Source: Octopus vulgaris
Taxonomy: Eukaryota
Direction of reading: 5' to 3'
NCBI GenBank assembly: GCA_951406725.2
Contig: OX597827.1
Location: 37,510,001-37,574,000 of the forward strand
DNA length: 64,000 bases
Shown here: positions 1-64,000 of the stretch, piece after piece
Position numbering within the stretch: position 1 is the first letter of the stretch
How the letters are laid out: the number at the start of each line of letters is the position of its first letter
Translations under genes and position numbers: made by a program
The notes under the pieces: model-generated
The model's input: the letters and a program-made list of their open reading frames with translations, nothing else
Databases searched by the model: none
Told to the model about the DNA's origin: nothing

Positions 1-298
1 GCGCATACATATGTATATATGTGTGTATAACACACACATATGCACGCACACACATGATCAAACAGTCTAAGAAGAAGATATTGATTATCTAGTAGAAAAC
101 CAGCCTGAGTTTTATACATGAACAAGACGTGGTGAAAGAAACAGTGAGAGAAGCATAAGAGTGAGTAATGGAATAAGGAGGATTAGGCAAAGTCGAAAGT
201 GGAGTGAAGAAAAGAGGAGGCAGAAAAGGAGTTGAACGATAAGACAGGGTTTAACACGTACATATACACATTGTACATGCATACACACCCGTGTGCAC

Positions 299-848
299 AA
301 TACGTAAACAAACGAAGGAAAACGAGTGAAATACATGAACAACAAGAAAAATTGGCAAACAGGACAAGTAAACACAGAGAAAAGGCCTTTCATCAGTTGT
401 CGGCTGTCTATCTACTCCTCATTTTGAACATTCAACGACAATATGAGAGAGATGTGGCGGAAAAGGAGTTGGATGATAAGAAAAGGTTTAACATGTGCAT
501 TCTCTTCTATCTTTTCTCTTTTCAAAAAAATTTCCTCCCAGCGTTCACTATTTTCCACTCGTTCTGATCTAATGACCCACTATGTTTGCTTTCGTTCGGT
601 TTTCATATATGTCTCCATTGTCATTTTTTCCCCAGTTTTGACCCTCTATAAATCCTAAATTTTACTTTCGAATTTATGGAAACAACTGTCTTTGAAGATT
701 CATACTGTCGTTAAATGTTCAAAATGAGGAGTAGATAGACAGCCGACAATTGATGAAGAGTCTTTTCTCTGCTTTTATTTGTCCTGTTTTCCATTTTTTC
801 TCGTTGTTCACGTATTTCACTCGTTTTCCCTTCGTTTGCTTACGTATT
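299..848. repeat. Diverged inverted repeat (arms ~299-445 and ~701-848), probable Penelope-like pLTR remnant with inverted 5' segment
   Basis: catcagttgtcggctgtctatctactcctcattttgaacatt is the near reverse complement of aatgttcaaaatgaggagtagatagacagccgacaattgatg; arms ~145 bp, spacer ~255 bp, followed by (TA)n. Confidence 0.7.
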
Positions 849-861
849 TCATGTTTTTTGC

Positions 862-937
<76 letters not shown>

Positions 938-962
938 GTATCTATGTATGTATGTATATATA

Positions 963-1317
963 GGCGCAGGCGTGGGTGTGTGGTAAGAAACTTACTTTCC
1001 AACCACATAGGTTCTGGGTTCAGTCCCACCGCGTGGAACTTTGAGCAAGTGTCTTCTACTATAGCCTCAAGCCGAAGCTATAGTGTATATATATGTGTAA
1101 TTATTTATGTATGTGTCTGTGTTTGTTTCCTCAACATCGCTTGACAACCGATGTTGGTGTGTTTATGTCCCAGTATTTTAGCAGCTCGGCAAAACGACCG
1201 ATAGAATAAGAACTAGGCTTACAAAGAATAAGTCCTGAGGTCGATTATTTCGACTAAAACTCTTTAAGGTTGTGCACCAATATGGCCGCAACCAAATGAC
1301 TGAAACAACTAAAAGAA

Positions 1318-1318
<1 letters not shown>
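963..1318 (+). mobile_element. tRNA-derived SINE family A (internally deleted copy)
   Basis: Head ggcgcaggcgtgg..gtgtggtaag (A box), gggttcagtccc (B box), CORE-like ttgagcaagtgtctt, tail atgactgaaacaa; matches many other copies in the window. Confidence 0.85.
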
Positions 1319-1592
<274 letters not shown>

Positions 1593-1690
1593 AAGAGAGA
1601 GGGGCAAGGGTTTTTTTTTCAGTTTTTGTCTACCAAATCCCGAAGACACTTGCAGAAGGTACTGAAACGTGTAGTTGTGCATATATCTCG

Positions 1691-2117
1691 GGCACCGCCC
1701 TGAAGAATATTTAGTCGAATATATCGACCCCAGTACTTATTTTTTTGACAAACCTGGTACTTATTCTATCGGTCTCTTCTCGACGAACCTCTAGATTTCG
1801 GAGACATCACAAAGCAGTAGTGGGCGACAAACACAGACACAAAAATACAGACACAAAGACACACATACATACATACATACATACATAAATACATACATAT
1901 ATACATACATACATACATACATACATACATACATACATACATACATACATACATACGACGAGCTTCTTTCAGCTTCTGTGAACCAAATCCACTCACAAGG
2001 CATTGGTCGACTCGAGATTATAGTAGAAGACGTCAACCCAAGGTGTCATGCAGCGGCACTACACCCGGAACTATGGCGTTGGGAAGCAAGCTCCCTACCA
2101 CAAAGCCACGCCTGCAC
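1691..2117 (-). mobile_element. SINE family A
   Basis: Reverse complement of family A, internal (CATA)n, ends cacaaagccacgcctgcac. Confidence 0.85.
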
Positions 2118-2156
2118 TTTTATATGTATGTATGTATATATGTATATATATACATT

Positions 2157-2199
<43 letters not shown>

Positions 2200-2270
2200 A
2201 CACACATATACATATACATATACGTGTATACACACATATACATATACACATATACATATATATATATATA

Positions 2271-2613
2271 TATAATAAATGAGAGAACTAATTCCTGTGT
2301 GTCAGTGTGTCACACTTCGACCCCCTCTCGCACTATTCATTGACACACCTGGTATTGCTCATGTTGGGGTGAGAGTAATAGTAGGTATAAAAATGGTGAG
2401 GCTGGTAGGGAAGACTGACCGAGAGAGAGAGAGAGAGGGGGGAAGAAAAAGAGCGACAAAGAAATTCAGGGAGAGTTGATGATGTTTTTATTAAAAATAG
2501 TAGTGTTGATGGAGTCAGTGGGAGTAATAATTAGAGAGAGAGAAAGTGTGAGTATGTGAGAGAAAGGGGGACTGAACATTGAACATACCGAACACAATTC
2601 TTTTACACACACA
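2271..2613 (+). mobile_element. Helitron-like 5' terminal fragment (same family as 46223-46600)
   Basis: tataataaatg..ctaattcctgtgtgtcagtgtgtca..gggtgagagtaatagtagg..gggagagttgatgatgtttt shared with 46223-46600. Confidence 0.6.
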
Positions 2614-3714
2614 TTTAGCCTTTTTGTGATGGTAATAGGGTGATAGTAATAGTAATTGAGCTGTAATTGTGATAGAGGCGGAGGCGGCGATGATGATGAT
2701 GGTGGTGGTGGTGGTGGTGGTGGTGGTGGTGGTGGTGGTGGTGGTAGCGGAGGCGGTCAGGGATGACGGTGAGAGTAAATGATGTGTAAGACAGTGGTGA
2801 TGGTTTTCGAGGAGAAGGCGGCAAAGTCAAAGGTATTGAGGGTGGTGGCGTCAGAACTCTGAATGGTATGTGTGTATAGCAGATGTAGTGGCGATGGTGG
2901 TGGTACTGTTGTTTATCATGCAACTTTGCAATAAGTTCCAAGTCGACAAATTATATCTGGCTTAAAATTATATACTAGCTTAAAACCACCCTATATACAT
3001 TCTATGAGGGTGGGAGCATGTGTATAAAGAGCTTAGATGGTCATGTATTTATATTTGAAGAGAAAATAAGCAACGTAGATGTCGTCTCTCTTCTTCTCTA
3101 TTTGTATTCCCTACTTTACATTCATTAACCTCGTTAACACACACACACAGGTATGTACACTCATGTACACACTCGTACTCATACAAAAAATCCATGTCCC
3201 TTGAAGGTAAAGGGAGCAGGAAAACGAATAATGAAAATATTTCGTATATTTGAAAATTCGCTGCTTGTCCAATGAAAAGAATTTGCCATTACTGTATTTA
3301 CAACACATTTCCAGCCGGATGTTCTTATCTTACTTTGAAATAAACAGCCAATCACATTTTCCCTTTATTGTATATTTCACGTCAGTGACCACTGAAATAC
3401 GATGTTTCTTCTCACACTTTGCTAAACATGAGGCTTTCCAAGTGTTTATGAATGTTATACTCTATTGGAAGCAAATCAGCAAACATGGGTTAACATGGAT
3501 GAATGACTTGGCTAACATTTTCTTGCGTTTTGTCTGTTTTATTTTAGTGTGTGTTAGTTGGACTTGTTTGTATAAGTTAACAGTTCGTGGAAAATTTTTG
3601 TGGTTGTCATACATCGCAGAACCAAAAATGAAATGAAAGACTGATTAAGAATGAAGTAGAAGAGAATGTAAAAGAGAAAGACGAAAAGAAGTGTGGGTGG
3701 GGGGAAATAGAATA

Positions 3715-3774
<60 letters not shown>

Positions 3775-3837
3775 AATGACTTGAAAAGGAGTTTGTTGAA
3801 TGTTTTTATATCTTGGTGAAGTCACGGACAACAGTTA

Positions 3838-3880
<43 letters not shown>

Positions 3881-3899
3881 ATACATGTAAACAACGACT

Positions 3900-4400
3900 A
3901 CACATGACTGACTGCCATATCGTAGGAGGCAGAATGTCGACGAACGAAGTTTGGAATTCAGTTTCGATTTTTGGCTGTCAGCTATTTGCTTTCACTTACT
4001 CTGCTAAGAAATATGAAACTAAATTTCTGAGGTGAGAGTGTAATTTCTGTGTATCCCGAGGCAAGAAAAGATCACTCTCTTTCGAAGTAGAATCATTGAA
4101 GGCTTTGAGAAGGCTCTTTGTTTCTTTTGTGTATAGATCCAGTTAAAACCGTCCAACAGATATTTATTGAAGAATGGAATCGTTCCAACTGGGTTCTTAG
4201 CTGTTTCTGATGTGCTGTTTGTTAACATTTGTTAGACATTTTTGAAATGCTGTCATGGTAAAGGCCGATCTAGAATGGAAGGTTATCGGCTAATTGTGGT
4301 TGAAGAAAGGATCGTCATGTTTGGTGTTGTATGTCATGTTTATGTCACCAAGTAGAAGCTTGTCAGTGATTTATTCCACAATGCAGCTCACTAGAGAAGC
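3900..4400 (-). mobile_element. RTE-X-like LINE reverse transcriptase relic, N-terminal part (inverted segment)
   Basis: Minus-strand FSKPSMILLRK..ITL..NR resembles the IIPLPKKGDL..NYRGITL..LNRI RT region; heavily decayed. Confidence 0.45.
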
Positions 4401-4429
4401 TTTCTTGCTATGATCTCGCAGAGCTACTC

Positions 4430-4945
4430 AAAGATAGATCATTAAAATTCTTGCCCTTCTTCTGAAGTATAGGAGAGCTCAGAAGCTTAAAGCAAAAGTC
4501 ATTAATCGCATTTGTGGACTTCTCTAACTTATTCATCAGTATCACCAGAAAGACCATGTTACACATCCTGTTAAGTTATGGTATCCTAAATAAGACTGTC
4601 TAAGTTATCCTCACGTATAAAAATCCATAAAGGTCTGCGCAAAGAACCGACAGTCAAACAAAGCGCTTCCAACAACAAAGGAATCCTACAGGGTGATACT
4701 CTAGCTTTTTTCCTTTTCGTAATTGTAATGAATTACATCCTTAGGCAAAAACTTAATTCCATCCAGGACAAAAACTTCACTGTATAGTAGAAGTGACCAA
4801 GACGTCGCCAGCGTCTGTTTCTCTCTAATTTTCATTATACTGATGATCTTATCTGTGTGCTGTGCAAGTCTTGTTAATATACCTTGAGAATATAGTCTTA
4901 GTTGGTCTGTTTTTCAATGCAAAGAATTCTAAATACCTCAATTTG
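4430..4945 (+). mobile_element. RTE-X-like LINE reverse transcriptase relic
   Basis: AFVDFSNLFISITRKTMLHILLSYGI, KGILQGDTLAFFLFVIVMNYILRQ (from 4677), YTDDL (~4836) and VGLFFNAKNSKY in RT motif order. Confidence 0.8.
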
Positions 4946-6051
4946 TTCCAATTAAAGCACACAACTTTGAGAACAAGGAACAAGGCATTTTAAGTATTTT
5001 AAAGTAAAAGGCCTTGCCTTCTCCAAGGCACGTGTAGATAGCATCCTTTTGAATGGAACCGGGACAAGAATTATGAAGAAAACGCTTCAAGATCTTGATA
5101 TTACATGCACTCGGATTCTCATGAGTGCTCAAAACATCTCATAGCACAAGTACAAGACTGAAGAGTAGATTTATGGACAGATTCCACCTACCTTTATTAT
5201 TGTTGCTCAACTCTTTGCTGACCAATGCTATTATACTGAACAACAGGCCGTAGCGGAACTTATATTCTGTCAGATTTCCGCACCCCGGTAAAGGATGAAG
5301 ACCACTTAACTATATAGTTTTTACTGGCAGAAACACATGAAATTAAGGATCTGCCAAAGCTAAAGGGAGACAGACATTCCTGGTGCAGCATTGTGATATG
5401 CAACTCGATCACAACTGCTGGAAGATGAAGTTCTCCGCTTCTCTTTCTCTCTTTCAAGCATTGAATGTCTATTTCTTTCTCCTTCTTTCTTTCTTCCTTT
5501 CCCCTCTTCCCCCTCTCTTTGCACTTTCCCTCTCTCTCTCCCTCCCCAGAAAACAATAACCAGCCTAATTCTAGTCAAAAGTTGTCATAGTCTGTAATAT
5601 CGTATTACATTGTAGAATGAACTGACTTATTCCAGTTCTCTATAGTATACACGTATGCATATGTGCGTGCACATGTGTGTAAACAAATATGTGTACGTAT
5701 GTGCATGCGTACACACGTGTGTGCGTATGCATGAGAGTGTACGGAGAGAATGTTTCTATATTTCTAAGGTTTTTTATGTAAGAATTTGTTGCGATTGTTT
5801 ATTGCATATCAACCAATAGGAATAGGTTTCGCCATGATTTCATGTGTTTACATCGCAGTATAGTTTTAGCAATCAGTTATTGACTTCATCTTTATATATA
5901 TTGCTAGTGTTCATGGTAAAAAAAAAGAACATTGTAGCCAACAATATGTGGTGTGAAATATTTCAACATTATTCATTTTATGTTATGGTTCCACTTGATT
6001 CACTCCAAACTGCCGTACATGCGTCTGTTCTATCCATCTATCCATCCAGCC

Positions 6052-6128
<77 letters not shown>

Positions 6129-6204
6129 CTGATATATCTATCTATCTTTCTCCCTGTCTCTGTTCCCCCCTTCTCTCTCTTTCTATCTATATATATATAT
6201 ATTC

Positions 6205-6848
<644 letters not shown>

Positions 6849-7660
6849 ACACACACACACACACATACACACGTATATGTATGTATGTATGTATGTATGC
6901 ATGTATGTATGTATGTATGTATGTATGCATGTATGTATATAGGTAACCATTTTTGTACCAGTATTTTCTATGATATCTGGATTAAGAGTAGGCTCCTTAT
7001 AAACATTCAGTTGTAACCTGATACTCTCTAGACTTTAGACAAAACATTATACCATGACAGACTACACATATGTTTCGACCATGATAAAATAAAACCTCGC
7101 CCAAGCTTCATGTTTATCTGTGGACTTCATAAATATACTTTTATATGTCAGAATACAGTGATATATGCAGGGGGAAAGAAATTATCCTGCTTCCTGTCAT
7201 GTGCTGCAATATGCTATCCAATGACAAGCCAGTAATTCCAAAACCGGCAAAGAATAATAAAACATTGTTTAATATCACTCTTGCTATAACATTCCTGATG
7301 ATGTCATTTTGATAGACAAAATAATGTTCATACATACATATACATACACACACGCATACATACATACATACATACATACATACATACATACATAAATACA
7401 TACATACATGCATATACACATACATACATACATACGTACACACATATGTACGTACGTATGTATGTATGTATACATACATACAAAGCACTTCATTTCCCGT
7501 TCGTTTCGTTCTACTCTGCTATGATGACAAACAAGCCAGTTGATAGTGCCTCTCTCTCTCTCTCTTTCTTCCTCTCTCTTTCTCTTTCCCCCTCTCTCTC
7601 TCTCACCCTCTTCCTCCCTCTCCCCCTTTCTCTCTCTCTTTCTCTCTCTCTCTCTTTCTT

Positions 7661-7692
<32 letters not shown>

Positions 7693-8724
7693 TCTCTATA
7701 GTTGTCACATCCAGGATGCTTTATTGAGTCGAGGATGATAGAGCCAAGTCTATACGCGACTACATAAGTACCCAAATAATTATCGAATATATAATACATG
7801 TTACCAAGCCATAATTGCTCGCGCGTGATGGTTGACTGCGCTTAACAAATAAAAGAGACAAGGATGCTTTTTGTGAGAGAAATGCCGAATGTGCCTTTTC
7901 TGTTACAGTATCAACCATATCGTAAGAAGTTGTTTAAAGTTTTACACAAAATATTGCTTCTCGTGGGACAAGACGTTGTATGTAAAAGTATTCAAATGCT
8001 ATTCAGAGGAAGGATTGCTCTGATGGTCATACCAAACGCACACCAGAACCTGAATGCATCATACTTTTGAAAATAATGAATATTGGTGCAACATTTCAAT
8101 GAAAACAACAGTTATATGCAAGTTATATGCAGTTATATGCAAGCTTGATGTTTTATGGATCAAAATTGTATAATACTGTGGAGGCCAGCTACCCAGAATA
8201 TGTGAATGTCTCGTCTAAAATTGAAAAAAAAAAAGAGAACATATATGGTATGACAATACGGAGCCTGCATCCTGGTTCTAGATGCACATATTTATATATT
8301 GGCAGATGTACTGGGCTGTGTAACAAAAGCTTTACATAAAAGTCTGGAAACGTTAGTTTTCCAAGAAAGAACTAATAAAGTTTACTTGCATCCATCAAAT
8401 TGAATCGTGAAGATATTCAATACGTCACCAAGATTTTCTATCTGAGTTACCTAAATGAAATATATACATATATTCACATAAGACATTCACTCATACGCAT
8501 GCATAGATAAAAAGTAGTCACTCATTACATGAGTGCAAGTGCACTCACACACACGCCTACAGATATATACCCATTAACTCGCACTCATATTTACATATCC
8601 CTTGAACTATATTGGTTGAAACAAAAAAGCCTTTTTATTTTTGTTAATGACCGATCTAAAAGAAAAAAAATTAATAAATCTCAAAACAAAATTCATAAAA
8701 ATATATTTATACATATACAGACGC

Positions 8725-8758
<34 letters not shown>

Positions 8759-8944
8759 ATACACACACAGTTGATATGGGTGAAAGAAGTACGTACAATT
8801 TTGTTTTATCTAAATGAGACATGAAGTCACGGATAGTGCACTATGAATCAGTAGATCATTGAGGTTGTAACTTGATATACATACATTTACTCATACACAC
8901 GTATACACATACGCGTGCGCACACACACAATAAAATATATATAG

Positions 8945-9237
8945 CGCCAGGCGTGGCTGTTTGGTAAGAAGCTTGCTTCCCAACCACATGGTTCCAGGTT
9001 CAGTTCCACTGCATGGCACCTTTGGCAAGTATCTTCTATAGTTTTGGGCCGACCAAAGCCTTGTGAGTGGATTTGATATAAGGAAAGATGCCCGTCATAT
9101 ATATATATATTTCTTTTGAATGAAACAGTTCTAGTCCTGTAGAAGCTCCTTCTATAAAATAAATTAATTTACTCTGCTATGTATTGAGTACCTTATTTAC
9201 TGTGGTTAACCCCGACTCAACCCGGGACCTACATATG

Positions 9238-9268
<31 letters not shown>

Positions 9269-9336
9269 GTGTATGCGTGTGTGTGTGTATTATGTATGTA
9301 TGTATGTATGTATGTATATATGTGCGTGTGTGTGTA

Positions 9337-9389
<53 letters not shown>

Positions 9390-9581
9390 CGCACACACCA
9401 TCGCTTGACAACCGATGCTGGTGTGTTTACGTCCCCGAAACTTAGGGCTCGGCAAAAGAGTCGCGATAGAATAAGTACTAGGCTTATAAAGAATAAGGTC
9501 CCGGGGTCGATTTGTTCGACTAAAGGCGGTGTTCCAGCATGGCTGCAGTCAAACGACGGAAACAAGTAAAAGAATAAAAGA
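8945..9581 (+). mobile_element. SINE family A interrupted by a nested ~125-bp repeat
   Basis: Head 8945-9097, tail ~9385-9581, insert in the internal microsatellite. Confidence 0.85.
9111..9235 (+). mobile_element. ~125-bp dispersed repeat carrying the 3' half of a hammerhead motif (PLE pLTR-like), copy 1
   Basis: tgaaacagttctagtcctgtagaagctcc...aacccgggacctacatat nearly identical at ~10911 and ~22980. Confidence 0.75.
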
Positions 9582-9604
9582 ATATGCATATATATATATA
9601 TATG

Positions 9605-9639
<35 letters not shown>

Positions 9640-10428
9640 CATACCCATATATCATATATATTCAATTAAGTATAATGCGAAAAATTTAATAGAAAACAAC
9701 AGGGAAATTGGACTTCAGTATTACACTGGAGTGTAAAAAGAAATATATTGCTGATTTTTTTTAGGTACAAAATGTGAAATTCACATTGGACAACAGAGCA
9801 TCAGAACGTAGGACATAGTGCCAGTCCTGCTTCTCAGTTCAAAGATTTGAGCAAGGTCGACCCCAACATCGGGACCATATTCTTGCAAGCATTAAGGCAC
9901 TCTGGCATAATAATGCTATTCTAAATGGAAAACTTACCTGTCATTATGGCACGAAGCGAGGCAGGCCTTGCCGTCCACTCAAGAAAACACATAGCAAATC
10001 ACCAACAAGCACTCGAGAAAACTGAGTCTTCAACTTCTTCCATTTGCTAAAAGGTTTGCTAAGGCACCAGCAGGCCTCAAGAAACACTTTCGTCTCCATG
10101 ATCTCCGCTTTAATTTACGGAGCTTACATTTGTCGTTCACGGCGAGAGAATCCATCATTATATGTATGTAAGTGTGTGTGTGTGTGTGTGTAAGTATATC
10201 ATTTACCCACTACCATGGGTGAATATATTTTTAAAGTCAACTTTTAGTTTTTCGTAAGCCATTCTAGACTTCATTACTAATTTAATTCTCATCTAAATTG
10301 AAAGCAGTTTTTATTAGCAATAGTCTTCAGTCTTCAGCTGCATTTTGAGATCAAATAATTGAAATTTGCTTCATTAAAACAAAAGTTTGGTCAAAATATG
10401 TGAGGTCAAAAATAGGATAGTAAGGCGA

Positions 10429-10750
10429 AAAATTGACTTTGAATCAAAATATTTCAGTTATATCTTTTTTTAAAAAAAAAACAGGATATACTAATTGGGA
10501 TTTGAAAGAATGTGCTCATTGGGATGAAACTTTAGGTGAAAACCTCGTTAAAAAGTATTGGCTACGACAAAAGTAGTGTGGCTTTAAGTGACGAAAAAAT
10601 ATTGAATTTAAATCAAAATATCTCAGCTACTGTTAAAGAAACTATACGATAGTTGTATTCGAATGAAAGAGTTCTATGGCATGAATCTTATGGTAAAAAC
10701 CTAGTCAAAACAATATTAGCTACAATAAAAGTGGTGCGGCTTTAAGTGGG
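10429..10750. repeat. Two diverged ~165-bp tandem units, probably subterminal repeats of a DNA transposon
   Basis: ttga..t.aatcaaaatat.tcag ... ggt.aaaacct.gt.aaaa ... aaagt.gtg.ggctttaagtg occurs twice. Confidence 0.6.
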
Positions 10751-10894
10751 ATATATATGTATATATGTATATTTGTATGTTTATTTTGTATATCAAGGCG
10801 AAGCATGTTTATTTGCATCTCTCTCTCTCTTCCTCTCTCTCTCCCCTTCTCTCTCTGTACATATATATGTATATATATATATGTATGTATGTAT

Positions 10895-11128
<234 letters not shown>

Positions 11129-11344
11129 AGCGTGAGGTGTGGTAAAAAGTTTGCTTCCCAATTAGTTTACTGCCTAATTAATTAGGGTCATATATGTTCT
11201 TATATTGCATTGTGAAGTGTGTCTATTGAGATGAGTCTATAATGTATGCACTGTAGTATTTCTCCTGCTATGTTCTCTTGTTGAATTCTGAAACACTTCG
11301 TTCTGTTTCTCGATTAAATTCTATCGTTCTTTTCTAATGTTTGC

Positions 11345-11389
<45 letters not shown>

Positions 11390-11794
11390 CGGTTTTACTT
11401 TCGTTAATTTGTGAATGTGCTGTAATGATAACTGGTTGGTGACCAGAGGAAAACCGAGGAATCGTTTGGAAGTAGGGTGTGTGTTCCAGTTGGTTTAGTG
11501 TGGTGGACCGGATTACTTAGGATGTAAAGGAGGCCCAGTTGCCATGGTATAGCGTTGTAGAAGTGGTTATTTTATTGTATTATGGAAGTAGTAGTTGTAG
11601 CATATAGAGAAAATTAACGTAGAGTGTAGTGGAGGCGGAGGATCTAGAGAGAAGTGGAGGACTACTATAATGTGTAGTGATAATAGAGTATAATGGAAGT
11701 TTGCAGTGTATTAGGGAGGTAGCAGCTGTGATGTATGGTATGTAGTGGAGCTAGAGTGTGAAATGGAGTAAGTAGTGTATTGTGTTGTGAGAGG

Positions 11795-11968
11795 GGATAA
11801 GTCGATTACATCAACCCCAGTGCTCAGCTCGTGCTTATTTTATTGACCCTGAATAGGATCACAGGTAAAGTTGGCCTTGGCGGAATTTAAATTCAGTATG
11901 TAAAGATAGGCGAAATGCTGCAAGGCATTTTACCCAGCATTCTAAGGATTTTGCCACCTCGCCGCCTT
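11795..11968 (-). mobile_element. tRNA-derived SINE family B (diverged)
   Basis: Reverse complement of ggcggcgag.tggcagaatc..aaattccgcc..actttgcct..ctggggtcgatgtaatcgac. Confidence 0.75.
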
Positions 11969-12209
<241 letters not shown>

Positions 12210-12550
12210 TGAGAAGTACTGAAAAAATAGCAAAGTACCAGGACCTAGCCATTGAATTACAGAGACTGTGGAAAGTACAGGTAAAATATATCCCAGTAGT
12301 TATAAGTATCCCTAAAGATCTGAACAGTTGGTTAGAGGAAATAGGCAAAAATCCAGTTTAGTGCAACTCCAGAAAGCAGTGTTATTAGGGACAACTAGGA
12401 TACTTAGGAAGGTTCTTGGCATCTAAGGTTACTTGATGTAACCCAATAGGAGGGTTCTTGGAATCTAAGGCTACTAGTTGTAGCCCGATGTTAGGATTCT
12501 TTTCTTCTCCAACAGTCTAATCTGTTGAGTGTATATGAAAATAATAATAC
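12210..12550 (+). mobile_element. 3' end of an R4/Dong-like RLE-type LINE
   Basis: EKIAKYQDLAIELQRLWKVQVKYIPVVI..WLEEIG..QLQKAVLLGTTRILRKVL, short 3' UTR, taa tail; ~42-bp local duplication. Confidence 0.85.
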
Positions 12551-12649
12551 TAAATTTAGGAGACACTAACGTATTGGTCTATGTAGGAGAATTAGTAGTT
12601 ACTAGACCATTATATATTCCACAAAGAAAGATTTTAAAAGAGCAAATAT

Positions 12650-13015
12650 GGAAAAGGAGATTATAAATTAAAGTGATGACTTTAAGACAAGATCTGAGTA
12701 GAATAGAAGCCTGGAAACTGAACAAATTAGAAAACACAAGATGCAAAATCTTCTCTTGAGAAAAGATACTTAGTCAAAGAGAAAGGATTTGGGACAGTCA
12801 TAGAAGAGTTGAAATTGCATAAAAGAGTTGAATAGTAGTAGCAGGTAAACTTTCCAGATATTAGAAAAGAATAAATCAGTTTCAACAGAATAGATTATTT
12901 GAAACAGACCAGAGGGTATTTTATAACCAAATAAATAGTGGAGAACGAAGTACTGACGATGAGAAACCTAATGCAGAAGCTAGAAAGTTCTGGAGTAATA
13001 TTTGAGATAAGCCAT
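12650..13015 (+). mobile_element. R4/Dong-like LINE pre-RT fragment
   Basis: KLSRY*KRINQFQQNRLFETDQRVFYNQINSGE..KPNAEARKFWSNI. Confidence 0.75.
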
Positions 13016-13826
13016 GATCATCATTGATTGAGCAGATCTCCGAGGAAAGATGTTCCAGCCTTAACCAGCTAGACTTTTCGTTCCAATGAATCCTTCCGTA
13101 TTTTTAAGATTGTAAGATGGGTATTAACTGAAAGGTCATACGTTTTAGTCACCTGAGAAACTTTGAAAATTAACATTTCAACAGTTATCGACCCATGCGC
13201 TGTACAAGAAGAGAGCAGGCACAACAATACTATTATCAGATGCCATCAGCTGTAGTAGAGTGACCTCTTCATAGGATCCTTTCTACAAACATCCTCAGTA
13301 AATAAGTGAAAAGAGGAAACCAAAGCGGAAGGAGCGAACCAAAGAGATTAGACAAACCTAACATCGGACGCTTCCTTTCTCGCTTGTTTCTTTCCTTCTT
13401 ATTTCATGTTGTTTTCTATTTTACTTTCATTTTTACTTTTTGGTTTATTTACATGTGTGTGTGTAACATACATAAACACACTAGCTCAAACACGCACACA
13501 TGCACGTACACGCACAAATTCGCACACAAATTTTCATCCATATACTTGTGTAGGTGTACATGCACACGTGTTTCTTCACCAACTGCCTGTCATTTTACTT
13601 ATTGTAGACAAAGGTCTATTAACGTCAATCCATGTAGCTATGTAGGTATTCCGGTTTTTTTGTTTTCCGGACACCAAGTAAAAATTTAGAGAACATTTTA
13701 TTTCCGTGTATCTTTTTAGTCCGTGTATATTTTTAGTTCAATTGTTTTCGTTAATAACCAAGGGAAATAAAAGTTTACAAAAGCAAGCACACATACACAC
13801 ATAATTCTTACACAAGAATATTATTG

Positions 13827-13871
13827 ACAGTGACTTCAAAGTTTCGGCCATGTAAGCTGTCATCGGACTGT
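13827..13871 (-). ncRNA. Degenerate type I hammerhead ribozyme motif
   Basis: Minus strand ACAGU-CCGAUGA-cagcuuacauggcc-GAAA-CUUUGAAG-UC-ACUGU: perfect 5-bp stem I, GUC site, near-palindromic stem III; U4C change and weak stem II. Confidence 0.6.
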
Positions 13872-13939
13872 GATATATTGAAGTTAATCTTGGCTTTATA
13901 TAGCCTCTGCTGAGTAAAATCTTGTGGGTTTGAATGGAC

Positions 13940-14389
13940 GCCTCTCTCGAGCTGATCTTCCAAGCATCTACTGACTGCTGAGAAGAACTCAAGTCAGGTG
14001 GTCAGGCCACCTTGTTCGAATGCCTGACGCACGCCTCCCAAGAGGATTTTCTACAGCGAACTGTAGGCAAGCGCTCGCAAGGATAACAGAAAAAGCGTTT
14101 CACGGTTGATCATGGCTGGTTTTAAAGCTCATTGAAGAGCTTTGAGATCAACTCCGGTACCTGGGAAACACAAGCTCAAGACCGTCCTAACAGAGATGCA
14201 ACCGCTTGCTAAGAGAAAAGGATCGCTAGGGCACAAAGAAAATGTGAACTGCACAAGTCCATGTACTCGACATACAGTACAGCCTTCCGAGCTCGCATCG
14301 GAATAATCGGTCACAGCCGGTCACATCGAGCCCTGTCTTCTCCCGTGTGATGTCCTTGGTCATCGCCGGCAACGACGGACGAACGACAG
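13940..14389 (+). mobile_element. RTE (BovB-like) LINE 3' end
   Basis: LSRADLPSI..TQVRWSGHLVRMPDARLP..IFYSEL..GKRSQG..TWETQAQDRP..FRARIGIIGHSRSH; tail ggtcatcgccggcaacgacggacgaacgac. Confidence 0.85.
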
Positions 14390-14834
14390 TTGCTCAGCCA
14401 GTAACCGGTTTCCTCAGAAAGTCTGATGAAACTGACTAGCAGCAGAACTGCAAAGTAATTTGTATTTGTGAAAATAAATAAGACATTCTACGTATTACAT
14501 TGAATGTATTGGTGAAACTGAACAAATTTGTTCATTGAAACTTTTGTGTGATTGAAAATTCAGCACTTAGATATAGCCTTGAGGTAACTCTCAAGCGAAA
14601 TCAGCATATGTGTACACACTCACACACACACACATACACGCATGAACGCACACACACACATACACACACTCGTGCACACACACACATTTAAATAGATATA
14701 TACATATATATATATGCGTATGTGTGTACGTAAATAAGTATATTTGTGTGTGAGTGTATGATATAGAGAAAGAGGGATGATACACATACATACATCTGTG
14801 TGTATTAGTGTGTGTGTGTGTGTGTGTGTATGTA

Positions 14835-15227
14835 TTCTTTTATTCTTTTATTTGTTTCCATCATTTGACTGCGGCCATGCTGGAAGCACCGCCTTTAGTC
14901 GAACAAATCGACCCCAGGACTTATTCTTTGTAAGCATAGTACTTAATATATCAGCCACTTTTGCCGCACCGCTACTTTACGTGGACATAAACACACCAGC
15001 ATCGGTTGTGAAGCGATAGTGGGTGACAAACACAGACACACAAACATAAACATATATACATAAACGACGGGTTTCTTTTAGTTTCCGTCAACCAAATCCA
15101 CTCACAAGGCTTTGGTCGGCCCGAGGCTATAGTAGGAGACACTTGCCCAAGGTGCCACGCAGTGGGGTTGAACTCGGAACTATGTGGTTGGTAAGCAAGC
15201 TACTTACCACACAGCACTTCTGCGCCT
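14835..15227 (-). mobile_element. SINE family A, full length
   Basis: Match to family A. Confidence 0.9.
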
Positions 15228-15685
15228 ATGTATGTATGTATGTATGTATGTATGTACGTATGTACGTATGTATGTATGTATGTATGTATGTATGTATGTA
15301 TGTATGTATGTATGTATGTATGTATGTATGTATGTATGTATGTGTGTGCGTATGTATATGTATATAACCTTCCACAATTTCTATCTAAAATTTACACGAG
15401 GAATTCGAAGGATTTGCTATGGTTTCATGATAGAACGTCTGCCATGTTTACATGCTATATTTACACTTTCTTATCTACAACTTTATTTGCTTCGAGTTTC
15501 AGTATTCCAAAGAAGAATTATTTCACATTCTCGATGTTTCTAAAGTATTATTACGTCAAAAACGGTTTTTACTGGTAAGAATAAAATTTCAAAATTGAAT
15601 AGAGAAATTTAAAGCATTGCTTTGGTCCAATGACAGACCACCTATGTAATACGTACGTACGTACATACATACATACATACATACA

Positions 15686-15719
<34 letters not shown>

Positions 15720-15772
15720 CATACACACATGCATATATACACGCACATACATAATATATATATACACACACA

Positions 15773-15809
<37 letters not shown>

Positions 15810-15822
15810 CTCTCACTCTCTT

Positions 15823-15934
<112 letters not shown>

Positions 15935-16518
15935 CATAGCATACACAATTCATCAGATCATATGCACTAATACACGTACTCTTACGAGTGCGCGCACGCA
16001 AATTAGCTATGTAGCTACCTATATAGTAAAGAAAAATATTACATAAAACGAATTGCAAAAAAGGAAAAAAAAAGGAAAGCAAATGATCCAATTCAACTAT
16101 ATGACGTCATTAACATATGCGCTGTGCAGTCAGCGGAAATATATTCTGAGCCCTGAAACATTTCCTTCTTGAAGGCTGAAGTGTTTCCGGGCTGAGATAA
16201 AAAGCAGCGGCCTGTATCAGATTGTACAGAAGAATGGAAATATTTGGTGTCAAGTTTTGGTGTTTTGAGGCACCATTCGTAACTTCCGGCTCCACCCAAC
16301 ATGTGTATGCGATACTTACGTATATGATCGTGTGTACTGTTATACGCATGTAGGTAGGTTTCATAGTGTCTACAGCTACAGGTCTATATATACATACATA
16401 CATATATGCGTATATGTGTGTGTACATATATAAATATTTACTCACACACACACATGTACATGTATGTACACATACACGCACATATTTATGTATATAGAAA
16501 TAGAGAGAGATATGTATT

Positions 16519-16561
<43 letters not shown>

Positions 16562-17439
16562 AGGGAGGGAGCGGTGGGGGAGAGGGAAGGGCATAGTCTC
16601 ATTTTTCTCGACGACATGAAACCGAAATATTGTAAATAAATAATGGTACCGATTATTGGTTGAACATTTTTGAAAAGTAAGGGATCAATAAAATATATTG
16701 CACTGAGACAGCAACTACAGCAGCTGCAGCAACAACAACAGCAGCAGCAATAGTAAACAATTATTTAGATAGTATATCTAAACCCACGCATGCAGTAGGT
16801 GGAAGTGAAGCCGATGCAACTAGATAAATATTGGACAACAACGTCGGCATGTCTAGATAAATACTTATAAGCAAACAGAAAGTTACTGATTAGGTTAATT
16901 ATGGAACAGGGAAGGAAATAGCCGAAAATTATTATTATCAATTTTTTTTATCTTGGAAACAAATACAATATGAATTAGAGGCTAATTACAGTAGAGATTA
17001 AATTTTAGATACGTGCGAAACAAAACGAAAAATAAAACATAAACAAAGGATAATTTCAAAACGGAACCCGGAAATTATTCGCGAAAGAAATGGAGAGAGA
17101 ATCCTCTACATGTTGGATAGATTATTCACTGACCAGCAGACTTCGAGTCTGTCCTAATCAAAATACACCAAATCTTTCCTCATCAACAAACACCAAGTTT
17201 GTCTTTACCTAAAAACTCCAAATCTGACCTCACAGATTTTGTCTCCTTAATCTTCAATTTCTACTACTACTACAGTAGTTTCTATTCATCAGAACTAACT
17301 TGTCTCACACCAGTCCTACTAACTTGCCTTTCCCCGCGATTCTTACTGCAGCTCAAGTGAATACGAAACCGCGTCGATTTCATACCTTACTCCACACCAG
17401 ACCATTTAATACAAAAATAAAAAGAATGAAAAAGAGGTG

Positions 17440-17985
17440 ATTCGTTATGAAGGTTAGTAAAGAGAAGGCGTGAGGCAATATGTTCTGAACTAAAAGCAGA
17501 AACTGAAGTTAACAAAATGAAACACGAATTCAGCATCAAGTGTAGGGTATGTAATAAACAGAAAGAAATAATTGACCACATCCTGTATGGTTGCCCAGTC
17601 CTCACAATGACACAATATGTCCAGGAGATGGCCACATAGGCTTGCTATGTCTATTGAGTAATATGCTGACATTTCGACCTCAAAAATAAAAATATGTGGT
17701 ATAAACATGTACAAACTCGGCATTTGATAAGACTAGAGTTATCTCGCCCACACCTGTCCAAATTAACTATGAAATTAAAGCGAATTTCCCAATAATCATA
17801 ATATAAAGAGTAAAGAAAATATTATATGTATTATGGTAGATATACATTATTTACATTTGACAGATATTTGTCATCTTGTAAATATCCGTCAAATGTAAAT
17901 AATTTACATAATTCCTCATCTCTTAAATACCGAACTATACTATGGTAGATATGTAGTTTCGTTTTGATAAAAATATCACACGGAA
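17440..17985 (+). mobile_element. R4/Dong-like LINE zinc-knuckle/RLE fragment
   Basis: KCRVCNKQKEIIDHILYGCPVLTMTQY (CCHC, from 17538), then WYKH and INYEIKANFP. Confidence 0.7.
17832..17952. mobile_element. Collapsed hairpin element flanked by a 12-bp direct repeat
   Basis: tatggtagatat at 17832 and 17941; internal IR attatttacatttgacagatattt / aaatatccgtcaaatgtaaataat. Confidence 0.6.
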
Positions 17986-18308
17986 AGAAAGCGACCCCGA
18001 AAGGATAAAAGTTGACCTCAGTCTCAAAATGCTGAAAGAACGCTGATTAGCATTGTGCCTGACGCAGTAACGATTCTGTCAGCTCGCTGCCTAACTAATA
18101 ATAATAATTTGGGGATACAACAACGTTACCTAGCTATTCTGCAAATGTCCTCCCCACGTAATTTTAATATTTTAGAGAAAAATTTCTGTAATACACATAT
18201 GAATCTCAATCTTTCTTAGAAAACGACAATAAAAAAGATATGTGCCCTACCGCAGCTATCATTCTTCTGCCTCTACACTCGTCTATTCACTGAGACCGTT
18301 TGCCTTTC

Positions 18309-18584
18309 TCATCTACCTTTTAACAAGTTTGCTGGGAGGTAGTGCCTACATCTTCTCCCTACCATCCTTGAAAAAATTAAGGTTTGGCCGAAGGAGAAAG
18401 GGTCGGTCTTCAGTCCTTTCGTTGCGTCCATGGCACAGCCTTTTTTACCATAGCCACCAGACAGAAGAAAACTGCCTGTCATTTCCTGGCCAAGAGAAGG
18501 CGGCAGGGCGATTATCAAGATAGAATTGGCCAGCATCCAGATCCATCCAACGTGGTTCAACACTTGTTCGACAAAATTCTGCAT
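18309..18584 (-). CDS. Candidate first coding exon of a host secreted or membrane protein (signal-peptide-like)
   Basis: MQNFVEQVLNHVGWIWMLANSILIIALPPSLG-QE: hydrophobic core plus SLG/QE cleavage-like site in a unique GC-richer block; possible phase-1 donors after 18449 and 18317; no homologue recognised. Confidence 0.3.
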   Translation of the reverse strand: MQNFVEQVLNHVGWIWMLANSILIIALPPSLGQEMTGSFLLSGGYGKKGCAMDATKGLKTDPFSFGQTLIFSRMVGRRCRHYLPANLLKGR

Positions 18585-20388
18585 GTCAGTAAATTTCAGA
18601 TTTCATGCAGAATGGTTTCGTATCTATGTTCTCATTTCGGATAGGTCCGGTTGAGAGTACTATCATTCCTGTGGAGTATATCAGTAGTATTGCCAGACCA
18701 TAGATTTCTAGGCGTTACCCGCAGTACATGGGCTCACAGCTGTCTGGAACATACTCGCTTGTTTATTCTTGTCGATAACTACCTTCCCCAAGAATGTCGT
18801 CGATCATCCCTACATAGAATGCTAGCACAGATGTACTAAGTACCCCAACTGAGAGAGGGTTGTCAAGCGCCTGACAACATTCCATATGGCAGCTTATATC
18901 TTAACTTGATTTAGGGAAATTAGTTCTGCTAAATAGGTGTGCTGCAGGAAAATGCACCAAACGAAGTGCAACCACTCCTGTTCCAGAAATCGTTGTAGAT
19001 GCCGCAGCTCAGTGTATATTTACACGTTATCAGCAACAGCGTACCGAGTCCCATGTATACAGGTCATACACATCAAATCGACTTCCTATCAGCCCATTTC
19101 TGGGTGTAACTGATAGCGGCGGTGTGGTGGTGATGTGGTGATGTGAGGGTTGATGTGCTTTCTTCTTGTTCTGTCCAACATGCTGGCTTTTCAGCTTTGA
19201 GCGTTTTTTTCTCTGTTTTACTCTATTTTCCCCTTCGCTCAAAAAACGGCCTTTCAACGGTCTCGCCTTGACCCCGTTGCACAATGAGACCCTGCTGTCT
19301 ATGAGTCCAGGGTCACATAGAAGTGATATGTGTGTGTATGTGTCTGGGTATGTGAGCGCGCATGCGCGTGTATATGTGTGTATGTTGTTGTCATTGCTGC
19401 AGCTGTTGTACTTGTTATCGTTTCTGTCGCTGCTGTGGTTGTGGCGATGCTAGCAATGTAGGTTTTACTTCTGTTGCCCACTTTTGTGATCTTTAAACTA
19501 TAACCCTATATTTTCTGAAGACAAGTCCCGCAAAAGTCGTCTTTGCTTTTCATCTTTCTGTGTACCTACAAATAACTGTAAAATACTGCAAGTATTGCGT
19601 CAATGTTAATCGTCGTATATTGTTGTATTTACTTATATTTTGTGTCGTAGATGAATTTAAAGCCTACAGCCAGTTTTAGTTTAAACATAAACCCTTATAT
19701 CCTTCGTTCAATTCTAGATAAGTTGAAAACATATATTATAAATTCCATGTATGTATAACTTTAATTATATATATAATAGATTTAATCTATAAAAAAAACA
19801 TTCTTTAGAAGCCTGAGGCGTGTAATTCATTGACATCAATCGAAAAATGTATCAAAATTATTTATTAATTACTTCAATTACATATTATATATTTAATGTA
19901 ATTCACATTTGAACTGAACAACAGGTACAAAACGTATTTATAGAAGTTCAAATTTTCAGAAGATATTTATAATGACGCTGTAGGTATTTTACAGTGGGTA
20001 ATGTACAATGTTAAGTCAAGGGTATAATTTACCTGTACAACATGCCAGCCAATTAATAGAGTTTCTACTGCTTTATTCCAACCTATTCTGAAAGGGGGAA
20101 AGACGGCCATCACCGGCTGAAAGGTGTAAGATTTCTCTTCAATAACATACGGGAGAAGGCGGAAACGAATTTAATAGCAGACATCCGACTAATACGGAGT
20201 AAATCTCAGAACAGACAAGATAGCATACATATACGCACACTCATACATCCACAAACACTCATACACGCACATACATAAGTATAACGTATATACGTACTCA
20301 TATACCAACAAACATACACACTCACACATACATGTATACATATTTATGTGTATGTATGTATATTTACACACACTCAAACACAGACACA

Positions 20389-20463
<75 letters not shown>

Positions 20464-20789
20464 GCGTATATATATTTTTCTTAAGTTCAGGACTCATAGC
20501 GTCGATTACCTGGTTTCCATGGCGAACAAGCGAACGAACTCACAACAGACTCCTTGAACGGGACGCCGATACACCGCTGAGGTGAAGGCCAGCCATTTTG
20601 AGAAGAGTACCAGAGTCGATCGACGATATTTGAATTCAGAGTGTAAAGGAATGCCGGAAGAAAACGTTTTGTCCGACGCGTTAATGATTCTATCAGCACG
20701 TACATACATACATACATACATACATACATACATACATACATACATACATACATACATACATACATTCTTGATTGCACCATTCTTTTCCG

Positions 20790-21120
20790 TCTTCGCCCAA
20801 ATTATTTTACTTATTATCGTGGAGGCCTTCCGAGGGGTCCTTTTCTAGTCTCTTGGATACCATTAGGTGACCCCATCGGTCCACCTGTTGTCCGTGAACT
20901 TTGCAACAGCGGACTCTTGCGCTTTTGGTATTTTGCGATCACGCCGTTCATCCTGCTTCGTTCCCAAATTACACCATTTTAGATATGCTCTCGCATTGAT
21001 ATTCCTTGTATGGATCTTTCCATGGTCCTTTCTGCCGTAGCTAATAGATGTTCTTCTTTCTTTGTAGTAGCTTACGTTTTATTTTCGTATAATAACGCAT
21101 GTATGACAGTACTAATAGAC
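20790..21120 (-). mobile_element. RTE-clade LINE C-terminal relic
   Basis: STVIHALLYE..TTKKEEHLLATAERTMERSIQGISMREHI..VAKFTDNRWT..WYPRD*KRPLGRPPR. Confidence 0.8.
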
Positions 21121-22345
21121 GTAAATGCCTTTAGTCGTACCGTTACTCTCTGACATTTCAGCATGCATCAATGATAATCGGTAGAAATGAGAATCTTTAG
21201 TCTGGAAAAAGAGATGTAAATTTCCCATTGCTTTACCATAAATATTCTCATTTTCTTAACGTTGGACGAGATATTCCCATACTCTAGGTAGCTCATCTCT
21301 ACAGCAGTACATAAGATTTGTTTCACATCCAATAGAGAACTATCAGAACTGCTGTGCTGGCACTGGATTACTATTCTTATTGTAATACTACACCAGTATC
21401 CCTTATTTTTTTAAAGTTGTGGATACATTCTGGTTATGGTGTGCCTTTAGTGCGACCATCAGAACAATACTTTCTGAGACTAATGTTATACATAGTTTTG
21501 GTAACAATATCATATCGATATGGAAAAGCAAAAAAGACATTTTTGTGTAGCTGTTGATGATGTGGATCATATCTTCCACACCGATATGGTACAACGGACA
21601 AGTATTTTATTGACTCCAGAAGGCAGAAAGGCAAAGTTGACTTCAGCGGGACTTGAACTCAGAAATTAAAGAGTCGGTATAATACTGATACAATGAATCT
21701 TTCTTCTCAAATTTCAGTTTTAGTAGGTTAATCCAGTTTTCCCTCGGTTTATATGGAATAACTTTATCCTCAGAGTATTCGATCATATAAGGTGAAGGAA
21801 AATCCTAATTGTTATCAAATATTTTGATGTATTCATTTCACTTTACATTCAAAATATTGTTATTTTCATTACTGTGTGTAAGATGTGATGAAAATATTTC
21901 TTACTTAGCTATTCAGTAGGTGTTATCTGAACGATGCTGTGAAGCACTTAATGATTACTTAGATTGACCTTATGCCTTCATCTCCGTACCTCCGTTAACA
22001 CTGGTGACGTGGAAGATATCGGTGGTGGTTAATATACACATATGTTCATGCATATGTACATAAAAAGGAACCCCCACACATTCCTGCAAACCTAAGATAT
22101 ATATACGTACTTGAGTGAAGCTACATTTACACATACATCTACCTATATACACCCATTAACTCGCCCTGCCTAGTGAGTAGCAAAGTGAAGATTCGTAATC
22201 TGTTTCAAAGATTTTCCACTTGAGTTTCCTGAAAATGAATATATACACACAATCATATATGTGCATACATGTGTACATATACACGCACACACACATACAC
22301 ACACACATACACGCACACACACACGCACACGCATACACACACACG

Positions 22346-22391
<46 letters not shown>

Positions 22392-22393
<2 letters not shown>

Positions 22394-22575
22394 GGGAGAG
22401 TTAACGAAAAAAAAAAGACGAAGACAGATGGTGTACAAAAACAGATGTATTAGTATACGCTCAGGAATTGAACAAGTCTTTTACGTTTCGAGCCTACGCT
22501 CTCCTACAGAAAGGGAGACAGAAAAAACAAGGAGAGAAGAAAAAAATGTGAGTAGTGGCTACTGATCTATCATAG
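22392..22575 (-). mobile_element. PLE pLTR-like repeat with a minimal hammerhead relic at 22478-22513
   Basis: Minus strand CUUU-CUGUAGGA-GAGC(GUAG)GCUC-GAAA-CG-UA-AAAG; related copy lacking the core at ~45500-45625 (+). Confidence 0.6.
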
Positions 22576-22597
22576 CGACATAGCAGTCGTTTGCCAC

Positions 22598-22887
22598 TGT
22601 TGTATCTGTCTTTTGACCATGGTTGTCGCTCTGACAGATATTGTTATTTCCGAACTCGTCGGTCATGCAGTGTTATTATCCTCAAAGGGTTAGATCGATA
22701 CAACGTCCACTCAGTATCACAGTATAATTACTATGTGAGACACAGCACAGACACGACTACAGTCTACATGTACTGTCGACCTTCTGACCTTCTCAACCAT
22801 TTTTGTCGACCGGCTATTGGTCTATTTATAATGGCTGGTCACTACCACTTTTTTACCGAGTGGAGTGTACAGTTTCACTATACAACA
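22598..22887 (-). mobile_element. LTR-like sequence (TG...CA) followed by a PBS-like site
   Basis: 8-bp terminal IR tgttgtat/atacaaca, 290 bp; minus strand has tataaata and is followed by gtggcaaacga. Confidence 0.5.
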
Positions 22888-22910
22888 ATATATATATATA
22901 TATATATATA

Positions 22911-23087
22911 TTTATTTTATAGAAGGAGCTTCTACAGGACTAGAACTGTTTCATTCAAATGAAGATGATTTCATTTGAATGAAACAGTTCTAGTCCTGTA
23001 GAACTCCTTCTATAAAATAAATTAATTTACTCTGCCATGTATTGAGTACCTTATTTACTGTGGTTAACCCCGACTCAACCCGGGACC

Positions 23088-23092
<5 letters not shown>
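22911..23092 (+). mobile_element. Half-hammerhead repeat, copy 3, with inverted 5' arm
   Basis: Arms 22911-22963 and 22970-23021, loop gatgat; flanked by (TA)n. Confidence 0.8.
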
Positions 23093-23123
<31 letters not shown>

Positions 23124-23294
23124 AAGAAATGAGGTACTCAGAAATTCGGATGGTTTTATATTTACAGATATTTATTAGTATATTACATGTTTTTATACAT
23201 CATATATAACTTATATCATATATCATATATTAGCGCTTTCATCCATTCTGGTGGATTTTTCAAGTTGAACTAAGTTCCTGTGGAAAAATTTTGA

Positions 23295-23672
<378 letters not shown>

Positions 23673-23842
23673 GTGTGTGTGTGTGTGTGTTGGTGCAAAC
23701 AGGAAGGATAGAACTCAAAATATGAGTACATGTATATTTCTATAAATATTTACCAGAAGTAACAGAGTGACTGGTTACGGCAATATAAACACACACACAC
23801 ACACACACACATATTTGTACATCTGCCTGCGCACAGACATAA

Positions 23843-23882
<40 letters not shown>

Positions 23883-24408
23883 TGTGGGAGTAAAGATGTA
23901 TATATGTATATGAGTATCTATAGTTGCATGTGGGCGCGTGTGTATGTGTGTGTGCGTGCGTGCGTGTGTGTCTTGTGTGTGTGCGTGCGTGTGTGTCTTG
24001 TCTGTATGTGAAGAGGGAGAGAGAGAAAGTGAGGGAGTGTACAATCTACTACTACGTCGACAACAGACCCACCTAAACAATACATGTGTTTATCCTGTGC
24101 ATCATGCTGTAGGCTTGTCTTTCCCAGGTAGCTACACCTGTCCATTGTTGACAAAAGCTGCACATGATGCACTCAAGTAAAATCCGGAAACAGCAGCCGG
24201 AAATTTCACAGCATGCAAAATTTCAAACGGTTTAAAAGTTGAGTTCATACACATGTTCCTGTCGTGAGCTACCTCAGATACAGTCAACCAATAATTGATC
24301 GACTGAACATCATCTTTTTTAGTTAAGCTTAAATGTCCATGCAACTGAAAATCTGTGTTTTTTAAACGAGGGCCTTGTAATACATAATGCATCAATATAT
24401 CATACATA

Positions 24409-24592
24409 GGCGCAGGAGTGGCTGTGTGGTAAGTAGCTTGCTAACCAACCACATGGTTCCGGGTTCAGTCCCACTGCGTGGCATCTTGGGCAAGTGTCTT
24501 CTGCTATAGCCCCGGACCGACCAATGCCTTGTGAGTGGATTTGGTAGACGGAAACTGAAAGAAGCCTGTCATATATACATATATACGACAGG

Positions 24593-24629
<37 letters not shown>

Positions 24630-24871
24630 TGTGTAAACACACCAGCATCGGTTGTCAAGCAATGCTAGGGTGTCCCCCTAGCATTGCTTGACAACCGATG
24701 CTGGTGTGTTTACGTCCCCGTCACTTAGCGGTTCGGCAAAAGAGACCGATAGAATAAGTACTGGGCTTACAAAGAATAAGTCCCGGGGTCGATTTACTCG
24801 ACTAAAGGCGGTGCTCCAACATGGCCGCAGTCAAATGACTGAAACAAGTAAATGAGTAAAGGGTAAGAGTA
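24409..24871 (+). mobile_element. SINE family A, low-divergence copy with internal fold-back
   Basis: Near-consensus head and tail; 38-bp perfect IR at 24633-24713. Confidence 0.9.
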
Positions 24872-24928
24872 TTTAGATGCCTATATATGCACACATGCGT
24901 GCGCATACATATACTCATACACACAAAA

Positions 24929-25141
24929 AGGGGTGCTGAAAAGTTCCTGACTTTAAGGGTATTGCGAAAGGCCTGGCTGGAGTTCTTTTACAGAGATTAG
25001 CACAACTAAAGGACTGTTGCTGTAAGTGTGCGAATCTGAGAGGGGAATATGATTCACCCTCTAGCCACAACAAAATATGTTCAATAAAATTGTAATTAAT
25101 TGATTCGCCTTTATTTTACCCAAAACGTTTTAGCACCCCTC
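24929..25141 (+). mobile_element. Internally deleted mariner-derived MITE
   Basis: aggggtgctgaaaagtt ... aacgttttagcacccct IR; internal CKCANLRGEY resembles a mariner C-terminus. Confidence 0.55.
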
Positions 25142-25163
25142 AAGGGTGTGCGTGTGTATATAT

Positions 25164-25248
<85 letters not shown>

Positions 25249-25250
<2 letters not shown>

Positions 25251-26841
25251 ATATCTGACAGAAGTATGTATACCCCTAAAAAAAATTCAGTAAAATTGTC
25301 ATTACTCTGATAGTTTCGAAGGAAATCAGACGAAATTTATACTGAGTAAAATATATTAAACATGCAAATCTTATACAAATTTCAAACATATGAACGAAAT
25401 ATTAATTTTCAAATGTTACAAAATATGTACACCCGAAAAGAAATTTGCTATATTCAATATTTTATCCACTTTTTTTTACTAAATACAGTTATTGCTAATT
25501 ATTTCAATTCTAATAAATTATTTCTCCTGACATTTTTGCACCGGTCATTGTTATTACATCTGCAGGAATTCTGATTTGTGTACCAGAGTGAAAACCTTTT
25601 TTAAAATTAAAATAGCACCAAAAAGAAAATTTTGTCTGAAGATTTGAAGAAAATTATTTTTAATTTGCGCAAGAATTGTTTAGGATAAACTAATTAGCAA
25701 ATGAATACATATTAGCGTAAACACAGTTGCCAAAGTAATTCAGAAGTAAAACCCACTGGACGGCTAAACAATAAAGATAATTCAGGTCGTCCTTCAATTT
25801 TAATTGCGCGTGATATTCGCCACATCCAACGTTGCGTGACAGACGACAGGCTTCGTACAGCTTCATCTTTGGCCCAAGAAGTGTCATCTGTTAGTGGAAA
25901 GAGTGTATTCACCCAAATAGTTCACCGAAGTTTGAACCAGTGTGGTCTTCATAGACGCATTCCTCGTAGGAAGCCTCTCCCTACTACCAGGCATAGATTA
26001 AGTCGTCTTTCTTTTGCTGAAACCTATGTGAGTAAGGGAAAGGAGTTTTGCAATAAAATTCTTTTTTTCTGGCGAAACTAAAATCAATTTGTGCCAAATG
26101 GTATTAAACGAGTATGGCGACGATCAGTTGAAGATAATAACGACAAATTTACCATGAACACAGCGGCGAAAGTGTTAAGCTTTGGAGATACATTAGTGTG
26201 GCTGGTGTGAGAGGAGTAATATTTACTGAGAGAACAATGGATTCAAAGCTTTATTGTGGCATATTGCAGAAAACAATGTTGAAAAGCATCAAGGAACTAG
26301 GAAAACATTCCATTTCCAACATGATAATGACCCTAAACACACTTCAAAGATGACGACTAAGTTCTTATCAGATAAAAAGGTAAAAGTATTGCCTTGGCCT
26401 ACCATGTCACCTGATTCAAACTCAATAGAACACCTGTGGAGTGTTTTGAAAAGGAAGGTCGAGGAGAAAAATATCCGCAATGTAACAGTTGAAAGATATC
26501 ATTCAGGATGAATGTAAGTCGATTTCATCGGTTATATGCGGAAATTTAGTCGACTCTATGCCCCGGAGACTTAATGCAGCCATTGAAAGCAAGGGCGGCA
26601 CACCAAATATTGAGGATAGCAAATAATCTTTTAGGGTGTACATATTTTTGTATCGTTTGAAAATTAATATTTCGTGCATATCTTTGAAAATGTTTATTGT
26701 TTTGTCTTCCAAACTTGTATAATGTTTGCATGTCTAATATATTTTCTTCAGTATAAAGTTCCTTTTATCTCCTTTGATTTCCTTCGATATCATAGCAATT
26801 TTACTGATTTTTTTGGGGGGAGCGTACATACTTCGGTGAGA

Positions 26842-26846
<5 letters not shown>
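25249..26846 (+). mobile_element. Tc1-like (DD34E) transposon with ~200-bp IR/DR-type TIRs, decayed
   Basis: TIRs ~25249-25450 and ~26617-26846; RRIPRRKP, FQHDNDPKHTSK, WPTMSPDSNSIEHLW, LVDSMPRRLNAAI; several frameshifts. Confidence 0.9.
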
Positions 26847-26890
<44 letters not shown>

Positions 26891-27137
26891 GATCAAACGG
26901 AAGATGTGTATGTGTACAGGCCTTTTTCTTGATCCCCCTTAAAAACAATGTTTTTCATCCGATTTCGTTCACGCTGGGAATAAGCATCACTTATGTTTCA
27001 GAGATGGTCATAGATTCTTCAGATTTTCCATATAATGAGTAACACTTTCTCATGGGTAAATAACAAATACTTACGATCGTTGCTTCAAGGGACATTACTC
27101 TTGATGACGCAGTTATACTACTTTCACTTTGTCTTCT

Positions 27138-27430
27138 ACTACAGTTTTTTACAATGCCCATTTACCGCCAACCGTTTATATTTGCACATTAGTACTTCCT
27201 TCAGGAGGCCATACAATTTAAATCAACTTTTAATTATTTTTTAAATGCCTTCAGAAATTAATCCATATTATATATATATTTTCTCTGTTTTATTCATACC
27301 AAGTTGTGAAGAGTTATACAGTTTTTACAATGCCCATTCACTGCAAACTGCTGATATTTTCACGTTAGCACTTCCTTGAGGTATCCATGCAATTTAAATA
27401 AACTTTTAATTATTTTTTAAATGCCTTAAG
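27138..27430. repeat. Two diverged ~115-bp direct repeats (period ~180 bp)
   Basis: tacagtttttacaatgcccatt...aacttttaattattttttaaatgcctt twice. Confidence 0.7.
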
Positions 27431-27522
27431 ACAATGTTTATTCAGAAGACCTTGAGGCTCAAACGTCTCAACCCTTCCTAATATCCTTGTGACAATCTTG
27501 TGAACCCACTTAGCAAATAATA

Positions 27523-28781
27523 TTGGGCTGGCAACTAAGTTCCTGTCGATTTTTTAAATAATGGAATTTATTGCCTTTTCAAATTTTGGAATCTAGTTTT
27601 TTCGAGAATTCTATTTTTGAATCATTTTGGAATTTTTTTTTCTAGCTAATTTTAGTTCATTTTTGTTTATTTTCAGATCATTAAAATGTAATGTCAAGTT
27701 AAGAAAAACAAGCATTTTTCGACACCTTCTTTTTGATTTTAATCAAGGTTCTAAGGCCGTAAAAGCTGCTCGCGACATTTGTGCTGTGTATGGAGAAGGT
27801 GCCATAACTGAAAGAACCGCTCGTGATTGGTATGCCAAGTTCAAAAATGGAAATTTTGACCTCAAAGACGCACCTCGTTCTGGCCGTCCAGTTGAGTTCG
27901 TTGAAGAGCGATTAAACCAACTTTTGCACGAAAACTCTCGTTAAACAACAAGGGAACTGGCAGAGAAAAGGCAAAGCTTCCACATTGCTATAGAGAAACA
28001 TCTTCATTCGATGGGAAACGTTCAGAAGTATGGAGCAAGGGTCCCGCATGCTTTAAGTAACAACAACAAAAATCAACGAGTCACAATCTCCGCTGGTTTG
28101 CTTGCTCGACACCGCTCAACTCATGGACACAAGAAACGATTTCTTTACCGAATCGTTACTGGCGACGAAAAATAGTGCCTGTACATTAATACGAAGCAGC
28201 GTAAGGAATGACTTAGCCCCGGTAAACAAGCGACACCGCGCGTAAAACAAGATCTTCATCCGCGTAAAACGATGTTGTGTGTATGGTGGGATTGGGAAGG
28301 GATTATCCATTACGAATTGCTTGAACGGAACCAAACGGTCAACGCGGAACCCTATGTTCAACAGATGGAACGGCTCAACACGGCTATTCAAGAGAAAAGA
28401 CCTAATAGGCAGCATGGAGTTCTTCTGCTGCACGACAACGCCCGCCAATATGACCAAGGAAGCCATTCAGACGCATGGCTGGGAAGTGCTGCCGCACCCG
28501 CCGTACTCTCCTGATTTGGCACCAACCACCTCTTTCGATCTCTTTCAAATGCTATGCATAGAGTTTCGTTCAATACTGATGCAGAATTGAGAGCTTGGTC
28601 GAAATCGAGTCGAAATCTGATGATTTCTACGAACGAGGTATTGAAAATCTTGTTGAACGTTGGGAAGAGGTTGTAAACAACAAAGGTGAATACATTATTG
28701 ATTAATTAGTTGTTATTCTTTATTAAACCTTTAAAAAATTTTAAATTTTAAAAAACTGCGGGAACTTAGTTACCAACCCAA
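27523..28781 (+). mobile_element. Full-length mariner (DD34D) with transposase pseudogene
   Basis: TA target duplication; TIR ttgggctggcaactaagttcc / ggaacttagttaccaacccaa; RSGRP, VPHAL, IVTGDEK, MLCVWWD, LLHDNA, HPPYSPDLAP; stops and frameshifts. Confidence 0.95.
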
Positions 28782-28831
28782 TAGTACGACAAACGTCATT
28801 CAGGCATTCGACTTAACCACCCCTTTACCTT

Positions 28832-28971
28832 GGTCAATCGCTAAAAGTTATCGGATTGGACCTTCGAATGTCATGCTTTTCACATGACAGTTCTACGTCA
28901 ATTATTCCAGGATTGGCCATCCAGACAACTTATTCATCTATGCTCCTGAAGGAAAAACCAAAAATGTTGTT
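28832..28971 (+). mobile_element. Helitron PIF1-like helicase C-terminal relic
   Basis: GQSLKVIGLDLRMSCFSH/QFYVNYSRIGHPDNLFIYAPEGKTKNVV (one frameshift). Confidence 0.85.
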
Positions 28972-29809
28972 CGTCTACAAAGCAGCTCTACAGTAGTTAC
29001 TCCTCTACTGCAATCTTCAAATCTACGCCAAACTGTAGCCGTTAACAATCAGACTTCCTACAAGAATTTCATTGATATTTTGCTTCATTTTCGTGATTGC
29101 TGTTAACAGAGCATTATCTTCAATGACCCTTCTTACTTCGCGCACGTTGTTCGCTCATAGGTGTGTATGGAAGAGGGTGGACGCGTAGGGAAAAGATACA
29201 CGAAGCATTACATAGGGAGAACTAGTGTCGTGGGCGAAGAGTTATATAATTGCTGTTTATCTTAATTGGGTATCATTGAAAAGGCTTCGAAACGAAAATT
29301 TAAAGTAATGTCTATAGCAGTTCAATGATTGAAACCTCGTTCAAAAAACGGACATATTTCAACAGATTAGTTAAGGATCCATTTTCCGGATAATTATTTA
29401 ACTATATAAATTACTCCTTGGCAGTTTCTGTGCGGGATGCCTGCCCATTTAGGATTCTGCTCATTTTCATTGGCTACGAAGAGCTTTTTTGAATCATGTT
29501 GGTTTGGTTTACCAACGAGGAAATTCTTCATCTCAAAAGTAAAATAAAAAAAGTAATAAAAATCTTCAGAGTCCGTTCATAAAAAAAGATCTTTTCAAAG
29601 TTGTTTCACTACTCGGTCTCTTTTTCTTTGACATCCCATCTACTGCAATTATATACATCAAATGGTCGAATATCATAATAATACTAACCAGCTCACCGAT
29701 ATATAGTGTTTCTCTGAAATACATTGCTATGTATAAACAGTTATGCGTGTGTGTGTGTGCGTGTGTGTGGTGTATGTATGTGGTGTGTGTATGTGTGTGT
29801 GTGTGGTGT

Positions 29810-29860
<51 letters not shown>

Positions 29861-30849
29861 CCGTGTGCAAAGTTTACTATTCTTTCTTCTCACCCACACG
29901 CAAACACCGCCTCTGCCTCTGTCTTTACCCCCACCTCTCTCACTTGAGTATTAATTTCCTCGGTTTCTTTTTATTGTACTCTCTTCTCTCACTTCAACTC
30001 TCTTTCATTTCTCCCTCTACTATTTCCTTTGCTGCTTCTCTTTTGTTTTTGTTTTTTCTCCTGCTCTCCTCTTTATTCATTCTCATACATCCATCTGACC
30101 TTCTCTAACACTTTCACTCCGAGTTGTTAATGTTGTCTCATTAGCTAATGCTGCCATACAGAGATCTTTTATCTAAATAATGTTAATTAACAATAATCCA
30201 TTTTAACAATCTAAAATAAGCTAATTGCTTTATCTCCCTTTCGCCTCCCTTCTATACAGGAAGCAGTTGCCCCACGTTAATACATTCTACCTAATACTCC
30301 TCCAATTACTTATACATTTAGACACCATACTGATAATTCTTTAAATATCTGGTGTTAGAAATTTTGGATAATTACAGACAATAACGAGCTATTGACAGGA
30401 CAGGACACTCTGTAAATATGTGTACAGAACAAAGAACGTACTGCACACTGTTGTTTCGAGGTCAGGCGCAATTTGTACATGTGCTTAGGTCAGAGTGCAT
30501 AGATGTAGATAGAGCAGACCCATTGAACAGAGGTTCACAGCACATAGTGTGTACATGTTGATAGAACAGGATGTGTAAATGGTAATAGGTACAGGATGTA
30601 GATGTAGACCTGCGAGACAGATTGTATATGGTGACAGTGTGCAGATGTTGGGATAGGCCCAGTTTGTAGATGGGGGCAGACACGCTGTATAGATGTAGAT
30701 AAGACGCTGTGTAAATTCGAGTTTTTTAAGGTGAGGCACATACTCCCTGATAGAGCGTAAGCAATATTTTGGTGGTGCGTGGGTTATTTCAGAATGGTGC
30801 ATAACAAGTGAAGACAACCTGCAATAATTCTTTCATTAAAACTTCTTTT

Positions 30850-31130
30850 GGAAATTTATATGTTGTATAGTAACTTTGTCCGTTCATGGCATGAAACATT
30901 GGGACATGCCAGTAGATGGTGTTTAAACCATTTAGCATATAGTCATAGTCGGTGATATGACTTGCAGCGGGTCTTGTTTGGTAAATCAAAACAATGACGA
31001 AACATTGATGCCTGTCGCTCCGAGAAGGGACTTGATGGGAGTTGTCTCGCTTGACTGTGACATGCGTTCAGGTTTTTTGTTTTTTTTACACAAAGCGCAT
31101 AGAGAATATATTCTTTTACGTCTAAAATTG
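30850..31130 (-). mobile_element. Possible piggyBac-like transposase C-terminal relic
   Basis: YALCVKK...DLPNKTRCK..AKW..C..MNGQSYYTTY loosely fits a decayed cysteine-rich domain; no termini found. Confidence 0.3.
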
Positions 31131-31222
31131 CAGCCGACCCACGAGTAACAACACACACACCTTATGTATGTGTGTCCGATTTTGTTTATATATCTCGAGC
31201 TACTTCTAATTTAAATTTGAAT

Positions 31223-31279
<57 letters not shown>

Positions 31280-31385
31280 GGATGGATGGATGGATGGATG
31301 GATTAAAGGAAAAGGAAAGCAAAACCAAGGCAGGACGAGTATCTCAGGTCATTTAGAATATTTAATTTGAGTAATGTGAGACATC

Positions 31386-31466
<81 letters not shown>

Positions 31467-31468
31467 TT

Positions 31469-32276
31469 AATTAATTAAGGGTAGAAATTGATATTTATCA
31501 ATTAAAACCAGTGGTCTAGCATATTAAAAAAGAATCCGAAGATTAAAATATTTATATATACCAATTAAGGACTGAACACGAAAAGTGGACAGTCAACATG
31601 CTAGATATAGACGTCAAATCGCCATTCTCCACAAAAGATTATGTTCTCAAATCAAACTTATTGCTTTGGTTTTGTGCTGAGTTTGATTTGAGAACATAAT
31701 CTTTGTGGAGAATGGCGATTTGACGTCTATATCTAGCATGTTGACTGTCCACTTTTCGTGTTCAGTCCTTAATTGGTATATATAAATATTTTAATCTTCG
31801 GATTCTTTTTTAATATGCTAGACCACTGGTTTTAATTGATAAATATCAATTTCTACCCTTAATTAATTTTATATAAATAAATATGTTCTCTAACCGATAA
31901 ATTGACTGCTGCTAATTATTAGCTGCAGGCTGGTTTTTCGGGTCTCAACGCGCCAGAGTAAAGGCATTTGAAAGATACATTCGAATGTAATAGGTTGAAC
32001 TCCATGCACGCGACACTCCGGTATCGTTTTTGCATCTAGTCCAGCAAATTGTATTCATAACGGACCATGCTGATGAATGTTACAGTTATCCTTGCGGATA
32101 ATAATAACCGAAACTGATCAGTACATGGGTAATTATTTTATTTCGTATATTTTCACTTGTTTATTGCTTTGGTTTTGTGCTGAGTTTGATTTGAGAACAT
32201 AATCTTTGTGGAGAATGGTGATTTGACGTCTATATCTAGCATGTTGACTGTCCACTTTTCGTGTTCAGTCCTTAAT

Positions 32277-32278
<2 letters not shown>
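31469..32278 (+). mobile_element. Non-coding hammerhead-bearing element: ~190-bp inverted arm plus 1.23 copies of a 503-bp unit (PLE pLTR or retrozyme-like)
   Basis: IR 31469-31658 / 31680-31868; direct repeat 31658-31775 / 32161-32278 (1 mismatch); (TA)n on both sides. Confidence 0.85.
32064..32130 (+). ncRNA. Type I hammerhead ribozyme motif
   Basis: CCAUG-CUGAUGA-au[GUUA ca GUUAUCC uugc GGAUAAU aa UAAC]c-GAAA-CUGAUCAG-UA-CAUGG; predicted cleavage after GUA (32123). Confidence 0.8.
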
Positions 32279-32307
<29 letters not shown>

Positions 32308-32309
32308 AC

Positions 32310-32490
32310 GATGGTCTCATTGAACCCGCTGGAAATAGCAGCCAAATCACCTTCAAATCACACCAATACATGTAGAACATATTAGATAATGGAGTCCTAT
32401 ATAAACCAATGGAATGGTCATGGTTAGAATGCCTTTGAACATATGTGTGCTTTATCAGAGTTGATTGGGATGTTAATAGAACATCAATAA
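32310..32490 (+). mobile_element. Old dispersed repeat (SINE or LINE tail); related copies near 56560-56743 and 57050-57130
   Basis: Shared gaaata.ca..caaatc..c.tcaaatcacacc, gataatg.agtccta and gaatg.ctttga motifs. Confidence 0.5.
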
Positions 32491-32947
32491 CAGAATTTTA
32501 AAAAAGCACGATATAACACCACTCTGGATTATTAAAATCTTGTGTTGCCGTTTTCTAAAACACGATGATTCCATTAGTTGTATTGCAGTTTTTCTTGACA
32601 TGTGATTGATTTCATGAACCTTCATTATGCACAGTCTAAATCGAATAATGAGGAATTAATCCATATATAATAGGCGAAAGCATTTCGTTTACAGAACCTA
32701 GTTAAGCGGGTCTTTCGGAGTTTAAATTTCTTGATGTGTACCAAGTGCAGCAAAGCAACGGAAAGGGAACCCTAAATATCTCAAGTTGTATATCTATCAA
32801 GTCGTCTATCAACAGTTCTTTGGTTTTCAAGGAGCCTAATAAAAAAACTGAATTGATGACAAAGCGAAGGTTTACATATAGAAGGTAGCCTATTAATTTT
32901 AGATCACACATTGACTTGTCTCACTAAACATAATGAGATAAATAGAG

Positions 32948-33359
32948 AATACCAAACGAGTTCCCTATGGATACCGTATTTATTACAACGAGTGGCTTGT
33001 AAACGTATCTAACGATCGAAAGCGAGTTAGATACGTTTACAAGCCACGAGTTGTAATAAATACGGTGTCCATAGGGAATGAGTTTGGTATTTTATTTATT
33101 ACACACGAATAAACGACCATATTTTATTAACCCAATAACTAAATTCTTCACGTTTAGTTGTAACTTATGAATGACAAAAGTAGTGCCGTCACCGTGACCT
33201 CGGGTCATCACCATGTATTGACCAATCAGAAGCAGCGCTGTCACCGTGACCTCGGGTCATTACCATGGATTGACCAATCAGAAGCAGCGCTCGCAGTATC
33301 TGACATGTTAGATACCAAAAATATCTCAAAGTGTTCTCACTCACGTGTGTGTAATAAAT
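32948..33359. mobile_element. Non-autonomous DNA element (possibly Crypton-like): 144-bp hairpin, 52-bp tandem duplication, ttattacacac/gtgtgtaataa IR
   Basis: Hairpin 32948-33091; gtcaccgtgacctcgggtcat..gaccaatcagaagcagcgct twice at 33188-33291; superfamily assignment is from recall only. Confidence 0.55.
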
Positions 33360-33667
33360 CATTGTGTTTCATGCCTGAGTGAACTGTTTAAGAGAAGTTG
33401 GTAGTTGTATTTTAACGTAGATATTTTATTGACATGATATTAAACGGATATAATGTAAATGACAAAATATTTCAACCGCAGAAAGAAGTTGCATGTCCAA
33501 ACTCTTAAACATTGCTAAAAAGATAACCATGATATATAGGTTACACATTGCGGAAAGCGAATGGAGAATTAGTCATCATAACATTATCATGAAGAATTTA
33601 GAATATTCAGGCAAACTTTACTACCAGTTAAAATAAAAACTCCATGATATAAATATAACGAATTTGA

Positions 33668-33897
33668 AGGCGGCCAGCTGGCAGAATCGTTAGCACGCCG
33701 GGCAAATGCATAGCCGTATTTCGTCTGCCGTTACGTTGTGAGTTCAAATTCCGCCGAGGTCAACTTTGCCTTTCATCCTTTCGGGATCGATGAATTAAGT
33801 ACCAGTTACGCACTGGGATCGATGTAATCGACTTAATCCGTTTGTCTGTCCTTGTTTGTCCCCTCTGTGTTTAGCCCCTTATGGGTAGTAAAGAAAT
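33668..33897 (+). mobile_element. SINE family B, full length
   Basis: aggcggccagctggcagaatcgttagc (A box), gagttcaaattcc (B box), ctttgcctttcatcctttcggg core. Confidence 0.9.
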
Positions 33898-34702
33898 ATA
33901 TAACGAATTCATTTATTACCGAAGCTGATTTTCTTTTCTAATAAAAAAAAATATCACGAAAATATTGTCGAAAATACATTTAAAAGTGAAAGATATTATA
34001 ACCAAGGCTTCCAAGAAGGATTTTCCCCACGAAAAGTGTATGGAGTGCATACCCTGATAAAAATGTAATGACAATAAGTATAATGATATGAACATATTCG
34101 GCGTATACAGGTGATGGCAATCAGTAGGATTTTTTTTTTTGTTGGTGTTTTTTTACATCACTGTATGTGTAAGATGCAATCAATTGACAGTTTCGATTCT
34201 ACTGAAAGGAGCGAGGTACAAGTTTGTTCAACCAACGGTAGATTCCCGTTCTTTCTAACAGCATAAAAACTGACTCCACGGGTTGTATTTTTGTCTATCA
34301 TAAACTTAGATAACCTAAGTCTTCTGAATAAAATTGGTTGATGAAAGTGTATTGAAGTCAGTCTGTAATTCAAAAACCCAGATGAATCTGCTTCATTACA
34401 TTAAGTGAACAAGCATCTACGAAATACTCGGCCATTTATATTAGAATGCAACATAGACTCTATCTGTAATTCACAGATATAGTCATGCTGCATCTTCCTG
34501 GAGATTATGTTCAAGACACAAATGTCGGTAGGATACTGAACCACTTATAAGGTAAAGTAGTGAGTAGATAGTTCCATTGACTGAACACCTAGAATACTCA
34601 TCGACGAAAGGGATGAAGTAAGGGAATAAGAAGTACAGTCATAGGTTAACCTGTGACTGGGGGTATGTTGCACAGATGTACACTAATGGTGTCCTTAATA
34701 AA

Positions 34703-34736
<34 letters not shown>

Positions 34737-34834
34737 GGAGGAGGAGGAGGAGGAGGAGGAGGAGGAAGATGATTATGAGGAGGATGAGGAGGAAGAGGAG
34801 GTGGAGGAAGAGGAGGATGAGGAGGAGGAGGAGG
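34703..34834. repeat. (ATG)n-(AGG)n microsatellite
   Basis: Directly visible. Confidence 0.95.
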
Positions 34835-35054
34835 AAAAGCGATGTAGAATCAGGTTTTTCATTGTTACCTCCCAAATATTTTCACTGAATACTTAATGGT
34901 GTTGACTGCCCTTTTTTTCTTTTTGATTCGAGCCCTTGGACTCACAAGGTCGGTTACCCGGTTCCCATGGCATATAAATGACTGAGATCACAACATTTCC
35001 TTGAACGAGACACCGGTCCGTTGCACACTCGAGGTCAGTAATTCTTTTGAGAAA

Positions 35055-35219
35055 AGGGGTTAAGTTGACAATATCGACCCCTGTACTTGGCTGGTACTTT
35101 ATCGATCCCAAAAGGATAAAAGGCAAAGTTGACCTTTGAGCTCAGAACATAAAGAGATGAAGAAATGCCGCTAAGGATTTTGTCCGATTTGCAAAGAATT
35201 CTGCCGGTTTGCCGCCTTA
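35055..35219 (-). mobile_element. SINE family B (diverged)
   Basis: Reverse-complement match to family B. Confidence 0.7.
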
Positions 35220-35978
35220 TCAAATGTCATACATGTCAAATATTTAAGCACTTAGAAGCAGCCAGGTCCATATGAATTTAAAGTCATGGCTGAGTTAACG
35301 TATTCCAATCTTCAAGGATCAATAAAATAAAGGATCAACCATCGATTCAATAATTCCAAGACTACATATCTCCACCGTATAAATTTGTGGCATTATTCCA
35401 AAGTAAAGAATTCATTTCCTCACCCATCCAGCAATATTTGTGAGTAGTTCCGGGTTGTATATGACTCAATTTCGGAGTATAAACACACAAGTATTCACGT
35501 AAAAAGTATGAACTTCTATTTTGTAGTAACATTTACAGAATATTTTGTAATGATATATGAATAGGAACAACAGCTTGTTTGCAGTTATAGCTGTTTAGTT
35601 AAGGGCTTCACTCCTATGCAGTACAAATAGTCTAAATGTTCACGGAATCCCTGTCCTAGCTCGAGTGGAGTGGGAGTTTGTAGGTAGTGATGCTAGTAAT
35701 CGCGTTGCTGTTGTTGTTGTGTAGCACCAGTTCAGCCACCTCCAAAAAGAACCTATGATGAAATACATTCCCAGCACAATCGTCTTTTTAAGAGATATTT
35801 AGTTGCTATTCTTGGAGGGCCGGACAACCATGAAGTGGTTCTGTGTTTGACTCGTTGTTGTCGTTGGTGGTTCTATTTCTTTGTTGTTGTGGTGGATGGA
35901 TGGGGAGTGAGGAGTATTATTAAGGTTTTGTTTGTGGTGGTATGGTTTGATATAATTATGTTTTATACTATGTGTACA

Positions 35979-36014
<36 letters not shown>

Positions 36015-36251
36015 AACTGTACAGCATTATATATCCATTACGGTCAATCTTACCAATCTGTTTCGCACTAAGGGTTCGACAGAGTGTTAAATAACAATCC
36101 AGTTATGTATCTCTACGCTCATTAGAAATAGCCGATATGGAATGAAATATCGGCTACATCTGATGAGTGTAGGGTTACATAATCGGATTGTTACCTAACT
36201 TTCCATTGAATCCCTAGCACGAAACCGAATTGTAATATACATACAAACATG

Positions 36252-36346
<95 letters not shown>

Positions 36347-36439
36347 AACCATTTTCGTTGGAGCAGAGTCCTCAGGCACCTTTTCTATTGGGTTATATCA
36401 GAAGCAACTGTCATGAGACTTTACAACTGGTTTCCCAAC

Positions 36440-36746
36440 GGACACTATGAATATTATACAACCATCTCGTTTTTGGTCTACCCATAAGTTTCCTGCCGCT
36501 TGGTTCAGCGGCAAGAATCCGTGTTGCGATTCTTAGATATTCTAATCACATTTCCGTAAATGCAGAGCTCAAACAGGAGACTCCCTGATCTCTGAGCTAT
36601 GCAGTCGCTGGAATGCCGATACTGTCGAGTTCGTTATTCCAGATATGCTTCAAAGGAATTCCACTTCGGTCTCTTGCACTTTCAGTCATTACCCAATATT
36701 CATAACCGTAAGTGAAGATAGGCGACAAAACCGAATGAAGATACTG
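36440..36746 (-). mobile_element. RTE-clade LINE C-terminal relic
   Basis: SVLSPIFTYGYEYWVMTE...RILAAEPSGRKLMGRPKTRW. Confidence 0.75.
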
Positions 36747-36805
36747 TAAGAGAGAGAGAGATAATGTGTGTGTGTGTGTGTGTGTGTGTCTGTGTGTATA
36801 TGTGT

Positions 36806-36890
<85 letters not shown>

Positions 36891-36999
36891 CATTTATCTT
36901 TTAACTTTTACTTGTTTCAGGGAAATGGGAATGCAGCAGGTCAAACGAATTCTGATTCATTAGAGAAGTTTTGATTGTAACTTATTTCGAAGGACAGTG

Positions 37000-37320
37000 T
37001 GGGGGGCGTGGCTTAGTGGTTAGGGCATTCGGCTTACGATCGTAAAGTTGTGAGTTCAATTCCCAGCGTCGCGTTGTGTCCTTGAGCAAGACACTTTATT
37101 TCACGTTGCTCCAGTCCACTTAGCTAGCAAAAATGAGTAGTACTTGTATTTCAAAGGGCCAGCCTTGTCACACTCTGTGTCACGCTGAATCTCTGTGAAC
37201 TACGTTAAGGGTACACGGGTCTGTGGAGTGCTCAGTCACTTACACGTTAATTTCATGAGCTAGCTGTTCCGTTGATCGTATCAGCTGGGACCCTCGTCGA
37301 CGTAACCGACGGAGAGCTCC
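37000..37320 (+). mobile_element. tRNA-derived SINE family C
   Basis: tggcttagtgg A box, gagttcaattccc B box, then ttgtgtccttgagcaagacactt core and a non-tRNA body. Confidence 0.8.
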
Positions 37321-37483
37321 TTTATATAAGTATGCACGTAAGTATGTATGTATGTATGTATGTATGTATGTATGTATGTATGTATGTATGTATGTATGTA
37401 TGTATGTATGTATGTATGTATGTATGTATGTATGTATGTATGTATGTATAAATATATGTGTGTGTATGTATGTACGTATACAC

Positions 37484-37712
37484 TTTTACTCTTTACTCTT
37501 TTACTTGTTTCAGTCATTTGACTGCGGCCATGCTGGAGCACCGCCTTTTTTAGTCGAGCAAATCGACCCAAAGGACTTATTCTTTGTAAGCCTAGTACTT
37601 ATTCTATCGGTCTCTTTTGCCGAACCGCTAAGTAACGGGGACGTAAACACACCAGCATCGGTTGTCAAGCGATGTTTGGGGGGAGGGAACACAGACACAC
37701 AAACACACACAC

Positions 37713-37756
<44 letters not shown>

Positions 37757-37916
37757 GACGGGCTTCTTTCAGTTTGCGTCTACCAAATCCACTCACAAGG
37801 CCTTGGTCGGCCCGAGGCTACAGTAGAAGACACTTGCCCAAGATGCCACGCAGTGGGACTGAACCCGGAACCGTGTGGTTGGTAAGCAAGCTACTTACCA
37901 CACAGCCACTCCTGCG

Positions 37917-37919
<3 letters not shown>
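37484..37919 (-). mobile_element. SINE family A, full length
   Basis: Match to family A. Confidence 0.9.
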
Positions 37920-37964
<45 letters not shown>

Positions 37965-39122
37965 GATACACACACATTTATATATACATACATGCATACA
38001 TACACAGAGCAAAAAAAAAAGTCAGATAGGAAAAAATTGATGATTATGTAGAAATGTAATGTTTGTGTATGTCACGAGGGAGAGGGGGAGATACATACAT
38101 ACATACTGCATACATTCAGTGGAGTGACAGATAATTATTAATAATAAAAAGATACCTTCTTAAATTAACATTTCCGATTGAAATATAAATTACTGGGTTT
38201 AGGCCGGTAATTATTCAATGTATCTGCCATATTTGTATCATAACTAACGCGCTCTTTCAGACAATAAAAATAATAAGAAAAAAAAACCCAATGAACTTTA
38301 GGTCAGAAATTCGATAAACTATTCCACACGGATGACCAGGAAATATAATATGATGTCTTTGATCAATAAATTGAAAAAATATTTTGCTTCAATGATGCGT
38401 GATGTTGAACGAGTTGATATAAAAGTGTATTTCAATTGTATTTTATTTTGTATGTATGTGTGTGTACGTTTGATGGTTTATTAAGCGTGAGTTTTTGTAT
38501 ATTAGTGTGTATGGATGTTTTAGTGAGTTTTATATATTATCACATATACCTCAGTATATGTGATAATATATGTGCTTGTAAAGTATATGTAACGAATGCG
38601 TGTAGTGTGTTTAAGAGAGAGTGTAACTATGGTATAAACGTATATGTATGTGTGATGCATAACAATGAGAATATGGTAGAGTTTATTGTGAGTTAGTGTA
38701 TGGCTGTTTCTGTGTGCTTAACTAAATATTGTACATACATATCTTTTAGGCTTCATATTTTATTTGTGTTAGTCATTCCACTGTAGCTATGCCCCAGTAC
38801 TTATTTTTTCAGCCGGGTGTATAGAAATAATTATATCCAAACACTTTCCTCACCACACACACAAACACATACATATAGTGAAATTCCCGGTAATGATAGG
38901 ATACTGAATACGTTGAAATTTGAAGGTGAGGTTAATAAAAATAAATGCATCCATCAATCTTATTTAAGCAAGCTACGTAATAGCAATGATACAAATAAGA
39001 TTAGCGAAAAACGAAGCATTGAAGATAAACCTATTAATATTAACAAGCATAGATTCAACTCCATAGATACTAAATGTATGGTTGATATAAACAACACCGA
39101 CGACAATGACAATAATAATAAT

Positions 39123-39337
39123 AATCCTTTCTATTAAAGGCACACGTTCTAAAATTTGTGAGGATAGGACTAGTCGTTTAATCGACCTCAGTGTTTTACT
39201 AGCACTTAGATTATCAACCCCGAAAAGATGAGAGACGAAAACGAACTCGGCGGAATTTGAACTCAGAACGTAGCAACGGGCGAAACACCGCTAATCATTT
39301 CGTCTAGCGTGCTAACGATTCGGCCAGCTCGTTGCCT

Positions 39338-39339
<2 letters not shown>
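39123..39339 (-). mobile_element. SINE family B
   Basis: ggcggaatttgaactcagaacgtag..gctaacgattcggccagctcgttgcctt. Confidence 0.8.
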
Positions 39340-39371
<32 letters not shown>

Positions 39372-39555
39372 GGATTTTTTACCTTTTGACCTACAGATTT
39401 AAAAAATAATTTTTTGTAACTAAACACTTTCAAACTTCGGACACTAGTAGAATGTGTCATATAAAACATCTTTTACTCTTAGCATTTTTGAGAAAATCTT
39501 ATATTTACGAAGTTATTTCACATTTAAGTTCTCGTATTTCGGTAATTTCAACCAA

Positions 39556-40500
39556 TCAATAACGTGTATATTTTGGTCGCGAATTGTTTTGTTCAGGAAG
39601 TGGGTTATTCTCTGGCTGTTCGTATTGCTTGGGCTCAAGTGTTGCTGGTGGTGGTGGTGGTGGTGGTATTTCGGCTGGTGGTTGTACTCCGTACGGTTTT
39701 GTTGGTGTTGGTATTGGTGGCGACTTGATGATGGCTGCAGGCAGCGTCGTTGTTGGTGGTAATGGGGCTGGTTTCTGCTGCTGCACTGGAGGTGCCCCCG
39801 CTTCTGCTGTCGCTTGCAGCTTCCCTCGCATCTCTTTGTGTTTGGGGCAGTTGACCTTGAGGTACTGGTCGCTCCCACAAAAGTAGCACCTCGGTCATCT
39901 GACCTCCACGGCCACGTGCAGTCTCGTGCCGTCTGGTAAATTTATGGCGTCAGGGATAGAATTTAGGGCCTCTTGTTCAATTTGAACAAGAAGCACCAAT
40001 CACCTGACCCGTCCAATTTTGTTGGTGCAATTTATGCACCTCCAGTATATTGGCGGTGTCTTCTATATCATAGAGGACAGCCGCCACCAGCTAGCATATA
40101 TTTCAGGGGTACCGCCGCAATTTTAATTTTTGTAATGCGCCGACCAAGATATGTCGGCACGAATATCAGGTCCTCCGATATTAGTGGCGTTGTCGAATGC
40201 TTTCTTGCTTCTTCCTCCGCTTCGAAGCGCACTTCCACAGTGCCGAATCGTTTTCCCTGTATCACATAAGTTTTGTTTTGCCATATCGCTTTCAGTATCA
40301 ATTCTAGCTGTTGTTGTGTTGCTCTTTCCAAATCCATTTTTTTTTGTTTATACATTTGTATGCAATTGTTTTACGGTTTGTGTCCATTATAATTTATTTG
40401 GGGTATTTAGTGAGACATTGTTGCCTTGTCTCACTAACAGCTCTTTTGAATTTTTAAAATCCTCTAATGTGAGGTTTAATTTTTCTGGCGTTTGTTTCGC
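39556..40500 (-). mobile_element. L1/Tx1-like LINE ORF1 (gag-like) relic
   Basis: GKRFGTVEVRF..FVPTYLGRRITKIKI..IPDAINLPDGTRLHVAVEVR*PRCYFCGSDQYLKVNCP (decayed CX2CX4HX4C) plus Pro-rich tail. Confidence 0.7.
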
Positions 40501-40559
40501 CGCGAAATCGAAATCGTGTGTGCTTGATTTGATGATGATGATGATGATGATGATGATAA

Positions 40560-41078
40560 ATTCCCTGATGCAGTACCAGACAGCGGCTCACATGGCTTCT
40601 GATTTTAACTGATTGGAAGTGTTATCATGTAACATTGTTAGCAAATATTCTGCTCAATACCAAAGATTTTCTTGTCAGTTGTTTGACCTTAACCAGTTGA
40701 CCATATCTTTTAGTGGCTGACGATATGTGAATCTCTTACCACGAGCAGAAATAGTGGGGGAGCATCATAGCCGTGTGTTGAAAGGAATTCTTGGAGGTTT
40801 GGATAATTCACCTTTGAAAATATGGGTGGTTCGTTCAACAATCCTTATTCAGGGACCTTTTGAGCGGGATGGGCTACTCGACCAGAAGAAAATTTTAACT
40901 GGACCCTACCTGCAAGGTCATGCGCTGCTTATTTTTATATGAGATCACCATGTTGCGCACTTTTGGTTGTGATGCATGTACCTGGTGTACCCTTATCAGA
41001 CGGGTAGTCATGATGGGTATACTGGGCTTCGTATATTTTACCCTAGTCAGTTTGATGGCATGCACTGCTCTCTCACTC

Positions 41079-41079
<1 letters not shown>
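40560..41079. repeat. Probable interspersed repeat between (ATG)n and (AAT)n tracts
   Basis: Non-coding, GC-richer ~520-bp block bounded by trinucleotide repeats; only one copy here, family not established. Confidence 0.35.
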
Positions 41080-41158
<79 letters not shown>

Positions 41159-41167
41159 TAATAATAG

Positions 41168-41363
41168 TTGCATTAGCAACTATCCTTAAAGATGTGAACA
41201 GATGGGTAGAGGAAATAGGCATAAAACCCAGTTTAATACAACTTCAGAAAAGAGTGTTATTAGGGACAGCTGGGATACTTAGGAGGGTTCTTGGCATCTA
41301 AGGTTAATTGTTGTAAGTCAATGTTAGGAATTTTTCTTTTCCAACAGTCTAATCTGTTGTTTG

Positions 41364-41366
<3 letters not shown>
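41168..41366 (+). mobile_element. R4/Dong-like LINE 3' end embedded in (AAT)n
   Basis: RWVEEIGIKPSLIQLQKRVLLGTAGILRRVL; homologous to 12310-12530. Confidence 0.85.
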
Positions 41367-41427
<61 letters not shown>

Positions 41428-41553
41428 GTAATAATAATAATAATAAGGAGTCTTTAGATATGTATAACTTTAAGAAGAAAAAATACGACAGGAGATAATT
41501 CAATGTTGATTTAAGGAAAACATATATATATAAATAATAGAAGGACTAAATCA

Positions 41554-42300
41554 AGGAATATTATTTAGTATAATGCACTATTCGTATCTTACATAGCTAC
41601 CAATATTCCACGAAAATTCATTGCTGCACTGGGCAGATATTTCCTGCTTTCAAGTAAGTCTGGGAAACTATTTAGTTGCCATCGAGTAAAATTCCACCAC
41701 AAGAAATTTGACTGAAATTAGAGCAGCACAGAGCAAAGTAAAATTAGATAGTATCTCAGCTCAAAATTAGTAAACAGATGTAGAACCAACTGTGTGAGCT
41801 GTAATATGAACTCTAATGATAATTTTCTAGAATTAGATATTGATACTTTGGGTAAAAGCAATTCTAACTGTGAAACTGATACCTTTAAAATGACTGCTAG
41901 TAATAATATTGACTACATTTCTGCTAATAATCCTGCTTTAACAACTTACTTCTGAAAAGATAATTGGTACTAATCCCTTTAACCATGAATACCACATACA
42001 AATGAATAACTGCCTTTGAATTTTAAAAACAAAATTATCTGTCCTTTAGAAAATCAATGTTTAAGGAAGAATATAGTGTATCAATGTACGTGTTATTACA
42101 TAGGTTCATGTGCTACAGTCTAGATTACATAATCATTCTCATTCATTTAAATATAGAAGAAAATGTAATTCTACGAATCTTAATAGATGCCTTTGGGATT
42201 TAAAAGACAGGGACAATTACTGTAATTTAAAGTGATCCATTATTAGATACGCATCATCGTACAATATTAGTAATATTAAATGTGATCTTACATTGAAATG
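41554..42300 (+). mobile_element. Penelope-like element relic (post-RT linker plus GIY-YIG endonuclease; Naiad-like motifs)
   Basis: RNII*YNALF..TNIPRKFIAALGRYF..KLFSCHRVK; CPLENQCLRKNIVYQC..YIGSCAT/RLHNHSHSF..NSTNLNRCLWDLKD..K*SII..CDL. Confidence 0.8.
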
Positions 42301-42805
42301 TTCTCATATATTTATGAGAACTTTTTAATATTTCAATAGTGAATATCTCATTAATTATAATTGCTTTTCCTATAATCTAACAGCATACTTTTTCTAAGAA
42401 ATTTTTAGCATATTTAATTGTCGTGAAGTGGAATTTCTATGTTTCTAATTGTCGTGACGTAGAATTCCTGTTTATTTTTCTAACTTTTCGTTATCTACAG
42501 ATGTCGCCAAAAGTTAGATATTGAACTGGCTTTTCTTAGAATACTAGCACACTTGTGTCATAAAAAATGCCGACAATTTTATTAACGATAGAAAATGATG
42601 CATCAACAAAGTGGAAAAGCCATTGATAAATAGCAGCAATCTAGTAAATATATGGGCATACACAAAATTGAAGCACTTGAAGAAGCAGATACGGTTGTAA
42701 CTTTTCAGTTGAAAATATCACCCACATAATGCATGTGTGTACACGCATACACACACACACGCATACACACACACACATACACACACACGCACACATATAT
42801 ACTAT

Positions 42806-42949
42806 ATACGACGTGCTTCTTTCAGTTTCCGTCTACCAAATCCACTCACAAAGCTCTGGTCGGTCCGGGACTCTAGCAAAAGACACTCCCCAAAGTTGCA
42901 GCGCAGTGAGGCTAAATCTGGAACTATATATGGTTGGGAATTAAACTTC

Positions 42950-42951
<2 letters not shown>
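42806..42951 (-). mobile_element. SINE family A, partial
   Basis: cttctttcagtttccgtctaccaaatccactcaca. Confidence 0.75.
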
Positions 42952-42980
<29 letters not shown>

Positions 42981-43419
42981 ATACATACATACATACATAC
43001 ATACATACGTACATACATACATACATACATACATGCATACATGCATACATGCATGTATGCAACATTACATACATATACGCACATACATGTACATGCATAC
43101 ATACACATACACTCTATTCATGCACACATATACACACCCAATATACAGACATACACATTCTCTATATAGGTGCATTAAATACATACACAACAATATAACA
43201 TAATCCATAAATATTATATCATGTAATAGTAAACAATATCAGCACTAAACTGAGATAAAAAGATATCAAAACGCAGCCATGTTATATTTATTATTAAAAA
43301 CTACATACCTCTCGCTTACCAGTGGCTAATCATCGTAATGTCTCTATTATAATACACTTGTTCCCTGCGCACTACTTAGATATTATAAATCTTTATGTCA
43401 GATATTTAACTATACTAAG

Positions 43420-44005
43420 TTGGCGAGCTGGCAGAAACGTTAACACACCGGGCGAAATTCTTAGCGGTATTTCGTCTGCCGTTACGTTCTGAGTTCAAAT
43501 TCCGCCGAAGTCGACTCTGCCTTTCATCCCTTCACGGTCGATTGAATAAGTACCAGTTACGCACTCGGGTCGATATAAGCGACTTAATCCGTTTGTCTGT
43601 CCTTGTTTGTCCTCTCTGTGTTTAGCCCCTTGTTGGTAGTAAAGAAATAGGTATTTCGTCTGCCGTTACGTTCTGAGTTCAAATTCCGCCGAGGTCGACT
43701 TTGCCTTTCATCCTTTCGGGGTCGATTAAATAAGTACCAGTTACGCACTGGGGTCGATATAATCGACTTAATCCGTTTGTCTGTCCTTGTTTGTCCTCTC
43801 TGTATTTAACCCCTTGTGGCTAGTAAAAAAATAGGTATTTCGTCTGTCTTTACGCCTGTCTTTAAGTTCAAATTCTGCCGAGGTCGACTTTGCCTTTCAT
43901 CCTTTCAGGGTCGATAAATTAAGCACCAGTTTTGTACTGGGTTCAATGTAATCGACTACCCCCTCCCCCAAAAAAATTTGGGCCTTGTGCCTAGGGTAGA
44001 AAAGG
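43420..44005 (+). mobile_element. SINE family B head-to-tail trimer
   Basis: Unit restarts at ggtatttcgtctg near 43650 and 43834. Confidence 0.9.
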
Positions 44006-44074
44006 ATATTTAACTATACTGTTACATCTCCGTAGATATCTCACTTGAAGAACAGGTAATTGGTCAGAACTTAG

Positions 44075-44138
44075 CTCCATGAGGAAGATATATTTCTGCT
44101 TAATTCCTCCATGAGGAAGATATATTTCTGCTTAATTC
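44075..44138. repeat. Perfect 32-bp tandem duplication
   Basis: ctccatgaggaagatatatttctgcttaattc twice. Confidence 0.9.
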
Positions 44139-44754
44139 AGTACAGTTACGATTCGATGTTTGCAACAAAAAATATTTCCAAAAATGTTAAAATTAAACAC
44201 ATGATTGAGACTTAACACACAAACAAGGACACCAAAATACATACACATATGTTACGTGATATGATATGCATTGTAAACACTAATTTCCAACGACGGAATA
44301 CGAACCAAACAACTATGGGCTGCAAATTCAGTGAATTACCGTCCATATCTAGAGAGAGAAACGACTACATTACGACAAGAAATGAAGCAACAAAAATAAA
44401 GTAAAAAATAAGGAAATAAAGAAAATAGAAAATAAATTTTTAAATAAACTTAATTCAAAGAAGATTTTTCTTGTAGTGAAACAATGGAAGTTTTTATTTC
44501 TCTTTGCACTCACTTGAAGGTAATGAACGATAAGGACGCCAGTTGAAGGTAATGGTTGATAAGGGCGCCACAGGCTCATTCAGTGGCGATGTTTTTCCTA
44601 CTACACATTATAAAATCCCATCCATTGCTTTTGATGCCTTATCTGATGCCGTCACATACGTCTCTAGTCAAAAGTTATACACATATACACTTATCAGGCA
44701 GCTACAGACGTACAAATACATACACATATTTCCACATACATACCAATGTATATA

Positions 44755-44802
<48 letters not shown>

Positions 44803-44837
44803 CATACATACACACAAACACGCACACACATGCACAA

Positions 44838-44871
<34 letters not shown>

Positions 44872-45202
44872 GCACACACCTGGAGAGAGAGAGAGAGAGA
44901 GAGAATCAGAGTGACAAACAGACTGAGGGGAAAATGGGAGAGAAGAAGATGCATGATATAAACACTTAACGTTGTACGATTATTGCCGACATCACTACTT
45001 ACTGGCGAGGTTACATTCAGAAAAGGTGAAGAATGAAGAGACAGCATATATTTTTAAATGTAATTTTTCTCTTTCAACTAGATGTGTGTGTATGTGAGAG
45101 AGAGCGTGTGTGTGTGGTGAACGAGAAAAACAGGAAAAACACAAGGGGACCAATTTTTCACAGAGGTATTATTATTCTAACGTTGAAAGGAATGATAAAG
45201 AG

Positions 45203-45242
45203 CGTCTGACGTTCCGGACGATAGTCTTTCATCAGAAAAACG
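45203..45242 (-). ncRNA. Degenerate minimal hammerhead motif (PLE type)
   Basis: Minus strand cguuuuu-CUGAUGA-a-AGAC(uauc)GUCC-GGAA-CG-UC-agacg. Confidence 0.5.
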
Positions 45243-45299
45243 AAAATGAAAACTGGTGGAAAGGAAACAATACTAAAAAGAGAGAAAGTATTCCCGCTT

Positions 45300-45384
<85 letters not shown>

Positions 45385-45734
45385 GTGGTGGTGGTGGTGA
45401 TGGCAATGGTAACAATACTATAAATGATAAAAGTTTTAAATATCAAAGTTAATAATAATCCCGACAACAATCATAAGTACACACGTGCTGTTGGTGTTTT
45501 TATCCTTCTTTGGACTCTTCCGTTTCCCTTTCCGACAAAACGTGAAAGACTATCTCTTCTCATCGAGCGTCAAACTAATACATTCCACGTGCACGTCTTG
45601 TTTATCATTACTTTTAATGTTCGTTAGATAGATGGATAGATAGATGGATGGATAGATAGATAGATAGATAGATAGATACATACATACATACATACATACA
45701 TACATACATACATACATACATGCATATACATATA

Positions 45735-45782
<48 letters not shown>

Positions 45783-46148
45783 CTAGCAGTATCGCCCGGC
45801 GTTGCTCGGGTTTGTAAGGGAAATAACTATAAAGCATTTTTAGAGAGTTATAGCAAAAAAATAGCAAAAAAATTGGAAAAAAATGATGGTAAATTTTTTT
45901 CAGAGTTAAAAAGGTCGAGTTGCGTCCACTAGACCATCTGTGGTTTGTGTTTCTGATTGTCGACCCCATGTCGAATTTATCGATCTTTTTCAGAACTGGG
46001 GGAACTTTTCAAAATTTTCGCTGCGTTAGTTTTGAATTATGACATTGGGCTATGTGTGTGTCAAGTTTCATCAGAATCGGTTGAAAGCCGTGGTCAGGGT
46101 GAGGGTACAACCTAACAGACACACAGACACGCACAGAGACAAACTGCC

Positions 46149-46155
<7 letters not shown>
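45783..46155 (-). mobile_element. Non-autonomous Helitron
   Basis: Minus-strand 3' hairpin cccgagcaacgccggg then CTAG|T; 5' tatataaacggcagtttgtctctgtg; in (TA)n. Confidence 0.8.
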
Positions 46156-46222
<67 letters not shown>

Positions 46223-46600
46223 TCTAATATAATAAATGCAAAAACTAATTTCCGTGTGTCAGTGTGTCATACTAAGACCACCTCTCTCACTATGCAATGA
46301 TACTCCTACTATTCCTCATGATAGGGTGAGAGTAATAGTAGGCATAGAGACGGTGAATGTGGAGGCGAAGACAGACAGAGATAGAGAAAGAAAGAAAAAG
46401 AGAGAGAGAGAAAAAATTTGGGAGAGTTGATGATGTTTTATTAAAGGTAGTAGTGTTGATGGTAGCAGTTGGAGTAATAATAAAAGAGAGAGAAATAGTG
46501 TGTACGCGAAAGAAAGAGGGAGATGATGTTTAACCATGTCCCTTTGACAGAAATTCCTGTGGCCAACATACTGAACACAATCATTTTTGCTTTATTTTTC
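46223..46600 (+). mobile_element. Helitron-like 5' terminal fragment
   Basis: TCtaatataataaatg..gtgtgtcagtgtgtca; homologous to 2271-2613. Confidence 0.6.
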
Positions 46601-46669
46601 CTTTCTTTAATACACACACGCACACACATATATATATATACATAAACACATACACACATATAATATATG

Positions 46670-46712
<43 letters not shown>

Positions 46713-46750
46713 CTCTTTAATTGAAATAAAGTTTCCCAAAATTAAAGGTA

Positions 46751-48100
46751 TCTAAATATTATAAATGTGAATGTCAGTGTGCCACACTTTTTCAATTTTA
46801 CTCCTAGAGGCCGTAGCTCAACATATTATACCATTTTGGAATCAGGCTGGCATTATGAGTAAATTTAAAACATTCCGGGCCGAATCTGGATTCACAGTCC
46901 TGAAGTTTTGTATTCCCAAGTTTCCATTACTGTAATTGTTTTCGGCAATCTTTTTACGTGACATTTTGCGACAAATTTTTTGTACAACAATTGTTATAAT
47001 CTAAAGGCTCACTCCGTGAGTAAATTAAAAACATTCCGGGCTGATTCCGGACCTGCAATTCTGGAATTTTGGATTCCTTCGTTTTCATTACTGCGATTGT
47101 TTTCAGCGATTTTTTTTTTACATGATATTTTTGCAACGAATATGATCATCCTTGGGATATGACTCTGGAGGAAGCAATTGCAACAGATTCTCCAAAACAA
47201 GTCAGAGATTTCTTTGCAGATCTTCCCATTCGGGTCATTTGTTTAAAAGCTATATACTAGCTCAAAAGCCGCCCTATTTTAATGTTTTCATTTCAAGTTT
47301 TAATTCGCTATTTGCAAACAATTACGATAAATTACTGAAATGTTGAATTCTGCAACTCTGTTCACTCTATTAAGTATGTTTGCAAATATATAAACAAAGG
47401 TTCAGATGCTGCAACATACACTCTTATGCAGAATGGCTGTCAGCAGATAAATAAAAATGATGAGGATGCACAGTATGACAGAGAAAGATACATCAGTGCC
47501 AATGAGGCTTTTTGGCGCATCTTCAATTTTCCCATTCATGACAGGCACCCAGCCATCACTCATCTGAGTGTCCATCTAGAGAATGGCCACAGGGTTATCT
47601 TTACAAAACAAACAGCCTTGCAACAAGTACTTTCTCCAAAAGAAACTACTCTTACCGCTTTTTAAAGTTGTATCAAGTAGATGAAGATGCAAGAAAGCTC
47701 CTTTATCCACAATTACCCAAGTATTACACCAGGAGATATAATAAAAGGCACAAAGGAAACGGGCTGGCGCTCTTGCAAGAGTTTGGGGTGTTCTCTACAA
47801 GCCAAGCAGAATGCTATTACTTACGGCTCCTTTTGCATGAAGTACGAGGTACCAAATCATTTCAAGATTCGAGGAGGATAAAATGGTCATGTGTGTGAAA
47901 CTTATAGGGAAGTATGCTATCAAAAAGGTTGTTTAAGAAAATGGTGAGTATTGGGACCTTGCATCAGTATTAGATTCTCCAAGGAAACTCCGTAACCTTT
48001 TTGCAATTGTACTGAACATGTGTCAACTTGGCAGTTCCCTACAGCTTTGGATGAAACATCGTGAGAACATGGCTGAGAATTTAATGCAGTTCAACAGGCA
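46751..48100 (+). mobile_element. Helitron relic: 5' end, ~160-bp subterminal repeats, Rep/Hel fragment (47339-48090)
   Basis: A|TCtaaatattataaatg; NVEFCNSVHSIKYVCKYINKGSD (HUH motif 3), RYISANEAFWRIFNFPIHDRHP..VHLENG, TTLTAF, ECYYLRLLLHEVRG, LRNLFAIVL. Confidence 0.9.
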
Positions 48101-48690
48101 AACCCAGATATCAATATTCAGTTCTCTGAAACAATTTTTAACCAAGCACTGATTGAAATGAGGATCAAGTTTTAGCCATGAGAGGCAAAAAATTTGCATG
48201 AGTCGGGCTCTGGACCGCCAAAAACAAACAGTCAAATTAGTAATTAGAAACATAACAAGAGATAAATTATGACATCACAGACTATATTGTGGTGCTTTAT
48301 TCTTGCTGGATTTTTTTTTTTTTTTTTGTGTCAATTCGTATCTACAGGAATATTCTCCCAAAGAGAAGAGTGAAACCGTTAGGTTCCTAACTTCGAAATT
48401 GCAATAGAGAATTAACCTTTTATTTTTAAGTTGTGAATTGTATGCCATGTCGCCCACCGACAGCTTTATTGTGAAGAGATAGAATATGAACGTTAATAAT
48501 GGCTTTATAGTGGTTTTGACTGCAATTTCTAGACATGTAAGGGTTTTTGCAACCCTCACCGTTATAATTGTGATTTATTCCAGATTATACACACTTCTTT
48601 TTTTAAAATTTATGATTACATGTTTGGCCATTGATATATTCATAAATAATTGTTGATGATATATCCTTCGTAATTTATCTTTACATTCCT

Positions 48691-48763
<73 letters not shown>

Positions 48764-48793
48764 TCTCACTCCATTGATCCCCTCACCCACTCT

Positions 48794-49040
48794 CTCACCA
48801 CCTCTGCCTTCTTTAAACCACGGACTCCCACTTCTACCTCAACTTTTCCTCCTCCCATCCCTCGCATACCAAACGGGCCATCCCCTACTCCCAGTTCCTG
48901 TGCAGCCAGGGCCAGGATTTCGAGACCCAGTCCCAATGCCTGGCCCACTTGTTCATGCGTTGCGCATACCCTTCCACCCTTGTCCAAACTGCCCCTACCC
49001 GCGCTCGTGAAATCGATCGCACCACCGCCATCTCTCCTTT
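48794..49040 (+). mobile_element. Penelope-like (Neptune-type) RT thumb relic
   Basis: LTTSAFFKP/DSHFYLNFSSSHPSHTKRAIPYSQFL..CSQGQDFETQSQCLAHLFMRCAYP. Confidence 0.8.
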
Positions 49041-49281
49041 CTCACACCGATCCCCCAACCGTATCTTCTTTGCTCTCCTTGAAAATCGGTTACGTGAAAC
49101 TCTGAGCAACAGTTTGTAAAATCTTCAGCTTCATTAAAACACTATTTGCGTCAACCGTTGCAATTCGTTTCCTATCTTCTCCACTTTGTTTTGTACCTTT
49201 TTGCTCTCATGTATGTATGTGTGTGCTTTGTGTGTGTGTTTTATGTTTGTGTGTGTATTTTATGTTTGTGTGTGTGTTTTA

Positions 49282-49346
<65 letters not shown>

Positions 49347-49936
49347 CGTGTGTAGTGGAAAGAAGAAGAAACACAACTTACAAAAACTATAAACAAGGTA
49401 GGTCTACAATCATAACAATTGCCTGTCTTCGAGTAGTAAAAGTAGAGAGGGAAGACGGGGGAACTTTGGAAAAAAAAGAAGAAAAAAATTAGAAATTGCA
49501 ATGCCATCGAAAAGTCTTGCGGAGTTGATCTACATGCTAGCTGCTGAGTGACTGGAAGTTAGACGGTAAGCTAAACTGGGTATTCTAAGACGGAGTGGGG
49601 AGGATATACGGTGGGGACATGTCTGTGTACGTGACGGTGCGTATGTATATATATATATATACATATATTTTTTTGTAAGGAATATGGAATAGTAGTTTCT
49701 GCGTGAGCATGGTTATTTGCGTGTAATGTGTCGGTTGTCTGTATAAGTCTGTGGGTTCATCTGTTGGAGTGTACGCGTGCTCGCACGTGTATGTGTTTGT
49801 GAAAGACGAAAAGATTTTGAGTTTGTCTCTGTGTACGTGTGTCAGCATACTTGGTCGTTGGCTGACTGAAAGTTGGACGGATGACTAATGGGGTGTTTGA
49901 GATATGAGAGGGAAATAGTACGTGTATCTGTGTGTT

Positions 49937-50008
<72 letters not shown>

Positions 50009-50247
50009 CGTGCGTGTGCGCATGAGGAAAAATAATTAATTAGTGATCGTGCGGGGTCATCTTTCTGTCGCGCGTGTGTGTACGTGCACGTGTGCATACA
50101 TGCGTGCGCAAGCGTGTGTACGTCTGTGCGTGTGAATGCGTGTGTATTTGTGTGCGTGTGCTCGCGTGCTACCCGCCTACTACTCGCGTGTGTATTTAAC
50201 CGAATCCTTTTGAATGGATTTGGTAAACAGAAACTTAAAGACGCCTG

Positions 50248-50317
<70 letters not shown>

Positions 50318-50318
50318 G

Positions 50319-51186
50319 AGGTACTATTTAAGAAGAGTGGTCCCGGTGCGCGCACTCGCGTACTCGTGCATTCGCACTAGCTAGTCGTGACTAGCTGATC
50401 CTACAACGACTACCTAGCGCGAGTGCGCGTATGCAAATTAATAGATGGGGTTTTTTTTAAACAAAATAAAAAATTTTCGGAGTGGTTCACCTTGAAATGG
50501 GTGTATTTTGGTGTCACATCTATTTCAGTAATCCTATTGTACGCACTCCAATTTTATTTACGTTGTTTAGAAAATTTTTTTATCTAGTTTACTCTTTTAT
50601 TTGTTTCAGTCATTTGACTGTGGCCATGCTGGAGCACCGCCTTTAGTTGAGCTTATTCTTTGTAAGCCTAATACTTATTCTATCGGTCTCTTATGCCGAA
50701 CCGCTAAGATACGGGGACGTAAATACACCAGCATCGGTTGTCAAGCGATGTTGGGGGGACTGACAGACAAACATATACACACGCACATACATATATACGA
50801 TGGGCTTCACATGGCTTTGGTCGGCCAGAGGCTATAGTAGAAGACACATGCCCAAGGTGCCACGTAGTGGGACTGAACTCGGAACCATGTGGTTCGTAAG
50901 TTTGTTTAGAAAAATAATTCATTTACTTTGTTTATAAAAAAATTATATTTACTTTGTGTTTTTGTGTTTCATTTACTTTGTTTAAAAAAATTTATTTACT
51001 TTGTGTAAAAAATTATTTTTGTTTAAAAAAAAAACCCTATTTGTTTTTTTAAAAAAACATCTATTAATTTGCTTACGTGCATTCACGCTAGGTAGTCGTT
51101 GTAGGATCAACTAGTCACGACTAGCTAGCGCGGATGCGCGAGTACGCGAGTGCGCGCACCGGGACCACTCTTCTTAAATTGTACCT
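50319..51186. mobile_element. Non-autonomous TIR element with ~130-bp CpG-rich TIRs and a nested SINE A (~50588-50902, minus)
   Basis: aggtactatttaagaagagtggtcccggtgcgcgcactcgcgtac.. vs ..gtacgcgagtgcgcgcaccgggaccactcttcttaaattgtacct. Confidence 0.85.
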
Positions 51187-51193
51187 ATATATG

Positions 51194-51341
51194 AAGTATA
51201 TTTGCCACTTAAATGTGGCTAACTCTTAAGGGTTAAGCTACAGTAGCATCCACCTTTAAGGGTTAGCCACATTTAAGTGACAAATATACTTTACGATGCT
51301 ATGCAGCTACTGTTTATACCTCGCTCAGAGATTTAATATTG

Positions 51342-51345
<4 letters not shown>
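51194..51345. repeat. ~40-bp-arm hairpin with a unique 3' extension into (TA)n
   Basis: aagtatatttgccacttaaatgtggctaac / gttagccacatttaagtgacaaatatactt. Confidence 0.75.
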
Positions 51346-51428
<83 letters not shown>

Positions 51429-51471
51429 TTTTATTCTTTTACTTGTTTCAGTCATTTGACTCGTATATATA

Positions 51472-52735
51472 CGAGGGACGTTCAATAAGTAATGCCCCTG
51501 ACCCACTTGCAGTTGTTTGATCTAGCTGAAATTGTGCATGTGCAATTATTTATATCTCTATAGATTAAGTGGCAAATTACAGCTAATTGTGGTTCTGATT
51601 TACAGGTGTTTGAACTGAGTCAAGTGTGAAATGGAGCCTGTTGAGTGTCGAGCAGTGATCCGGTTTTTGTATTTGAAAGGACGCACACCACGGGAGACTT
51701 TTGATGAAATGAAAGTAACTTATGGTGATGATGCCCCATCATATGACCTTGTAAAACGCTGGCATCGTGAGTTCAAACATGGTCGGAACTCTGTGGAAAC
51801 AGCTCCCATATCTGGACGCCCCCCTTCTGCCATTGATGAGGCATCTGTCCGTCAAGTTGAGGCTGCCATTTTGGAAGATCGACGCATAACTATTCGCCAA
51901 ATAGCCCATGAGGTCAAGATTAGTACCGGGTCTGTGGAAACTATCATTCATGACCATTTGCATATGCAAAAGGTGTCTGCCAGATGGATTCCCAGGTTGC
52001 CCACACCTTTCCAGAAGCAAGAACGCGTCGAGTGCTCGAGGATGAATTTGGAGATGTGTCAAGAAGATGAGTCAAAATTTTTCAAAAGACTGATTACACA
52101 GGATGAAACCTGGGTTCATCACTATGATCCAGAGACCAAAGCCCAGTCAATGCAGTGGAAACACCGTGACTCACCTCCTCCAAATAAGGCAAGGGTGCAG
52201 CCCTCCGCTGGCAAGGTCATAATCACAGTCTTCTGGAACCAGGACGGAGTAGTGATGACAGATTTCCTGGCAAAGGGTACCACAATTACAGGAGCCTATT
52301 ATGCTTCACTTTTGAGGAAATTAAGAGAAGCTATCAAAATCAAGAGGCGGGGTAAGATCAGCAAAGGCATCCTCCTCCTGCAGGACAACGCTCCGGTCCA
52401 CAACTCGCGTGTCGCCAGATCAGAAGCACAGGCGTGCGGCTATGAACTCCTGACCTTGCACCCTCTGATTTTCACCTCCTCCCAGCCATGAAGTTGTTTT
52501 TGAAAGGAAAGCGTTTCTCAGATGATGCAGCCTTGATTTCTGAAGTCACGTCGTGGTTGGAGGACCAAGCTGGGGTCTTCTACAAAAACGGTCTCCAGAG
52601 CTGCATCAAACAATGGGAGAAATGCGTAACTCAGGGTGGTTCCTATGTAGAAAAAGTCTCTAATAACTGTGCCAAGTTTCGTTGCTCTACTGCTATGGGA
52701 AGTGGGTCAGGGGCATTACTTATTGAACGCCCCTC

Positions 52736-52736
<1 letters not shown>
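51472..52736 (+). mobile_element. Full-length young mariner (irritans-like, DD34D)
   Basis: 37-bp TIR cgagggacgttcaataagtaatgcccctgacccactt (1 mismatch), TA target duplication, 1265 bp. Confidence 0.95.
51631..52655 (+). pseudogene. Mariner transposase, open except for one frameshifting deletion before PDLAPSD
   Basis: SGRP, ARWIPR, ITQDETWVHHYDPE, LLQDNAPVH; after GYELL another frame reads PDLAPSDFHLLPAMK..WEKCVTQGGSYVEK; HPPYS is missing. Confidence 0.92.
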
Positions 52737-52795
<59 letters not shown>

Positions 52796-52797
<2 letters not shown>

Positions 52798-52965
52798 GAC
52801 GGGCTTCTTTCAGTTTCCGTCTACCAAATTCGTTGGTCTGCCCGATCTTTGGTCGGCCCGATGCTACAGTAGAAGACATTTTCCCTAAGTTCCACACAGT
52901 GGGACTGAACCTGGAACAATGTGGTTGGGAAGCAAGCTTCTTACCACACAGCCACGCCTGCGCCT
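52796..52965 (-). mobile_element. SINE family A head half (tail remnant at 51426-51460), split by the mariner
   Basis: acgacgggcttctttcag...cacagccacgcctgcgcct. Confidence 0.8.
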
Positions 52966-53780
52966 ATATATAAAATAAATGGGAAAAAATGCATTGTAAA
53001 TAAACAACGTCAGATAAAAAACGCATGCGTATACTGACGTTTTCCCATAACGAATTAATGTATAACAATGCTCGATTATTAAACAAAACAGTGCAGTACG
53101 ACCAGCCATATGACCACCCATTTGGTTTATTAATCTGCATAATCTTAAACTTATTTTGCCGACGATTTCTAACATTTGAATTAATTGCGCATTAAAATTA
53201 TTCGAAGTGGAGAAAGATATATAACGCCTATATCATTCGAAAGAGAAAAAAATTCTACATAAACTGTAAAAAGTAAAATTATTTTATACAGTTTTGTTTA
53301 AAATATATTAATGAAGGTATAGAACTGTCATCAACGGCCTTAAACTTATTTTCGCCAGTGTAAATACATAAATGTAATACAGTATGTTAAGTGACGGTTT
53401 AATTCTTTATCTATTCGTTATCTATTCGTGTTACGCAACGGCAATGAAATCAATACAGTATATATTTACTTAGTTGGAGAATTGACGCAGATAAGGAGTG
53501 CCCATTGCTAGATAATAAGCAAAGATAGCTGCATTGACTAAAAAGCCAAACTATTTTCACCTGCTCTCTTTTGTTAAACTAAAAAGTCGTTCGGCAACTT
53601 TACCTTATGTTAATGTGTGACCTATTTCAAGTTGCTACAATAAGGCTGATGGGTGTCATACCGAAAAGATGCAACAAATTATTGCTATTGTTGTTGTTGT
53701 CTATTCCCTAGTCAACACTGGACAAGCAGACCTGTAATCAGAGACATTCCAGTTATGACCACTCTGTTTTATCCACAGAC

Positions 53781-53968
53781 GTATTTCGTCTGCCGCTACG
53801 TTCTGAGTTCAAATTCCGCCGAGGTCGACTTTGCCTTTCATCCTTTCGGGGTCGATAAATAAAGTACCAGTTACGCACTGGGGTCGATATAATCGACTTA
53901 ATCCGTTTGTCTGTCCTTGTTTCTCCTCTCTGTGTTTAGCCCCTTGTGGGTAGTAAAGAAATAGGTAT
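53781..53968 (+). mobile_element. SINE family B, 5'-truncated
   Basis: Starts at gtatttcgtctgcc, the same point as the units of the 43420 trimer. Confidence 0.9.
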
Positions 53969-53977
53969 TGCACATGG

Positions 53978-54255
53978 AATGTTTCCCTCCGAGGCACAAG
54001 TCCGGGCAAGGTTGCTTGCGAAAGACCAGCAGTCCCTCATGCATATCACTCCTCTCCACGCCACCAAAGTTGTCCAAGGGAAAGGCACAGGCCGATGCAG
54101 TTTGGAGCCATTGACGTCGCACTTCATGTTTATACCTAAGTGAACTGCAGCAATTTCAAGTAAAGTATCTTGTCCAAGAGCACAATACACCAGCCCGGGA
54201 CTCGAACTCACAACCTCACGATTATTAACCCGACGCTCTAACCACAGAGCCATAC
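53978..54255 (-). mobile_element. tRNA-derived SINE family D
   Basis: Minus strand tggctctgtggttagagcg..gagttcgagtccc..ttgtgctcttggacaagatactt. Confidence 0.75.
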
Positions 54256-54883
54256 TGCACTCTACTCAGGGCCGTTCTTACGTTCTTGGTGCATATGCAC
54301 AGTAAGTAGTCGCTTGGGTGTCCCAGAGGCCTAGCGGCTCCATGCTAACCTATTTATATTGTTGTTATACTTGTAAGAGATCTCTATATATTGTTTTGCC
54401 CGGGAAGTTCCTATAATTCTGTTGAAACGGCCATGGCTATATTAGTTTATATTACAAAGCCCCTTATGAAGCCAAACTTCAATGTCCCACTATACTAAAT
54501 TGCATAGCAAAATACCCTACTGTGCCATACTTTTATGTTACAATATATAACAAATGCCAACAAAGAAGCTTCAGATATTACCTAATCGTCTGAAAAATAT
54601 TTAATATGGTGGCACAAGAAATCCTAAATTTACAATAAAAGAAATAACAAAGTATAAACCAAAGAAAAACAGAGGCTGGTAGACATTAGTGCAGAACATA
54701 AACCACAAAACAAACAGTAAAATGCTAAATAACGCAATTAATTAACAACAAGAACAACCACAACAATGACGAGACCACGCCCGTTGTTATTGTAATAAAT
54801 CAAGCAACATACCTAAAATTCCAACACTAACCAAACCACACCTCATCAGACATTTCTCGAAAACCAGCCACAAAAATACACAT

Positions 54884-54925
<42 letters not shown>

Positions 54926-54939
54926 ACACACACACAGAT

Positions 54940-55925
54940 GACAAGAACTCAAAAAGTAAAATGCGCACTTTCCATTAGAACCACAATTTTGAGCCTGTCT
55001 TTCAATCGAACACCCAGAAAATAACCGCGAGCTTTAAAACCTAAATAACTTCAAAGTCTAACAAAATCATTAGTATACACCAAAAATGTCTAGTATATTA
55101 AAGAATCGCTGAAGTCGCTAACGTCCACAATTATTCCTAACATCACTGTCAAAATCCATACTAAAACCAAACACAATACGAGTGAAATAGCATATGTACG
55201 ACATCTATACTCTCAGTATTTTTAGATAAACTAATCCTCATCACTAATCCAAACATTTCCCTCTTCAAATCACAGCCCATATTCAGTCATCTACCTTCAA
55301 CCCACACTGCTCACAAACTTAACTCAAACGATACGGAATGGTTTGAACATCAAATTTTGACTCTACCGCACACACCATTCTAACAGCTGTTAACATCAGT
55401 AACGTTGAAGACATTATTTTCTGCTATCCACTTCTAAACAAAATACTTAGCACTTTCTTACGAAATAACGCAAAATACTCTAATGAAAGCAACGTTCCAA
55501 AATTATCAAATTCCCGAATAGAATACCCCAGGAACTCGTCCTCTCAATCACTCTTTCCAGCCTACAACAAACACGATCTTCCTATACCTTCCCAAAACGT
55601 TCACACAGCCTCATTAAATAGATGAAATTACACTCACATCCTCTCATCATTCTCTAGAAACAACAGGGCAATCTAACGCCAACCCTACATCAATCACCAA
55701 GAAATTTGACTTCGCAACAAATACACTGTCTTCTTTCTTATCAGTAACACCAGAGAGCATCAACTACAACCAACACACAACGACATAAAACGTACCAATC
55801 ACACAGAAGGCAAAACTATCAGGTGTTATATGTATAACTCTTCTACATTCACAATGCATGCAGCGCATAAACGTACTTAAAGCAATCGCAGCTCCGACAC
55901 TTGGCCAACAGAAAGAAACAAAAAT
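54940..55925 (+). mobile_element. Decayed I/Jockey-group LINE relic
   Basis: A/C-skewed block ending in VPITQKAKLSGV..TFTMHA..NVLKAIAAPTLGQQKET (RT thumb-like); left boundary uncertain. Confidence 0.5.
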
Positions 55926-57912
55926 AGTGCAACTTGTGTCAGAGCGTGATGTATCTTTTCTGTAAAGTATAAGATTTCTGTTGATTTCTACAAAGTAATA
56001 AATTCATCCTAAATTATACCAACCCAGGTCTCTCCACAACAAACCACAGTAAAAAATATTTAAAGAAAAAGATGCAACAGCATATGTTATACAGAACATA
56101 TTTATAGAACAATTACACAACGAAGCAGTTTGGTAATGTTGCAGACTTCAACATTCAAAAGATCTCGTTATATGAATAACCACTTTCAAATGCCCAGGTA
56201 CATATGCAACACTTAGAACAGCTAGCAGAAACCATTGCATAACAGGAAAATTGGACCACTGTGACCAGTTGTTTGACTTGTGCGTCATAAAAAACTGCTT
56301 TATCAGTGTGACTTAGTAAATAAGAGAAAAAAAAAGAGAGAGAAAGAGAAAGAGAGCGAAAGATGGGAGGATGTAGTAATTGTCTAATCCCAGGTCAGCC
56401 GCAATAAAGTAGACCTACCAGTCACCTTTTATCTATGTTCAACAACAGCAAGAAAAACAACTGCAGATGCAGCAACAGCAGTAACAGCAACAGTAGCAAC
56501 AACAACAGCAGCAGCAGCAGCAGTCTTTTGTTCAGATATTATGCATGTTTAAGAAACCATTTACCTCACCTAGAAACACTATGTGATCTTTTTCAACCTT
56601 CTAGAAATAAAATCTAAAACGCCCTTAAACCAAACCTTACGTTAAAAAAGGAAGGATACATCGAATAATGTAGTCCTAAAATAAGATGGAATGTCTTTGA
56701 TCATAGACTTGGACATTCAGAACTAGCCTAGGGCTAAACAACATATACAGTATATTAAAAATTATTGTATCATGTGACCCTAAACCTTTTATAGTATTTC
56801 TCTTTGTTTCTCCTCGTATCCCTCTTTAAATAGATAACTGTAATACACGAATCACAGTGGAAGGGGTGCCTCATGTGCAAACGAGGGTAGGCTTATGTAT
56901 TAGAATGAGGAAGCTTTACAAGCAAGCAAGGGTAGCATCTTGTGTCATTGGGGGTGTCTTACATGCTAACGAGGGAGTTTGAAGAACCAAGAGGAGTAAC
57001 TCCACGTGTCAAGAGGAGGATGTTTCATGAGTGAACGAGGAGCTCTACATGGTTACTCAACATGCAAAATATAACAAACGAATCTCCCTCAAATCACACC
57101 ACCTCATCTTAAAAAGCATCGGTTAATGTAGACTTCTACGTCAACCTCTAAAACGTTGATATTCTGCTTGGTCAAGAACGACCAAGAGGTAAACCACAAT
57201 TCTCTTTCCCATTATTGTATTTGTTTTAATTTTGTTATTCCTTATATTTTCACTTTCTTTATTTCTTTCACTATTTCCTTCTCACCCGCCCTTGCACTAC
57301 CACCTAACTTTTGGGAGTCCTTACTTCACTCAGCATGAGCCACTGCCCAAGTTTGTAGAGAAAGGATTTTAAGGAGTTTTCTCTGCGTAGGATTCAACGG
57401 CATCACCATCACTACCATCACTATTACTATCACCACCAGGTGGTCTCCTAACAGGCTTAGGATTTCAAGAATCCTGCCAGCAGGAACTGACTTCAGGCTC
57501 AGCGGTGTCAAACATACGACATGGAGTAATGTTTAGTCTGGTCTTGGGCTTAATTTTACAAAACTGTAAAATTTTGAAACAAAATATATATCATTCACAT
57601 GCGTTCAAAATCGGGGTCAGACATCCGGTTTAACATGGGTTCCGATTCGATAAATCAACGCACCTTAGATAATTTCTTGATATTGTTTGTAATCAATGAA
57701 AAAGGTTATGAATACGTATACTACAATAAATGCCCTATTTCCTCTTTGTTTATACGCGCCGAGCCAAACAGTCGCCTTTATTTATTTTGTTTTTAAAATT
57801 TACGAACGCATTCATCTGAAAAGATTCAAATTTCGTAAATCTGGCGCCTCAGATGTCTTGATACATGTGTGTGGGTGGGGGTGGATTTGTGTATACACAC
57901 ACACATATAATA

Positions 57913-58272
57913 TCTTTTATCTTTTACTTGCTTCAGTCATTATACTGCGGCCGTGCTGGGGCACCGCCTTGAAGAATTTTTAATCGAATGAATCAACCCC
58001 AGTACTTATTTTTAAGGCTGGCAATTCTATAGGTCACTTTTTACTGCTAAGTTACGGGGTCGCAAACTAACCAACAACGGTTGTCAAGCGGTAGGGAGGA
58101 CAAACATGGACACAAACACACACGCGCGCGCGCACACAAACATACACACACATACACTTATAGTCTTGAGCAGAGAGTATAGTAGAAGATATTTGCCCAG
58201 TGTGCCATGCAGTGGCACCGAACTCGGAACCATGTGGTTGACAAGCAAACTTCTTACCACACAGCCACACTC
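57913..58272 (-). mobile_element. SINE family A (deleted)
   Basis: Match to family A. Confidence 0.8.
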
Positions 58273-58697
58273 CACAGGGTGGAGGAAATCTTGCAAAGTT
58301 TCTTCGAACCACAGATTTGATGTTTTTCAAATTTTTGCCAGATTATTTTCAAAAAATGTATTTCTTATGACGAAAATTGCATTCACTCCAATTTAGAAAC
58401 TAATAATATAGAAATTAAAAACATTTAAAGTAGTTTGATTTTAGCCAATCGATGATGTCCATTGCCAGCATATCATAGGTCGGTTGTCAGGGAAATTAGA
58501 AAAGACGAAACCCTTACGTGGTCTCTCGACCAGCCAAAACTTAAACTATACCCTAATGTCTAAAACGGTGGTTCTCAAGCGGGGTCGAAATGGCCCTTGG
58601 GAGTCCACATAAGATTTTACTGTTAAAATTTATGTGAAATAAATTGGTTATATCTCAACAATGCACAAAATATTTTAGGAATTGTTTTTATACAACA

Positions 58698-59063
58698 GGC
58701 GCAGATGTGGCTGTGTAGTAAGAAGCATGCTTCCCTACCACATGGTTCTGGGTTCAGTCCCATTGTGTGCCACCTTGGGCAAGTATCTTCTACTATAGCC
58801 TCAGGCCGACCAAAGCCTTGTGAGTGGATTTGGTAGACGGAAATTGAAAAAAGTACGTCGTATGTGTGTGTATGTGTGTCACCATCGCTTGACAACCGAT
58901 GTTGGTGTGTTTACATCCCCGTAACTTAGCGGTTCGGCATAAGATACCGATAAAATAAGTACTAGGTTTACAAAGGATACGTGCTGGGGTCGATTTGTTC
59001 AACTAAAGGCGGTACTCCAACAAGGCTGCAGTCAAATGACTGAAACAAGTAAATGAATAAAAG
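58698..59063 (+). mobile_element. SINE family A, full length, after a hAT-like end (cggtggttctcaa at ~58566)
   Basis: Match to family A. Confidence 0.9.
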
Positions 59064-59146
59064 ACAAACTAATAATATTTAATTATAAAAAATGTAATAG
59101 ATACCAGCGTAGCTGTGTGGTAAGATGCATGCACACACACATATGC

Positions 59147-59174
<28 letters not shown>

Positions 59175-59187
<13 letters not shown>

Positions 59188-60178
59188 TGAGAATGTGTGT
59201 CTGTCTGCCTGTCTGTCTATGTTTCCCTAAAACTTGAGAACTACACAACCAATTTCATTCAAATTTTACACATGCCTTACTTAGGGTCCATGTAGTTTCA
59301 TGGGCAAAAAAATGTTCAACTTCTTGCCTAGAGCGAGCCCATAGCAATATCATATCTTCTCCACTATTTCAGTATTAGGTGTTAAAAGTGAAACAAAAAC
59401 ATTTCTCTATTTTATGGCAGATACTTTCACTTTAACAATAAAAATAATAATAACAATTGAATTATATGTAGTAGGTAATAATTAAAATCAAACTAAAGTA
59501 TAATATAATCGTAACATAACAAAAGTAAAAATAGCAACTGATATAAAATTGCATCAATGATTTGAACTTGAATAAGTGGTTTCACATGAATGGGAATAAA
59601 TTAAAAATAAAATTAGTGTGCAGAAATGGAATAGTCCAGATGGATAATAAAAAATTAAATTAAAGAAAAGACTATTGTCTATAAAGTATACAATGTAGAG
59701 AAAAAAGAAGATTTGAACACCTGGAGGAAAGCACCTTCGAAAAGTGTCTTGGTGCGACTATGAAAGATATCTAACCAGAGGCGGTAAATTCGCCACAATA
59801 GAAGCAAGGTTCGAGTCAGCGGAGCGTGCAAGGGAGTACTCGGCTCGAACTTGCAAAGTGGAAATATTTTATTTTTACCTATATATCTGGGACGTAGGAC
59901 GTCCCGGATAAAAATTTAAAATGCTCCCCCCCCCAGAAGTAGAGGTAGGCTGGATTGTAGCCACACTTCTATACAAGAGGGAGGACAAGATACAATTGAT
60001 CGGGCTAACAATTCCAGTCTGTTATATATTTTGAGTATTGTTATCACTAGTGATATCAAGATATAACTTTGTATTTTGTATTTTATGTGTAGATGTATAT
60101 ACATAGATGTACATGTAATATATACACATATATACATGCACTAGCACTATGACCCGGCAACGACGGGTCATAATGCTA

Positions 60179-60179
<1 letters not shown>
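59175..60179 (+). mobile_element. Non-autonomous Helitron
   Basis: 5' tatataaaactgagaatgtgtgtctgtctg; 3' gacccg gcaacga cgggtc hairpin then CTAG|T; in (TA)n. Confidence 0.8.
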
Positions 60180-60216
<37 letters not shown>

Positions 60217-60644
60217 CTCTTTTCAGCCATAAACTGCGGCCATGCTGCGAAGCACTCTAGAACCACTTTAGACTCTAAAAGAACAGATAGAACGACATAT
60301 TATATGATGTAGTTGGGATATTGGTATTTTTCATTCATAATTAGAGAGCAAATGAATTGTAATATAGTCCTAAATACACTGCGACAATAAATATATTTAT
60401 TACATGTAATTATGAAAATAACGCTGAGCATACGTTTGTTGTTAATAATATAATGGGTTTACGATTACATACGATTCCATATAATACGATGCATTGATAC
60501 ACTAATTATGAATAGGTAAAATACACAATATCCCCAACTATCTACCGCAGTTTCTCTCATGGCATCTACCGCAGTATAGTTTATTCTAACAGAACACCCA
60601 CGTTTAAGTAAGGATAGATATTACCTCTCGGTATTAATATTGCC

Positions 60645-60697
<53 letters not shown>

Positions 60698-60709
60698 TAT
60701 ATATATATA

Positions 60710-61626
60710 CTAGCTGACGTACCCGGTAATTGCCGGGAAAGCGGAGCTTATCCCTTGGTTCCGTTCTCATAATTGTTTCGCTAATCCAATAACAACAATA
60801 CAAAGTATGTAGCCCTTAAAACGGTTTTTGTGTATTTACAGAGCATACCGAAATGTCTTACATAGGATCTTGTTTTTAGGAATTCCCAATAAGTTATGAA
60901 TACCCAAATTGTGAAGTCAGTTATGTAATAACATGAAATTAGTTACCTGATAATAAGAATTCAAATAAAGTAACCCCGAATGGGTTTTAATGCGTTCCTA
61001 GAGTATATAGATCATAGGAAGAAATACTAATAAGGTATGGATACTAAAATCGCGAAGCATGTTGCGTAATAACAGGCTAATCAGATATGAGATAATAACA
61101 ATTCAAAGTGAATAACTCTGAAAAGGGCTGTTGTGCGTTCCCAGAGAATATTTCCCTCAGGGGTGCTAGTGTTGGTATATTTGTGAATAAGTCTAACCGA
61201 AATAAGTGGATCTATTGTTTAGGAAAATACTATTCACTTGTTTAAGGGTTGTACTGGATAAATTGCGAAAATAACTCTAACAGTTCAAATACTAAGAAAT
61301 AAGCATACTCAATTTCATTTTTACCAAATAAATTAGAAAAAATGAATGGATTATTTCCCTTGGTTAAATATAAGGATTACTTCCAGCGGCAAATGGGTTA
61401 TTTCCCTTGGTGTTTAAAATAAAATATATTAGATATATATAAGAATCCTTTCCAGGGGCCCTATTATCGATTTTTTTTTCAACAATTTTAGTATGGCATG
61501 ACGTTTCCAGACATGAGTTCTACTCAGGTGGCAAGCTTCATCAAAATCAATAAAACCATGTAGGAGGAGTTAGCTAACAACTCCACAAAAACATACACAG
61601 ACAGAATTTCCCACATATGTTGTAGA
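60710..61626 (-). mobile_element. Non-autonomous Helitron
   Basis: Minus strand A|TCtacaac..ttctgtctgtgtatg ... cccggcaattaccggg hairpin, CTAG|T. Confidence 0.75.
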
Positions 61627-62340
61627 TTATGTTCTGTAATGTATTTACTCAACTTCAAAATAGAAAAAGTTCGGCAGAAACTATTAAAGCAACTGTTAGA
61701 ACATTTAAAAGAAGCGAAGAAAACACCAGAACTAGTGTATTCGCTTGACCTTTAATAACTTTAAAACACACATCATACATACGTATGATACATTCTACAA
61801 AACAATGGGAAAGCTATATTATTTTGAGGGTGAAGATTAACGTAATATTACGACGATAACTATTTCTTTATTCAATTAACTGAATTGCTTACACATGAAT
61901 TGATGTACTAGTAGCTAGGCATTTCAAAGACACGTTTACTCTTAACGTGAGTCGCAAAGACAACCAGCATTACACAGTATGTGTGACATGGTAGTATCTT
62001 CCAAATTACGCTTACAATCCACTTGATGATCTTTACAGTTTCCGTCAAGTCAGTTTCACTCACAAGGTATAGGACAACACGACACAATAGAAAATGGCAT
62101 TTGCCCAAGATACCACGCAGTGGGATCGAACCCAAGACCTCGAGGTTGCGAAGTAGATTTCTTAGACATTTTGTCGTACTGCAACTACGATTCTGACAAT
62201 ATACACACCACATACGCGCTCTCGCGCTCACACGTGCACATACTTGCGCGGCGCGCACGCACACATACACTCACGTATTTGTTATCCCATTTCAATGAAT
62301 AAACATTTTAATGTAATTTACGTTTTTTTTTCATAATATT

Positions 62341-62515
62341 GGTTTCAAACTTTGGCATAAAGCCAGAGACTTCTGAGGAGGGGTAAGTCAATTACATCGA
62401 CGCCAGTGCTCAAGTGGTACTTATTTTATCAACCCCGAAAGAAATAAAAAGGGAAGTCAATCTCGGCGGAATTTGAACTCAGAACGTAAAGACGAACGTT
62501 CCGAATTCAAATTCC
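62341..62515 (-). mobile_element. SINE family B
   Basis: ctcggcggaatttgaactcagaacgtaaagacgaa. Confidence 0.75.
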
Positions 62516-62694
62516 CGACTCACTTCTATCTGCTCCCGGCGCATTAGTTTCCCCTCCCATCTTCAATCATATTCTATTCTTCCGCCTCCTTATCCACTAC
62601 ATCCACTCCATATTTGCCAGAATATTGCCGACCACCAAAAATTACTCACTTTATGAATATGCTCTTAAATATGAATAAACAACTTAAGAACTAT

Positions 62695-63003
62695 TGTTAT
62701 ATTTCGGGATGGTCATCACTCATTTGTGGCCTCCTCGGCGACTCTTCCATCCACGTGTTTCCTCCCTAGTTGCGGTGTAAATTTCTTAGCCATTTGGTCA
62801 TACTGCAGCTACCATTCTGACAATATACACAGGAGGAAACACGTGGATGGGAGAGTTTCTGAAGAGGTTGCAGATGTGTGACGAAAGATTTCCTGACAAT
62901 GGACATAAGATAAAATATGAACAATAATAAACGAGTGAAGAACGAATATATAGTGCGTGTGTTTATTTGGTAAGACAAAAAATGACTATCCCGAAATATA
63001 GCA
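62695..63003. repeat. Nested inverted repeats
   Basis: Inner arms 62741-62765 / 62832-62856, outer arms 62695-62716 / 62982-63003; spacer homologous to ~62150-62208. Confidence 0.6.
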
Positions 63004-63146
63004 ACATGTTTCAGCACTCGATTTCACATAAACAATCTTGCAAAATAAATTCATAAATGTATTAAGAACTATTTTCTGGGAATATCCTTATTTTCTGGGC
63101 ATCTGCTTCGTTTTTCGTTTTATTTTCAAAATACTGTATTAATTTG

Positions 63147-63396
63147 CAGGCGTGGCTGTTTAGCAAGAAGCTTGATCCTCAACTACATGGTTCCGGGTTC
63201 AGTCCCACTGTATGGCGCCTTGGGCAAGTGTCTTCAACTACAGGCTCAGTTCTACAATAGCTTTGTAGACGGAAAATAAAAGAAGCCCGTCATATATATA
63301 TGTGTGCGAGTGGGGATGTGTGCGTGTGGGGGTGCGTGTGTTTGTGTGTTTGTGAGTGTGCGCGCGCGCGTATCTGTGTTTAGGTTTGTCTCACCA
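63147..63396 (+). mobile_element. SINE family A, partial
   Basis: gcaggcgtggctgtt..gggttcagtcccactg..ttgggcaagtgtctt. Confidence 0.8.
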
Positions 63397-63687
63397 CTAG
63401 ATAATGTGAGTGTATAGGGACAAAATTATTTAGATGGATCCCGTGGTAGCTTTCAGGTATATACCAGGTTACGGAAAACCGCATCAAGTTGTAATGAGCA
63501 TCAATGATCGCTTAGTATTAGCAATCCCACTGTAATTCTTTTGATAGGTAACTCCGAGGTTGCTTCCATGGATTAAGAATATTATCAGGAGTGTAGATCT
63601 CAGACACTTATAATGAATACGGGGATATGTACATGAACAATTTTTTTCTTTTTATTTTACAGTTGGTCATATAGCATAATTATTTGG

Positions 63688-63751
<64 letters not shown>

Positions 63752-64000
63752 ACACATACACACACATGCATATACACATGTATATATATATATATATACA
63801 TATATATCTTTTATCTTTTACTTGTTTCAGTCATTAGACTGCAGCCATGCTGGGGCACCGCTTGAAATATATAATTATTACTATAAGAAAAAGGAGAAAA
63901 ATATTGTGAATACTTATTTTATTTGTATCACAACATGAACATAGCAAATAGTTTAATACAAATAAAATTTAAATGAACATACATTCTAAAAAGGAGCACT

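Follow-up and report, generated by a model that had tools for sequence, protein, structure and literature searches.

A young non-coding, hammerhead-bearing element family of Octopus vulgaris, likely mobilised in trans by a Penelope-like element, whose copies end at two fixed sites

Animal non-LTR retrozymes have been described from mussel, coral and axolotl (PMC7229834), and vertebrate retrozyme families have been proposed to be non-autonomous derivatives of Penelope-like elements, PLEs (bioRxiv 10.64898/2026.07.22.740005). In both accounts the way in which animal retrozymes insert is a hypothesis drawn from co-occurrence and sequence kinship. A circular RNA template has been put forward for PLEs (PMC4209133) as well as for retrozymes (PMC7229834). 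The origin of the tandem and inverted insertions of PLEs, and of the tail found at one end only, is stated to be open by Craig et al. (PMC8557442). The Poseidon element PAc of the green anole, a PLE with a predicted dimeric protein, was found in vitro to cut both strands of an AT-rich target, to extend them, and to start at two internal RNA sites that define its tail (PMC11167929).

The copy considered here lies in a 64,000-nucleotide stretch of the O. vulgaris genome (contig OX597827.1, positions 37,510,001 to 37,574,000, forward strand; hereafter the window) and is a member of a young family of non-coding elements, to which three older families are related as sisters. Like the described animal non-LTR retrozymes, the octopus elements are non-coding, have a G+C content below 45%, carry one type I hammerhead per unit, form head-to-tail arrays, are predicted to fold into a self-paired RNA and share their genome with PLEs (PMC7229834); their units of 503–537 nt also fall within the 51–972 bp reported for retrozymes (bioRxiv 10.64898/2026.07.22.740005). 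Unlike those retrozymes, which form long arrays, most octopus copies are shorter than one unit and two-armed, and the available portions of the retrozyme accounts mention neither fixed end sites nor (TA)n targeting nor inverted arms; moreover, a parent pLTR was not found for the octopus family. With the EN+ PLEs (Neptune/Nematis, Naiad, Penelope) it shares 5′ truncation, partial tandems, a head-to-head inverted 5′ copy, a tail at one end only, a bias toward (TA)n and a terminal hammerhead with palindromic stem III, but it differs in having no ORF, a tail of 95 nt rather than 30–40 nt and a canonical C3-G8 hammerhead core in place of the U3-A8 core of the two abundant autonomous families in this genome, as far as the EN+ PLEs are covered by the available parts of PMC8557442, PMC3846280 and PMC4209133.

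The window copy comprises 1.23 units with one hammerhead (Table 1), and everything that an earlier note had seen in its letters stands. The terminal direct repeat is exactly 118 bp long with a period of 503 and a single mismatch (31716); the inverted copy of 31680–31868 at the 5′ side is nearly perfect, with one 1-nt gap in 190 positions and an unpaired turn of 21 nt; the single hammerhead in the unique part is of type I; no recognisable protein-coding ORF is present, the longest stop-free stretch being 54 aa in the doubled unit; and microsatellites lie on both sides. The 3′ end halts, as the note also had it, where the unit itself reads on into TATATA, within the tract TATATATA (31777–31784). 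The end of the inverted arm likewise lies at an internal tract, the sole other (TA)3+ run of the unit. Site-2 junctions differ in register between copies, and the (AATT)2 at this junction in the window copy may have arisen because priming slipped or added a repeat. In four runs, labelled as DNA or not labelled, the contigs stop at the (TA)n of the window copy and none spans the locus. Unit positions (u) are counted from window position 32124, the first base past the predicted ribozyme cut.

Table 1. Coordinates of the window copy and its features (window positions)
Feature	Position	Strand	Basis or remark
Left (TA)36 target microsatellite	31390..31461	.	sequence
Extra (AATT)2 at the left (site-2) junction	31461..31468	.	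sequence; likely slippage during site-2 priming (inferred)
Inverted arm, reverse complement of 31680-31868, outer end at putative priming site 2	31469..31658	-	sequence
Forward arm, 1.23 units, outer end at putative priming site 1	31658..32278	+	sequence
One 503-nt unit, 34% G+C, without ORF, predicted strong self-pairing (z -4.33)	31661..32163	+	
118-bp direct repeat, copy 1	31658..31775	+	
118-bp direct repeat, copy 2	32161..32278	+	
Outer helix (predicted), 5′ strand; partner 31884-31890; encloses both putative priming sites	31690..31696	+	
Inner helix, 5′ strand; partner 31814-31822; encloses site 1; conserved	31732..31740	+	
Putative priming site 1, TATATATA, read through in present round	31777..31784	+	
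Putative priming site 2, UA-rich, TATATA at 31870-31875, 95 nt downstream of site 1	31859..31884	+	
Type I hammerhead motif, palindromic stem III, predicted cut 32123/32124	32064..32130	+	
Right (AT)14.5 target microsatellite	32279..32307	.	

A DNA search of the 2.8-Gb genome returned 1,360 first-look candidates for the family, of which the 40 scored were 93–100% identical. A 17-nt motif beside site 1, at the 3′ end, has 1,911 exact matches (control, 0); the first 100 of these 1,911 correspond to 51 loci (the C1 sample, picked solely by the site-1 motif), which by extrapolation suggests a family of about 1,000 loci. Units are 501–512 nt long across the family, and tandems reach 5.3 units (L261), with seven spaced motif matches at C2:111.50 Mb. 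The three sister families are all older: F1b (76–85% identical), F2 (period about 530–537; 3,147 candidates) and F3 (period 533; 3,460 candidates). No continuation into an ORF was seen at any of 115 family loci or in any of 60 F2/F3 stretches, with flanks of 1.2–5 kb. The PLE matches in the flanks examined are separate insertions rather than parent elements, namely those beside L010, L025, L032, L045, L117, L129, L155, L156, L160 and L188, and the two autonomous families considered below, PLE-A and PLE-B, were ruled out as parents of the unit. Since none of these copies enters an ORF, this is a free non-coding family and not a pLTR attached to one, and the window copy can be classed with high confidence as a non-autonomous PLE or non-LTR retrozyme. 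The family also displays the PLE-type traits of 5′ truncation, partial tandem and inverted 5′ copy, with TA on both flanks in 39 of the 43 two-armed C1 loci and at the 3′ end in all 8 one-armed ones. The loci lacking an ORF and this insertion pattern support the element that had been supposed, non-coding and hammerhead-bearing, and likely mobilised in trans by a Penelope-like reverse transcriptase-endonuclease.

The hammerhead consists of stem I (ACCATG/CATGG), the core CTGATGA...GAAA and a palindromic stem III, with a predicted GUA cut. All five pairs of stem I show compensatory changes across four related families, and variation in stem II is also compensated among the hammerhead matches; the motif is thus conserved across related families, cleavage itself being a prediction from sequence. 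An Rfam search of the window did not report the hammerhead and gave only sub-threshold miRNA-like matches on the hairpin. The variant in the window has 73 exact matches and a younger variant dominates the family; the motif directly after the cut has 128 + 408 matches. The unit RNA is predicted to be highly self-paired, with 0/100 shuffles folding equally well. RNAalifold on 32 copies from four families kept two helices, hammerhead stem I and a 9-bp helix around site 1 (the inner helix of Table 1), in which 97% of cells pair and a compensatory A-U/G-C change separates families. For the latter, 0/500 shuffles reach the pairing value or the covariation score, a control that is inflated by the related sequences; the structure was also derived from the same alignment. 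A second alignment (15 copies) adds the outer helix enclosing both end sites, which is without covariation support because it is nearly invariant.

The ends of copies fall at site 1 (u157–164) or site 2 (about u240–264), which are the only (TA)3+ tracts of the unit, lie 95 nt apart and are held within the conserved RNA fold. The C1 sample comprises 43 two-armed, head-to-head loci and 8 one-armed loci; 42 of the 43 have one end at each site and the remaining one has an end elsewhere. Among 64 further loci, picked by similarity or hammerhead motifs, 42 are two-armed and 22 one-armed; of the two-armed loci, 32 use each site once and 10 have an end elsewhere. Pairs with both ends at site 1 or both at site 2 were not found among the 115 family loci, so that head-to-head copies whose ends both lie at the two sites use one of each in 74/74 cases, for which independent choice would give a probability of about 1e-22 to 1e-26. 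One-armed copies end at site 1 in 20 of 30 cases. As BLAST alignments extend into the (TA)n, wide site windows were used; one junction is common to L003 and L013, and the segmental duplicate L119 was excluded, while junctions otherwise differ between loci and therefore represent separate insertion events. In F2, six copies have one end at each site and one has both at site 2; F3 gave 14 one-each rows (two of them duplicates) and two rows with both ends scored at site 1, which are near-identical copies with an arm continuing to site 2. One sister-family locus (L176) is a complex exception resembling two site-2 ends. The earlier supposition that the unit is circularly permuted is not upheld in the sense of free permutation, as the ends are fixed at two sites in nearly all family copies, whereas its idea that the 3′ end lies at an internal UA tract able to pair with a (TA)n end is supported by the end mapping. 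Site-1 junctions merge with the internal tract, 41 of 53 reading on as pure TA, which makes a contribution of pairing probable; the ends of F2, F3 and PLE-B lie at equivalent positions although the TA match there is weaker, indicating that position in the fold probably sets the site.

As to the template, arms cross the ribozyme cut in 51 of 52 passages, which excludes a cleaved linear monomer. Arms of at least one unit occur at 14 of 51 loci, the longest measured being 5.3 units; together with the crossings, arrays of at least five units imply that the template is a circle or an uncleaved multimer, and the earlier suggestion of a template longer than one cleaved monomer holds. No excess of 5′ ends was seen at the ribozyme cut among 536 motif matches. 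Units within one insertion, both arms included, have the same length (within 1 nt) and differ mostly by changes private to a single unit, as suits a monomeric circle, although a homogeneous linear multimer would also fit. On these sequence features we give a circular RNA template about an even chance. All 30 bins have coverage in the contigs of four runs whose RNA nature is a guess, and the joint at which the 503-nt unit returns to its start also occurs in genomic tandems. A single expressed locus, considered from the dominant variant in two of the runs, was dropped because that variant is the most abundant genomic subfamily.

The alternative that survives best, with a probability somewhat short of even, concerns this step alone and is compatible with the rest of the model given below: priming would always take place on linear read-through transcripts of tandem loci, the hammerhead being kept for another step and no circle serving as template. 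There is a hotspot of arm 5′ ends at u25–75 (about window 32148–32163 and 31661–31695), immediately beyond the outer helix's 5′ strand, with a TATA-like stretch upstream; 11 of 108 arms stop at u25–65 after crossing the cut, more than expected (p 0.007, in a zone chosen post hoc). The excess could mark the 5′ end of a linear transcript, as this alternative would have it, or the loss of an RNA tether. Linear transcripts are also compatible with the normal insertion in vitro of hammerhead mutants of the anole PLE (PMC11167929) and with the report that only one of nine Xenopus retrozyme dimers was cleaved in vitro (bioRxiv 10.64898/2026.07.22.740005). However, arrays of at least five units would demand that every internal hammerhead stay uncut, units within one insertion share their length and differ mostly by single-unit changes, the hammerhead stems covary across four families, and circles have been shown for the mussel, coral and axolotl retrozymes (PMC7229834).

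For the insertion itself, the reading that we consider probable is twin priming, in which both ends of a cut (TA)n prime on one RNA, each at one of the two fixed UA tracts, and the two cDNAs join. A tandem locus would be transcribed, and its RNA would remain uncleaved or be cut by the hammerhead (probably as a dimer) and ligated into a circle of 503–512 nt. The PLE protein, probably a dimer, would bind the folded domain that holds both sites and cut both (TA)n strands; each DNA 3′ end would then pair with one UA tract and be extended upstream for 40 nt to more than five units. Microhomology, frequently at a spot that is short and self-complementary, would let the two cDNAs anneal, and filling in would give (TA)n-arm-arm-(TA)n; annealing of two same-sense cDNAs at such a spot may account for symmetric junctions, and failure of the second priming would leave a one-armed copy. 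The complete scheme, with a PLE dimer on one folded 500-nt circular RNA, two simultaneous primings at fixed sites and several turns possible, is offered more tentatively, as a possibility with the odds somewhat against it. In L1 twin priming, both target ends prime on one RNA and a 5′ inversion joined by microhomology results; priming at the second site is opportunistic there, and no overlap is seen between the arms. In the octopus family, by contrast, the sites are fixed, the arms overlap and either arm can be the longer. Telomerase primes by pairing of an internal RNA tract with the repeat at a DNA end. Athena and Coprina PLEs similarly have an internal RNA tract, next to a hammerhead, that pairs with the repeat at a DNA end (PMC8557442); unlike these and telomerase, the octopus elements would use internal (TA)n rather than telomeres. 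The model fits the in vitro behaviour of PAc, with its two internal start sites, AT-rich target and extension of both strands (PMC11167929). Against this stand the start sites of PAc, located in an AC-rich stem-loop that is not complementary to the target, and the dispensability of its hammerhead in vitro; for PAc the available text reports no pairing of strand with site (PMC11167929). In the octopus family both sites are UA tracts, with a different one used at each end.

The arms of the 74 copies with one end at each site bear on whether a second priming took place. In 28 of them, including the window copy, the arms turn within 30 nt; 25 are nested with a gap of more than 30 nt, and in the remaining 21 neither arm contains the other, 14 of these by at least 50 nt. 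It is improbable, in our estimate, that a single priming was followed by fold-back or template switch, one cDNA snapping back to copy itself and then joining the other end at a TA tract, as self-priming has been proposed for Penelope palindromes. The 28 symmetric turns would be explained equally well in this way and count against twin priming to that extent, the two arms are nearly identical, and palindromes at inverted junctions have been read as self-priming (PMC3846280). Fold-back of one cDNA, however, cannot yield the 14 clearly non-nested copies unless the centre was deleted afterwards (deletion at the palindrome centre could indeed make nested arms look non-nested), and the 25 wider gaps also speak against it. 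It offers no reason why the two ends never share a site, even though 20 of the 30 one-armed copies end at site 1, and its second strand would have to skip site 1 in the window copy yet halt there in most others. Twin priming by one RNP, one target end per site, explains both the non-nested arms and the constant use of the other site for the second end. The earlier statement that 1.23 units were copied before a template switch therefore fits the window copy, but across the family the 74/74 one-each ends and the 14 non-nested copies favour a second priming over a switch. Between paired arms 111 non-majority bases are shared and 98 differ (6,023 columns, 56 loci), and the sharing indicates the same template lineage. 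Stalling of arms at the partner's priming site was not significant in either comparison (0/16 vs 10/100, p 0.35; 5/25 vs 1/34, p 0.07).

It is more doubtful still that the ends are endonuclease cuts in a DNA intermediate, with a TA-specific GIY-YIG enzyme cutting the element's own TA tracts before or during integration. The end sites are indeed the unit's sole (TA)3+ tracts, and in the view of Craig et al. the one-sided tail arises when an endonuclease resolves the intermediate (PMC8557442); yet the equivalent positions used by PLE-B, F2 and F3 match TA only slightly, and the tail of the anole PLE maps to reverse-transcription start sites (PMC11167929).

The genome also contains autonomous PLEs that obey the same rule. 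PLE-A, found through the flank of a family locus, gave 19,549 candidates, of which 150 scored were 99–100% identical. Many copies hold a 784-codon frame with a reverse transcriptase (RVT_1, 263–450), a C-x4-C-x2-C motif and a GIY-YIG domain (688–775), which fits the C-terminal GIY-YIG and CX2-5CxxC linker of the Neptune/Nematis clade; the tandem period is 4.4 kb. By its sequence, PLE-A appears to be a very young and abundant family of Neptune/Nematis type; the homologues retrieved bear no clade labels. At one locus (L095, G000:C9:10670000-10679999, minus strand) two overlapping frames are seen: the upstream frame, without a Pfam match, has about 410 codons counted from the first ATG, and the other is the 784-codon RT-EN frame, in which conserved N-terminal motifs precede the first ATG. 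The two may be connected by a frameshift or a splice. Both PLE-A and PLE-B carry a U3-A8 hammerhead core, a variant already described (PMC4209133). Their two end sites are 33 nt apart and UA-rich in PLE-A, and about 50 nt apart with little UA in PLE-B. The one-end-per-site rule is obeyed by the head-to-head pairs of 17 of 18 resolved PLE-A loci (a count that leaves out L273 and L285, whose end calls are ambiguous, and a tail-to-tail pair in L066) and by those of 5/5 PLE-B loci. The PLE-A exception (L269) has the tail at both ends and, with L176, counts against twin priming.

When the tails of five PLEs or PLE-like elements were compared, that of PLE-A came closest to the non-coding families, with two equivalent short stretches: after the cut for F1 (0/300 shuffles) and before site 2 for F3 (3/300), the comparisons having been chosen post hoc. 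The four other tails reached 14/300 shuffles at best, and none matched the window's own subfamily. PLE-A is thus the best candidate for the partner, and the link, resting on these two short motifs, may hold or fail with roughly equal probability. In Chlamys, non-autonomous elements such as MRC1 have 3′ sequence in common with an autonomous family (PMC8557442), whereas the octopus family shares only short motifs, with PLE-A; the Chlamys elements, as far as covered there, mostly lack hammerheads, unlike the octopus family. The flanks of L160, L188 and L156 hold additional PLE families, which carry different hammerhead variants and all end in (TA)n. At L206:1890-2100 a much shorter hammerhead-bearing element lies between (TA)n runs as a near-perfect head-to-head palindrome; in L129 the 3′ part of this element also follows a PLE-B fragment as a fusion, and it is probably another non-autonomous PLE family. 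PLE-like RT-GIY-YIG proteins are filed under bacterial symbionts of bivalves (P0029, P0072, P0074, P0077, P0078, P0092), which probably reflects host DNA in those assemblies.

The insertion pattern of the octopus family is identical to that of the autonomous PLEs here, and only five PLE or PLE-like tails were compared in a genome that may contain many more, so that the copies might be ordinary solo pLTR fragments of an autonomous PLE yet to be found. We regard this as very unlikely in view of the missing ORF continuation at the 115 family loci and in the 60 F2/F3 stretches, the separate nature of the PLE insertions in the flanks, and a unit that closes on itself and forms arrays of up to 5.3 units. 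An assembly artefact behind the 190-bp hairpin, or a MITE or foldback DNA transposon, can be dismissed as extremely improbable: chimeric reads do generate inverted repeats and contigs do not span the locus, but the arms differ by an indel, two arms are present at 43 of the 51 sampled loci, which have individual junctions and obey a rule foreign to artefacts, and tandem units, 5′ truncation and a hammerhead are traits of retroelements.

Elsewhere in the window there are a transposase split over two frames (51619–52973), which we take to be Tc1/mariner-like and a similar copy of which flanks L010; a MITE-like inverted repeat at the edge of high-copy sequence (32948–33091; 66-nt arms, 91% complementary); and tandem arrays at 43466–43957 (period 184, 2.6 copies), presumably SINE-like, and at 33188–33291 (period 52, 2 copies).

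Published work already covers the inverted 5′ copy, partial tandems, the bias toward (TA)n, the model of a circular template and the view of retrozymes as non-autonomous PLEs, and because animal retrozymes have been proposed to be such derivatives the class of element is not new. A published account of this family, of a strict one-each count or of two-site twin priming by PLEs was not found, although Repbase, Dfam or supplements may list the family or the rule. Here the full PLE insertion signature is borne by a 500-nt non-coding RNA, and the rule of one end per site, common to the family and to autonomous elements, leads to a specific model, for which a small RNA and the young, intact 784-codon RT-EN frame of this genome provide the means of testing. 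If true, the mechanism of a PLE dimer on a circle would account at once for three general features of PLEs, namely the inverted pLTR, the tail at one end and the tandem arrays, and would show directly how animal retrozymes insert.
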